A stretch of DNA of 64,000 nt, from positions 8,184,001-8,248,000 of the forward strand of contig NC_135260.1 in assembly GCF_964204865.1 (NCBI RefSeq), given 5' to 3'. Below, one piece after another: positions 1 through 64,000 of the stretch (its first letter is position 1; every line of letters starts with the position of its first letter). The translations under genes were made by a program, and so were the position numbers. The stretch is from Styela clava. Lineage: Eukaryota. The notes under the pieces are model-generated. The model was not told the origin of the DNA. It made no database searches and saw nothing but the letters and a program-made list of their open reading frames with translations.

Positions 1-3000
1 TCATGGTTACCCATTACCGAACCAGAATAATCTAGTGCGTTGAAGCGCGTGCGCGCGTGCGTTGCGTGTTTATATTACGCGTTTTGAGAATTGCTTTCAT
101 TAGTTTTATTGCACACAACGTATATAAATTGGATTTTTCTATTCAGCGCTGTGGTTTCTATGCATTGGTTCAGTGTTTCAATTTCCTTTTTTCCCGCAAT
201 ATATTCATTTTTGCAAACACAGCATTGCTTCTCATATTTATTTCATTTTTGTTCTTTTCTGTCAAATATATACACCATTTAATAACAGTCAGTCAGCTTG
301 TTGGAAGGGGTCAGTCGTTAGTGCATGTACTCATTGTACTGTACTAATCTCCAAATTATTGCTGTAGTCATAAATCACGTCATCAATGCGTCATATTTCT
401 TACGTATGTGCCGGTCAAAGTCCGTGAACATAAATGCAAATCTACCTTAAACAAACTTATAACTGAAACCTGCTCGATACATCGCCATCGCATTTTCATA
501 CTACGGAATACGTTCCTCGGCAATTTCCCCTTGTTCTGCGTTATTCAATACATTCATTCAACTTCTAACTCCATTCAATATACAATTCCACCGTTCGTTC
601 GTGCCAATACTTCTTTCCACTTGAGTCAATGAATTATTATTCAAGTCTCAGTTCTGCGTCATTGATTCTGTATGATATGACTAAGCATGAAATTTAAATA
701 AAAATCCCAAATGTTAATACATTTTCGATCAATTTTTATGAATGGATGAAAAACCTTATCTTTAAACATAATATAAAGCAGTCGTTGAATATTTTGAGCC
801 ACAACTACAAGAAAACATATCTTGTACCGACTATTGAGACCGGACTGTATGAATAATTGAAAGGTGATTTCCCGCAGTTCCGAGAATCGCCAATTTTGAA
901 AATTCTTCGCCTGTTCTTCCAATACTAGTGGAAATTTTGTTGGAAAAATACAAATAAAAAATTTTAAACAGTGAACTTATATATTATGTATTATTTTAAA
1001 TTGGACTCGTATTCCGGTAACTGAACCTAGTGAAAGCAAAACATGCCCTGAAGTAACCCAAGCTCGAGTAGCTAACTCGAAATTGAAGCTACGAAAGTGA
1101 CCTAGAAGCAGAAGGTATTTATAATTATCGTTTCTTACTTTTCAAAGCATACCACAAAAATTTCCACAGTCAACTAAAATCGAGAATTCTAATATTCGGG
1201 GAAAATACCAAATATTTGTAGTATTGAACTGATAATGAATTGTTTGCTGAAAATAAAAATATGAAATTTATATGGCAGTTTTCGTAAATATTCCCTAAAA
1301 CTAGTTTATTCTGTCAATGTTAGCTGTTTTCTATTGTCACCGGGCAAAGAATCGGGTGTTTGGGGCGAAATTCCATCAAACTTTTCAGCTGCGCTTACGT
1401 CCTTGTAATGCACTCTTTTGGAAATTACCAAACGAAATATTTTCACACCATTATTTTGATCATAAATTTTCATCAACAGTCAAGATTGCATTTTCGTGAA
1501 TAACAATGACTCGAGAGAATTCAGTCTCTCTTTAACACTATTTCAAGAAAGTGTAGAATCAGTGCACCATTAATCAGGCATCGCACATCATATCGACAAA
1601 TTTTCATTCTATTGCGGTATTTGTTCTCATGTACTAGAAATGTATTTTATGTGAATTAACATCGGTAAAATCATTTTATTTGCCAACAACAGTCATTAAA
1701 ATAATGTATATATCAATATTACGAATTCTTCTTATCCTGCTTTCATACGTTAGTTAGTTTCTTGTAAGATAACTGCATAATATTTGCTTTACTGATAAGT
1801 TTCACGTCCCAACTCATAAAAAAAACTTGATTCATCGAATGTCAATATTTGCCACATTCGATTTGATTGAATTTTTTTTATCTAAAATAAATAATCCAAA
1901 TTCATCATCTATTTTTTTATCAAAATGAAATCGGGCATTCGATCGAGAAGATGTATTAACCAATAGATTTTTTGAGAGTGAGTTGGAAAGTTGTTGTTTG
2001 CACAGAGCAGGGAAGTTTTTTGAATGTTGTAACTTTGTACCGTTGTGAATTGACTCACATTTTTAATCGCGATGTTTTGAATAATTTACAAGGTGAATTC
2101 CCAAAGTTTAAATTTTCAAATTTTTCAAGTGATCTTTCAAAAATTACATATTTTCATCCAGGTGTCTCTGTGCACGAATAAGCAAATATTTTTCAATTTC
2201 CCGATTTATTTTTAAAACCTCACTTAACTGTTTGTAGAAATCTTAGATACGGGCCATGCAGTATATAGTTTGAATTTTTGTAAAAAAAAACAACGGAAAA
2301 ACTAGATTATATACCGTGCTCTGATTCAAATTATTCAAATTCGTGAATTGTACATTTTTTGCTTTGAATGTATCGATAACTACCCATATCACTTATTTTA
2401 TCATTGGAAAATTCCGCCAGATTTCAGTTTTACTTTGAATGAACATGGAGACGATGATTCAAATGGTTTAATAGTATTACATATTCTTCAGTGTATTAAA
2501 TGTCCGACAGTTTTTCGGGCTGGTTTGAGCTTAAAGCTAGCAAATTTTGATCATACTTTCACATGACTTTTAGTAATTGAGTTATTTAGAAGAATGCGTG
2601 TTACACCACACACTTCGTTACACTACAGACTACGCGAACTAAATATGGCGCGATAGCAAAATAATAATGTTAGACTGTAGTTAGTAGTTAGTAGGACTAT
2701 TTTCAACGAAGTGATGTAAATGCAAGATATCACGTTAGACACTTATTTGAAGCCCAATACGGCGAACATTCAGACGTCAAACAAATGATTCTTTAAATTT
2801 GCAAAAGTTAATTTAATTGACCCAACTACCGTGAGTTTGAATATATGAAGCTTAAATGTGAAAAATCTGAATGACCTCCAAACTTCCCCCATTACATAAT
2901 TCTAAACCAGCACGTAATATATGTTTCTAGAATGGAGAGTTTAATTGATCCATGGCGTATGCCGTAGGGCATTAATTTGACAGTCTCACCACAATTGGAA

Positions 3001-4169
3001 CATGGATGGATATATTGCCCCAATCATTTAAATAACCCCCTCCATGGTGGGTTATTGAGTTGCCACATAGACAGCGGTTTTGACTTTGGAAGCTGCACAA
3101 CATCAATACATGGATATATGTTTTGTATATTACCAGAAGTTAGCATAAGTGGCTGATAAGTTCTGAAAAATCACCCAAAATGATTACAAACGCATTTAAA
3201 AGAATAGAAAACCATAGAAAAGCAAATTACTTAGGGTTGTTCAGTGACGTATATCGATGTTTAAAGGAAGTCAGGCAAAATGGCAATGCCAATAAGGAAA
3301 CAAAAATTAGGAAACTACGCTAACAGGAAATTCGTCATAACTAAATTTGTCGCCGTAATGATAAACTTCCGATACGTAAATGGAATAAATATGTGGACTA
3401 TATGATGGTCGAAATCGCTATTTTAAATTAGTAATCGAATTCATTATTTTGAATTAAATTCTTGAAAGTTCCAAGATACCATATTATGTGAATTTGTTTA
3501 AATTATACCATTTCCGATTACAATAATTCCCGGTTGGAGTTTTTCCATCATAAAATACTTCTTAATCATCACAGATGAACAATATTCCACAAAACGTCTG
3601 AAAAGAAAATAATAAATAGCATACAAATATTTTTGATGTCAGATTTTACAGTCGTGTTATGTGTCAAAATGAAGTTATTTCATTCATGAAGAAAACCCCC
3701 GGTCGTGTTGTTGTGTTGTGTTTTGTCTGATACAAACCACGATGGGCAGTTATTGGACATTCCGCGAAAAATGTTGAACTGGTAGGGTTCAAAAATGAAA
3801 TACTTCATACATTTCGAATAGTTATTTGAAAAACTTAGTTTATAGATTTATTTTGAAACGAATAAAGATTGAGAATAGATAGTTTATTTCGAATGGTATT
3901 TTTGTATTTTTCAACTTATTGTGTTTTTTTTTTATATCGTTGTCAGTTGTCAATGTAGACCAGTCAGTTATGGGAATTCATTCATTCATATTTTCTGAGA
4001 AGTAATTGATTTGCTTTTAATTTTTAACACACTGTATATGTCCTGTTTATTGTTATTGGATCATCGTTCGACTTTTTAAATTGACGTCATATGTACCATA
4101 CTATAAACTGGTCTAAACAAGCCGATGTTGATTTCACTGAGTGTTTACCGTTATCTTATTGTAACTGTT

Positions 4170-7100
4170 GTGTCAAACTACACCGAACCGGCTGCAGTTA
4201 CGCTCTGTTTACCAAACTTGCTTCAGCCATAATAGGAGAGATTGTAAGCAACAAATTCAGTAAAGCTGACGTAATTAAAGTCAGCAGACTGTAGCAAGGT
4301 GAACGAGATAAATTGCGAGTGCAGACCAGCGTGGTATCGTAGCCAAATGTAAATGACGCGAATACAACCATTTTTGGAGAAATCATTGAATGTGTTGATC
4401 CTGCATATTTATAAAAAGTGTTGTAATAGTCATGGAAATAAATCTGCAAATGCTGACTGCGAAAGAGAGAAAAATGTGGTAGAATACAATGGGGGGAGGT
4501 TTAATAGAATTCTCCCAATGTCCACAGCAAGCGCGATTTGTGAACAACCAGTATGTCTTATTGGGTGATTCTTGTGTGACTCCCCCACGTCGATTGCTAA
4601 ATTGTTGTAAACATGTTGATCCAATTCTGGAGATGTCAGATATCCCGTTAACCAATATGCTGTAACTTATTCATTTTCAATCAGTCCCGCGAGGTTGATC
4701 CCCCATTAGGTATGCCAGTCTGCACGTTTCTCTTTCAAATATTATTTGCTAGACTCTAATTGTTCTACGTATTGAATTGGGTATTATTAGTTGGCTATAA
4801 TCGTTGGTCGAATCATGACTACAGTCACGCTAACTAGGTCATTACGCAAATAGTAGAAATATATGCTTGGTTGGCAAAAGCGCCTAAATAACAAATGGAA
4901 AATGTACATAGGTATTGCCTTTAATAAATATAATATAAAAATGGAATATATATAAATATAATAAGTTCATATAAATAGGTTTTGCATTGGTTAAACTTTA
5001 AAGGAGCTACAAACCAAACAATCATTACACCAGAATCTTTTTTAAGCGTAACTAGTCGTTGATTAGTTATTCCCTGTACCACAATGTAACTTTTGGAACA
5101 GACCAGATTAAACCGGCTACAGCTGCCGATGTTGACCAAACTTGTTTCTTCCATAATAGGAAGTGTACCTAACGTCAGACAAGTCCGTGGGCCTTGAGAA
5201 GGTAAACGAGAGACTATGCGAGTACAGTCCATCGCAAGGTAGTAAGTCAATTGTAAATACGCAAAGCAAAAAAAAAATAACTATTTAAGCCTTCAAGGAC
5301 ACGCATTTGCAATCGACACAGAAAATTGATCTGCAAATGTTTACAAAGAAAGAGAGGGAAAATGGTAGACAACAATGAGGGAAAGATTCGATGAGGGTAA
5401 AATTATTTCCATGTTTGCAGATAGCGACTCGTCAACAACTGTTTATCGTGGGGATTTTTGTGCCACTCCCCCGTGTTGATAAATTTATTGAAAACATGTT
5501 GATTGATTCTTTCAGACGATGTCAGGAAATCACGTTTACCGATATATCGCAACTAATTTGTGCTTATCCAGTCCCGAAAAAAGTTAATTCCCCGAGGGGT
5601 GCCTGGTGTACCTGTTTGCACGTTTCTGTGATAAAACCATTTTTTAGAATTTAATCGTTATAAATATCGACTCAGACGACTCTCCAAGATTTATCTACTC
5701 GAATTAGAAAGATCAAATTACTGGCAACACTGATTATACATATATTTGGTATTATGGTTTGGCTAAAATCGTTTATCGAATCATGACTGCAGTCATGTCG
5801 GCCTATAATCGATTATTACGCAACTATTAGAAACATATCTTTGCTTGTCGAAAAACGCTTTATTTTTAACTAATCAAAAAAATGAACAAAATTCTTTTTT
5901 CGCGGGTCTAGCTTTATCTCCTCGAATTCGCATCGGTTTAGGAGCTCCAAAGCACAAAAATCATTATACGTTTTACCGAAATCTCTTATATTTTTGTAGT
6001 GAACAACATTTCAACTTAGCATTTAGCATTTCGTAATAAACAGTTACAAATAGGAATGTACATTTTAGACTTTCCAATCGATTCCGATTATGAGAATATG
6101 AATCATTTGTGTGTTTCGGGCCTGTATTCAAGTTTGCTCTACTCCGTGTTTAGATTCGATTTTATTGTTAAGTTACCAAAAAAGTTCGGGAATTTTGTCT
6201 AATCGTTTGTTTTTGCTCGTGTCTATTGAATTCATTGCATTGCATTCCAACATACTTTGAACTGACCCTGGCGTGCATTTCCACAGTCTTGAGCACATGC
6301 GTCATCACGTTCTGCGGGAACAAGTAAATCTAAAACCCAGTGACGCATGCAAAAGAGAGGATAGGGATTTTCAGAATATTCCCACCCTCCTTCCGACTGA
6401 ATCAAAAGTATTGCTTTCGTCACGGGAAGTCCGCATGATGTGACGTATACTATACTGCGACTATATTATGCACAAAAAGTTTTCGTTCAGAAAGCGTTCT
6501 ATAATAGATAGCTATAATACGTATGTGTAATTTTGACTGTAAAAAAAAAAACAGATTCCCAAAGCCGTTTCACTGATAAAGCATTATGCACGTGGGGTCA
6601 TATCATATATATGTTAGACTAGTCCTAAAGTAATATCCGAACACCCTTATGAAATTCATGTCTTCACATTTTAATGCAGTAATAATACTGGATAACCTCT
6701 GGAGAATGTATCTGTACTCCGATTAGGTCGTATACTTTTCTTTCTTCCTACTTTTTCGTTTCAACTAATTTTCGACAAGTTGAATAGTATATTGAGTACG
6801 TTCATGGAATAAAAGACAAAATATTTGAGTTATGATGTTCGTTTGATATTTGTCAATGTGAGTTGGAGATATTACTTTGGACGCGTGGTGGACCTATGAA
6901 TCGTTTGGTTATTATGTTGTTGTTGTCTTTGGTATTTTCTTCGTATTGTTATGAATGAAATCGCCTTTCTATTTAGCTACTGGACCAATTGCTTTAAAAT
7001 TTAATTTTTAGTGGTTAAATATTGTATTTTCACACGAAGGCTATTACTTTTTCGTGTCCATATATTTGAGCATAACCCTTTTGTTGTTATTAGCACCCTT

Positions 7101-9050
7101 CGACCTTTTAAATTAACGTATCACACAACGTAGCAAAGCTTTTAGTCATATTAGGAAATATAAATGAGCATCAAACAAAGCATATCTTATGTTAGAAAGG
7201 TCAGTAGACCCTAAGAAAGTAAACGAGAGAATATGCGAGTACAGTCCAGCGCAGTGCCATAGCAAATAAATTTTAGATACATCAAAAATATAACTACTCT
7301 TACACACACGCAAAAACTGATCTGCAAATATTGACTACGAAAGAGAAAGGATTAGACCAGTGTCTCCCAACCCGAGTCCGCGGTCCCAAATGAGTCCGCA
7401 GAGCGTTTGAATGAGTGCGCAACGAGCCAAAAATTCACTGCGGGCCGCAAACGTATTTGTGAAACTTTCTTAACTATCAGCCAAGTTACGATTTACGTTA
7501 GAATTTACATAAAACATAAAAAGCCAATTTCTTCACATAACATTAATCGTGTCAATAATTACCGGTTACTGAGTATGGCTGGGCATATAATCGTATATTC
7601 AACTATTAGAATAGCAATTTACTTATCGAAAAGTAGGTAACACGTGACGCGACAGGTCACTTGCGAGTCGCTTAATCAAACGATTAGTTTTCACAACTCT
7701 CTTGCGGATTTTCGACGAAAACAAGAGGCGGCACACGTGTCGATAGATACCTAAGTGGTGTTTGAACAACGAGAAAGAAATTTTTTCTGGTAGGTGTAAA
7801 TGGTGGTAACCCAAATTTTCTAAATTGAAAAGCGGTCCGCGACCGATTGAAGACGCATTTTTAGATATTGCAAATCGCAAAACTTCGAGTGCTACCGTAG
7901 TATAAGTAAATTGTTAGCGACAATTTTAAGGCGATGAATAAGTATTTTTCATTTACTAGTATACTTTAAATATATTTTTAATAAATACTAAATTGAGTTG
8001 TACATTCTGTAAATTTAAAGCAGATAGTAGGATTTTTCTAACGGCGATAACAAATTCGCAAGATTGCAAAAAATATGTATCAAAGCTGAATATAATCGGG
8101 CAATATATTCTCTCATTATTATATTCGCAGATGGCCGTGGAATTTTGGATATTTGAATATTTATCGGAAAATCCCTCTTATTGTAGTGCGCAACATTTCA
8201 ACTACATTTAGTATTTCTTAATAAACAGTTACAAATAGTAATGTTAATTTCGGCCTTTACAACCGATTTTGTTTGAATTGATCTCCAAACAAATTCATGC
8301 AGTGATTCTGAGTGATTATTTGTGTTTTACTGGTATGTATTTAGGTTTGTCCTACTTCGCGTTTAGCTTTGATTTTATTGTTAAGTTACCAAAAAATGTT
8401 TGGGAAATTTTTTCTGCTGTTTTTATTTTTAATACGTGTCTATTGAATTTATTGCATTCCATCGCAACGGACTTTGAACTAATCTGACGTACAATTCCAC
8501 TCACGTGCGTGCATGCGTCATGAACCTCTTCGACAACAAGAGCAGCTCAAACCCATTGACGCGTGCAGAAGTGAGAATAGGGTTCAGGGATTTCAGAATA
8601 CTTCCACCCTCTTTCTTACTGAATCAAAATTACTATTTTCGTCACGGAAAATCCGCTTGTTGTGACGTATACTGCGACTATCGATTCATTCAACCTACAT
8701 ACTAACGCCTATTATATACAAAAAGTTTTCGTTTAGACTATGTATTAAGGATAGGTGTACGTATATGCAATTTTGATTGAACAAAAAAACAATTGACAGA
8801 TTCACAGCTTCCAATGTGCTGTTACACAAATAATACATTGTACAGCTGGGGTAATACCATTTAGCCAAACACGAACTACGTCTAATTTTAAAATTAGCTT
8901 ATATAGATGTAATGCAGTAGCAATGCAGAATTGTGTCAGGTGGAATGCACCTCTACTCAGATTGCGTTAACCTGGTTTCCATTCTACTACTTTTTCGTCT
9001 AAAATTATTTTAGGCTAATTTGGCAATAGATTCAGTGCATTCATAGATGA
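4170..9050 (+). repeat. Degenerate direct-repeat array: module A (~4170-4890, ~5100-5870, partial ~7220-7350) and module B (~5965-6830, ~8165-9050)
   Basis: accggctgcag..accaaacttgcttcagccataatagg (~4187) matches accggctacag..accaaacttgtttcttccataatagg (~5112); ttgtagtgaacaacatttcaact..taataaacagttacaaatag (~5994) matches ttgtagtgcgcaacatttcaact..taataaacagttacaaatag (~8181). Boundaries are approximate. Confidence 0.8.
7358..7855. mobile_element. hAT-like non-autonomous element, one end decayed
   Basis: Begins cagtgtctcccaacc with gtccgcgg subterminal motifs; gcggtccgcgacc near the other end. It interrupts the third module A copy. No TSD confirmed. Confidence 0.55.
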
Positions 9051-9922
9051 ACGTAACATATGGTTAGAGTTTTTTATTTAAAAAAATATTGTTAGTGCAA
9101 TTCAATTCACAAGACGCGAGCTATCCATCAAGGCATTTAATAAACAGTTATATCGAATTGATTGCAATATGACAATTTTTCTCCCCACGTTTGCTAGCGG
9201 TTTTCGCTGAAAAACGAACGAAAAACTCAGATGACAGCTGAGAAATTTCTTCGCATAAGGGCTCTTGAATCGCAAACCAGATATCATTAAAGATAAGAAT
9301 TAAGGATCCTGTTGTCGTCCTGCATCTAATTTTCTGATCTGTTTATCTTAGATTAGGAAAGTTGAGGAAATAGAATCGAAATTATTGCAACCTAACCCAC
9401 GATAAACATATTCAAAGAAACTAGACCATAAAATTATTGATGGGAAAATAACAGAATAGTAACCGGTACCTCGCCCACAGGAATCACCTATCTTGAACAA
9501 CAAGCAATCATATTTCTCAAATCAGTGGTTCCCAACTGTTTTTGGCGCATTTCTCTCCTGGCATATTATTAAGCTCCCCTACTACGCATAAAACATATTT
9601 GCATTCAATTTTTAACGTGACCTTTGCATGCGATACGTGTAACTAGTTAACTGTCTTTTGTTCATTTTGAATGGTTTATAATGTATGCGTATATGTAATA
9701 ACAAATACAATAATAAATAATTAAAATATATTAGAAATACTACACGCAAGCGCAACGTATAAGTTCCTGCCCAGAAACATTCAATTTCCTTTCTGATCAA
9801 GAATTCGTCCTTGCTTGACAAACGTTCTCCAAAATACTACTGGCAGTTGTTATTGTGTGAAAATGAGAGAATATTCTTGAAAAAGAAAGAACGTTCTGTA
9901 TATAGTCACGTGTAAAATCATG

Positions 9923-9930
9923 TATAAAAA
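9923..9930 (+). promoter_or_regulatory. Putative TATA box of IAP copy A
   Basis: TATAAAAA about 75 bp upstream of the ATG at 9999, preceded by an E-box (CACGTG). Confidence 0.45.
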
Positions 9931-9998
9931 CAGCTGAGCTATCTCGCTGTTAGTTACATCGATCGACAAAGTGAGAGAGAGATATAATAAAACTGAAA

Positions 9999-12683
9999 AT
10001 GCCGCAAACGGTTATGCCAAAGTACAAAACGTCCTCAGATGGACTTATGATGTCAGAATTTCCTAAGATCAAGCAAACTGCAACGAGAATAGGTATGTAG
10101 TTTTCCTTGTTTGGAAATTATGTTCCTGCAATGCAAATGTGAATACTGCTTTGAAGGTCTTTTTTTATATAATCACTGTTCGCACCTTCGCGCTTAATGC
10201 GAAATAACAAATACTAATAAAGTTTTTGCTTTATATTATTATAGGCGATCCAAATGATGCGACCTACAGATTAGCTAGTTTTTCTTCATATCTCAACGTA
10301 CCAATACAGCCGAAAATTCTCGCCAAAGCCGGATTTTACTACACGGGACAAGACGATATCACGCGTTGCTTTAGATGTGGATCACGTGTAAGGAACTGGG
10401 AGAAAGACGACAATCCCTGTGATTCAAAATATCACGAACAAGACTGTACAATAAATAGACAAAGACCAACAGGTACTACCGCGGTATATTTGTCGTTGAA
10501 AATATAATTTTAGATTCACCCCTTTAGATAAGTTTTTGAAATTACGCCATATTAAATATATATAATAGGCGAATATGGCGTAGATCAGTGTTTGGCAAAT
10601 AAATCAAAAAATGCGTAATGCAGGCAATTGAGTATCTTATTATAAGCTAGCCTATGAGGTCATTCATCGCACATGACTGGTGCTATTTTTTAGTATGTTG
10701 CGAAATTGTCCTTGGAATGCTAGCCTATTATCAACTGCGTTCCTGGAAGCTTAACATCCGTTGGTACAACTTTACATTTGAATTACTTCCTTGTATTTTA
10801 GATATGCCAACCGCTGAGCAACAGTCGGTTTCTGCTACTCGTACACTTTCGTCGAATTCGGGTCAAACGAATACATTGAATGCGATGGAATCGAATGCTC
10901 ACGAGGTTATTTTTTATTTTTTGAAGCCGAGGGAATTTTAGTTTCATTGTGGCGTCATGTTCGATAACCAATGCTATAAGCATAAATGATCATGCGGTCA
11001 TAACCGAATTTCCGATTCATGTCGAAATCTCAATCACTCTTCCGGGAAATTGTGCAACTGGGAAAATTTTAAATTCGCTGTCACTAAAATTTAATATATT
11101 TCCCTATTCAATTTTATTGTGTTAGTTTCATAAGAAACACATTACAGATTACCCACGCATTATATAAAATATTACGGGATTTCATTTTGACTCAAATTTA
11201 TCCACAGTTCAGTTCGGGTGCGGGAGCAACAAATCAAGAACAATTGTTTGAGACGTTCAATCTGGACCATCCAATAAACCCTCATATGAGAAATGAAGAC
11301 GTTAGAATGTCTACTTTTCGAGACAGAGGAAACTGGCAAGTTCGGAGAATACATGCAACTCCGGAACAACTTGCAAAAGCAGGCTTTTTCTATTTGGGTA
11401 AGCAACATCTTTGAGCCTCGTGCACCGTAATGTTTAAACATAGATAACAATGAATGCATATACAGTATGCTAAACCTGATCATATTTTAGCGATTTAAAA
11501 GAAAATTTCAAGACGAGAGTTAATAAAATCTTACCTAAGGTTATCGATAATGTCATTTAGTATTTGGAAAATATTTTTTATTTGAACTTGCAGGTGAAGA
11601 AGATAAAGTGAAGTGTTTTTACTGCAATGGAGGTCTGTGCGATTGGGAATATAACGACGATCCATGGATAGAGCATGCCAAGTGGTATCCCCAGTAAGTT
11701 AATAAAGAACATTTTCACAACTTCAATTTCCAAAATGTCAACGAATTCATGTCAATTTTTACTTTTTCTTTAAAGTTGTGAGTTTACATTGCATCACAAG
11801 GGACCTGCATTTATAACAGATGTAACTTCACAATTTCCAAACTTAAATCGGTCTACAACAACTTCGTACGATATTCCACCTCCTGGAGCACACGTGGTAT
11901 ACCAGAATTACGGAAGTTGGATTCCGCCACGTCGAAATGGATTCTCTCGTTCTCGCGGCGCCGAAATTATGGATCCGAGAGAAGAAGACAAAAAAAGAGA
12001 AGTTTTGATAGAATCGGCACTAGGTAGTTCTGAATTAATTAAACAAGCACGTGATATGGGATTCACAAACGAAAAACTTCGAAGAGCATTACAAAAGTAA
12101 GTCACAGTTCTGAATAAAATTGTAATATCAACAATCTTGTACGGTTTCATATTTGAATATCGAAATGAACGTTATGTTAGGAATATTGCGTATTGGTAAA
12201 AAAAAAAAAAGAGAAATTATCGAGATTCGTCAGATCATGTTTTCACTACGAAAAAGTAGTTCTCATTATTTTTTGGAAATGCCATAATGTAGGTTAAATA
12301 TTTTGTTTTCATTCCAATAATTTAAAATCTATTCTAGACAATACCAAGTCAAAGAGAGAAATTTTTGCAATATCGACGAAGTACTGGTAACTATTGGCAA
12401 TTTAGAAGACGAAGAACATGTTTCAACGAGAACAAATCACCCATCCACAAATCAAAATTCAACTAACACAACTCTCATGCCTAGTAATCCTGAAGATCGA
12501 GAAAATCGATTAAAACAACTTGAAGAAGAGAAAAAATGCAAAATATGTTTAGATGAAGAAGCAAATGTTGTTTTCGTACCATGTGGACATTTATCTACAT
12601 GTGTATCTTGTGCACAAAGAGTATCAAATTGTCCAATATGCCGGTCGTACGTTCGACAAAAGATCAAAACATACATTTCTTGA
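9999..12683 (+). CDS. Inhibitor of apoptosis protein (IAP/BIRC family) copy A: BIR1 (non-canonical)-BIR2-UBA-like-RING, 7 exons
   Basis: Exons in frame across GT-AG introns: 9999-10092, 10245-10472, 10802-10905, 11208-11397, 11594-11693, 11776-12096, 12338-12683. BIR motifs [19 protein letters not shown] and [45 protein letters not shown]; ARDMGF (UBA-like); C-terminal [45 protein letters not shown]. Confidence 0.93.
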
Positions 12684-14391
12684 TAGATTTCTATTAACAT
12701 TATTGTAATATGTTTCACTTCTTTTTTATGGAAATTTATTTAAATCTAACAGTGTTATATTTAAAACCAGTTTTCACTGAAAAAAAAAACTTTTTGTTAA
12801 CACAAGTCTCTTTTTTATCAAATCATATTAAAAAATTGTAGAACGTTTTGTATAATATTTAATGTCTGTGTAATTTTTTTGCATGGGAAATTTCAATTAA
12901 AAATGTGGTCCATTTCCGTCCCTTTTTTCGTCTTCAATTTTATTTTTATACATTGAAACATTTCCATATATACATATGTTCATATATCTGGAGTGACAGT
13001 CGAAAATGTAATTTTATTATTATTTCTTTTTTAATTAAGTCAACCTCATCTGCCATATAATTTTTATTTTGTATGCATTCTTGCCGAATAACTGTGTGCA
13101 AATTCATCTGGATAAATGTATATTTTCCGTCCCATTCATATATGTATCCTTTCAAGCCACGGTGAGGTGGGGTTCCGACACTAAAGCATTAAACACTTTA
13201 ACCCACTGGGCAAATTGTGACACTGTCTAAAAATGAACACAGAACATGTATGCAGCATTGTGAAAAATATAAGACGACAAAATATAAAATATTTTTTGCG
13301 GCAATTTATTCAAATATGCTATGTTTGGTATCATATTTTACTTTTGAAATCTATTTAATAAAAGTATTTTGATAAACATTTGCGTTTGTTCAAGTATACT
13401 AGGTTAAGCGTTTATTTTAAATTTGTAATAGGTTTAGTACAACATACGACCATCTATCTATCTATTAGGCAAAACACCATATATATAAAATACATACAGT
13501 GCTTAAATGGTATATCGGAGTTTCAGTTATGATGGAGACAGCCAAGAAGTACATTCTCAGATATCATATTTGCATGCAATTTCAAATCAGTGACGGGTAT
13601 TAAATATATTATTTCTCGCGGAAAGTTTTTTTTTATTGGCATGGCATGTATCAATGTTACGTAATTGGAAATATACTGTGGAATTTTTCCGAATAATCGC
13701 AGTTCAAATACACATGACGTCAAAATCGAGTTTTTGTTTAAATTGAATAAAGCATAATATTGTATTGTATAGCCTCTTTTTTGAATAACAAGCCATGCGT
13801 TATCAATAGTAGTCTGTACACGAGACCCACGCATGGATTGAAACCTGATACATACAGCTCGTACGTAAGTTGCGTAGGCTTGTAATGGAATTTTTTTGCA
13901 AGACAAATAAATGCCAGGAAGATTTGTTTCTATTGAACGCCGTTTAGGAAATATCTCAGTATTATTTCGATATACTCGATAGGTATTATCGAGTTTCTTA
14001 TGATAAATATATGACATGAGAGTGGTGACTTCAATGCTAAAATACTTTAGTGCGGTATAGATTTATTTATATAACTTTAAAACGTATTAGGACACGAACA
14101 GTAAATTAAATACAAAATGGGAATTTCTGACATTATTGATTTCTAACGATCAATCGCTAACCATCGATAAAATAATGTTTTGAAATCCAGCTATGTAACA
14201 TAGTAAAATTTCTTTTTAATGGCATTTGTAACAACATGTGATTTGTGAGAAAGTTGTTTAATAATCATATAAGCACACATGATTTGAATCCTTCTATTAA
14301 ATATTCGAGATGTATTCTGTCATATATTTCAATCCAAATGAGTTATGCAAGAGCAGTCACGCCTAGAATTGCCATGGTATATGGTATAGAT

Positions 14392-14859
14392 CAGGGTGGT
14401 CCAAACCCAGGCCCGCGGGACACATGTGGCCCACCGCTTCATTATCTATGGTTCGTGTCACATTCGGAGAGTAATCAAAAAATCGCATTTCGTGTTGTTT
14501 TGTAATAAAATTAATCAGAAAATCTTTTGACATATTGTTACATCACTAAATTGACTAGTGTTATGGCTAGCTGGGGCAACTAGCGAAGTTGAATGAGGTG
14601 CTTGGCAGTCTAAATTATTATCTGGCTTTCTATCTTTTTGGTCGGGAATATATGCTTACAATATAGGCATTATAGAAAACTAAAAATAGAATGCAGATTA
14701 TATTAGCCTGGGATAGCTATGTCTGATAACTATGTGTTTGCACAATATAAGCGTTTGTTTTGTTTTGCACTGTTTACCTATACTTGGCACTAATGTGGCC
14801 CGCGAAAAATGCAAAAATAATTTTGTGGCCCGCGGAGCCGGCAACCTTGGACCACCCTG
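14392..14859. mobile_element. hAT-family MITE
   Basis: TIRs cagggtggtccaa / ttggaccaccctg; perfect 8-bp TSD gtatagat (14384-14391, 14860-14867); ggcccgcg subterminal repeats. Confidence 0.93.
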
Positions 14860-15574
14860 GTATAGATTCTAGAACAAACAGTACCGAGCAGTACCGTCGA
14901 AGAATTGTAAACCGGGCGTAGGGGTAAGTTTGAGCTTGAATTAGGATTAAGCAAACAGCATTTTTCAAAAACACGAGACCAAATCTAAGTATGAGATATG
15001 CTGTATCTATCGTCCCACATGTTTTATATAATCCGCGCGAAATGAAGGGAATGTAGTTCGTTGAGCGCTATCTCGCTGAAATCGATTGGGAGAAATGCAA
15101 TTTCGGACAAGAAGTGTTCATATTGATTGTTTCGCCAGGTAGCCTACTGGCTATTGTGAAGGTGATTTACTTGTTGTAGGGCAAAAAAAGCCTTTCTTTT
15201 TTAATTTATGAATTCAATGTATATACTAGTGAATACTAAATCTAAACCTTGCTGTTTTATCCATTTTCTTATTTCGTCGCGTTTCCGCCAGCAAACTCGG
15301 TACCTTACCCTATACTTACCGATGCGCGACCTTTGTATCCATAATCGAGAATTGCTCCCTCAACCTTTCCTTTTGTGTACAAAATGAGTGCGAATCTTGT
15401 GCTTTCTCACGTGTTGTCGGTCTATTTGTATTTCGAAACATCACACGCAATCGTTTCTCAATTCAAAGCGAATAAACCAACAAAGAAGAATCTTCCATCG
15501 TTACCAAAGCATATCACACTGTTGTACATTGAACATTCCATCAGTTGTCAAGGTTCAATAGTTAGGGTGTTAAC

Positions 15575-15850
15575 CTGACATGGGCAAACTACGAACCGCG
15601 GGCCAAATACGACCCAATGGGTATTCAATCTGGACCACCCGATGCTGCAGCAACCAAACTAAAACCGAATTTTGATGTTCTATCTCAAATAAGTTCATGG
15701 AATTTGTTACGATTGAGATTAAATTTAGTCTTGGCACGAGGCTTATTGTTTTCCACTTTTGTAACACTGTAAATATTGTTCATAAAATGTAACCTTCTGC
15801 GTCACACTCATAAGGCCCGCCAGTCTATAAGGCAAACTTGTTGACCCATG
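15575..15850. mobile_element. Decayed hAT-like MITE
   Basis: Left end catgggcaaactacgaaccgcgggccaaat and right end ggcccgcc..ttgacccatg resemble hAT MITE ends. No clean TSD. Confidence 0.45.
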
Positions 15851-18082
15851 GATAAAAACCTTGCATTATATTAGCATTGCACGGCAGGAAGCTACTCCGA
15901 GGTTACACTATCCCCACCATATAGGCGTTGGAGAATAGTTAAAGAAATGCCAGCGCCTTCAGTCTCTTAAGGGCTGCATAAGAACTTCTTTTGTTCTATG
16001 TGTCAAATGTAGGCTTACTATACGTCTCGGTTTATCCAGGCATTTCCGGTTTTGACAAGCTGTCCCGCCCGGTAGACATGAACTGAACTGAGCAAGAACT
16101 GGTGTATTGTGTCATAGTTAGTATATGTTCATTGCAACGTTAACTTATCTGGCCATCAATATGATAAATAAAAAGCGTAAAAATACCAGGGACAATAATG
16201 TTTTCCTCAAACTAAATAAAAACTAAAAAGAGCTATCACGAGACCGGTATAGCATGTGCGGTTCATGTACTTTGAAACTGAATTCAATACCATGCCGTTA
16301 CCATGGCTTCGCCCGTTTGCGTAGAAAGCCTTTTTGTCAACACGTATAAATATTTAATAATTACACTGTTCGAGTAACAGAGCTGAAATTATTCTGCGAT
16401 TTTGTCATTATGAGTATCAACGTCTATTTCAGTGAAAATCTTATATATATTTCACCGTATTTTTTCGAGTTTAAAGTTTTTTTCCTCGTATTAGATACCA
16501 TTTTTCATTTTCTTAAAAAGTTTGCGTCAAAATTTATTTGAGTATATATAACTAGGAATCTAGCTGGAATATTGGAAATGATGTTGTAATATAAAATAAA
16601 AACTCGATTTAAACCTATGTGTATAAAAGCTCGTTGAACTTGCAAAAAAATAGTTAAGCTATCCACCAAGAATTAATAAGTTTCGTAAACGTGCATTATA
16701 CGTCGTATGACATGATGGTTATACACTCTGTCGTAATATTATCACTCAAGTGTAAAATGTTTTCTCCCTACAATATTGTGCAATATAATAATCTACATTT
16801 TACCTGTTATACAATCCCCCGGGTAAAGCCCTGATATTATACTGATTTCGATAGCAATCTTGATAATGACTAATTTGTGGTCTCTGATTCATTCTTAGTT
16901 CAATATATCTTATTTGCAGATGGAGTTACGATCTATTAACTTGGTTTCAATAAATAACATTTAGGGTAAATTAGGAGTGATGTTTGTTTGGTTTGGCTAT
17001 TAATCACACCACGAGACAATGTTCGTCGCAAAATCAATATATATATATATATTATTCACGTAGTTGTTAAAATGTTTCGGATGTATGACAAATGAATCAC
17101 TCAAGGTAAAGGTAGCCCACGTCATTTTATTGGATTGTTTTAGTAAGTGATAAAGAATGAATGTACATGTTATTAGTATCGTGTGCATTATAAATTATTC
17201 AAGAATTTCGCGGTTTTCTTACCTGTGAACGTCCCCATTAAATACTGTCCGGGCAAGTAAATTTCAACTCATTTTATCAACTTACATCTTCTATATGTAA
17301 CTCGACATTCCAGATATTGCTGATTCTAATATATAATATTGAATTCACAGAACATTTTACATAAATTACAAAGATCTTTACCGCAACTGAGCAAATTCAA
17401 AACATCTAACCCCCATGTCCATGACCTCAGAAATTTGATAACATTACACTCGAGAAGAATATTGGGAAACATACCTAAATTAAACTTGAATTTAGTGAAT
17501 TAGTCTGATAAATCTGGTTGCGAATATTTGAAGATATCTTGTATATAATTAAATGATCAGACAAATAACTTTATATTTCCATGTCAAGATCATGTTCTAC
17601 AATACATTTATCTTTTCTAAATATGATTAAAGATTCTCATTGTTCTTGTCCTAAACTAAAATTGAAAAAAGGTACATCAGAGAATATGAACAAACATAGC
17701 AAAACCAGCTTTACATTTTTAGTAATCACATGTTTCGACATTATTTGTTACAATTCCTGATTTATTTTACATTTGTATTTACGTTACTGCCTCAAAGTTC
17801 AAATTAAAATTCATAATCAGATTACGAAGTAGATAGGTGTTCGATAACCTATAGAGCATCAAGTATAAGTATATAAAGAAGTGAGAATGGGAGATAATAA
17901 TTAAGCAGCAGTACATATTACAAATTAATATCCTTAAACATAAAAATTAACTTGCATCATTTCAACAGCAGAAATATAATCAGATTTACATTTATGTATG
18001 TGGATATTTCAAACGTTTTGGCACAAATTACACATATCTTGTCTGGATACATTGCACAATACATAAATGGATAGGGATGCAT

Positions 18083-20985
18083 CTACTGTATAACAACATC
18101 TATTTTTGGCGGTTGCTCGGGTAGGGGCTCGTAACCATCCTCGAAGTCAGCACATTCAGAAAGATGCATCGCAAGCTCATCCCATCCTTCACCGATATCA
18201 GATAAAGTATCCATCAATCTTTTAAACTGCTCTGATGACACGTGTGCGTCTCTTGAATACACTACAATTTTGTTACGAACTGTAACATAAATGAATTATT
18301 TCACACATAGTGGAAAATATTAACTTAGTAATATACCACTGAAGCATATCTCACATGTAGTAATGCTTAAAAGTAATACTGAAAATAAAAACAGCAAGAC
18401 AGTAAACCTAATATTTTTTCTGAACAATATCTTCATAGTGAAGTTTTTGCAAGAATATGATTGAATAAAATAATAAAGAATTCTAATTGACTCACCGTTT
18501 TCTTGCATCAACATAATCATAAAATTATCGTAGTCAGTGATCATTACATATTTTCCATTGAACATGTCTTCGATAAACCTGATTTCTAGAAAATAAAAAA
18601 TTTATCGGCGGGGTAGCTTCTCGTTAACAGGAGATGAACACCAGTTTGTCACAGTATTGCATAGTTTTTTTAATAAATTAACTGAATATTATATATGTTT
18701 AAATACGATCACATTGTCTCGTGCATGCGGTATGTTTTTTCCAGTTCCAGTTTACACGTGGAAAAAAATTTCGCCCAGTTCAGTCGATATTGTATGTCAA
18801 ATAGCCCAATGAAACGGTGGATAATATTTAAAGGTTTATTATTATGGTTTAATAGAATTGGTAATCTTAATCCGTATTGGAGGAGCAATCTGAGCGTCCA
18901 TTTAATTTTGTTTTCGACTGTACCAATAATGAATTTCTCGTTATTCACTGCAATATAATATTATATATAGTAATCAAAAAATAATAATAGAGACACGTAC
19001 GACGTTTGCTTTCTCTATCTCTCTCACCAAAACTGCCATCCCCGCTAAATGTTGTCCACCTGGTACCAGAGCCGGACCCATAATTCGGTCCGTCGTCAAC
19101 TTGATAGCCAGGTCCGGTATTTGGAATAAAGCTTTGCTCTGAACCATAATTCGACATTCCATTGCCCGAATAGAACCCGCCATTGTCCAGGTTTCCATAA
19201 CCATCTCCAGACCCATATCTAGGGCCAGAATTGTAGCCAGGTCCATCGCCAGTCATGTAACCCATCATGTCCCCGAGTCCGCCTAGGAGGTCGTATCCCG
19301 AACCGTAATTTCCCTCGGACCCGTCATCACTGCCTTTTTCGTAATATGGCATAATCCTAGGTTCAGAAGCCGGTCCTGCATATTCATAATTGGACCCTTG
19401 TCTTCCGTATCCTGTCGTACATAAAAATGGGTTGAAATAATCAATAACAATTCCTGGCGTGAATACAACGAATTGACTAACTTCAGAGCCGAACTTTTAA
19501 GCCGGTTCGCTATTTTATAGGGTACAGACTTCACAAGTTGAAATGAAGCACTAATAATCATCGAATTTATTTTGTTCGGAAAAAGTGGAATTGGCCAAAA
19601 GTATTGCCATTCTATTTTTTACGTGCATTCTAGCATTTACGACGTAGATTAAAATATTGAAAAGTTATGCAAAAAACAATATGTTTGTATGATTTACCTT
19701 GGAAGTCTTCCCATTCATATTTACATCCATACTTCTTACCACGAATTCGCATTTTACGATAAGATTTTTGCCTACAAAATACAACGAACTTGAATTTGAG
19801 TTTACTACGACAACTAGTGGATTAACTGTCTTATACAAATCACATTTTAACCCGGTACACAAACCGCCTAGGATACCCTTCGTTTGGACAATCGCGACCA
19901 ATTGATATCCAATCAATTAAGATTTGCTTAATCTTCCAATATATGTACAATAGAACGATACAAGTAAAAACAAATGACCTCATTGATCTTACTTCCCTGA
20001 AAAAGTGCTATGTGTTTGTTGCTCATCATTATATATATATATTATATAGTCATCGCACTACATTCTGTACTAAAGGAGATTATTGTACCGTTTTTCTTAC
20101 CCAATATTGTATTCAATTATTTCGACTTCCATCATTTCATTCCCTCCCTTAATTTTATTCATTCCGAAACATTTTCCGTCGTCAGGATATTCCAAAGATG
20201 ACATAATTTGGTACCATCGGCCTGAAGCCTGCAGAGAATGAGAAAATAAGGACCGAGTTTTGGTAAACACGATGGATTACTTTGTTTCAAACAGAACATC
20301 TTTCCCAGAAATAAAAACAAACAATTTTTGCAGTACGTTGCGATATCGAAGTCTTTTTCAAGTAATGAGCCGAAAATGCCCAAAACCGAGAAAATACTTC
20401 ACTCATCACTTTAAAGTGTGTTATCATCTGTTCTACACAAATAAAAATTTGGCGTAGTTCTTGCACAAAAAAAGCTTAGTTATTCTTTCTGAAGGTGAGT
20501 CCGGTTCGAAAGTTAGTGTGAGCTAATAATTTTTATAAATACTGATCACCAACTGATACTGATTATACCAACGGTTTTTATCTGATTTGTCGAATTTCCA
20601 CAGCGCTTATATGCATTTCGAAATATTTTAAATCTATTAATTTTACATTAAACGTCCGATGCAAATCTATCAGTACATTGTCTAATATTATGCGTGATAT
20701 TATATAAGTTTAATGAAAAGCATCGCATTTATCGGATTTTTACCTTTTCACATTATTTTCTAACGATAATATCAAATTCAAACTGTTTTTTTGAGATACC
20801 TTGTCCCAATCGATTTCCTCCTGGGATGGCAAAGTACATTTCCTTTTATTTGCAGAGTTACCTGGGGGCTCAACTTTAGGTGGAGATGAAAATTCATTGG
20901 TGTAAACAGGTATAGGTGTGACGAAATTGATTTCAAATATTACAAAAACTACTGCAAGCATCTCAAATCGTTTCATGCGTGCCAT
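18083..20985 (-). CDS. Secreted lipocalin (calycin fold) with a large Gly/Tyr/Ser/Asp-rich insertion; 6 exons, about 361 aa
   Basis: Exons on the minus strand: 20800-20985, 20101-20228, 19698-19771, 19001-19411, 18496-18585, 18083-18279, all phases compatible. Hydrophobic signal-like N-terminus; lipocalin SCR1 IDWDKASGRWYQI, SCR2 VMITDYDNF, SCR3 VVYSRD; C-terminal Cys. Confidence 0.85.
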
Positions 20986-21058
20986 AATTCTCTCCGTTCA
21001 GAAAACACTGGAACCTTCCTAAACTAAACTAAATGAATCTTTGGAATACATCCACGAC

Positions 21059-21064
21059 TTTATA
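21059..21064 (-). promoter_or_regulatory. Putative TATA box of the lipocalin gene
   Basis: TATAAA on the minus strand about 75 bp upstream of the ATG at 20985. Confidence 0.4.
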
Positions 21065-23053
21065 CATCTCGCTATTATAATTACTATGGAACTTTGGTCA
21101 AGCACCGTAGATATAATATCCATATCCCATGGAGGATATCCGTCATTGAAATGCAATATGGAGTTTGAACTATTTTAACGAATAATTCTGATGATCCCGT
21201 TATATGTCATTTTTAGGACAGAATTACGAACTTACGCATTTCTAATATCTCCTCCCCAAAAACTGTTTTTTTAGCTACCAACTGACCATACATTACATTC
21301 AATTAAATTATTTTTTTCCTTACCCACTTTTTACGAATTTCATACTTAATTTAGGGAATAACCCTGAAATAATTTTGAAATTCGAATTGATTATTTTAAC
21401 TAAATTCATCGTTCACATATATTGATAGAATTGTGTAGTGTATTGTACGTATCAAAATCGAACTGCAAACCAATGAAAGCTACAACGACTTCCCCCAACA
21501 TTCGTGTAGAATTTCACGCTGATGCAATTGCGGTAATGCTTGGTGTTGCAAAACCAGTTCGGTCTTCATACAATCCTCCTGATTCAATTTTTCTTTGTAA
21601 ATGGCAGAGCTGTCATACCATCCCAATACGCATTTACCACAGTTCTTATGCTTAATGTAATTTTTGGCCGGAAATATGAACCGCATATGTATATATATTA
21701 CTTGTATTGCTTACTGAATATAAGTTGAATCATTGAACATATGTAAAACAAATATTCAAAGCGGGATAAATGTAAGATCCAAGCTAAGACTGCGATACAA
21801 ATGGATTTCCGGTTGCGATGACCTTTGGTATTCTGTGATCATCCAGCAAAGAAGTAATAATGTTTACAGTTGAAATGAGCCTCAATCATAAATGAGGATT
21901 TCCTGTTAGAACATTTTTGTAAAGTTATAACATCATGATACAATTAAAGATAATTAAAGTGATAAATTAACATCTTTATATTTTCCACTCGAATTATATT
22001 TTATGGAATATTCAGTGGAGCGAACATGTTATTCAAGTTCCAACTGGACGATCTCGTATTGGTTTAGACTGCCTTGAACAAGTAAAATCCTAATTTTTAT
22101 TGAAAAAAAAAAAAAAAAATTGCTCAACGTTATTATACTTAATCGGGAATACAGACTTCCCTTACAACCATGGGTGCCGAATACAAAATTTCGGATTGTA
22201 AAACATTTACGGTGATAATTTAAGATGGACACAAATCTAGCTTATTTAAGGTTTCTAGTCGAACTCTTTGGTTTTATTCACATTCAGAAATACGTACCTG
22301 TAACGCCCTTCATTTTCGATTTATTACGTAAGCAGACTGAGGTAATCAGGGTATTGATGAGAACTTCCGGTACCGTGGCCATGACAAAGATTGTAGTCAC
22401 AATACAATATTCTACTAAAAAAAGCAGTCAGATCAAATAGGATTTGTAACACCCAATCATATCCACGTACCAGGCGATCATTTTGTTACTCGCAAAACTG
22501 GCCCTTAATCAGTGCTTACTGTAAGCCCGATAACTATTGAACCCCGCCCTATCATGTAGTTGCATTGAATACTATATGATTCTAGTTATTTTGTCAGTTT
22601 TTCTATATATCATTCTCGTCCCATTATTTTTGTCACGCATTTCACAATGCAGCCTGGATTATTGATTGTCGCAATTTATATCTGTGCACTTACAAGTTTG
22701 AGGTTTGACATGGCAGGTTGATGTTAGGCCGGGGGCGATAACACTGATCGTGGTCCTAACTTTTCGTTCCAGAATTTCATATTTTTGTTTTCATAATCTG
22801 TGGTTTCATTGGCTTAAACTTCATCAGCTGCTGATTGCAGTCTAAGATTCGAGGAACAAACGAATTTAAAAAAATAACTTCGTCAATTATAGCAGAGAGA
22901 ATATGCTTTCAAATTTAGATAATGATACCCCGGACGCCCAATCGGACCTTGGTTTTAATCGATCTGTAAGCAAACATCCTTAGTATCGACCTCATTTTCG
23001 CATATTTGTTACAGAAAAACGTAAAATTTTAATTTATTTGTGCTATTATAAAA

Positions 23054-25284
23054 ATGTCCAGCACTGTCCAGAATATTGGATCAGAAATGTCGCTAGAGGA
23101 ATGGGAAAACGTCTACTGGAAGAAAGATTTTACACCGTTCCACAAAACCGACGGACCTCACACGTAATATATATACTAAATAATAGAAAAAGTGGGAAAA
23201 CTTTTTTAAGAGCCTGGAGCCAAGAAGTTATGGGCCCCAATGAGTACACGATAGATGCCCATTTCATCGATTATACTTTCTAGTGTTTTATTGCAGGTTG
23301 TTGATTGAATTCTATGATTTTATATTCGGATTGAAACAAAGACATCGTATATTTGTCCCGTTATGTGGAAAAACTAAAAGCATGTTGTGGTATGTACTTT
23401 TCTTTAACTAATACTTACCGGTACCCACATCACACTATCCAATGCCTACATATCCAGTTAGAACTGCATTCTTAGCGTTGCAGATTCATGACTTAGTTGT
23501 GCAAGAGACAGTAGTCGCGACCAGAAAACACCCAGGGTTGGTTTACCTGGGCTTGTAATGGTAACAGGCATCAACTTCTCGTGAAAAATATGAGTAGCCA
23601 TGTTGAAAGTGGTTTCCCTTCCTTTTGCTCAAGTCGTTGAACCGAAGTTTCCGACCTGAAATTATCGCTTCGTTTATGCTATCCCACAATATATTGAAGT
23701 ATCCTAATGTTATTTAGGTTGGCAAGCAAAGGTCATGATGTTGTTGGACTTGAATATTCACCGATAGCAGTGAAAAGTTTTTTTGACGATAATGGTTTGC
23801 TTTTCGAATGCTCTGACCATACCAACAGCAAACTAAAGATTTTCAAGGTTTGTTTAAATTTTATGTTTATTGACTTGAAATGCTTTCCATCTTTCATATA
23901 TATAGCTATAACAAAACGTGAAAACACCGATATATACTCACAATTCCTTGATGTAAAATTCTGTAAGTTCATAATCGATTTTAACTCAGATTAGTATTGT
24001 ATCGGAGGTTCTATTTAATCATTCAGGCTGTAGGATTGAATATCACAATTTTCCAAGGCGATATATTTGATGCAAATGCACAAGTTCTGGGTACATTTGA
24101 CGTCATTTGGGATAGAGGAAGTTTCACGTCAATTTATCCTCCCAAAAGGCCAAGGTAAACGAGATATATATACTTGAAAACAATATTTGATCGTTGACAT
24201 ATACATATCACGGAAGCGTGATATATGTGAGATATTGACAGGGGAGGGCAGCCACCCCGGGCATCACGTTGTAGAGGTGCGTTTGTTGGTTAGCTTGATG
24301 AATTAATTCATAGCTTCTCAGAGTGCTCCGTGCGATTTTTTCCATTTCAATAAATTTGTTGTGGATCTCCGTAAATAATTGTCAACCGCTTCAGGGGCTC
24401 CATAACACCAGAAGTTTGAGAACCCTTTGATTTAAATAATAATATTGCAAATATTTGACTCTTCCTTGACCTTTAATTCATTCAATCACACGTATAACAT
24501 CTATAATTTGTTTTTCCCCCAAATTATTTTCAAGTTAGTTTAAGTTAAGTTTAAATATATAAGAGGCATCATTTTCAGAAACTGGCCCCGGCAGCAGAAA
24601 AGTTTGGCACGCTCCTGGTTATTGTATAAATATATATGAAATCACTGATATATCAATATGGTGGTAAAAAATGTTAATACATGATATGCTGTTTACGTAC
24701 AGTGTGATTTTTATCCAAAATAGGTATCTTGAATTGATGAGATCCATACTTGAAAAGAGTGGTTCATACATGTTAAACTCATTTCATTTTGAAGCAATTC
24801 ATAAAGGGCCACCATACCATGTTGAGACTGATATCTTGCACAAAATGGCAGGTGATATTCTTACTAAATTATATAAAAATTGGAAATTAGGCATTGACTA
24901 TGATTTTATTCGATGCAAACAATTACAAAATTATTTATAGAATGAATACCTTATCTTATATACGCAAAGGACATGGTTCAAGAACGTTTTGGTCGATTTT
25001 GTTTAATTCGTATCTATTTGCATTATGCTCCTAAGTGAAATCATCGACTTTCTTCATATGAAATAGTATCATAAAATCATCTGTTTTTGTGTAGAAACCT
25101 GAATAGGTTATACCATGAAAGTCTTGGGTGTTGAAACTACATTCTTTGAAAGTGACAATAAACCCATCTGTTTTCAGATGGAATGTTTGACAGCAAGGTT
25201 CTCCTGTCAAAGAAAAGCCCGGACTGGATTGTTTCGGGGAGTGAGTTACACAGTGTTCTGATAAAACTTACCATTTCGAAATAA
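23054..25284 (+). CDS. TPMT: Thiopurine S-methyltransferase-family SAM-dependent methyltransferase, 6 exons
   Basis: Exons 23054-23163, 23297-23389, 23718-23847, 24027-24154, 24724-24851, 25178-25284. Motifs EEWENVYWKKDFTPFH, RIFVPLCGK, LASKGHDVVGLEYS, QGDIF, FDVIWDRGSF, GPPYHV. The last exon is the least certain. The symbol denotes family, not proven orthology. Confidence 0.88.
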
Positions 25285-25753
25285 AAATCTAATTTTAAAA
25301 CTTGCACTGAATAAATGAACATACACACACACATATACTATTACTCATTACATTCGACCTCGCTTTGGACAGCCAAAGATTTCATTACTTAGGCATAGGA
25401 TGCATTCAAGAAATTCGCCAACAAGCGCTTGTCAAACGCTTAAACTGCATGAAGACTTGGGATATCGATTGGTCCCCAATTGCGACTTCACATAAATTGT
25501 GCCTAATTGATGTGATATATCGTAGTAGTATATATTTACGGATATATATAACTTGAAATGTGGACATGACAACTTGGTGGTATCTGAATTTCTCAAAGGC
25601 CTATATATTGAAGTTTTTGGGATAAAACATCTTTTATAGAACAGCTTCCATAATGATATCTGCTGAATGAAATATCTAGCGGATATGATAGTATGTAGTC
25701 ATCTATGACGATGGGCGGCTTGGTGAGTCTGTAGGGTACAGGGTAGATGTAGC

Positions 25754-27430
25754 CAGGGGCGGATTAAGCCCCTTTGGTGCCCTAAGCACTGAAGAATTTG
25801 GTGCCCCCTCATGTGTAATTTGATTATAAAAACAATATAACCACATAAGTGTATTATCCATTAAAAATAATCACAACCAACAGTAAATAAACAACTTTTA
25901 CGAACATTCTTAGGTTTTTTAACTGTTATATAAAGTCACAACTGTAGTTTGAAATTTTACCGGTACCTAGTAGTCTACCTCAGAGTGGTTCAAGGTTGCT
26001 AGGTTGAAGGACCGCAAAAACTTTTGAGGAGGTCTCGCGGGCCGCAAGTCGGAGAAAACCCAAAAGTGATCAAAATATCGCGAGTTTACTTACTTTAAAT
26101 TTAATAAACAACGAGAGTTTACCGTTCTAATCAGACTCTTATTATGTTGCATGGTTGGCGTTCGTTTAAAGAAGATATATAAAGCCTTCAGTTATTACTT
26201 ATCGATCTTAAGATATTAAGGTATTTGTCTGTATGTTAGATGCACGCGATATCTCACGAAAGCGAGGTTGAATCTGCTCTAAATTTTGCATGTGCATTTA
26301 TCATAGCTCGGATCAGGAGCCTATTGATTTAAGATGGATTATGTCTTATAATTAGCGAGTTATTATTTAATTAGTGATGGGACACATGATGTCATTATGG
26401 AGTAAGACCACTGTTTTGGGGGATCCCCTAACCTTCGATCGATAAGTCTTCGGTTTCTAACCGATATTCTAGAGTTAATTCCCGAGAATTACCGTTGTAT
26501 TTTGCGCATCTCGCGTATAATGTAGCCTCAAATTATATTCTTTCGTGACAGATATTACTTGAAATCAAACCAGAAACTGCGTGATGGGCAAGAAAATACA
26601 TTTCCGCCGTGTTCTCTTATGTCACCTTTCTTGCGATTGTTATATTGAGTAATTTAAAAACTTACAGCTGAGCAAGCTTAGTGACATCGTCAAATACCAA
26701 CCAAGTCAGTCTAAGTTGGTTTTCCTGACCTAGCTAAAAAAAATGGATTACGCGGCGTTAAGTCGGTTCTGCGTTTCGCCACTACTGTCACATGGCCGAA
26801 GCTTGTAAACAGAGGAGTGTTTTTACTAAAATAAAGGCACAAAGCGTTAGAAAAAGGGTTTGAATTCCGGGATCCCAACCCCAGTTGGAATATCTAAAAA
26901 AACTCAAAAACGTTACTCCATTAGATACAAATATACGCTAAAATTGTTTTGTGAGCCGCACGGAATGTATCAGCATGACAGAGTTTGGACCACCCTGGTC
27001 TACCTTATCAGGAAACTCCCGACTTTGCTGACCAATATATCGTTGAAATGCGATTGTGGAACCGCCACATAGTGTAAATAGTTCATTGGTCCAATTGTTG
27101 AAGAGAATAGAATTTTTTTCAAAATAAAAATGCAGAAACAAGGTGAATACCAGAAAGAAAAAACAACAACAATTTAAGAAAACGACTCATAGGCCCATTT
27201 CGTGTCCAATAAATAAGTTTCAGTGTTTGTTTTTAGTAAAGAAGGTTAATATGATACTTGAAGACAAAAATAGGCGAACATTTTGAAGTTTGAGTCGCCT
27301 GGTGAACTCCTAATATTTTAATAAATACCGATAAACTATATAAAATTCTGCTCTAAAATTTCTGTGGTGCCCCTCTTTGCTTGGTGCCCTAAGCACGTGC
27401 TTATATTGTTTAATGGTTAATCCGGCGCTG
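25754..27430. mobile_element. hAT-family non-autonomous element (outer member of a nested pair)
   Basis: TIRs caggggcggattaa / ttaatccggcgctg; ggtgccc subterminal repeats at both ends; perfect 8-bp TSD gatgtagc (25746-25753, 27431-27438). Confidence 0.9.
25981..26997. mobile_element. hAT-family non-autonomous element nested in the 25754-27430 element
   Basis: TIRs cagagtggttcaa / ttggaccaccctg; perfect 8-bp TSD gtctacct (25973-25980, 26998-27005). The TIR matches the 14392-14859 element. Confidence 0.9.
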
Positions 27431-28163
27431 GATGTAGCCTACACTGTACAGGCTATTATGGTAAGCTATGACTAAGCAGTATCTACTGTTTCCGTCAAAT
27501 TCAGAGTGGTGAACATCCGACTGTGGAAATCTGATTCAACTGCAGGCATCGGAATTTTCGCAAAAATTTATCTTGGCAGTTTAGGAAAAAAAGGTGGTAG
27601 AAAATTATCATCCTCGCCAAGCGATATTTCCACGACAATACAAATCTTACTTTGTTCCAGCAGTTCAATACGACACTTCAATGTAGGATTTTTAATTTAA
27701 CGAGACGAATATCCATCATCATTCTGCAATAAAAAGGTGGGTTTTTCTGTATTATAAATGTAAAGTCGATCCTTCCACGCGGACTACAACCTACACCGAA
27801 AACAAGCATTCTTGCAATCGCAGAGTTTATTTTGAGCCTGGTGCAGACTGGAACGTATTAATCGTTCACTGAAGCGTGACAAAATAAGTCTGTTTTCGAA
27901 TAACGCGATCGTCGCGTATAGAAGCGTATGGCAAATTTGTTAGGCTCAGTGAATTGATCGAAGTGTACGATTAAGCTCAGAGAAATCGTGTGAATAAGTA
28001 TCGGAAGTTATGGAATTTTAGTATACAGGTGTCGTTGATACACTTCAGTTTATTATTGTCGCACTACAGAAGGTTTAACACGTATTCTATAGCTTTCAAT
28101 AGTGAAAATCCTCAGACATATGTGTGAAACGACTCCTCGCTTATAACCCCGGCTGGTTACCGC

Positions 28164-28174
28164 GGGGATTCCCC
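28164..28174. promoter_or_regulatory. NF-kB site upstream of IAP copy B
   Basis: GGGGATTCCCC, a perfect symmetric kB consensus, about 240 bp upstream of the ATG at 28413; AP-1 site TGACTCA at 28335-28341. Confidence 0.55.
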
Positions 28175-28412
28175 TGGTAGTGCAGAACATTTGAAGGCAG
28201 TTGAAATCACGATAAACATAATGGAATAGCCTATAGGCACGTAATGTTTACTATTTTCTTTTACCACTTTCATTTACTATTTCGCAATTGAGTAATTCTT
28301 ATTTGACAACGCGCGCGAGCACAGATGTGGTAAATGACTCATACAGTATTATTAAAATCTGTAGTTCTACGCATAGCCACAGTTTAATTTGTTGACCAGG
28401 ATAAACATAGAA

Positions 28413-31400
28413 ATGCCTGATGAAGTTTTAAGCCAGCATCGAGATGAAAATATAGCTGACGATGGAAATACGTGTAACGATCCACGGGCTGTTAACAACG
28501 ATTTACCGTATATAAATTTCGGTATGTATACATGGACTGTTTTTTTGTGTTGAATATTGATCTTTATTCAAAGCAAGGACCCAAATAACAATTTCGACAG
28601 TAGCCTATATAAAACTAGCTCAGTAATAGAGTTACCACACGCCAGCCAAGTCGCAATCTTTGTACTATTGAGCCGCGTAAGAAATCGTTGCGACTGTGAT
28701 ATCGCTGTGTCCTTCTTCCTCATATAAATATTTAGGTAGTAGCTACTCACTTTCAACACAGATCAATGCCAGTTCAATGAATATCCATCTCAGACCAGTG
28801 ACTATCACTATCATATACCAAAACATTGCCGTTTCCGGCCATACAAGATATTTTACGTGTCATCGTCCTTTGAGCTGTTACCGGTATCCTGTTAGTGTGG
28901 CACGTCAGGTACAAAAATCGGTTGCCGAGGTGGTGGACTCAATTCTATTTTGTATTGTGAAGTACTTTACGGTTATGCAGACCTACTTAGTGTTGTTCTG
29001 AACCATATGTTGACTATCTCGATTAGAATCTGACAAAAGCTGGTACTCTAGAAGTGTTCATTTACTATATACAGAATATTATATTCTATAAACGACCAGA
29101 CTAGATTCAGTGTCAATTTAGTTTTATATATTTAACGCAGGAAATCCAGACAGAGAAGATGATCGCCTTGCAACTTTCAGAGACTTTCCACAACATCGTG
29201 ATTCTGCTTTACCACGCGATCTTGCCAACGCCGGATTCTTTTTTACGGGAGTGGGAGATGTTGTGAAATGCTTCAGGTAACGACAATACAAATTTACTGT
29301 TCTGTATATACCGGTATATCAACAAAATAAAAAACAGGTATATGACAAATAGCTGTTACGGACATTTTATGCGTGCTGTGCCTGTTCTATTGTCGTCACC
29401 TCGAAGCTCTACATAAGCCTCCTAAAGTAAGCTGTTTGTCGTTATCAGGCTGGCAATCTGAACATCATCAGAGAACAGTCGGTTGATCAATGTCAGGTCG
29501 TTAGTCATTAAAAAGAACATATTTAGCTTCACCTTCAAAACTCCTCGGATTTTCCCCTGAATTGTTGTTTGTTCTAACTGAATGTTAATACTGCCAGTTG
29601 GTCTATTTCAAATTGTACCATATATATAAGCAAAATGTTGCTTACAATATACCGCCATTAAAGTTATGGTTTTCGCTTCCCTTAGCGTTTGAGCGGCAGA
29701 AGATATTGCTTCACTGATCAAATCTCAATACGATGAATTAGAATACAATATTGCATGACAGTTAAACTAAATCTAAACAAACAGGATTAATTAAATTCTT
29801 TTCTCGTGTACGCGCACAATATGTAGTCACAATCTATAAGTGACGTTTTCCTGGCAATGATAAGTATGATTGATTTTGTTGTGAAAATATTTTTATTTGT
29901 TTATCTATTTGAATCATTGCGCGGGAAAATGCCGTCCTGTTGATTTATTTTAGTCGCTGATATTTATCACGAAATGTTAACATAAATCTTCGTGTGTCTG
30001 TACCTAATGAGTTGTTGTGATGGTACCATTAATTACAGACAATCCATTTGTCATTGTAAGTGACTCTGTGAAACGAGTAATAATGAAACGTCGCGTCGAA
30101 CGATTTACGTTGCGATTCCTTGGTGTACATCCCTCCGTACGCTGTGATGCAATCTGGGGTCGGTTAATCACTTGCTTAATCCGCAATGAACATCTATACC
30201 TCGATTATTGCTTCATTATTTTATCGTTATTATATTTTCATATAATAATTACGTGAAAACAAAACTAAAAACTATTACTGTAGTGATTGACTTATTATTT
30301 CATTACATTTTACCGGTACTGAAGTGGGACCCGTTTAGATGTTTCTCAACTACATCAATTAGAGTCAGTTGCAGTTGAAAATCAAGTATGATTTGCCATG
30401 TGTGATAGATAAAACGTAACTCTCTACCAATTGCAGGATGATTGTACGCTGAAGGACTAATAGTATTTCTTGGTAGGATCAATTGCTTGATCTTGTGCTG
30501 GGCTATTAAAGTGGTAACCTACTTTTCCTATCGTCAGTTCACTCTTTTGTTTGTGCACTTCGACGACGGAGATATGCACCGACTTTGAGAATAGAATCCC
30601 ACAACATGAGAGATACCGATGAATTGAATTTTCAGCGAAGTCAACTACAGCGGAACTCAGTTGTTTTAGTAAATTACGAATGTTCTAAAAAGAGCCTTAA
30701 AGGTGTTGTTAAAGTTGCCAACTTCGTGTATGAAAAACGAGTTTTTGCGAGAGTAACTTTTGATAGTTGGGAAACATGGACTGATGTCGATGGTACCTGG
30801 AGCAAACCTGGGGATCCAGAATGGAAAACTGACATCTTTGCATTCAGGCTGTTTTTGCCAAAGTTATTTAACGCAAAGAAAACCGAGTTTGCCGTTTGCT
30901 GCAGTCAATGTGGAATAGACTACTGGGACAACAACGATATGGCTAACTACGTCACTCTTATCCCGAGATATTTGATCAATAATCTTGTGTATATTCCCAA
31001 GTTGAGAAGACAAAAAATTAGTTACACCACATTGACAAAGAAGAGAAAAAAAAAGTTGGATGGAAGTAGAGAAACAAAAAATCCACGAATAAAATTTGCC
31101 AATTACGTGAAGTCATTGAAAAAGTAGAAAATTGGCTCACGCGCGTTTATGTGGATAATTTATTTTTATGATTGAATTTATTCCATTGTATCATATGTCT
31201 CTCATGATATTGGTATTTGATGCAGCTTATAAACTTGTTGTATTCGGCAATATATCCGATTGATATATTTTCTCGCTCGTGTTTGTGTCTTCTACTTAAC
31301 GCCTTTTTTCTATAATTTTCTGTAAATATGAAATAAATATTCTTGCAGGTATTTTAAATCTTATCATGGATAAAATCAAGTACAGGTTGAATTGGAATTG

Positions 31401-34400
31401 TTACAGAGCTCATGTAGATCGCAACATTACGTCGTATGTTTTTCAACATTTTATAGTTTGACAATATTCCGTTATGTACCACCTATGGACGAACATAGGC
31501 TACGTTATAAACAAACACTTACACCAGAGGACGGCAACCTGTTGTCGCTTGCGGGCCAAAAATAAAGGTTGCAAGTCATTTGCGGGCGCACATATTTTTA
31601 ACAAAGTTGAAAATCGAATGGATGACCGATGAATCACATTTTATCACACAGATCAGAAGTTAAATTTTAAGCAGCGCGCGAAGACTGACCATTTGAATAT
31701 TTTTTGCGCCATTAAACCATTTGCACTTAGCATCAACTTTTCTGCGTTTTGTTGCTATTTGTCTAAATTATAATTAAATTATAGGCTCATTAAACGAGTA
31801 ATTGTGAATTATATACTTATTACGTTATAATATAATTTAGTCACGTAAAACACGTAATTTCGTTTGCGTAAAGACTATATTCGACAAAACAGCTATAATT
31901 TGTTACATAATTCAGTGAAGCGTCGCGGGCCGGATTATTTTGCTCCGCGGGCCGTAGGTTGCCGACACCTGACTTACATCATTGAGATAACTAAAGTTTC
32001 ACCTTCCTCTATGCCTCAAGTTGATCAAGAAAAATTCTTTTTTTTTTTTAATTGGAAAGCTCTCTTGAAATGACCGTTGATTAGATATCCCTCTCGGACC
32101 CCACTCAGACCATCAGTTACCCAAGTCGCTTCTGGTTTAATCTATACTGAGTCTACCTCGGCCTCGTTCGGAACGAAGTAAGTAGTAAAGTCTTTCTGAA
32201 AAACCTTATCAATTCACTTTCTTATGCAGCTGTGGGAATTGCGTAGAGCGTATGACAAGACGTGAAGATCCACGAGATAGAAGATTCCATCGAGATGATT
32301 GTTTACATCGTAATGATCTCGATGAGAGAAACGTACCTGCAACTTGTAAGTTCCTATTTCACGAATTTGCTGAAACGAGAGAAAATCGCTGTGTTCTTTA
32401 AATCACCTCTAATGTACACTAATTGGCAGTACACATTTCGCGTAGTTGCTCCAAAAATCGAACATGGCAGCCATATAAACTTATACAGAAAAGGCAATTC
32501 AATTAGCGATTGTTTTCATATATCCACCCGTACTCTATCTAATGTCGCTGATCATTCTTTCGCATCGATTAAAACTGATACTATATGATATAGCTATAAT
32601 GATTCTTAATTGGCGACTCATTATGGGAAACGATATGTATCATATCATTGAAACTTTTTTGATTTTTTTTTTCTTGCTTGCTGTGATAATATGCGAATTC
32701 GACGTTTTTTTTATTGGCGAATTGGTAGGTGTTAGTATTTCGTAGAAATGGTTTACTTTAACTAACTTTTTCTACAGATCCACCTACCGCGTTACCATTG
32801 CATAATTTTTTGAGAAACGGAGGTCTGAGTTCTTCGGCAAACACAATTCAACCTACTAGAGAGAGAAACGAAATATCTGAACCAATGCAGCAGGACGAAG
32901 AAATATTTGTTATTCCTCAACAACCTTCGCAGCCGAGCTGTGACGTCGAACCACAAGATCAAGCTGCGGAAGAGCAGGTATTGTAACTTTATTTATCAAG
33001 ACTTAAATATGCCCGCCTTCAAAGGTAGGTAGACGATGGTTGAAATTGAAACAACCGCAACATTTCCGTGGCCGAGCTTCTGTCAAGTTTTTTATATGTT
33101 TGTAATAGGAAGTACATGTCCGGCTCAGAATCCACTGATGTCACATGCTCACACCACAACGTACCATGCGTGAAATCTTGTCGACGACAGTCGTATTCCT
33201 CTGTAGATATCAATTGTATTTTCTAATAATATTCCATCGTGAAAAGTCTATGACAATCGAAACTTCTACATACCTGGCTCATAGGAAACTTGACGTGAAA
33301 TCGTTACAACAATGTGTGTGAAAATATCTAAATATTCAGGAAATTTTTCTATATTCCCCTACTGGTCTTTATAGGGTATTTATCGTATAGTACAAAGGTT
33401 GGAGAATTCAGAATGAAGTTTATACCAAGCAGACTATAAGCCAATAACTCAATAAGATTTCAATTATGAATAATCGGAAATGTCTCTCAATGAAATCGAC
33501 ACCACAAAGAATAAACTGCTGATTCAGTAGATGTGGTCAATAGATCTATGCCGCTGTACTATTAATATTGCATGAGCATTACATGGGCCCCGAAATAGTA
33601 TTTTTTTAGGTTCCGAATGCAAACGCTGAAATAATTCAGGCTTATCATCTTTGGTAGCATCGATAGCCGATTTGATAAATCGAATTTAGAATTTCTTGAA
33701 TTTTGTTCTCTTTGTTTTATTCTTTTTTATATTAATACTATTCGGTTTTATTTATGAGCATCATATTAATGGGATTTAAATTGACTGCCATTTCAGCCCG
33801 CAGATCCAGAACCTCAAGGCGCAGCAGTGGGAGCTTCTAGCAGTGCACCCGAAGAGGAGATATTTCCCGCTTTTGAGTGTTCGGATCCATTTCATGCTCA
33901 CATGGCTGATCCACGAGAGAGACTTCGAACATTTCAAGGAAATTGGCAAGCAAATATAGGCGCGACTCCGCAGAATATTGCGGACGCTGGTTTCTATTAT
34001 ACAAGTAGGTTATGATATACGTTGCTCCGGAAGTACTTATATAAAATTCACTGTGACACATCCATGTTTCTAACGGTTCTTACGAAAAATTTATTGTATC
34101 CTTATTCATTATATTTTGAGAGATATTTTATGTAAAATTTTACCGAATAAAATGTCGTAAATTTTCAGCCTAAATTGCAATGTTTCTGCAAAATAAATAT
34201 ATTAGTATGTATCGAAATCAAATCAGAGGGCAAAGTGGTATTTATTATATCGGACCTATTTATATAGATGTCCCTTAGTATAATTCTTTTTTTATTCATT
34301 TACCATGTATATCCAATATAATATTTCATGAGTCAGTATATAGGTACAACTTAGGTTGTTGTTAAGCCTATTTTAAACCTGGCACTCTATGATTTGATGG

Positions 34401-37400
34401 TTCTGCAGTACGGAAGATGAAACGTTGAATTTGTGTGGGCAGCTTATGATGATAACCACATGGACTGTCACAAAATTGCGCCAATATAACATACATTTGA
34501 AAACTATTAAACATAGTCAAATCATCAGGAAGAGTTTGCGTCATTGAAATTTTATTTTCTATCCATGATAATAAGTACTTTAACCCAAAGTTATATTCCT
34601 ATAAAGCGACATAAATTTCATTATGGTCATAAGCAAAGCTATCCAGTTTGTATGTATCTCCGTCACTTCACTTCTAAATTATACGTGGTTTAATATGGCA
34701 ACTAAATCATTATTGTGATTGGAAATTCGCCAGCACAATATGTTCTATTTCCCTTTAGAAAGATGTCTTTTCAACTAATATCTAATTCTAATATGTTTAC
34801 GTATAGATGAGAGGGACCGTGTGACATGTTGGTACTGCAATGGTGGGCTTGAAAATTGGGAACGTGATGACGATCCTTGGATAGAGCATGCAAAATGGTT
34901 TCCACAGTAAGTGACATTTTCCATAAGTTTTATGAAAATCGCCATTGCGTTTGCCTAGCCCTAGGGCCTAAGGAGAAATGCAAATATGAAATTGAAACTA
35001 AGCAATTACCGACATCGTGTACTGGCCCTGAACCAATCAAATTTACATGATGGTGCAATTTTTCTCAGAGAGGCTGGGGGAAATTTGAAGAAGGAAATGA
35101 AAGTCATGATCTTTTGAAGCTCATGGCGAATGCATCGTTATCTACCTAAAATTTGAAGCGGCTGTTGTTAGTTGATAAACCAATGACGTGCAATTCCACA
35201 TTACCATACCTAAAGATACTAAACATTCTGTTGTTGAGTTGCACCTTGAAACGTTTTGAGAGGCATATTTAGAGATGCTGATGATATAACAATACTATTA
35301 TTTATTCCCACGAGCGAGTTGCACTGAATGGTATTAATTATTACTGTCATAATGCTCTGAAACGTGATTTGAAACTTCACAAATTGCCGTGACATCATTC
35401 ACCATTTTCATATACGTAAACTTGTATTAAATTTAGACGTTGGAATCAGTCGAAGACTGTAATTAAGCGTTTCTTTTACTTATACAGTTGCGAATTTCTC
35501 TTACGTCACAAAGGTCCAGACTTCGTGGGTGCAATTGCTGAGCAATTTCCTGATCTTCCGAGACCGAATAACGATCCTGCTCACCAGCCGACTGTCGCGG
35601 TCAATCCGTTACCTGAACCCCCACCACCTCCACCCGAAAACAACCCCCTTGCGCCTCCTCGGCCTCGACCACCTGCCGATGTTGGCCCTCGACGTGTTCC
35701 AGGTCCTCGACGTAACCAAATAAATTCAACGTTTATCAATATCGTAAATGGGCAGATAATGGGAGGAATGCCGCCTAATGTTGTATACAACAATAACCCA
35801 GAAGGTGGATTTACTATAAATATACACAGACATGGAGCTGGAGGAGCTACAAGAACGTAAGTTAGTTTTGAACAAAGAAAATTATCTCTTTAAACATGCT
35901 CGAATATTGCCGCGTACTTTGTTGTTCTTCCGAGCACAGGATTCTAGAAAAGCTTTGAGGTGGCCGACGTTTCCAAATGCTGGGAATAATATAATACCCA
36001 TAGAAAAAATATGGCATTAGCCGCCGAATTTGAAGTCTTCTAGTTGCTTTACAGAAACATGCAATTTATAATATTATTGGAAATGACATATTTGGTTGAT
36101 TATAGGTAGAAATGGGGTAACAGATATTGACTAAAAATTGTTTCAGCCTACATCCAAGCCCCTAAAACGACTGATGTAATTCCGACTATTTTTTGGTTTA
36201 TTATTATTTTTTTTCTATTAAATTTTTCATGTGACATGTCAGATTTCACTCGCTTGTACCAAGCGGACATGGATCGTTTTGTTCTTGTTAAAAATAGCCC
36301 TTCTCGGCTACTGATGGATCAATCGAATGTAAATTTCCTAAAAATGAATACAGTATCTTAATAGCTTATACATTCTTTGCAAATTTTCTCGTAGTCATAA
36401 TTTATGATGCCGATTATTCAGTCATTCAAAGCCCATTTTTATTTATTTGACCCTCATGTCCATATATTTATTTATCGCCCCCTTTTCCCTTTTATAGAGT
36501 CGTTCGAGGAACGAATAATGTCAGAATAGTGCAAACAGGGGGAGGTGGAAGACGACTTGGACGACGGCAGCAACAGCGGCAAGCGCCGGAATTCGTCGAT
36601 CCAGGCCAAGATGCTGAACGACATCAACAAACTGTTGATAATGCAATGACCAATTCACCTCTTGTAACTAGCGCTCGAAATATGGGTTTTACGGACGATG
36701 TAATCCGTGTGGTTTTGTTAAGGTAAGTTATGTACACACTCGGTTTCCTCGCATGAGGAATCATGAGCATCCAAATATCTTTATCATGAAAATAAGTCGC
36801 ATTGGGTAATTTTGAGTATTTAGTTGTCGTGGGTATTCAATTGCGACGTTTCCGTTACGCTTATTGTACAGTACAGTACACTAGGTAGTAGTAGTACAGT
36901 TCAAGGACAATGTATTTCGAGTATGTTTTGGTTTATAATGACGAGTTTCACTTATTAATAATGAGGATATCCGTCTAAATTTCGTTGTATAATCGGTTAA
37001 TATTGGCAAAATGATCCCACTAATAACCCCCACTTTGCAGCAAGTGTCGAGCTGGAGGCGGAATATACGACAATATTGAAGATTTTGTGGAAGCTTTGAC
37101 AGAATACCAGACAGAAGCTGCAAGACTGGATGAAAATCCGGCTCCTCCAGTTGACCCACCACCAGAGGGTGCAGCGGGAACTTCACAGTCTGGAGAAGGG
37201 GAAGGTGCATCTTCAAGTTCTGAATCCCAGCTTCAACAATTAGAAGAAAGTCGAAATTGCAAGTTATGTCATCGTGAAAAAGCGACTATTGTACTTATGC
37301 CATGTGCCCACTTGGCTGCGTGTGCAACCTGTGCTGAACGGAACATCAGAGTGTGCCCTGTGTGTAGGCAGATGGTGACGGAAACCATACGCTCTTTTAT

Positions 37401-37407
37401 ATCTTAA
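28413..37407 (+). CDS. Inhibitor of apoptosis protein (IAP/BIRC family) copy B: BIR1 (non-canonical)-BIR2-Pro/Gly-rich-UBA-like-RING, 9 exons
   Basis: Exons 28413-28521, 29141-29276, 32230-32345, 32778-32977, 33797-34004, 34807-34906, 35488-35856, 36498-36722, 37041-37407, all phases compatible. [25 protein letters not shown]; [43 protein letters not shown]; ARNMGF; RING CKLC..PCAH..CATC..CPVCR..RSFIS*. Confidence 0.92.
30585..31127 (+). CDS. CBM21 (glycogen-binding) domain protein, PPP1R3-like, nested in intron 2 of IAP copy B; first in-frame ATG at 30606
   Basis: CBM21 signatures [46 protein letters not shown]; uninterrupted ORF; AATAAA downstream at ~31332. Confidence 0.85.
   Translation: MRIESHNMRDTDELNFQRSQLQRNSVVLVNYECSKKSLKGVVKVANFVYEKRVFARVTFDSWETWTDVDGTWSKPGDPEWKTDIFAFRLFLPKLFNAKKTEFAVCCSQCGIDYWDNNDMANYVTLIPRYLINNLVYIPKLRRQKISYTTLTKKRKKKLDGSRETKNPRIKFANYVKSLKK
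31525..31971. mobile_element. hAT-family MITE in IAP copy B intron 2
   Basis: TIRs cagaggacggcaacct / aggttgccgacacctg; gcgggcc subterminal repeats; TSD acttacac / acttacat (7 of 8 match). Confidence 0.88.
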
Positions 37408-38001
37408 AACGCTCGAAGGAAAAGTAAAGTCAACTGAAAAAATATTGATCTGAAGCTGGTGCTTTTGTGGAATAGTTTGATCTGTAGTCGCTGACCGCTT
37501 CCTTTTTGAGAAAACCACTTTTTCTTTTGGGCAAGAGTTTAGGTGTAAGTCTATAAATATTTTGGTAATTTTTGTTAAATAGCATGTACCAGGCAACTGC
37601 ACAATGTGATATTTTCATTCATAATTTCATTTGTTAATATATAGTTTATGTGAACCGTACATAAATATCGTCAATGCTTAATAAAAATCCTTATTGTAAA
37701 TCTGTCCATGGTATTACATACGGCCACAATAATTTTGCCCTGCCTTACACGAACCTATGAACAAGTACTAAATGGTGCTTATAGCGCCTATCCATATGTC
37801 GTCGACCACCGCGAGGACTTTTATATAAAAGGCTAATGGGGCTTCTAGATCAAATTATATTTCTCCACGGCCTGAACTAGTTAACACCAAGTGCGATTCA
37901 GAATGTTGCAGAAGTTTGACGGAAGACTCATTTTTGGCGCATGTTTCGATGTTCGGTAAACGACGTAAGTACTTTTATTTGGCGTGGTACAACCATTTTT
38001 G

Positions 38002-38320
38002 CATGTGTTATTCCTAACCCCAACCTTGCTCTGTCACTCGAAGATTACGTCACTACAACCTCACAATCACGTCAAAGAGCTTGCCAGAGTATAACTACAA
38101 TCGTCCGAAATGGCATCTTCGGCAGCGATATCGAACTCACTTATTAACGCCAGGTATCGGGATCGTTACGACGAGAGAAATAGCTTGCTCGATTTCGTGT
38201 GATCGCATGCGCGTCTTGGATGACAGTTGGTATAGTTTGGAGGACCTTAAGGTTACTGTGGCGTCGTAGTGACGTAATTTTCGAATGACGTAGTCAGATG
38301 GGAGTTAAGAATATCATATG
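38002..38320. mobile_element. Foldback/MITE-like element with ~64-bp imperfect terminal inverted repeats (second copy 44230-44548)
   Basis: catgtgttattcctaacccc..cgaagattacgtcactacaacctcaca (38002-38065) is an imperfect reverse complement of tgtggcgtcgtagtgacgtaattttcga..gagttaagaatatcatatg (38257-38320). Confidence 0.6.
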
Positions 38321-39314
38321 TAATATTGTATTTTTTTTTTGGCCCCATTTTTTTTATTAATGATAGAAATGCAGCGGTAGAACTCATGCCATAGTACTAG
38401 ACTAGCTGTAGCTTTGAGGTGGATGCCAGGTAATAGCGTAGTAGACGTCATGTCATATGACGTCGCCATTCTGAGCCCAAACAATGTAAATAGACTTCTC
38501 GACGAGGACTTTCACAAATATATCGCAACATACCCTCTCAAGCCTTGGGCGTTAGATATATACCAATTACTTACAGTGCGCATGTCGCGAAATAGCTATA
38601 GGTTGACCATGCCTTGTTTGGAAGATAAACAGCTAACAAATTGTTGCACAAACAGCCGTCAGGCTGTTGCAAGAACTAAGCGCTGGTTGTTGTGGTCATA
38701 TCGAGTATCCGTTTTAGACGCCGCAGTACTACATGCCTAATATGGCAAACTATACCTATACGTCATGCGACGCAGCATTTTTGAGCGGCAGACAAGCAGC
38801 ATATAAACAAGCTGTTGTTATGGCAGCGCACTATGCTATTCGAGCACGTCGGTGATAGTCGCTACTGCAAAAATTTTGCCTCGACGATTCAGCATATCCT
38901 TGTAAGATTGGGATTAATGAGTAGAACGCCACAAACCGGCAAATATTGTCTGTTTATTTACTTTGGTGCTACTACGAGATACGTGTAGTACTAGTCACCT
39001 ACATATAGGCACGTATATATATGAATTAGCTTAGTATTGAGAAAATGATTATTTCTGCCGAGTTTTGTAGTACTTTCTGACGTGTTGTGATATATACTAC
39101 GTCGTCCACGAAGGAATTGAGCTGCTGCGTTTTGTGTAGTTATTATACAAAACAAATATACATTGGAAGAACAAATTGCAAATTAATTAAGATTAGATCA
39201 AATAAGTCATGTCCTCCCACACTAATTTGTATTTATTTTTTACTTTATGTCGTATCAGTGCGTTACAATAAGAAACGTTTTAGTTAAAATCGATAAAACG
39301 CAGAAACAGCCCAA

Positions 39315-42075
39315 ATGGAAGAGAATTTTGCTGAAATACGAGCCTTGTTACCCCCAGAATGCGTTCCCATTTGGGATAAAATGATGAGCATTGATATGTC
39401 AGAATTTTTTACTGTCAAGAAAAAGACTTTACCCATTGAAGACTGGAAAGGGCATAAAATGCAACCTTCATTCAAAGCTGAAACCGTCCGGTTTGCTTAT
39501 GAAGATTGGACGCCAAGAGAAGGCGACGTATTCGTTGTGGCCTATCCTAAAACAGGTATAAAATTTATAGTAGTCTTGTATTATTAAATATTTTTGGGAT
39601 ACCATAGATCTTGTGGGATGTAGGTCTTGTTTGCGAAAAAAGGTAACGACTAGTTTTAACATAAATCGTCTAAACTCTAATTAATATAAATTTTTATATT
39701 TATCCAACTATTAGTTGTTGCGCATCTTTTGCGTCGCAGACCATAGTCTAGGGACAAAACATATTGTTTGGATCGGACAGTCAAGATTAGATCTCCTGCC
39801 GTATTTGATAGTACATTAACATAGTTACCCAATTGATTATATATAAGCACGTCGGGGTTTGTATTAAAAAGGGGCGAGAGACAAGTCAGAACGTAATAGC
39901 GTATAATAAAATACTGTAGAACTGTGACGATCAAGTCGGCAATAAAATATCAATTGTGTGCTGGTGAAATCTGATATTATTGTATTCGATGTTGGTGGTT
40001 GGGGAAGACGGCGCTTAAAAATAGTCGTGTTGGTATGATCATGGTGGTGAGTTAGTTTTGAAAATGTTTTCTCGCATTTTTGCTTGGCCGAATTCTCTAT
40101 GGGTTTTTAAAATATCCGCATTGAAGCCAGTCATCTACCCATCTCTTATTACAGGACTAAATTGGACAAACGAAATTGTAAAACAATTGTTATACTTTGG
40201 ACAAGAACGAGACTACAGAATAATGTCAAGTCAGGCAATGGTCATGAGCCTTATTGAAGGAGGGTGGTGTAAGCTATGTTTTCATTTTTGAATCTCATTC
40301 GAGAACCATGATTACAATCTAATCATCTTTAATTACTATTCTCTAATAAATGACAAGGTTTTAGTTGAATATTTGATTCAATTTGCTATCTTTGTGATAA
40401 TCGACCAATGGCCGAACTAAAGTTGCCTACGGCTCTTTATCGTTTATAATTTTGTCTTTGCAGCTGAAAAATACAAAATATTTGATGCAATGCCATTAAA
40501 AAGAAGAATATTATGCACACATTTACCTGCACCAGTGATAAATGTCGACAAAATCAAGAAAGTCAACGCGAAGGTAAACATTTCAAAAAATGTATTTCAC
40601 CCATCTACTCAAATACGATATGTTATGTTTTAGTTTAAAGAGGCGTCCTTACACAGTATACTCTTTTATTCCACATTTTAGTAAAATCAGTTGTTATATA
40701 TATATATATTATTAGGGAGTGTTTCATATATTTTGGTTCTGAATTAAAAACACCCGTTTTGTGCCGAACTACTATATATATATACTATTTGTTTTTTATA
40801 TTTACCCTGGGCCTGGAAAATTTTTGTCAAGAAAGAGTTCTATTTATTATAAACCATTTCGCTGCTCTCCGAAAATTTCAAGTTTACTGTTTCTTCTTAG
40901 GTTGTCTACGTGTTGCGCAATCCCAAAGATCAAGCAGTGTCCTGGTTTAACTTCATTCCAAAGTTGCCGAATCTACAAATCGAACCGCTAGATAAATTAT
41001 TTGGATCAGACTGGGCTACTTTTCTGGACAGCTTTATTGCGGGTATATATTTAACATTTTTATCTTGCCATTTGAGTAGTATATGACTTTACTTTTTGTC
41101 GACGACTTTGTCAAGCATGTATGTATATATATGTGTGTGTGTGTTTGTGGGATTAGTGTGTGTGATTTCTTCAAAAATATATGCACGATCGTGTCATTCC
41201 TGTGTGCCTGAGATACACTTTTACCGGAATTCAGAGAACATTTTTTTTTTTATATTTAGGCAAAATGCCCATCGGTATGCGTGACGGGGAATGGTATTTG
41301 GACCATATTTTAGGATGGCTACAGCATAGAGACGATAAGAATGTGATGTTTTTCTATTACGAAGATATGAAACAGGTATGTACAAAATTGAGATCTCATA
41401 ACAACACATCTTCTGCCATTTTATCATTTATTGCTATATGTTTAAGTTTATATATATATATATATATATATCAAATGTTATAGAATCCGGTAAAAGAATT
41501 TAGCAGAATGGCGAAGTTTTTGGATTTAAATCTCACTGAAGAAAACATACGAGAAGTTGCCGAGAAAGTTGCCTTTTCGAGCATGAAAAAATCAGATCAA
41601 AAAAGCGGAAAAGAAAATGTTGATCAAAATTTGAGAAATCAACTTGGAATACTTAGAAAAGGTGAGGCGTAAATTCATAGCAGAGTCTGCTTTAATGTCA
41701 GCACACAGTTGTAGTTCCAAACAGTTGTTCTCGCCATTTTAAAAATCTTTTAAATCAACGCGTTTTCAATTTTTTTTTAATTGTTGAATTGTTAATTAAG
41801 AAGTTTATGAGCGTGAGAAATGTGTTATTCTCTTTTTCTTTTAAGTATTCGTTGACTTTGTTTTGACGAAATATTAGATATATATACCGAATTTTTGTGC
41901 AAGCTAAGTTCTAGAATAATTTAAAATATCGTATATATAATATAAAACGTTTTTTCTATCAGGTGAAGTTGGTGGTTGGAAAGACCATTTCACGGTTGCT
42001 CAATCTGAACAGATGGACAAAGAAGTGAAGAACAAACTTGGAAATACTGATATAAAATTCAAATACACTTTATAG
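39315..42075 (+). CDS. Cytosolic sulfotransferase (SULT family) copy 1, 7 exons
   Basis: Exons ~39315-39555, 40155-40268, 40464-40573, 40901-41042, 41260-41375, 41484-41661, 41963-42075. Motifs DVFVVAYPKTG, catalytic His in LCTHLP, YVLRNPKDQAVSWF, FFYYEDMKQ, RKGEVGGWKDHFTVAQSE. Confidence 0.93.
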
Positions 42076-42443
42076 TTAGATAGAAAAAAGTTGAAAATGA
42101 AGCACGTTTAAATACAAGTTATTAATATACCTAAATATATGAAATCATGTGTTTTCCTTCTATAGCTGGTTCGACAATATTATATGCTATATACGTTTGG
42201 AGAAGCAAGCAAATTCGGCATGTTTTAACACCGCTTTTGTACGCCCTCAATACTTTGTGAATGTCGAAATCATAGCAGTTAACAAATAAAAGTGTGATTT
42301 TTCAACTTTGGCATAAACTCTTGATCACAGCGCAGTATATGGGTTCGAGGTCAGATGTGACTGCGTTGAATGCTTAAAACCAGGCAACGCAAAGGCGTGG
42401 GAAAAATTGAAGAAATGTCTGTCCCATGACTGTTTATTTAAAC

Positions 42444-42934
42444 CAGGGGTGGGCATCATACGGCCTGCGGTCCAGGTCCAGCCCGCGACGAGATTTTGAC
42501 TAGCCCGCTGACTGTATCCAATCACACTCTGTAATGTGGTCCGACGCATCATTCCTGAAAGTTGCCGATCGCTCTACTCCCACCGCACTGTCAGTGCGAG
42601 CTGGTGAAACAAACAATTGCTTTAGTGAACAAACAATTGCGTTAGCACACTTGTTAAACAATATAAGGTCAAAGCAGGGAGCGCTGTAAACATTCCCTAG
42701 CACTGTTATCAGTTATATTTAAATTCTAATATAAATAGATTTTAGAAATTAGATTTTATAGATATATATTAGGTTTTATTGACCATGGAATATCCCAAGA
42801 AACGTACAGTTGACAGAGAGTGTCGAGCATTTAATAAAGATTGGATACCGAAGTATTTTTTGTAAGAATCCGACCAATCGAGGACTTCATTTTCCCACAT
42901 CTGGCCCGCCGACTAGAAAAGTTGCCCACACCTG
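42444..42934 (+). mobile_element. Internally deleted hAT (Charlie/SPIN-type) element
   Basis: TIRs caggggtgggca / tgcccacacctg; perfect 8-bp TSD atttaaac; retains the start of a transposase MEYPKKRTVDRECRAFNKDWIPKYF (~42786-42860), similar to SPIN/GTF2IRD2-type N-termini. Confidence 0.9.
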
Positions 42935-44930
42935 ATTTAAACCTTTGGATAGTTGGATAGATATTGCTAGTCTTATAGTTTTGCATTTTATATATAGCAT
43001 TGTTATATATGTAAACAATTTGAATAAAATATAAGCTTTTGAAGCGTTCAAAACAGACCTGCTAATTGACCTGAATTTTTTCAGTTGGGTTTGAGTTCGA
43101 ATGGAAAGTATGTCACGACTCACGAATCTGATTTAATCTGGAGAAATGTTTGCTCGCCAATACACAGGACAACCTTTGAGATTCAGTAAACTAGATTTGT
43201 TTTATTGTACAAAGCAACCTACCAAATAGTAAAAATGTAACGTCATCTCTACTATCATACAACACACAAAGCCAAATTATAATTCGCAATAAGGTGTTGT
43301 TATTAAAGTAAATGGGGACCAGGTGCAAGATGTAAATTTTATCGTATTGTGATCTTATTGAGAGTACCCTGCGCATATGATGGCCCTTCACCGTAATCTC
43401 CAGATAGCGATGTTGGTTGGTTAATTCGTTAATGCCATGCTCACCGATAACAACTGTTACGCGAATATAAAATCCCCGATTTTGTTAACACAGAAACTTT
43501 ATCCTAGTTTATCCATACTCCCTTTGTAAACGCTCGTCAGTCAGTGAAGATAATATTATGATTTATTTTTACCCCAGCAGGAAGGATAGTTTATAGAACA
43601 TCTTCATTTGGGATATGTTACAATTATCTGACGAATATATAGCTGAACCCAAAATTATCTTGTAGAAAACGAGACAACCTTCCAACAGTTAACTCTTTCA
43701 CATTTACATTCACGTAGCCTACAATAACCGTCAATCTTATACATAATACAAAATAGTGAATATTGGGGGGCTAACTATAATGACCTCGTGGTCGTATAGC
43801 TCTTTTGTTTGACTTCTGACATGTATGAACCGAATGATAATAATAAGTATAATTATACAAGTTGATACAGAAATGTCTGAATGTCCTAATAAATTGTAGT
43901 GTGATGAATATTGTAAATCTGTCCATGGTATTACATACGGCCACAATAATTTTGCCCTGCCTTACACCGTTACACGAACCTATGAACAAGTACTAAATGG
44001 TGCTTATAGCGCCTATCCATATGTCGTCGACCACCGCGAGGTCTTTTATATAAAAGGCAAGTGAATGGGGCTTCTAAATCAAATTATATTTCTCCACGGC
44101 CTGAACTAGTTAACACCAAGTGCGATTCAGAATGTTGCAGAAGTTTGACGGAAGACTCATTTTTGGCGCATGTTCCGATGTTCGGTAAACGACGTAAGTA
44201 CTTTTATTTGGCGTGGTACAACGATTTTGCATGTGTTATTCCTAACCCCCACCTTGCTCTGTCACTCGAAGATTACGTCACTACAACCTCACAATCACGT
44301 CAAAGAGCTTGCCAGAGTATAACTACAATCGCCCGAAATGGCATCTTCGGCGGCGATATCGAACTCACTTATTAACGCCAGGTATCGGGATCGTTACGAC
44401 GAGAGAAATAGCTTGCTCGATTTCGGGTGATCGCATGCGCGTCTTGAATGACAGTTGGTATAGTTTGGAGGACCTTAAGGTTACTGTAGCGTCGTAGTGA
44501 CGTAATTTTCGAATGACTTAGTCAGATGGGAGTTAAAAATATCATATGTAATATTGTATTTTTTTTTTGGCCCCATTTTTTTTTTATTAATAATGATAGA
44601 AATGCAGCGGTAGAACTCATGCCATAGTACTAGACTAGCTGTAGCTTTGAGGTGGATGCCAGGTAATAGCGTAGTAGACGTCATGTCATATGACGTCACC
44701 ATTCTGAGCCCAAACAAAGTAAATAGACTTCTCGACGAGGACTTTCACAAATATATCGCAACATACCCTCTCAAGCCTTGGGCGTTAGATATATACCAAT
44801 TACTTACAGTGCGCATGTCGCGAAATAGCTATAGGTTAACCATGCCTTGTTTGGAAGATAAACAGCCAACAAATTGTTGCACAAACAGCCGTCAGGCTGT
44901 TGCAATAACTAAGCGCTGCTTGTTGTGGTC

Positions 44931-45117
44931 GGTGACCGTACATTTGAACCCATGTACATTTGAACCCATGCGTATATCCACGGGTTCAATCTATATGCGG
45001 GTGCTAAAACCCATGGGTTAGGGTTAGTATGGGTTTAACTATCCGTGAAACAAAAAAAATTCCATAGGTGCAATAGCATACAGGTGCAATTGTCATGGGT
45101 TCAAATGTAATGGAACC
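44931..45117. mobile_element. Mutator-like (MULE) MITE, present only in duplication copy 2
   Basis: GG..CC termini with TIR core tacatttgaacccatg / catgggttcaaatgta; 9-bp TSD gttgtggtc; copy 1 has the empty site with a single gttgtggtc (~38689); internal gggttagggttag. Confidence 0.85.
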
Positions 45118-45203
45118 GTTGTGGTCATATCGAGTTTCCGTTTTAGACGCCGCAGTACTACATGCCTAATATGGCAAACTATACCTATACGTCATGCGAC
45201 GCA

Positions 45204-45472
45204 ATCAATCAATCAATCAATCGTTTATTTTGTCATCACAAAAAAACACGTTCAAACATAAAGTGACACAATGAATAAATTACAGTACTAATCATGTTTT
45301 TGCGTGACTGGAGTCGCGAGGCACCTAAGAAGGTCTTCAAGCAGCGACACCTACAGCGCTACAGGTTAGAATAAATATAATTAAATAAGGGATAAAATGA
45401 ATAAATCCTAGGAATAAGTCACATAAGTTACAGCGACATTCGAAATGTATGCGATTATGACACAGTAAAACA
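45204..45472 (-). mobile_element. 5'-truncated LINE/SINE 3' end (L2/CR1-like tail), present only in duplication copy 2
   Basis: The minus strand ends aataaac(gatt)n; absent from copy 1 (cgacgcagcattttt at ~38768); only gca repeated at the flanks. Confidence 0.7.
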
Positions 45473-46015
45473 GCAGCATTTTTGAGCGGCAGACAAGCAG
45501 CATAAAAACAAGCTGTCGTTATGGCAGCGTACTATGCTATTCGAGCACGTCGGTGATAGTCGCTACTGCAAAAATTTTGCCTCGACGATTCAGCATATCC
45601 GTGTAAGATTGGGATTCATGAGTAGAACGCCACAAACCGGCAAATATTGTCTGTTTATTTACTTTGGTGCTACTACGAGATACGTGTAGTACTAGTCACC
45701 TACATATAGGCACGTATATATATGAATTAGCTTAGTATTGAGAAAATGATTATTTCTGCCGAGTTTTGTAGTACTTTCTGACGTGTTGTGATGTATACTA
45801 CGTCGTCCACGAAGGAATTGAGCTGCTGCGTTTTGTGTAGTTATTATACAAAACAAATATACATTGGAAGAACAAATTGCAAATTAATTAAGATTAGATC
45901 AAATAAGTCATGTCCTCCCACACTAATTTGTATTTATTTTTTACTTTATGTCGTATCAGTGCGTTACAATAAGAAACGTTTTAGTTAAAATCGATAAAAC
46001 GCAGAAACAGCCCAA

Positions 46016-48578
46016 ATGGAAGAGAATTTTGCTGAAATACGAGCCTTGTTACCCCCAGAATGCGTTCCCATTTGGGATAAAATGATGAGCATTGATATGT
46101 CAGAATTTTTTACTGTCAAGAAAAAGACTTTACCCATTGAAGACTGGAAAGGGCATAAAATGCAACCTTCATTCAAAGCTGAAACCGTCCGGTTTGCTTA
46201 TGAAGATTGGACGCCAAGAGAAGGCGACGTATTCGTTGTGGCCTATCCTAAAACAGGTATAAAATTTATAGTAGTCTTGTATTATTAAATATTTTTGGGA
46301 TACCATAGATCTTGTGGGATGTAGGTCTTGTTTGCGAAAAAAGGTAACGACTAGTTTTAACATTAATCGTCTAAACTCTAATTAATATAAATTTTTATAT
46401 TTATCCAACTATTAGTTGTTGCGCATCTTTTGCGTCGCAGACCATAGTCTAGGGACAAAACATATTGTTTGGATCGGACAGTCAAGATTAGATCTCCTGC
46501 CGTATTTGATAGTACATTAACATAGTTACCCAATTGATTATATATAAGCACGTCGGGGTTTGTATTAAAAAGGGGCGAGAGACAAGTTGCTTGGCCGAAT
46601 TCTCTATGGGTTTTTAAAATATCCACATTGAAGCCAGTCATCTACCCATCTCTTATTACAGGACTAAATTGGACAAACGAAATTGTAAAACAATTGTTAT
46701 ACTTTGGACAAGAACGAGACTACAGAATAATGTCAAGTCAGCCAATGGTCATGAGCCTTATTGAAGGAGGGTGGTGTAAGCTATGTTTTCATTTTTGAAT
46801 CTCATTCGAGAACCATGATTACAATCTAATCATCTTTAATTACTATTCTCTAATAAATGACAAGGTTTTAGTTGAATATTTGATTCAATTTGCTATCTTT
46901 GTGATAATCGACCAATGGCCGAACTAAAGTTGCCTACGGCTCTTTATCGTTTATAATTTTGTCTTTGCAGCTGAAAAATACAAAATATTTGATGCAATGC
47001 CATTAAAAAAAAGAATATTATGCACACATTTACCTGCACCAGTGATAAATGTCGACAAAATCAAGAAAGTCAACGCGAAGGTAAACATTTCAAAAAATGT
47101 ATTTCACCCATCTACTCAAATACGATATGTTATGTTTTAGTTTAAAGAGGCGTCCTTACACAGTATACTCTTTTATTCCACATTTTAGTAAAATCAGTTG
47201 TTATATATATATATATATTATTAGGGAGTGTTTCATATATTTTGGTTCTGAATTAAAAACACCCGTTTTGTGCCGAACTACTATATATATATACTATTTG
47301 TTTTTTATATTTACCCTGGGCCTGGAAAATTTTTGTCAAGAAAGAGTTCCATCTATTATAAACCATTTCGCTGCTCTCCGAAAATTTCAAGTTTACTGTT
47401 TCTTCTTAGGTTGTCTACGTGTTGCGCAATCCCAAAGATCAAGCAGTGTCCTGGTTTAACTTCATTCCAAAGTTGCCGAATCTACAAATCGAACCGCTAG
47501 ATAAATTATTTGGATCAGACTGGGCTACTTTTCTGGACAGCTTTATTGCGGGTATATATTTAACATTTTTATCTTTCCATTTGAGTAGTATATGACTTTA
47601 CTTTTTATCGGCGACTTTGTCAAGCATGTATGTATATATATGTGTGTGTGTGTTTGTGGGATTAGTGTGTGTGATTTCTTCAAAAAATATATGCACGATC
47701 GTGTCATTCCTGTGTGCCTGAGATACACTTTTACCGGAATTCAGAGAACATTTTTTTTTTATATTTAGGCAAAATGCCCATCGGTATGCGTGACGGGGAA
47801 TGGTATTTGGACCATATTTTAGGATGGCTACAGCATAGAGACGATAAGAATGTGATGTTTTTCTATTACGAAGATATGAAACAGGTATGTACAAAAATGA
47901 TATCTCATAACAACACACCTTCTGCCATTTTATCATTTATTGCTATATGTTTAAGTTTATATATATATATATATCAAATGTAATAGAATCCGGTAAAAGA
48001 ATTTAGCAGAATGGCGAAGTTTTTGGATTTAAATCTCACTGAAGAAAACATACGAGAAATTGCCGAGAAAGTTGCCTTTTCGAGCATGAAAAAATCAGAT
48101 CAAAAAAGCGGAAAAGAAAATGTTGATCAAAATTTGAGAAATCAACTTGGAATACTTAGAAAAGGTGAGGCGTAAATTCATAGCAGAGTCTGCTTTAATG
48201 CCAGCACACAGTTGTAGTTCCAAACAGTTGTTCTCGCCATTTTAAAAATCTTTTAAATCAACGCGTTTTCAATTTTTTTTTAATTGTTGAATTGTTAATT
48301 AAGAAGTTTATGAGCGTGAGAAATGTGTTATTCTCTTTTTCTTTTAAGTATTCGTTGACTTTGTTTTGACGAAATATTAGATATATATACCAAATTTTTG
48401 TGCAAGCTAAGTTCTAGAATAATTTAAAATATCGTATATATAATATAAAACGTTTTTTCTATCAGGTGAAGTTGGTGGTTGGAAAGACCATTTCACGGTT
48501 GCTCAATCTGAACAGATGGACAAAGAAGTGAAGAACAAACTTGGAAATACTGATATAAAATTCAAATACACTTTATAG
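46016..48578 (+). CDS. Cytosolic sulfotransferase (SULT family) copy 2, 7 exons
   Basis: Near-identical to copy 1 with intact splice sites and frame; stop TAG at 48576-48578. Confidence 0.93.
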
Positions 48579-48946
48579 TTAGATAGAAAAAAGTTGAAAA
48601 TGAAGCACGTTTAAATACAAGTTATTAATATACCTAAATATATGAAATCATGTGTTTTCCTTCTATAGCTGGTTCGACAATATTATATGCTATATACGTT
48701 TGGAGAAGCAAGCAAATTCGGCATGTTTTAACACCGCTTTTGTACGCCCTCAATACTTTGTGAATGTCAAAATCATAGCAGTTAACAAATAAAAGTGTGA
48801 TTTTTCAACTTTGGCATAAACTCTTGATCACAGCGCAGTATATGGGTTCGAGGTCAGATGTGACTGCGTTGAATGCTTAAAACCAGGCAACGCAAAGGCG
48901 TGGGAAAAATTGAAGAAATGTCTGTCCCATGACTGTTTATTTAAAC

Positions 48947-49442
48947 CAGGGGTGGGCATCATACGGCCCGCGGTCCAGGTCCAGCCCGCGACGAGATTTT
49001 GACTAGCCCGCTGACTGTATCCAACCACACTATGTAATGTGATCCGACGCATCATTCCTGAAAGTTGCCGATCGCTCTACTCCCACCGCACTGTCAGTGC
49101 GAGCTGGTGAAACAAACAATTGCTTTAGTGAACAAACAATTGCGTTAGCACACTTGTTAAACAAACAATATAAGGTCAAAGCAGGGAGCGTTGTAAACAT
49201 TCCCTAGCACTGTTATCAGTCATATTTAAATTCTAAATATAAATAGATTTTAGAAATTAGATTTTATAGATATATATTAGGTTTTATTGACCATGGAATA
49301 TCCCAAGAAACGTACAGTTGACAGAGAGTGTCGAGCATTTAATAAAGATTGGATACCGAAGTATTTTTTGTAAGAATCCGACCAATCGAGGACTTCATTT
49401 TCCCACATCTGGCCCGCCGACTAGAAAAGTTGCCCACACCGG
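48947..49442 (+). mobile_element. Duplicated copy of the 42444-42934 hAT element
   Basis: Same TIRs and TSD atttaaac; the right end is mutated to ccgg. Confidence 0.9.
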
Positions 49443-50944
49443 ATTTAAACCTTTGGATAGTTGGATAGATATTGCTAGTCTTATAGTTTTGCATTTTATA
49501 TATAGCATTGTTATATATGTAAACAATTTGAATAAAATATAAGCTTTTGAAGCGTTCAAAACAGACCTGCTAAGTGCTAATTGACCTGAATTTTTTCAGT
49601 TGGGTTTGAGTTCGAATGGAAAGTATGTCACGACTCACGAATCTGATTTAATCTGGTGAAATGTTTGCTCGCCAATACACAGGACAACCTTTGAGATTCA
49701 GTAAACTAGATTTGTTTTATTGTACAAAGCAACCTACCAAATAGTAAAAATGTAACGTCATCTCTACTATCATACAACACACAAAGCCAAATTATAATTT
49801 GCAATAAGGTGTTGTTATTAAAGTTAATGGGGACCAGGTGCAAGATGTAAATTTTATCGTATTGTGATCTTATTGAGAGTACCCTGCGCATATGATGGCC
49901 CTTCACCGTAATCTCCAGATAGCGATGTTGGTTGGTTAATTCGTTAAAGCCATGGTCACCGACAACAACTGTTACGCGAAATTAAAATCCCCGATTTTGG
50001 TAACACAGAAACTTAATATTATTAAGTTACAGAAAGATAATATTATTCATATTTTCCCCAGTAGAAAGGACAGTTTATAAGACATTTTCTTTCACATTTA
50101 CATTCACGTACAATAACGGTCAATCTTATACATAATACAATATATTGAATATTGGGAATACGATACAATATAAGGAATACAATATAATGACCTCGTGGTC
50201 GTATCGCCCCCCGAGGTCTGTACCAAAAACTTCTTAGTATTTTTTATTGTTGCAATGTTCGTTTTCTGGTTGATGAACAATAAATTTTCTCTCTTTCTCT
50301 TAATCATGTGATTGGCGGTGGTTTCTCGCTCGTGAAAAGAGGGATACGATAAACATTTAAATAGATGAGAGCAACTAGAGCCCCTCGGTCGCTTACCAGA
50401 AAAAAATAAGTCCAAATGTTGCATCACCATTAAATTCTTACTGGTTAGGCACTGATGGACATGAAAATGCCCAAATACTACACGCGGATATCTATTTTTG
50501 GATAAATAACTTATGTCTCCGATGTAGTTGTGCTGGTATCCGACTGTTTTTTTTTCAGCTTTTCACTTCTCTCATTTTGGTTCGCGTATACAATATTGTT
50601 CAATTCGATATATTTGTAACCATGCGATACTTGAATAGTTAAAATAATATTTAGTCCGTGTTTTTTTCCTGGTTTTATTTTGGTCGAAGTATTTTAGTCT
50701 CCGGTGCTAAAATTGATAAAGCTGGTTGTAATGTGACTCCGTACACTAATTTGCTCCAGTGGTTAACGCGAAAATAAGCTTACGTTCGTTTTTCTTGATC
50801 GGTTTATCTTTACGTCTCACAGTCTTTAAGATCCGAATAGTCTATTTGCATTCTGCCTGGTACCGGTACCGGTATTACTTTTTGGTTTGGAGGTATAACA
50901 ATTGAAGTCGCGATCTAAGATAGGGAAACACTTGAATATCAAGA

Positions 50945-53900
50945 ATGGCGACATCTTTAGGAGCTAACCGATATAATCGTCAAAACTGGGAAGAATCGGT
51001 GAGTTGTCAAAATCATTCTGTCAAGTTTATGACTTGATATTCATAGCACCCATACCTGCAAACAATTGAATAAGCTTAATACGGAATAAATATAGAATTA
51101 GGAATAAAGCTATAAATACATGAAATAGCTTGGAAAGGTTGAGAAATATACAATTGGACAACCAGAATCAGAACAAAATTATTTTTAATTTTTGCCTGAC
51201 CTCAAATCGCAGAATCATTTATTTTTGTTTGACTTCTGACATGTATGAACCGAATGATAATAATAAGTATAATTATACAAGTTGATACAGAAATGTCCTA
51301 ATAAATTGTAGTGTGATGAATATTGAAACTGAAATTTAAATCTTCACTTTCTGACTTTAGGATTTCCCGATTCTATGCCAGACATGCCTTGGAGACAATC
51401 CATACATCAGAATGGTAAGTTTTTGTGTTGCCATCGACAGAATTGCTTGTTGTAGTCGTATGTACCGTATTTATTCAATTATAACGCGCACTCGTGTATA
51501 CTGGTATAACGCGCACCTTTAAATTTTGAATGAAAATTGGTATAAAATTCTTTTTTTTATTTTTTCTCTACTAACTACTGGTAAGCACATAAGGTAACAA
51601 CTCACAGCATGAACAAAAATTTATTAAAAGCACACAGTAATTCAAAACTCTTCAAAATCGGATTCAGTCTCTGACTTTTGTGCAATTTTTGTTTTCTGGC
51701 GTAGTGCAAGTCCATACCTTCTCATAAACTTTTGTGCCCAACCATTAGATGCTTTAAAGGTTGAATCTTTGCAAATCTTTTGTGCACGGAGTCTAATATG
51801 GAGCGAAGTGACGATGTACCCACTAGATCTTTGATCAACTATCCAATCATAAAGCTCCTTCTCCAACTCTGGGTACCGGGCTTGTCTCCCTCGCCGCGCT
51901 TTCTTTGTTTTGTTCATATCTTTTGAACAACTTTCTGCTTTCTCCAATCTCTGACATTTGTCTCTGGTACATTGAATTCTCTAGAAGCTTTTCTATTTCC
52001 ATGAGTTTCCGCATAATCAACAACCTCCAGTTTGAATGCAGCCCTATATGCAGAACGTTTTTGTCTTGCCATAATAGATAATGGGTAATATATAATGGGT
52101 ATCTACAGTACAGTACGATAATGGCAAATAAATATTCTCAACGCAGCGGGAATGTCAAACACATGCTGAGCTGTCGCATGTGCGTGTGCTTGCACGAAAT
52201 CGAACGCTTGCACGAATGTCAAACGCACGCTGAGCTGTCGCATGTGCGTGTGCTTGCACGAAATCGTCCTGCATTGGAATGTGCATGCGCGAGCGCACGC
52301 ACGTTTCAGATGTTTAAAACCACATTTTCAATACCGCATTTCTCAGACCTCGTGTATAACGCGCAGCATTGATTTTTGCCTAAAATTCAGTTCAAAATTT
52401 TGCGCGTTATAATCGAATAAATACGGTATGTAGCTTATTGTCATGATTCAGTGATTATTTCAATTTTTTTAAATTGAAACATTTCACTTCACTGATTAAA
52501 ATCCTATAAACAACTAAGTGTAACTGTGTTGCTATCTAATCTACCTCTAGTGACTTTAATAGCTGAAAAATATTCTGATAAGATTTAAGACAAACCAAAT
52601 TTTTCGATGAAAAAATCTGCAATTATCGGTTAAAAAATCTTAAATTATTACAGCAGTTAACGGATAAAAAATGCTAGTGTCCACAATTTGGACATCCCTG
52701 CTATAGATGAATTCAATACAAATATACTTTTCCATACTTTATATACTAATGAGAAGAAATCAACTGTTTTTGTTTTTCATAGACTAAGGAAAAATTTGGC
52801 AAAGAATGTAAAATTTGTGATCGACCGTTCACAATATTCCGATGGTGTCCGGGTGCCAGGATGAGATTTAAGAAAACTGAAGTCTGTCAAACTTGTTCAA
52901 AACTCAAAAATATCTGCCAAACTTGCCTACTGGATCTCGAATATGGTAAGGATTACGATAAACAAAATTTGTCTAGTTGTATATCTATAAGTTAGTATTA
53001 GTACTCTTGAATAAACACTTAAATTTATAAGCCTTATTTTAAATGCATACCGGTAATTATTTCCAACAAGGTAAAGAGATGTTTTTATGCTCGGGCCATG
53101 TGATGAAAGAAATGCACTGCATTCCATTAAAACAAATAACCTCCGATATTTTTGCAAAATCTTAGACACATAGCGCGTGTGAAATTTTCGAGGATGTGTA
53201 AGCCTATTCAACTAACTACTAATATATTTCATGAATGAAATACGGTTCAAGTAAACAAACGAGAAATGAGATTTTTGGGATGTAGCAGCCATGTTGAAAA
53301 ATTGGCTACGGCATACTTATGTCAAATTCAATTTCAAAATTGGGACATGCTCTGCTTTTCAGGCAAATGTTTACATTAATTTTCAGGTTTGCCCGTTCAA
53401 GTTCGAGACCATGCACTGGGACTGATTGACGATCTTCCCAAATCAGACGTAAACAAAGAATTTTATACTCAAAATATGGAAAGAGAGGTAAATATTATTT
53501 CAAGTTTGGTTATAAAATATTTATACACTATTTTCTCAAAATGAGCTTCAGAAATAAATGTTCAAATTTAAACAGTTGAAAAATGCTTGTCTGAAGAAGT
53601 TCGACCTCGTATAAATGAAACGTTACAGACATACATTTATGCTAGTGTGCAGCAAGACTCTTGAATTAAATTAAATATTTAAACTGCGAAAAAACACAGT
53701 ATGACTCTCACATTGCGTCAAATAAAATAGTAATGATTTCAATTTATATTCAACAGTAATCATGTAACTACCCTGAAAAAGGTATATTCTAAGTGGTTCC
53801 CAACTAGGATTTTGATCTCGGGAAGGAATTACAGAATATAATTTTGTATTATTATTTAGTTAATACTAGCCTAGCCTATTATTGTAATGCATATTTATCC

Positions 53901-56900
53901 TCACATTATAAACTATTCAAATTTGCAAAAGCAATCGCGCTCCAGAAGTGTTTGTATGAATATGAAGGTAACTTATTTTGTTTGCCTACTTTACATCAAG
54001 TTGTGTAAAAGGACTGAAACCTATGGGCAGGGGTATATTCACTTGGCTAACACTGACAGTCCCCGAACTCGTAATAGAACTAAAATAAAGAAAAAAACGA
54101 ATAAAAGTATGTCCTAACCCTAACCTGGTACACACACTACGGGAGTACCAAAGCCAGTGTGCGAGTTGCAAATAACATTAGCTCACGATCCCTTGAAAAT
54201 TGAACAAATAACAGAACAGAATGTTTCTAACATTTTCAACATATTCACAGATTGCTAATACAGATGGAACAGTAGCTGTGGGCTCTGTTGGGAGAAGTCA
54301 AGCTGCCAATGATTTGCTAATGAGAATGGCAAGAACCACACCTTATTACAAAAGAAATCAAGCTCATATTTGTTCTTTTTGGGTAAAAGGGGAATGCAAA
54401 AGAGGAGAGGAATGTCCTTATAGGTATGAAACATTGCGACTTTGTCTTATTGATCTAGCATTCTATTAAAGGAATGTTGATGTAAAAATAGAATTCCCTC
54501 CGAGACCAGGCAACATCATTTAGTCTTGAATATTCTATTATAGACTCATACTGTCTAAAATGAGTTTTTTATTAATCTATTATACTTATTATTATTTACC
54601 TGTAATCATCTACAACAGGCATGAATCACCCACTGATCCAGAAGATCCTCTTTCAGACCAAAACATTAAGGATCGTTATTATGGAATTAATGATCCAGTT
54701 GCAGATAAAATGATGAAAAGGGCTCAAAATTCTGCTGATATAAATCTGGTAGCCCCAGAAGATAAAACCATAACTACTTTATATGTAGGTGGTCTCACAG
54801 AGGAAATAGAAGAACAAGATTTAAGGTAGTGTGTAGCTCATTGAAATACTTAAATAGTTTTGAAATTGAATGGATTCCAAATAGAAATAGGCAAAGGAAT
54901 CTATATAATAATTTAATGACTTCAAAAATATTTGTCTGATAGTTATATAAAACAACCATAGTACCATAGGCTAGTGATAACTTGACTTGAGATAATGGTC
55001 ATTGTAATCAGTCATATAAATTAATCTTATTTTTATAAATATAATATTGTTTATCTTTAATGAGCTGAGATATTTAAAGGTTTATGGTCTGGTTTATTAA
55101 CAATCTAATTAATGCACTGTCCTTTATTTTAAACTAGTCCTCCCTTATTAAAAATACCCAAGTAATCTATTAAAAATATCAATTTAATAAACTTTATATG
55201 ATTGATGGTTTTTTTTTATTTTTCATTCGGAATTGGGTATTGAATTGACCATCTCTATCATTAAGTGTACCAGTAAATTATTCAAACAGTATCAAATGAC
55301 ATTTCCATATGTACAACCCATGAAGTTTTTCTTTGGTCGAGGTGCATTCGTCCAACATTTCAATGTGGTATTAATTTAAGAAAGGTCTTTTTGAAGTCAC
55401 ATTCTTCAAGGTTAAAAAATTCCTGTTTAGGGTGCCACACTCGAATGTTGAAATTGGAAGAGCTATCATTTGTTGCTTTCTAGACTAACCTCGATTTTTT
55501 TTATCTATAGAGATCATTTTTATCAATTTGGAGAGATAAGATCGATACACATTGCATCAAAACAGAGTTGTGCCTTTGTTCAGTTCACAAAAAGATCAGA
55601 TGCTACATCAGCTGCTGAAAAAAGTGTTGGAAAACTTATTATCAAAGGAAAAAGGTACATATCATTCTCATATTACAATATTTATTATATATTTATACTC
55701 ATTCAAGTCATTGATGAAATTTTCTATTTCAAAAGCCATTTATCTATAATATAATTCCTGGTTAAACAGTGTACCAAGGAGTATTCAGTCAGTTGCAATT
55801 GTATGTGAAGACAATTATATCCAGGAAATGTGATGCAGTCCTCCAGTCCCAAATGTGTAGATAAACCAAATATAACATGTACTTGTGGGACCAACTTGGA
55901 ATCTATGGCTGTTGTATTGTCTCAATGTCAAATAATCTTGTCCTTCAGATTAAACATTCGTTGGGGAAGATCACAAGGATCTGGTAGATCAGATTCTGAT
56001 AGTAAGCGTGGTAGTGAGGACAAAGAAAAACCGGTTGCTCGTGTTCCTGGATTACCTGGAGGTAAAATACGGGTTCCTATTCGAATGGAAATGAAATGTT
56101 TCAACATTTCAGATTCTTGATTTTAAGAATTATTTAGACTAAATTCAATTGAAATATCATTTTGAACTATGGAAGTCTCACACTAGTACTAAAGAATATG
56201 ACTTCTACTTGTCCTTATTAAACACAACTCGATTAAAAAGCGATCAATATTCAATATATTGAAAAATATGACCGGTATATGGTATCTCCGAACACATACA
56301 TAGTAATAATCATAATTATAAGTTTTTCAATTTTGGTCATGTGTGGTTGAAAATAATTTCCGATTAGATATAATTTTTCTTGCTATTACTTCGTCTAAAA
56401 GTTCATTTAGTTTTTGAAATAGAATTGGTGCCCTATCATAGTTTTAAAACAACATCCAAAGACGGTCAATTCTGGGGGAATCTTAAATAAATCACTGACT
56501 GTAGGCCATTCATACACAAATATTTACATCTGCCATTTTTCATTAAATAAAAATCTTTATTCACAGCTTTGCCAATGCCTGAAGATGTTTTGAAAGGAGA
56601 TGGTGAACGACGGGGCAAGAAACGTCCTCACAATTTTAACGAACCTCCCCCACCAGGAACTTTTGGTCCACCTGGAATGATGCCACCGCCACCTTTCATG
56701 GCTCAAGGTCCCCCACCTTTGATGGGAATGCCTCCACCACTTATGGCACCACCTCTCATGCGACCAGGTTAGTACCTGAGTACTTTCTATTATTAACCAT
56801 ATTCTTGACCTGGCTGTGGAGTCTGGATTTGTCATTTTTCACTAATATCAGGGTTGTATTGTCTGATTTTGAATCAATTTGAGTCTGATTTTGGACTCCT

Positions 56901-57385
56901 AACGGTGGTAATGGAATTTATGAAAGCCCAAATTTGCGACAGAAAGAAAAATATTGTCCAAGGATTACCATAAAAAATGCCTGTTTACACATACAGAGTT
57001 CGGAATCTAAGTCTTAATAAGTTAAATTTTTATCTCTTCGAAAATAACCCAGATTTGGAGTCTGATATGAATTCTTCCAAACTTTTCCCAATTATTACTG
57101 TATTGCCTTGCGAGTAGTTTGAAATGGCAGCTTGTGTGATTTTAAACAATGATCGTCAGAACCAAACCAAAGTTTGATTTATTGTAGGTGCCCATACCCT
57201 CAACACCATACTTAATCAGGTAATAATGCACGTTTTCTGGTAAATTGTTTATGTAAATGTAATGATCTTATACCAATTTTCTAGGACCTGGTCCAGGATT
57301 TATGGGACCTCCAAACGTGAACCAACAAAGACCACAGGCATATTATCCATCGCAAAATCCTCAAAGACTGGGCAAAAATCCATGA
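50945..57385 (+). CDS. RBM22: Pre-mRNA splicing factor RBM22 (Cwc2/Slt11 family), 10 exons
   Basis: [48 protein letters not shown]..; CCCH finger [21 protein letters not shown]; [27 protein letters not shown]; Pro-rich tail ending [14 protein letters not shown]. Confidence 0.97.
51465..52426 (-). mobile_element. pogo/Tigger-family (Tc1-mariner) element, internally deleted, in RBM22 intron 2
   Basis: TIRs ccgtatttattc(a/g)attataacgcgca with TA TSD. Minus-strand transposase remnant from ~52072: Brinker-type [21 protein letters not shown].., then a frameshift, then [37 protein letters not shown]. No DDE domain. Confidence 0.92.
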
Positions 57386-58913
57386 AGATTTCACAACAAA
57401 CCAATAAAAGATGACCAAAGGAATTATGGAGTACCGAAGTCTATGACCCCATTGCCATACATCTATTGTGGAGAACTGGTGAATTGTGATAAGCTCGGCA
57501 TGACATTTTTTTCTGCTGTTTTATGAATGCTAAATCGACCACATAATAGAAACTTTGTATATAAATTTGTATTTTGTCTTGATTGAATCATGGTTAGCTA
57601 GTATGTACAGATGCAGTGAATTCAAGAGGCACTGATGATTGCTGAATATTGCCACTAGATCTGACATACCAATTACCATTAGTGAAGATAGAGTGTCATG
57701 GGTTAGGCGAGGCAGATTTGACCAATGAATGATATATAGATGAGCTTTGGCCAGTTCCGGAATATGTTTTTCTGCAACATGTGGGCGTGGCCATATAAAC
57801 TCAAGAAGTTTTTTAAAAATGCCTTTGTGTTGCAGTGACTGATTTTTGTGGCCTTAGTTGTTAATTTAAAACCCGAATTAACAGCCTCCTATTATCTTGA
57901 TTTCATGTATGCATTACATTCTCAAGCAAAATATCAAGCCAGTAAGGTTCTCAAATCTTTGTTCAGGAAACTGCAAATATCTGCATGTTACTCATTATGT
58001 GCAGCCGAGATTGTGTTACAAATAACCTCTGACTTATGCAGTCCTCCTTTGCGATTTCAGAAATTTGTACAAACAAAAATAGTTGTGTATTTAATAAACT
58101 TTGAATAGGAAATGGGATGTAAGAACATTGAAGTTACCAGATTCACAGTGGGATATAATATAGTAATACAGTCTGTATTGCATAAATATTTGGTGTAATC
58201 CATTATAAAAAAATTACATTTTTCTGTGTAGTTACAGTGAATGATGAGGAAAGCTATGCACAGGAATTGAAAACTAATAACTTGTTCTAAGTCTGTCTGC
58301 ATATGGTTCAAACCAAAGGAGAATAAACAATTGGAACTTTTCTCTAAAAATGGGTTAATTGGTGTAAATATCACACTGCACAATTACCACAATATCTGAA
58401 TTTGAAAATATAGAACTATATTTTCCCATTTATCCTGGACAGGAATGCAAATAGAACGATTCGCCTCTAGTCCAGTCAGGTATAAGAATAGTTGAACTAA
58501 CAGTGTATTGGGTGTATAATGCCTTAACAATGCATAAGTCTTTGTGCATGTTATGTGAAATCATCAACGAGTTTGTTTTTTAATAATAACTTCCTGAACG
58601 ATTAAAAAAATACTTATGGCTAAGAGAAGCATAGGAAAAATGGTATAAAACTCTCATAGCATGATGAAGAAAATTTTATGGCTACCGATATATCAAAAAA
58701 TAATTTCTAGAAAAAGGTAAGAAAAATTTCTGGCCTAAAAAATTAAAAATCATATTTCAATTAGAGGGAAATTATAACAATGTAGGTACGGTAATTTAAA
58801 ATAGTCACAGTCGATTGTCGGCGTTACATAATATGAGTAAGCCATTTTTTAAGAGATGGAAAAGTAGGACTGATTTGTCTCCGATTTTCAATTGTCATTA
58901 ATCTTAATTATAT

Positions 58914-60392
58914 TCATGATGCAAGTCTTCTTCCCCTGTGTCTTGCAGCTTCAATTCTCAGAAGTTCAAGTCTTTGCCAGGCAGGAAACAGATGCCTTGT
59001 AAAGAAAATACGCAATTTCAAAGACCATACATTAAATTGCTTCTCTTTTTCTTCCATTTCTTTAGTGATAACTTCAGGCGAACTACCTTTACTTTTTGGA
59101 CTCGCCATTGCCATTTCTTCTCCATCCTCATCCATGTCATCAAACATAGATGAAAGATCTATACTCGAGGATGAAGAGGTTCGTCGAATACTTGGTCGTC
59201 CAGTGGGATCCTCAATTCCAAGTTCTTCCAGCTTGGACATTGTTGTGTCCATCTTTTCTTCCATGTCATTTTCTTTTACTGATTCTGCATCTGATTTAAT
59301 TGTTGCTAATTCTGAATTCATATCATCTTCATCTATACTGGTGATTGTAGCTGGTTGTGACGATACTGTTTTAGAACTTCTAGCGCTCGTGTGCCTCGCA
59401 TAAGCAGATCCTGGTCGAGAATGTCCCAATGAACTCTTTGCACTGCTAGGCCCGCTGTTAAACTTTCGACGAACCTTTGGAGCTTGAAAAGGAGCAGGTT
59501 GTTTCATCATTTCTTCATCTACAAATAAAACTGCACTTGCTAATAGGGCTTCAAAATATTCAAGAAATGTCATTTCTATTTCAAGGTTATAGACACCACC
59601 TTGCACTACGCTTGGATTGTCTGATGCGAGAATTTTTAAGAATGCATCTGCTGAAAGACGTGGGCCAATTATTTGGAAGTCTTTCAATGCCAATAAAAGT
59701 TTTCTCATTCTGAGAGTTGGCTCACGTGTCTGTTGTTCGCACAGTGATCTATAAATTTTCCAACTTCCTTCCATATATGCTAATGCATTAATTGTCCTAC
59801 GTGGGTCGAATAGAAAACCACCCTTCACTCGACCGGAATATTTCATGATATGTTCAGACATGAGCATTTGTAAGCATTGAGGCAAGATATATGACTGGGA
59901 TCTAAATGAACCACTAGAAGGTCCAGAAGATTTTGATTTATCTTTTTTTGTTTTACTATTCGTTGGGCGGTTAGTATTATTTCTGATTTTATCTCGAAAC
60001 ATAGCAAAACTTAGAATAGTAATAGCACTTAAAAAGTCTGATAATGAAAGTCTCTCAGTTGGTTGGTGGACAGAACCCTTTTCAAGGCAAGCTGCGATTA
60101 TCCTGTCCATTTCTGGTAAGGATAATCCATAATGATGTATGTGACTGTCTTTAACAAATCGCCAAAACTGAAGACGTGTCATTTCTGATTTTGTGCTCTG
60201 CACTCGATTATGTCCAAGTGTGCAGTAAAAGTGATAAACTTGACGTAAGTTAGATATATTTCTGAGGATGAGAAACGTTACTTGAGTCTGTTCGTCTTTT
60301 CTTTGTGACAGAGGAAAATTTTGAAGCAGCGCATTAAGTTTTAGTGTCAAATTTGGTGCAAGTACGTTGCCACTACCATCACGACCCATCAT
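58914..60392 (-). CDS. RSPH10B-like paralog lacking MORN repeats; one large coding exon (acceptor at ~60446), 5' end uncertain
   Basis: 492-aa ORF; LTLKLNALLQNFP..QVTFLILRNISNLRQVYHFYCTLGH..MTRLQFWRFVKDS aligns by eye with the post-MORN segment of the adjacent gene ([51 protein letters not shown]); also carries EMTFLEYFEALL. Confidence 0.85.
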   Translation of the reverse strand: MMGRDGSGNVLAPNLTLKLNALLQNFPLSQRKDEQTQVTFLILRNISNLRQVYHFYCTLGHNRVQSTKSEMTRLQFWRFVKDSHIHHYGLSLPEMDRIIAACLEKGSVHQPTERLSLSDFLSAITILSFAMFRDKIRNNTNRPTNSKTKKDKSKSSGPSSGSFRSQSYILPQCLQMLMSEHIMKYSGRVKGGFLFDPRRTINALAYMEGSWKIYRSLCEQQTREPTLRMRKLLLALKDFQIIGPRLSADAFLKILASDNPSVVQGGVYNLEIEMTFLEYFEALLASAVLFVDEEMMKQPAPFQAPKVRRKFNSGPSSAKSSLGHSRPGSAYARHTSARSSKTVSSQPATITSIDEDDMNSELATIKSDAESVKENDMEEKMDTTMSKLEELGIEDPTGRPSIRRTSSSSSIDLSSMFDDMDEDGEEMAMASPKSKGSSPEVITKEMEEKEKQFNVWSLKLRIFFTRHLFPAWQRLELLRIEAARHRGRRLAS

Positions 60393-61235
60393 TGTGAAAT
60401 ACTGATCGCATTCTTTAGAACAAGTTCTTACAGAACCACGAAGCCTCTAGCAATAATGGAGCAAATGGCATCAATATTGTAGATACATAACTATATCCAT
60501 ATATTGATCAGGCTATTCCAATGTTGAGGAATATATCCTATGTTATTATAGACATTCAAATCACCATCATTTCATTCGTTTTTGAAGGATATTTTCAATC
60601 TTTAATGAGCATGTATCACTATCATTTACAACAAATTCACTGAAAATAAGCATTGGTTCATTACTCATCACTATTAATAATAAACCAAACAAGCAAAACA
60701 ACGAATAGGCTTCGAGCATGAATAAAACTAAATGTTACCCATGCTGTCATTTCATGTTATGCTGCTTAATTTATCTGACTTCAATAATTTGAAATCAGAC
60801 GTTACACTACCACAGTACTAATATATATTATAGAGCATCAATTATGAGAAATAGAATATCTACTAGCAAAAACTTCGAACTTCTAGAATTCTATTATAAA
60901 CCTCTAGAATTCTTTGTCTTCTCGTTGCGTCGTCACTGATTTCACCAGTGAAACAAATAGAGAAATAGACAAAAGCCACCAGCATGAAACAAAACACCTT
61001 ACACATCAACGTCAATAAAAGCTGACAAATACCGACGTTTATCTGGTGCAACAGCCTATATAGTGTCAGTCATTAACGATACTATATGATGATTGCTTAT
61101 TCTTATATATAATCAGAATATTTCTTGTCTGAGATCGCAAATACTGTAATATTATACCAATGTTCATATGAAATAAATTAACTTTACTAGCTTTTACTGG
61201 GGAATCCCCAGCGTGATAATCAATCATGCGTCACC

Positions 61236-61249
61236 GTTGCTATGGATAC
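61236..61249. promoter_or_regulatory. RFX X-box in the divergent promoter between the two RSPH10B-family genes
   Basis: GTTGCTATGGATAC fits the X-box consensus typical of ciliary gene promoters. Confidence 0.7.
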
Positions 61250-62169
61250 GCTCACGCTTTCGTTTGGTTGGCAAACGCTGAGGCTTCTTTCCTATTTACA
61301 CCCTACATTTCTCGACCCTGTACAGAGATTGTGACAGTAAGGCAATCGAGGGCTCCGTGTTATTAGATACAAAACAAAAGCCAGGTAGATGATATGAAAG
61401 AATTGTATGTTTGACTTGCTTCAGAAGACAATAAGACGGCCATATTAATATGGCCAATCCCTTTGTGATTTTGATGTTTTCGATATCAAATTTCGCTTGC
61501 TTGCGTGGAAAAGAAGGTACGAGCTTTCAGTAAATGCGCGAGATTTTATTGTTTGTTGAAACTCAAAACATGTTTGTTAATGAGAGTTTAACATTCTTGA
61601 AGGCAGACGTGAGTTATTGTTGACCTGATTTCCTGTTGTTTTGCCACCTGTTAGATTACTTGGTACGTTTTTGCATTTGCGCAAACTCGATGAAGGCGAG
61701 AATGTTATTTTGTTGAAAACGGATAGATGTATCTGTAGTACAAGTTTTATATGTCTTTGGGAAAAAATATTTAAAAATAGAAGATAGTCTTCATCAGAGA
61801 GCTAATGAATAAAATTGGTAGAAAATGAAGAAGATTGTTTTACAAAAATATAATCCATACTACTTAAGTTAAAGACATTTCATTTATTTTTATATTAACT
61901 TTTAACTTAAAGTCTTGTCTTGTATATTGAATATATAATGATCTATGTATGAATAATATTATGGTAAGAAAATTAGAATGGGTAACTTGGATCTGCAGTG
62001 AAAAGATGCATTATAAGGGTGAAGATTTATGGCATTTCAGTGATTTTTTTTTAATACAAATAGAAGTTTTTATTTTTATTGCAACCAAAATACCAAGTGT
62101 TACAAATTTTTGCAATGCATTCAAAACATTTTGATTTATTGTCAGTTAGGATACATTTTGTTAAACAAT

Positions 62170-63919
<1,750 letters not shown>

Positions 63920-64000
63920 TGAAGGTCTATCATCAAATAGGTTACAAAACATTTTAGTTGTTTTTTAATATACTAGTAACTAATAGAAAAAATTAGAACT

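What the first reader, a model, noticed from the sequence alone, without database searches (positions are those of the whole stretch)
19001..19411. Lipocalin split by a symmetric 137-codon Gly/Tyr-rich cassette exon
Seen: exon 4 is 411 nt, phase 1 to phase 1, and encodes low-complexity GY/GP-x-Y-GSG repeats (GPGYNSGPRYGSGDGYG, GPNYGSG). It lies between SCR1 and SCR2, so inside the barrel-coding region, and ends in a dibasic ESKR. Skipping it keeps the frame and gives a ~224-aa conventional lipocalin precursor. Known: lipocalins are usually compact, and Gly/Tyr-rich low-complexity segments occur in secreted adhesive, cuticle and cross-linked (DOPA/dityrosine) proteins. Inference: a switchable carrier with a long isoform that is matrix-anchored, cross-linked or phase-separating, or one that releases a Tyr-rich peptide by convertase cleavage. 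This is the best candidate here for an undescribed protein type.
Basis: partly seen in the sequence, partly recalled or inferred. Interest (0 to 1): 0.8.

Follow-up and report, generated by a model that had tools for sequence, protein, structure and literature searches.

The report
Sea-squirt lipocalin with ballooned Gly/Tyr loop exon
A secreted carrier protein (lipocalin) of the sea squirt Styela clava carries a 137-residue floppy glycine/tyrosine-rich segment, made by a small loop exon that has grown seven-fold in this one gene and is always spliced in, so it is an oddly built family member rather than a switchable isoform.

Summary
Window 19411..19001 (minus strand) is a real 411-nt, phase 1/1 coding exon. 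It is exon 4 of Styela clava LOC120347966, which NCBI lists as "uncharacterized protein".

Spliced contigs from 4 of 4 runs (3 studies) contain the exon, and none skips it. All three RefSeq isoforms (361, 356 and 349 aa) also include it. They differ only in three in-frame acceptors at its 5' edge. The "switchable cassette" reading is therefore not supported.

The flanking exons are lipocalin-like:
- Pfam Lipocalin_2 scores 26.3 bits against a cut-off of 24.
- All 20 PDB hits of a family profile are lipocalins.
- The 3-D models are weak (pLDDT 35 and 48.5).

Paralogs in the same genome carry a conserved 57-nt phase 1/1 exon at the same place (8 genes in 7 of 11 loci). Exon 4 is thus a family exon enlarged about seven-fold, not a foreign insert.

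The Gly/Ser/Tyr-rich peptide has no relative among 1.84 billion proteins and is single-copy in the genome. It is predicted to be disordered, is highly polymorphic, and has unusually evenly spaced aromatic residues. A tethering or cross-linking role is inference only.

This scan had already noted the lipocalin family on other pieces of this genome, but not this exon.

The parts
20800..20985 (-). Exon 1 coding part. ATG at 20985. Encodes a hydrophobic N-terminus (probable signal peptide) and the KCTLP..IDWDK segment. Ends in phase 0.
   Evidence: Sequence. Joint 20227|20799 (cut +1) in 3 of 4 runs. Matches P0004. No signal-peptide predictor was run.
20101..20228 (-). Exon 2, 128 nt, phase 0 to 2. 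Carries the GRWYQI motif (lipocalin SCR1) and the conserved Cys82.
   Evidence: Joint 19770|20100 (cut +1) in 4 of 4 runs. W67 and C82 are invariant in alignment A1.
19698..19771 (-). Exon 3, 74 nt, phase 2 to 1. Encodes a beta-hairpin-like segment, QKSYRKMRIRGKKYGCKYEWEDFQ.
   Evidence: Joints. Paralogs have an 83-nt exon here.
19001..19411 (-). Exon 4, 411 nt, phase 1 to 1. Encodes a 137-residue acidic Gly/Ser/Tyr-rich low-complexity segment. This is the finding.
19375..19411 (-). The 5' edge of exon 4, with three in-frame acceptors. Exon starts at 19411, 19396 and 19375 give isoforms X1 (361 aa), X2 (356 aa) and X3 (349 aa).
   Evidence: Joint 19410|19697 (cut +1) in runs X1, X4 and X6. Joint 19374|19697 (cut +1) in run X3. 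Isoform sequences.
18496..18585 (-). Exon 5, 90 nt, phase 1 to 1. Encodes QIRFIEDMFNGKYVMITDYDNF..., which holds lipocalin SCR2 (TDYxxF).
   Evidence: Joints 18585|19001 and 18279|18496 in 4 of 4 runs.
18083..18279 (-). Exon 6 coding part with the TAG stop. Holds YSR (SCR3), a helix region, the IGEGW motif and the conserved Cys339. The 3' UTR continues below 18083.
   Evidence: The Pfam Lipocalin_2 match covers residues 246-330. Contigs run on to 17800.

Best explanation
SHOWN.
- The stretch is exon 4 of Styela clava LOC120347966, an expressed six-exon gene for a probably secreted lipocalin-like protein. The gene belongs to a large Styela family of ApoD/bilin-binding-protein-like genes.
- The exon is included in every assembled transcript seen. 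Its only variation is the choice among three in-frame acceptors.
- It stands where paralogs have a conserved 57-nt, phase 1/1 exon, between the exon-3 hairpin and the strand that precedes the TDY strand.
- In this one gene that exon is 411 nt. It encodes an acidic Gly/Ser/Tyr-rich segment (G 25%, S 12%, Y 11%, net charge -9). The segment has no detectable relative anywhere and is predicted to be disordered. Between alleles it changes residues far more often than the barrel exons do.

INFERRED.
- By colinearity with solved lipocalins and by strand parity, the segment is a giant loop between strands E and F, at the open (ligand-entry) end of the barrel.
- Its evenly spaced tyrosines would act as multivalent weak 'stickers'. 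These would hold the carrier in a matrix or condensate (tunic, blood-cell granule or secretion) and could be oxidatively cross-linked. The barrel would keep its ligand-binding role.

I put about 0.85 on the anatomy and evolutionary part and about 0.3 on the tether or cross-link function.
For: Transcription and splicing:
- Joints ex6-ex5 and ex5-ex4 occur in 4 of 4 runs. Joint ex4-ex3 at 19411 occurs in 3 of 4, and at 19375 in 1 of 4. No skipping joint was seen.
- NCBI isoforms X1, X2, X3 and the older model all contain the exon.

Lipocalin identity:
- Pfam Lipocalin_2 scores 26.3 bits against a cut-off of 24 on P0004.
- The profile of P0004 plus 14 intronless paralogs hits 20 PDB sequences, all lipocalins. 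The best is bilin-binding protein at E 1.1e-5, with N-half and C-half stretches in the right order.
- In the VIA search the top Z is 5.2, to a lipocalin, and 16 of 50 rows are lipocalins.

Family exon:
- A 57-nt phase 1/1 exon with AG/GT borders lies between exon-3-like and exon-5-like pieces in 8 genes at 7 of 11 distinct paralog loci.
- Intronless paralogs carry about 22 extra residues at the same place.

Orphan, disordered and fast-changing:
- The peptide is a single hit in its own genome.
- The word search gave 0 hits from 402 candidates.
- Only the gene's own product and 2 unrelated repeat proteins scored among 1.84e9 proteins.
- The insert has pLDDT under 50 in both models.
- 8 of 9 listed exon-4 differences change a residue, while exons 2, 3 and 5 show none. 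The older allele has 10 residue differences inside the insert.

Aromatic patterning: the gaps between aromatic residues are more even than in 10,000 shuffles, P = 0.0063.
Against: - No fold was confirmed. AF2 reached pLDDT 35 on a single sequence and 48.5 with a shallow, partly misaligned alignment. Foldseek gave no match at E <= 0.001. All VIA Z values lie under the tool's own noise line of about 8.
- The E-F placement rests on length and parity reasoning, not on a model. A D-E (closed-end) placement is not excluded.
- Contigs cannot exclude a minor skipped isoform.
- Homology between the 411-nt exon and the 57-nt exon is positional only. BLASTP aligns just the last 2-5 residues, in 7 of 14 intronless paralogs.
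- Near-neutral polymorphism fits a tolerated, functionless loop equally well.
- Even aromatic spacing could be a relic of decayed short repeats. The [GSNP][YF][GSN] motif count is not significant (P = 0.094).
- Tissue, localisation, modification and ligand are all unknown.
Confidence: 0.6

Rival explanations
1. Tolerated bloat. A family loop exon expanded, by slippage of Gly/Tyr codons or a shifted splice site, in a loop where length is not constrained. The segment is a passive, near-neutrally drifting disordered loop with no function of its own, and the protein works as an ordinary lipocalin.
For: - 8 of 9 listed exon-4 differences are non-synonymous.
- There are 10 residue differences between the two alleles in 137 residues.
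- Three interchangeable acceptors are in use.
- No relative exists anywhere.
- Paralogs vary at the same site.
Against: - The frame is open over 137 codons in both alleles and in transcripts from three studies.
- Aromatic spacing is more even than chance, P = 0.0063.
- The composition is strongly skewed rather than random.
- No DNA-level tandem repeat is left, so the expansion is not very recent.
Confidence: 0.27
2. Exon 4 is a regulated cassette exon, so the gene switches between a compact 224-aa lipocalin and a long matrix-bound form.
For: - The exon is symmetric (phase 1/1), so skipping keeps the frame.
- Its donor, GTC|gtacgt, departs from the consensus as I recall it.
- Assembled contigs drop rare variants (tool note).
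Against: - 0 of 4 runs (3 studies) show a joint from exon 5 to exon 3, while all 4 show exon 5 joined to exon 4.
- 0 of 4 NCBI protein models lack the exon.
- The low word shares of some runs come from a missing exon 1, not a missing exon 4. Run X4's contig holds exon 4.
- Paralogs keep an exon at this place.
Confidence: 0.07
3. Pro-protein. The dibasic ESKR at the end of exon 4 is cut by a convertase. This would give a two-chain lipocalin held together by the Cys82-Cys339 bond, or release a Tyr-rich peptide.
For: - KR directly precedes the exon-5-coded strand and is present in both alleles.
- C82 and C339 are invariant in the family alignment.
- An engineered split lipocalin (6ukl) appears among the structure matches. 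From recall, this shows that lipocalin barrels can work in two pieces.
Against: - There is no Arg at P4, so it is not a furin-type site.
- The corresponding residues in intronless paralogs are KQ, RQ or EQ, not dibasic.
- No second dibasic site frames a peptide at the start of the exon.
- There are no protein data.
Confidence: 0.06

Closest known systems
ApoD / bilin-binding protein / insecticyanin-type lipocalins (Pfam PF08212 Lipocalin_2, PF00061)
   Same: It has the GxW, TDYxx[YF] and (Y)SR motifs in the right order, an N-terminal hydrophobic leader, and a Cys after the first loop paired in position with a C-terminal Cys. Pfam Lipocalin_2 is above its cut-off. The best PDB profile hits are bilin-binding protein, DigA16 and ApoD.
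   Different: A 137-residue low-complexity segment lies inside the barrel-coding region. The family also carries an extra exon (57 nt in paralogs) that adds about 19-22 residues not present in ApoD or BBP, judged by length comparison from recalled sequences. The second ApoD-type disulfide position (a Cys after TDY) is missing in this member.
The Styela clava lipocalin-like family found elsewhere by this scan (s1-819797, s1-825803) and
   Same: The six-exon plan and the exon phases (0, 2, 1, 1, 1) are the same. It shares the conserved KCTLP..(D/N)W, GxW(Y/F), TDYENY and R..P.AED.LR..N...G.GW...L..S.C motifs.
   Different: Exon 4 is 411 nt instead of 57 nt and has an unrelated Gly/Tyr-rich composition. 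This member, unlike 4 of 4 intronless paralogs tested, still reaches the Pfam lipocalin cut-off.
Anticalins and the hypervariable open-end loops of lipocalins
   Same: The variation is concentrated in a loop between strands near the calyx mouth. The family varies at this very site.
   Different: Engineered and natural loop variation is a few residues (recalled). Here the loop is about 150 residues and disordered, and its open-end placement is inferred, not shown.
High-glycine/tyrosine keratin-associated proteins (NCBI's earlier automatic name for this gene was 'keratin-associated protein 6-2-like')
   Same: Gly/Tyr/Ser-rich composition with GYG and YGSG motifs.
   Different: There is no detectable homology: 0 hits, only unrelated repeat proteins, and no Pfam family. 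The segment is acidic, has no Cys, and is embedded in a lipocalin.
Tyr/DOPA-rich marine adhesive and tunic proteins (mussel foot protein 3 type; ascidian DOPA/TOPA peptides)
   Same: A secreted protein of a sessile marine animal with a Gly/Asn/Tyr-rich low-complexity segment. Ascidian tunic adhesion has long been linked to DOPA/TOPA peptides (review PMC12817120, passages read).
   Different: Those proteins are basic rather than acidic (recalled). No modification, tissue or adhesive role is known for this gene, and none of the ascidian adhesive proteins named in that review is a lipocalin.
Prion-like / FUS-type low-complexity domains ('stickers and spacers')
   Same: The segment is G/S/Y-rich with evenly spaced aromatic residues (P = 0.0063).
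   Different: It is extracellular, about 20% of its residues are charged, and it is inserted in a loop of a folded domain rather than forming a tail. Phase separation is untested.
AMBP (alpha-1-microglobulin/bikunin precursor), a lipocalin joined to another module
   Same: A lipocalin gene that encodes extra non-lipocalin sequence and is processed at basic sites. The fusion is mentioned in PMC8420045 (passages read).
   Different: In AMBP the extra module is a folded domain appended at the C-terminus. Here the extra sequence is a disordered segment inside the barrel-coding region.

Membership tests
Lipocalin (calycin) family, ApoD/BBP-like | SCR1 G-x-W at the start of strand A | tested here: met
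   G65-R-W67 in P0004. W67 is invariant in A1.
Lipocalin (calycin) family, ApoD/BBP-like | SCR2 T-D-Y-x-x-Y | tested here: met
   T283-D-Y-D-N-F, with F in place of the last Y. D284 and N287 are invariant in A1. It aligns to the TDY of sandercyanin.
Lipocalin (calycin) family, ApoD/BBP-like | SCR3 Arg at the end of strand H | tested here: met
   Y-S-R305. It aligns with the SR of sandercyanin and BBP.
Lipocalin (calycin) family, ApoD/BBP-like | Score above the curated Pfam cut-off | tested here: met
   PF08212 scores 26.3 bits against 24, over residues 246-330 only. PF00061 scores 12.4 against 23, so it is not met. Single exons gave no lipocalin hit in 0 of 6 pieces.
Lipocalin (calycin) family, ApoD/BBP-like | Eight-stranded antiparallel barrel plus C-terminal helix formed by both halves | tested here: inconclusive
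   AF2 gave pLDDT 35 and 48.5. Strands 82-125 and 267-293 and helix 300-313 reach 62-82. Foldseek found nothing at E <= 0.001. The best VIA Z is 5.2, to a lipocalin, and 16 of 50 rows are lipocalins, but all lie below the noise line. The sequence profile hits both halves of BBP in order.
Lipocalin (calycin) family, ApoD/BBP-like | Secretion signal and disulfide linking strand B to the C-terminus | tested here: inconclusive
   The hydrophobic N-terminus was judged by eye only. C82 and C339 are invariant in A1 and positionally match ApoD Cys41 in the alignment. No bond can be shown.
Lipocalin (calycin) family, ApoD/BBP-like | Binds a small hydrophobic ligand in the calyx | not testable with these tools
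   No assay is available.
Cassette (alternatively skipped) exon | Both the inclusion and the skipping form are found in transcripts | tested here: not met
   Inclusion was seen in 4 of 4 runs and skipping in 0 of 4. 0 of 4 NCBI models lack the exon. The data are contigs only, so rare forms could be missed.
Styela six-exon lipocalin-like family | Exon plan with phases 0, 2, 1, 1, 1 and a short phase 1/1 exon 4 | tested here: met
   The phases are the same in the window gene and in L018 and L021. An exon-4 homologue was found in 8 genes at 7 of 11 loci. In the window gene the exon is 411 nt rather than 57 nt.
High-Gly/Tyr keratin-associated proteins | Sequence homology to KAP6-type proteins | tested here: not met
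   No protein of 75-238 aa scored. There were no KAP hits and no Pfam family.
DOPA / dityrosine cross-linked structural proteins | Modified or cross-linked tyrosines in the mature protein | not testable with these tools
   This needs mass spectrometry.

The most novel reading that the evidence does not exclude
In a sea-squirt-specific family of roughly a hundred lipocalins, a dedicated mini-exon encodes a loop at the mouth of the binding pocket. In this gene that exon would have been turned into a 137-residue tyrosine 'sticker' segment, making a ligand carrier that is built into, or condenses within, an extracellular matrix such as the tunic. It could do so through Tyr-Tyr contacts or DOPA/dityrosine cross-links. 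That would be a cargo-holding structural lipocalin, a combination not described for this fold.
Probability: 0.18. Interest if true: 0.65.

Novelty: new variant of a known kind. Interest (0 to 1): 0.4.

Why it matters
If the long loop is functional, it would show that a rigid lipocalin barrel can carry a large disordered, tyrosine-rich segment within its barrel-coding region and still be made at high level. That is of interest for protein engineering of anticalins and split lipocalins, and for tunic and adhesive biology in a major fouling species.

It is also a clean natural example of how a family-specific mini-exon can balloon into a low-complexity segment, with soft alternative splice edges. 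If the loop is merely tolerated, the finding is an ordinary lineage-specific oddity in an uncharacterized gene.

Tried and rejected
- **Pfam on single exons.** No lipocalin hit in 0 of 6 pieces. They are too short, so this says nothing.
- **Pfam family search over the own genome.** 0 matches. The exon-by-exon search is too insensitive.
- **Word searches.** The exon-4 peptide, the whole NCBI protein (2794 candidates) and its C-terminal region (6 candidates) found only the protein itself. The length filter hides ordinary 170-195-aa lipocalins, so this does not show that relatives are absent.
- **ESM Atlas.** Closed.
- **Origin of the exon.** TRF found no tandem repeat in the exon. The DNA and protein searches of the own genome found only the exon itself. 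A recent minisatellite or transposon origin is therefore rejected.
- **Alignments for folding.** Alignment A1 put paralog strands into the insert. Cutting the paralog frames into N- and C-pieces gave a worse alignment, A3, which was not used. A2 was used although strand E is still misplaced, and this may have lowered the model's quality.
- **Foldseek** gave nothing significant.
- **Exon 3 of paralog L017.** My first attempts to find it by eye were inconclusive. They were settled later by comparison among paralogs.
- **Literature.** The searches were: Styela clava + lipocalin; lipocalin + disordered / insertion / glycine-rich; lipocalin + ascidian; tunicate + Gly / Tyr / DOPA; Styela + tunic + glycine-rich; keratin-associated protein + ascidian; lipocalin + low-complexity loop; lipocalin + tunicate + Ciona; and gene and protein identifiers. 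No paper on this gene or on a lipocalin with such a segment turned up. Sanchez et al. 2003 on lipocalin exon structure is not held, so what I say of canonical intron phases is recalled.
- **Joined model.** I used NCBI's own isoform proteins as the tools returned them.
Full report
**What is in the sequence.**
- Reading the minus strand between 21000 and 18000 gives a six-exon gene: exon 1 at 20985..20800, exon 2 at 20228..20101, exon 3 at 19771..19698, exon 4 at 19411..19001, exon 5 at 18585..18496, and exon 6 at 18279..18086 followed by TAG.
- The intron phases are 0, 2, 1, 1, 1.
- Exon 4 is 411 nt and phase 1 at both ends.
- The coding length is 224 aa without it and 361 aa with it.
- An open run of 137 codons has a chance of about 2.7e-4 at a given place in this AT-rich window. 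Only nine stop-free stretches of that length exist in all six frames.
- GC is 0.49-0.51 in the exon against 0.26-0.37 in the neighbouring introns.

**Is it transcribed, and is it a cassette?**
- The look-up of sequencing runs listed 13 runs from 4 studies. I laid four of them (X1, X3, X4, X6, from 3 studies) on window 17800-21200. All are assembled contigs.
- They are spliced exactly at the predicted borders. Exon 6 to exon 5 and exon 5 to exon 4 (18585|19001) appear in 4 of 4 runs. Exon 4 to exon 3 from 19411 appears in X1, X4 and X6.
- In X3 an acceptor 36 nt further in (exon start 19375) is used, and it stays in frame.
- No run has a joint from exon 5 to exon 3. Contigs drop rare variants, so a minor skipped form is not excluded.
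- The lower word share of X4 comes from a missing exon 1 and a retained piece of intron 1, not from a missing exon 4.

**What the databases hold.**
- The full scan of 1.84 billion representative proteins with the exon-4 peptide found three proteins at E <= 0.001. One was the gene's own product (P0001, 100% identical). The other two were long unrelated repeat proteins.
- P0001 is NCBI [quoted passage not shown].
- Its 90% cluster has four members: X1 (361 aa, identical to my model), X2 (356 aa, acceptor at 19396), X3 (349 aa, acceptor at 19375), and an older partial model named "keratin-associated protein 6-2-like" (237 aa).
- All four contain exon 4. The only isoform variation is therefore at the 5' edge of the exon.
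- The exon was already annotated, but no paper in the searched library mentions the gene. Supplements could not be read.

**Is it a lipocalin?**
- Single exons are too short for Pfam.
- On the NCBI proteins, Lipocalin_2 (PF08212) scores 26.3-26.5 bits against a cut-off of 24, over residues 246-330 of X1.
- phmmer against PDB sequences gives only weak hits (E 0.15 or worse). All are to sandercyanin (C-half) and apolipoprotein D (N-half), in colinear order.
- The own genome holds many relatives of the last exon: 81 places at E <= 10, of which 38 are at E < 0.1, the gene itself included.
- Among these are intronless copies of 217-227 aa.
- A profile of X1 plus 14 such copies (A1) hits 20 PDB sequences at E <= 10, and all are lipocalins. 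The best is bilin-binding protein at 1.1e-5, with an N-terminal and a C-terminal stretch in the right order.
- The GxW, TDYxxF and YSR motifs are present, and Cys82 and Cys339 are invariant in A1.

**Structure prediction is weak.**
- X1 alone gave pLDDT 35.
- X3 with the 27-row alignment A2 gave 48.5. Strands 82-125 and 267-293 and helix 300-313 reached 62-82, and the whole insert stayed under 50.
- Foldseek found nothing at E <= 0.001.
- The wide VIA search put a lipocalin first (4nyq, Z 5.2, rmsd 2.2, 66 aligned). 16 of the 50 listed rows are lipocalins, 6 by their titles and 10 by my recall of what the entries are. All Z values are below the level the tool calls noise.
- Lipocalin membership is therefore supported by sequence and family evidence, not by a confident fold.

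**The exon is a family exon.**
- Two earlier notes of this scan (s1-819797, s1-825803) call the Styela lipocalin genes "six-exon". I tested this.
- In paralogs on other chromosomes, an exon-3-like piece (83 nt) and the TDY exon (84 nt) are separated by a conserved 57-nt exon. It has AG and GT borders and phase 1 at both ends, and it encodes peptides of the type FLWLNEAKHNEAGSHALK.
- Examples are L018 6676-6732, L021 4090-4034 and L017 5798-5854.
- Colinear exon 3, exon 4 and exon 5 homologues were found in 8 genes at 7 of 11 distinct loci searched. They were not found at the loci of L019, L023, L024 and L011.
- The intronless copies have about 22 extra residues at the same place.
- BLASTP of X1 against them leaves X1 residues about 116-263 facing about 31 paralog residues.
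- The window's exon 4 thus occupies the place and phase of a family-wide mini-exon and is about seven times longer.
- Sequence likeness between the two is nil, except that the C-terminal BLASTP match begins 2-5 residues inside exon 4 in 7 of 14 intronless paralogs. The homology is therefore positional.
- No RNA evidence was available to me for the paralog exons.

**Nature of the segment.**
- Composition is G 25.5%, S 11.7%, Y 10.9%, D 8%, N 6.6% and P 5.8%, with no Cys and a net charge of -9.
- There is no DNA tandem repeat and no other copy in the genome.
- No protein of 75-238 aa shares it.
- The 20 aromatic residues are spaced more evenly than in 10,000 shuffles (variance 10.8 against a mean of 33.4, P = 0.0063). 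The [GSNP][YF][GSN] motif count is not significant (7 against 4.1, P = 0.094).
- Contigs of X1 and X4 differ from the window at 11 of 410 exon-4 bases and at none in exons 2, 3 and 5.
- Of the 9 differences listed, 8 change the residue.
- The older NCBI allele differs at 10 residues inside the insert. Outside it I count only one difference, A308S, as real, because the rest lie at that model's mispredicted exon edges.
- The segment is therefore a fast-changing, probably disordered region whose frame and composition are kept.

**Where it sits in the fold (inference).**
- The distance from the conserved Cys82 to the T of TDY is 64 residues without exon 4. In ApoD, BBP and sandercyanin it is about 61-62. 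The sandercyanin figure comes, and the other two are recalled.
- The alignments place strands B and C right after that Cys, and the TDY strand is F.
- Strand parity then puts the exon-3 hairpin as D and E. It puts the insert, together with the following QIRFIEDMF piece, between E and F, at the open end of the calyx.
- The A2-based model agrees in outline but at low confidence. A closed-end (D-E) placement is not excluded.

**How it most likely works.**
- Shown: an expressed lipocalin-family protein with a constitutively included, lineage-restricted, disordered Gly/Tyr-rich segment encoded by an enlarged family exon.
- Inferred: the barrel still binds a small ligand. The loop's evenly spaced tyrosines give multivalent weak contacts that hold the protein in a matrix or condensate, and they might be oxidised and cross-linked.
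- This is plausible in an animal whose tunic chemistry involves DOPA/TOPA peptides (review PMC12817120, passages read), but nothing here tests it.
- The main rival is that the loop is merely tolerated. The polymorphism data fit both readings.
- The KR ending is not dibasic in paralogs, which weakens the pro-protein idea.

**Comparison and novelty.**
- The protein is a lipocalin-family member and a member of the Styela expansion that this scan had already noted on other DNA.
- A review found a single lipocalin in Ciona by PSI-BLAST (PMC8420045, passages read), so the Styela family itself is notable.
- My searches found no description of a lipocalin with a long low-complexity segment inside the barrel-coding region.
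- I rate it a new variant of a known kind, of moderate interest. The anatomy is unusual and clearly real. The proposed switch is not there, and the function is open.

Noticed in passing
G000 C1:7104001-7142000 (loci L025-L028): A tandem cluster of at least 11 intronless open frames of 218-227 aa with signal-like starts. They belong to the same lipocalin-like family. 4 of 4 tested do not reach any Pfam lipocalin model.
   Followed up: partly
L029 (G000 C14:16546001-16556000) and L030 (C10:20924001-20934000); also L022 and L004: A 217-218-aa intronless lipocalin-like frame lies inside a repeat of at least 10 kb that is 97-98% identical between different chromosomes. One search lists about 20 places with the same score. 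A mobile element or very recent dispersed duplication may be carrying a lipocalin-like gene.
   Followed up: partly
window 20100-20473: Run X4's 1299-nt contig runs from exon 2 straight into intron 1 and lacks exon 1. This suggests a retained intron or an alternative start.
   Followed up: no
window 20799-21200 and beyond: The contigs of X1 and X3 that hold exon 1 continue unspliced to 21200 and past the end of the laid stretch. The 5' UTR is therefore longer than 215 nt, or another transcript abuts it.
   Followed up: no
G000, whole genome: The last-exon peptide finds 81 places (38 at E < 0.1). A 2021 review reports a single lipocalin in Ciona (PMC8420045). This points to a large Styela-specific expansion, also noted by earlier entries of this scan.
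   Followed up: partly
L023 (G000 C6:8497001-8507000), 187-384 and 6930-7127: Two identical copies of a paralog piece in which the TDY exon and the last exon are fused in one open frame (intron 5 lost).
   Followed up: no

What the first reader, a model, noticed from the sequence alone, without database searches (positions are those of the whole stretch)
29277..32229. Glycogen-binding CBM21 gene nested sense-strand inside an intron that splits an IAP BIR domain
Seen: IAP copy B BIR1 is interrupted within CFS|C by a 2.95-kb intron holding an intact CBM21 ORF on the same strand with its own AATAAA. IAP copy A encodes the same BIR1 in one exon with no intron here, while the other intron positions are largely shared. 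Inference: the intron was gained together with the nested gene or lost from copy A. Use of the nested poly(A) site would truncate IAP-B transcripts mid-BIR1, which could couple or make mutually exclusive the expression of an apoptosis regulator and a glycogen/PP1 regulator.
Basis: partly seen in the sequence, partly recalled or inferred. Interest (0 to 1): 0.75.

Follow-up and report, generated by a model that had tools for sequence, protein, structure and literature searches.

The report
Glycogen-binding gene inside an IAP intron
In the sea squirt Styela clava, an old intron that splits an apoptosis-inhibitor gene has been enlarged and now holds a small, intact, same-strand gene for a glycogen-binding domain; this is a well-documented but ordinary case of one gene nested in another.

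Summary
Spliced RNA contigs from three studies join 29276 to 32230 (GT..AG, 2,953 nt); a DNA run does not. The split falls inside the Ser codon of CFS|C in BIR1 of IAP-B. The intron holds an intact 173-codon same-strand ORF (30606-31127) with a complete CBM21 domain (Pfam E 7e-23; PDB PPP1R3C E 1e-19).

The intron is ancestral. All 8 other paralogs for which both BIR1 halves were found have a phase-2 intron at the same codon, 91-774 nt long. Copy A lost it precisely. IAP-B's intron was enlarged by the CBM21 gene and a high-copy repeat.

The nested gene is old and unique: 39% identity to its nearest paralog, single-copy DNA, no close relative in public proteins. It lacks the N-terminal PP1-binding region of PPP1R3 proteins, so "PP1 regulator" is unsupported.

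RNA over it is weak, at 1-9% of host depth. It exceeds intron background clearly in only one of three runs, and its strand is unknown. No truncated or chimeric IAP transcript was seen, so coupling remains speculation. The genome is Styela clava. This scan has also noted CBM21 genes nested in another intron of this genome (s1-807457). Ordinary host/nested pair; interest low to moderate.

The parts
28413..28521 (+). IAP-B first coding exon part (ATG at 28413, donor GT after 28521, phase 1)
   Evidence: The loose end of the spliced RNA contigs before 29140 (table 7) reads the same as window 28491-28520. The 5' limit of the exon was not determined.
29141..29276 (+). IAP-B exon encoding the N-terminal half of BIR1; it ends in phase 2 inside the Ser codon of CFS|C
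   Evidence: Pfam BIR E 6.8e-9, profile 1-40 of 70. Exon limits come from spliced contigs in 3 runs of 3 studies.
29277..32229 (+). Phase-2 GT..AG intron of 2,953 nt: an ancestral intron of this BIR1 subfamily, enlarged here
   Evidence: The joint 29276|32230 is seen in X1, X5 and X6 and not in DNA run X10. The same position and phase occur in 8 of 8 paralogs with both halves found, with lengths 91-774 nt.
30302..31571 (.). Stretch covered by one unspliced RNA contig that spans the whole CBM21 ORF; a possible independent transcript whose strand and ends are not known
   Evidence: X1 contig of 1,245 nt at depth 14.1, against 3.5-3.9 for intron pieces upstream. The X5 piece starts at 30332, after a gap with no coverage from 29951 to 30331. 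The 3' end of the contig coincides with the high-copy repeat.
30606..31127 (+). Nested single-exon ORF: 173 codons plus stop. Complete CBM21 domain (about residues 3-116) followed by a basic tail
   Evidence: Pfam CBM_21 E 7.1e-23. PDB PPP1R3C 7qf7 E 1.1e-19. Sixteen invariant columns are kept in alignment A1. None of the 7 indels of the X1 haplotype falls in it.
31332..31337 (+). AATAAA hexamer 205 nt after the stop codon
   Evidence: Sequence. It is one of 11 such hexamers on the + strand of the intron. Its use is not shown: RNA pieces end at 31343, 31422 and 31571.
31460..32011 (.). High-copy interspersed repeat (MITE-like) inside the same intron
   Evidence: Depth in the DNA run reaches about 150,000 against about 50 for the flanks. 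Inverted arms of 16 nt lie at 31525-31540 and 31956-31971.
32230..32345 (+). IAP-B exon encoding the C-terminal half of BIR1 (C-G-N-C...H-R-D-D-C)
   Evidence: Spliced contigs. It aligns to copy A and to 8 paralogs' second halves. It has no Pfam hit on its own.
32778..32977 (+). IAP-B linker exon
   Evidence: Joints 32345|32778 and 32977|33797 in 3 runs. No Pfam family.
33797..34004 (+). IAP-B exon with the N-terminal half of BIR2
   Evidence: Spliced contigs. The loose end after 34004 equals the exon that starts at 34807.
10245..10472 (+). IAP copy A exon encoding the whole of BIR1 without the intron
   Evidence: Pfam BIR E 4.2e-15, profile 1-67 of 70. The reading TGC TTT AGA TGT is uninterrupted. 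Splice sites are read from the sequence only.

Best explanation
This is a host/nested gene pair in Styela clava. Shown: IAP-B is a well-expressed IAP paralog whose BIR1 is split by a phase-2 intron, and the intron is removed efficiently. Shown: the same intron, at the same codon and phase, is present in 8 other paralogs, where it is 91-774 nt long. Inferred: it is therefore ancestral, the neighbouring copy A lost it by precise deletion, and in IAP-B it grew to 2,953 nt by insertions. Those insertions include a single-exon, same-strand CBM21 gene and a high-copy repeat. Inferred from long-term preservation: the nested gene is most likely a real protein-coding gene. It would encode a 173-residue cytosolic protein made of one complete CBM21 glycogen/starch-binding domain and a basic tail. 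It lacks the N-terminal PP1-docking region of PPP1R3 subunits, so it probably binds glycogen without recruiting PP1 in the canonical way. Inferred from weak evidence: it is transcribed at a low level in the sampled material, probably as its own unspliced unit starting near 30300-30330. Host and nested gene most likely work independently, and their adjacency is an accident of insertion into a tolerant intron. My sub-estimates: nested arrangement real 0.97; intron ancestral and lost in A 0.85-0.9; nested gene functional 0.6-0.65; independent promoter 0.5.
For: Splicing 29276|32230 is seen in 3 runs of 3 studies and is absent from the DNA run. The same intron occurs in 8 of 8 paralogs with both halves found, all reading TGY-TWY-NG|gt...ag|Y-TGY-GG. 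Copy A reads through without it. A, B and the L019 gene lie in one + strand array on contig C14. Their RING exons are more alike (40-48%) than they are to the C1/C13 paralogs (32-39%). The CBM21 domain is complete. The nearest paralog in the genome is only 39% identical. The first 2,183 nt of the intron is single copy. The frame is nevertheless open for 173 codons; 0 of 2,000 shuffles reach that length. All 16 invariant columns of alignment A1 are kept. A second haplotype (the X1 contig) carries 7 indels in 30302-31571, none of them in the ORF (P about 0.025). It also carries 3 substitutions in the ORF: one synonymous in the domain, and R>K and P>S in the tail. RNA depth in X1 steps from 3.5 to 14.1 near 30302-30326. 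In X5, coverage resumes at 30332 after a gap.
Against: RNA over the ORF is weak. In X5 (2.6-7.9) and X6 (2-3.2) it is about the same as other pieces of the intron (3.3-4.1). In X1 another intron reaches 8.3. All of it could therefore be host pre-mRNA. Contigs give no strand, no true ends and no poly(A). Contig breaks may reflect allelic variants (there is an indel at 30323) or the repeat, not transcript ends. The protein is absent from a 15-billion-protein collection that does hold its C18 paralog as a RefSeq protein, so annotators did not call it. No relative is above 48% identity, so no ortholog is known. Single-exon trees did not resolve where copy A sits. No outgroup species could be examined, so 'loss in A' rests on parsimony, position in the array and exon identities. 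A recently silenced gene would look the same.
Confidence: 0.6

Rival explanations
1. The CBM21 ORF is a silent or recently silenced relic. On this reading, all the RNA seen over it is unspliced or retained-intron IAP-B pre-mRNA.
For: Depth over the ORF equals the intron background in 2 of 3 runs, and is at most 1.7-4 times background in the third. The ORF is not present in public protein sets, although a paralog from the same genome is. There is no ortholog, no promoter evidence, and only one unremarkable hexamer among 11.
Against: The sequence is 61% diverged from its closest paralog, yet it has an open frame, a full-length domain at Pfam E 7e-23, and all 16 invariant columns. That implies selection through most of its history. 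None of 7 indels in a second haplotype falls in the ORF. Coverage steps up or resumes at about 30302-30332 in two studies.
Confidence: 0.25
2. Expression of the two genes is coupled through one primary transcript. The nested mRNA would be cut out of IAP-B pre-mRNA, by spliced-leader trans-splicing to an acceptor upstream of the ATG or by use of the nested poly(A) site. Each pre-mRNA would then yield either the IAP or the CBM21 message.
For: The two genes are on the same strand. A pyrimidine tract plus AG ends at 30537, 69 nt before the ATG. Tunicates use SL trans-splicing (recalled, not tested here). Premature polyadenylation of hosts at nested genes is documented in mammals (PMC11694760 passages; PMC3192792 abstract).
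Against: No joint, loose end or contig among those shown links exon 29141-29276 to the intron, or marks 30537. Bins at 29277-29411 have no intronic coverage beyond the exon edge. The X1 contig runs colinear through 30537 from 30302. The spliced host form dominates by 11-80 fold. Cis-splicing the exon-2 donor to 30538 would be out of frame and would meet a stop (read from the sequence). Sixty loose ends were not shown and contigs drop rare forms, so this is weak negative evidence.
Confidence: 0.1
3. The intron was created in IAP-B together with the insertion of the CBM21 gene; that is, an exon insertion that became an intron.
For: Copy A, the tandem neighbour, lacks the intron. IAP-B's intron is 4 to 32 times longer than those of the paralogs.
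Against: The identical codon position and phase hold an intron, without any CBM21, in 8 of 8 other paralogs on three chromosomes. These include another member of the same C14 array.
Confidence: 0.03

Closest known systems
Host/nested gene pairs of animals (protein-coding gene lying wholly inside an intron of another gene)
   Same: The nested gene lies wholly within one host intron, and that intron is far longer than its counterparts. Same-strand pairs are common: passages of PMC11694760 say same and opposite orientations are 'broadly similar' in mouse and human, and that such pairs involve over a tenth of genes. Interference through premature polyadenylation is a described possibility.
   Different: This is a tunicate, and the host intron interrupts the coding sequence of a zinc-binding BIR fold. 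Neither interference nor independent transcription has been demonstrated.
PPP1R3 glycogen-targeting subunits of protein phosphatase 1 (PPP1R3C/PTG, PPP1R3B/GL, PPP1R3A/GM)
   Same: The CBM21 domain aligns end to end with the solved domains of PPP1R3C (7qf7, E 1.1e-19), PPP1R3B (2eef) and PPP1R3A (2m83). The W-D-N-N...N-Y block and the V-x-N...K block are kept.
   Different: Only about 14-20 residues precede the domain. The region holding K-K-x-V-x-F-A-D in fish PPP1R3C, in P0008 and in this genome's own canonical gene (L001) is missing. In 7qm2 chain B the match starts at residue 78 of 200. The protein has a basic C-terminal tail instead. An R-I-K-F in that tail was noted by another first-stage finding and is untested.
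Styela clava XP_077976316.1, 136 aa, named 'protein phosphatase 1 regulatory subunit 3B-like' by RefSeq (P0004; contig C18 of this genome)
   Same: It is the closest paralog. It is also a short, single-exon, CBM21-only protein without the N-terminal PP1-binding region.
   Different: It is only 39-44% identical, has no basic tail, and is annotated. Whether it is nested was not examined.

Membership tests
CBM21 carbohydrate-binding module (Pfam PF03370) | Score above the curated Pfam cut-off over the full length of the profile | tested here: met
   81.4 bits against a cut-off of 28.9, E 7.1e-23, profile 2-110 of 113. The own-genome six-frame scan gives 83 bits.
CBM21 carbohydrate-binding module (Pfam PF03370) | Sequence alignment to experimentally solved CBM21 domains across the whole domain | tested here: met
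   Residues 3-116 align to 7qf7_A residues 12-125 of 134, E 1.1e-19. The query also matches 2eef and 2m83.
CBM21 carbohydrate-binding module (Pfam PF03370) | Binds glycogen or starch | not testable with these tools
   This needs a pull-down or co-sedimentation assay with recombinant protein.
PPP1R3 glycogen-targeting subunit of PP1 | RVxF-type PP1-docking motif N-terminal to the CBM21 domain (the definition is recalled; the motif is seen in canonical rows of alignment A1) | tested here: not met
   P0003, P0005, P0008 and L001 carry K-K-x-V-x-F-A-D about 90 columns before the domain. The nested protein, P0004, P0007 and P0026 have no sequence there. RNA contigs show no upstream spliced exon.
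PPP1R3 glycogen-targeting subunit of PP1 | Conserved W-D-N-N-x-x-x-N-Y block at the end of the domain (its role in glycogen synthase binding is recalled) | tested here: met
   W107 D108 N109 N110 N114 Y115 are invariant in 8 of 8 rows. The Gly usual between them is Met here.
IAP / BIR-domain protein (host gene) | BIR domain above the Pfam cut-off | tested here: met
   The N-half exon alone gives 36.6 bits against a cut-off of 22.9. The exons were searched apart and never joined. BIR2 and RING were seen by six-frame matches.
IAP / BIR-domain protein (host gene) | Canonical zinc-ligand spacing C-x2-C-x16-H-x6-C (recalled) | tested here: not met
   BIR1 of A, B and the paralogs reads C-x2-C-x18-H-x3-C. 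IAP-B also lacks both Trp residues kept by the 8 paralogs. BIR1 may be a divergent or degenerate BIR; BIR2 looks canonical.
Host/nested gene pair | The nested coding sequence lies wholly within one intron that is removed from the host mRNA | tested here: met
   The joint 29276|32230 is seen in 3 RNA runs of 3 studies. The ORF lies at 30606-31127.
Host/nested gene pair | The nested gene is transcribed as its own unit | tested here: inconclusive
   An unspliced 1,245-nt contig covers the ORF at depth 14.1, against 3.5 upstream, in X1. X5 and X6 are at background. Strand and ends are unknown.

The most novel reading that the evidence does not exclude
In a lineage that uses spliced-leader trans-splicing, the same-strand nested CBM21 message could be carved out of the IAP-B primary transcript, by trans-splicing at the acceptor ending at 30537 and cleavage after 31332. 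One promoter would then yield either an apoptosis inhibitor or a glycogen-binding protein, decided by competition between cis-splicing of the BIR1 intron and processing inside it. This would be an 'intronic operon'.
Probability: 0.08. Interest if true: 0.6.

Novelty: new member of a known kind. Interest (0 to 1): 0.3.

Why it matters
It gives a clean, RNA-supported example of three things: a conserved intron position within a gene family, precise loss of that intron in one paralog, and growth of the same intron in another paralog by capture of a whole gene. It points to a probably unannotated protein-coding gene in Styela clava. It also points to a group of short CBM21-only proteins that lack the PP1-docking region, whose role in glycogen handling is unknown. 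It does not support a functional link between apoptosis control and glycogen metabolism. If the coupled-processing reading were true, it would be a useful model of competition between cis- and trans-splicing.

Tried and rejected
1. Word-indexed homolog search with the nested protein: 25 candidates, none at E <= 0.001. This is uninformative because of the word and length limits. The full HMMER scan then found 1,802 hits, all confined to the CBM21 domain and all at or below 48% identity.

2. Trees on single exons to place copy A: RING exon, 7 rows and 55 columns; BIR1 N-half, 11 rows and 40 columns. Neither was resolved (0 starred branches) and A and B sit on long branches. The loss-in-A conclusion therefore rests on position counts, the gene array and exon identities. 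RING exons of L011, L014, L016 and L017 were not in the fetched stretches and are missing from that tree.

3. Retrocopy or transposon origin of the nested gene. No terminal inverted or direct repeats flank it. There is no A-run after the hexamer. It shares no DNA similarity with 10 other CBM21 loci, and there is no second copy of the first 2,183 nt of the intron in the genome. Its origin stays unknown.

4. Hidden upstream exons with a PP1 motif. Five other ORFs in the intron have no Pfam family, and there are no RNA joints inside the intron outside the repeat.

5. A chimeric BIR-CBM21 isoform. The exon-2 donor (phase 2) joined to the acceptor at 30537 would be out of frame (read). No such joint was seen.

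6. Non-coding RNA in the intron. There are no Rfam families at gathering score and no tRNAs in 28000-34500.

7. Literature. 'Styela clava' + 'inhibitor of apoptosis' gave 2 papers, neither about this family by title or abstract start (listing only). 'Styela' + 'spliced leader' + 'trans-splicing' gave 0. 'nested gene' + 'trans-splicing' + 'Ciona' gave 3 general papers (listing only). I found nothing in print on this locus in these searches. For PMC11694760 I saw passages; for PMC3192792 I saw the outline and abstract. The supplementary tables of PMC11694760, which list host/nested pairs, were not opened.

8. Not done. I ran no structure prediction, because it would not separate a live gene from a recently dead one. 

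Full report
WHAT IS THERE. The window is G000:C14:8184001-8248000 of a 377-Mb animal genome with about 35% G+C. The open frame of one of its CBM21 loci (L006, contig C18) is 100% identical over 136 residues to RefSeq XP_077976316.1 of Styela clava. The genome is therefore Styela clava or something indistinguishable from it. Other follow-up notes of this scan name the same species.

THE INTRON. I laid four public runs on 28700-34200 (the only read-laying run). In X1, X5 and X6, which come from three different studies, one long contig per run (2,222, 2,295 and 1,964 nt; depths 155.7, 424.5 and 94.1) joins 29276 to 32230. The joints continue 32345 to 32778 and 32977 to 33797, all with GT..AG ends. 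The contigs run on into an upstream exon that ends at 28521 and into a downstream exon that starts at 34807. X10 covers the whole stretch colinearly at a flat depth of about 50 and has none of these joints, so it is DNA and the other three are RNA. The intron is exactly 29277-32229. It lies in phase 2, inside the Ser codon of C-F-S|C. The exon before it matches Pfam BIR positions 1-40 of 70 at E 6.8e-9. The exon after it has no Pfam hit alone, but it aligns to copy A and to the second halves of eight paralogs. I searched the exons apart and did not join them at any step.

THE NESTED ORF. 30606-31127 on the + strand is a 173-codon ATG ORF. The TTG-initiated form begins at 30585, and the frame is open for 205 codons from stop to stop. 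It matches Pfam CBM_21 at E 7.1e-23 over profile positions 2-110 of 113. It aligns over residues 3-116 with the solved CBM21 domains of PPP1R3C, PPP1R3B and PPP1R3A. None of 2,000 shuffles of the intron gives an ORF as long, although one reached 172, so length alone is only modest evidence. An AATAAA lies at 31332. However, the + strand of the intron has 11 AATAAA/ATTAAA hexamers against 5.5 +/- 2.3 expected, five of them upstream of the ORF. 'Its own AATAAA' therefore carries little weight, and host transcription already passes many such sites.

INTRON GAIN OR LOSS. A six-frame Pfam BIR scan of the genome gave 60 matches. Ten of them stop at profile position 40-42, and IAP-B is one of the ten. 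I fetched the other nine and located both halves by tblastn. For 8 of the 9, the second half lies 91-774 nt downstream. These are L019 on C14 just upstream of the window, L012 on C13, and L013 to L018 on C1. The junctions all read TGY-TWY-NG|gt...ag|Y-TGY-GG, which is the same codon and the same phase as in IAP-B. For the ninth (L011), only the first half was found in the 5.3 kb available downstream. Copy A (exon 10245-10472; Pfam BIR 1-67 of 70, E 4.2e-15) reads TGC TTT AGA TGT GGA straight through, which is what a precise excision would leave. The L019 gene, A and B lie in that order on the + strand of C14. They share the BIR1-BIR2-UBA-like-RING layout and the phase-1 introns before BIR1 and within BIR2. 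Their RING exons are 40-48% identical to each other, against 32-39% to the C1/C13 genes. Trees built on single exons were unresolved, and no outgroup species could be searched. With nine intron-bearing genes on three chromosomes and one gene without the intron inside the array, loss in A is the economical reading; I put it at 0.85-0.9. None of the other introns holds a CBM21 match. The CBM21 gene therefore entered, or was retained only in, IAP-B's copy of a pre-existing intron. That intron also holds a repeat present in thousands of copies (31460-32011).

IS THE NESTED GENE ALIVE? Evidence for. Its closest paralog in the genome is 39% identical. It shares no DNA similarity with other CBM21 loci, and its DNA is single copy. 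Across 1.84 billion cluster representatives nothing exceeds 48% identity, and every match is confined to the domain. A sequence this diverged that still has an open frame, a full-length domain and all 16 invariant columns of an alignment with fish PPP1R3C, the genome's canonical PPP1R3 gene and short CBM21-only proteins must have been under selection for most of its history. A second haplotype, the X1 contig over 30302-31571, differs by 11 substitutions and 7 indels. None of the indels falls in the ORF (P about 0.025). The three ORF substitutions are one synonymous change in the domain, and R>K and P>S in the tail. Evidence against. RNA is weak. The X1 contig over the ORF has depth 14.1, against 155.7 for the host, 3.5-3.9 for intron pieces upstream and 8.3 for another intron. 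In X5 (2.6-7.9 against 3.3-4.1) and X6 (2-3.2 against 3.3-4.5) it is at background. Coverage steps up at 30302-30326 in X1, and resumes at 30332 after a gap in X5. That fits a start near 30300, but an indel at 30323 could equally explain the contig break. Contigs show neither strand nor ends. The exact protein is not in the 15-billion collection, although the C18 paralog is there as a RefSeq protein. It seems to be unannotated.

WHAT THE PROTEIN IS. It is a CBM21-only protein. Canonical relatives in alignment A1 carry K-K-x-V-x-F-A-D about 90 columns before the domain. The nested protein, like P0004 and P0007, begins about 14-20 residues before the domain. In the PP1-complex construct 7qm2_B the match starts at residue 78 of 200. 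RNA contigs show no spliced upstream exon, and other intron ORFs have no Pfam family. It therefore fails a defining feature of PPP1R3 subunits and should not be filed as one. An R-I-K-F in the basic tail, the subject of another first-stage note, is untested.

COUPLING. No contig links exon 29141-29276 to intron sequence. The bin 29252-29435 is accounted for by the exon edge. No joint reaches the CBM21 region, and a cis-splice to the acceptor at 30537 would be out of frame. Interference between hosts and nested genes, including premature polyadenylation, is described in mammals (PMC11694760 passages; PMC3192792 abstract). The proposed mechanism is thus a known kind, but it is not evidenced here. 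Tunicates trans-splice (recalled), so processing of the nested message out of the host transcript cannot be excluded. I give it about 0.08-0.1.

VERDICT. This is an ordinary host/nested pair with a clear history: an ancestral intron, lost in A, enlarged in B. The nested gene is probably functional, unannotated, and encodes a CBM21-only protein. Interest 0.3.

Noticed in passing
window 31460-32011: High-copy interspersed repeat inside the IAP-B intron. Depth in the DNA run reaches about 150,000 against about 50 for the flanks. It is abundant in RNA contigs too, and has 16-nt inverted arms at 31525-31540 and 31956-31971 (MITE-like). All assemblies break there.
   Followed up: partly
G000 contigs C3, C5, C16, C18, C19 (L004, L005, L007-L010): The CBM21 family is large in this genome: 24 Pfam matches. 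One subfamily of 283-293-aa single-exon proteins has the domain at the N-terminus and a basic tail. It occurs on three chromosomes at 83-86% DNA identity over about 1 kb only, and as a tandem array on C5 at 94-95%. Another first-stage note places a CBM21 array antisense in a fibrocystin-L intron.
   Followed up: partly
L011:4553-4672 (G000:C14:8168553-8168672): Orphan copy of a BIR1 first-half exon, 38 of 40 residues like that of the L019 gene 9 kb downstream. It has an AA|GT donor, and no second half lies within the 5.3 kb downstream. It is likely a partial duplicate.
   Followed up: partly
window 32231-32302; 10376-10447; paralog loci L012-L019: The whole BIR1 subfamily has the spacing C-x2-C-x18-H-x3-C. 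IAP-B alone has replaced both Trp residues kept by the eight paralogs (V-E-N-W to V-E-R-M; W-H to F-H), so its BIR1 may be degenerate.
   Followed up: partly
window 30606-31127: The exact 173-residue protein is absent from a 15-billion-protein public collection, and nothing above 48% identity exists among its cluster representatives. The C18 paralog, by contrast, is a RefSeq protein. This is probably an unannotated gene.
   Followed up: yes
window 31080-31124: The basic C-terminal tail holds an R-I-K-F that fits the loose RVxF pattern, and both non-synonymous variants of the second haplotype fall in the tail (R>K, P>S). This is the subject of a separate first-stage note and was not tested here.
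   Followed up: no
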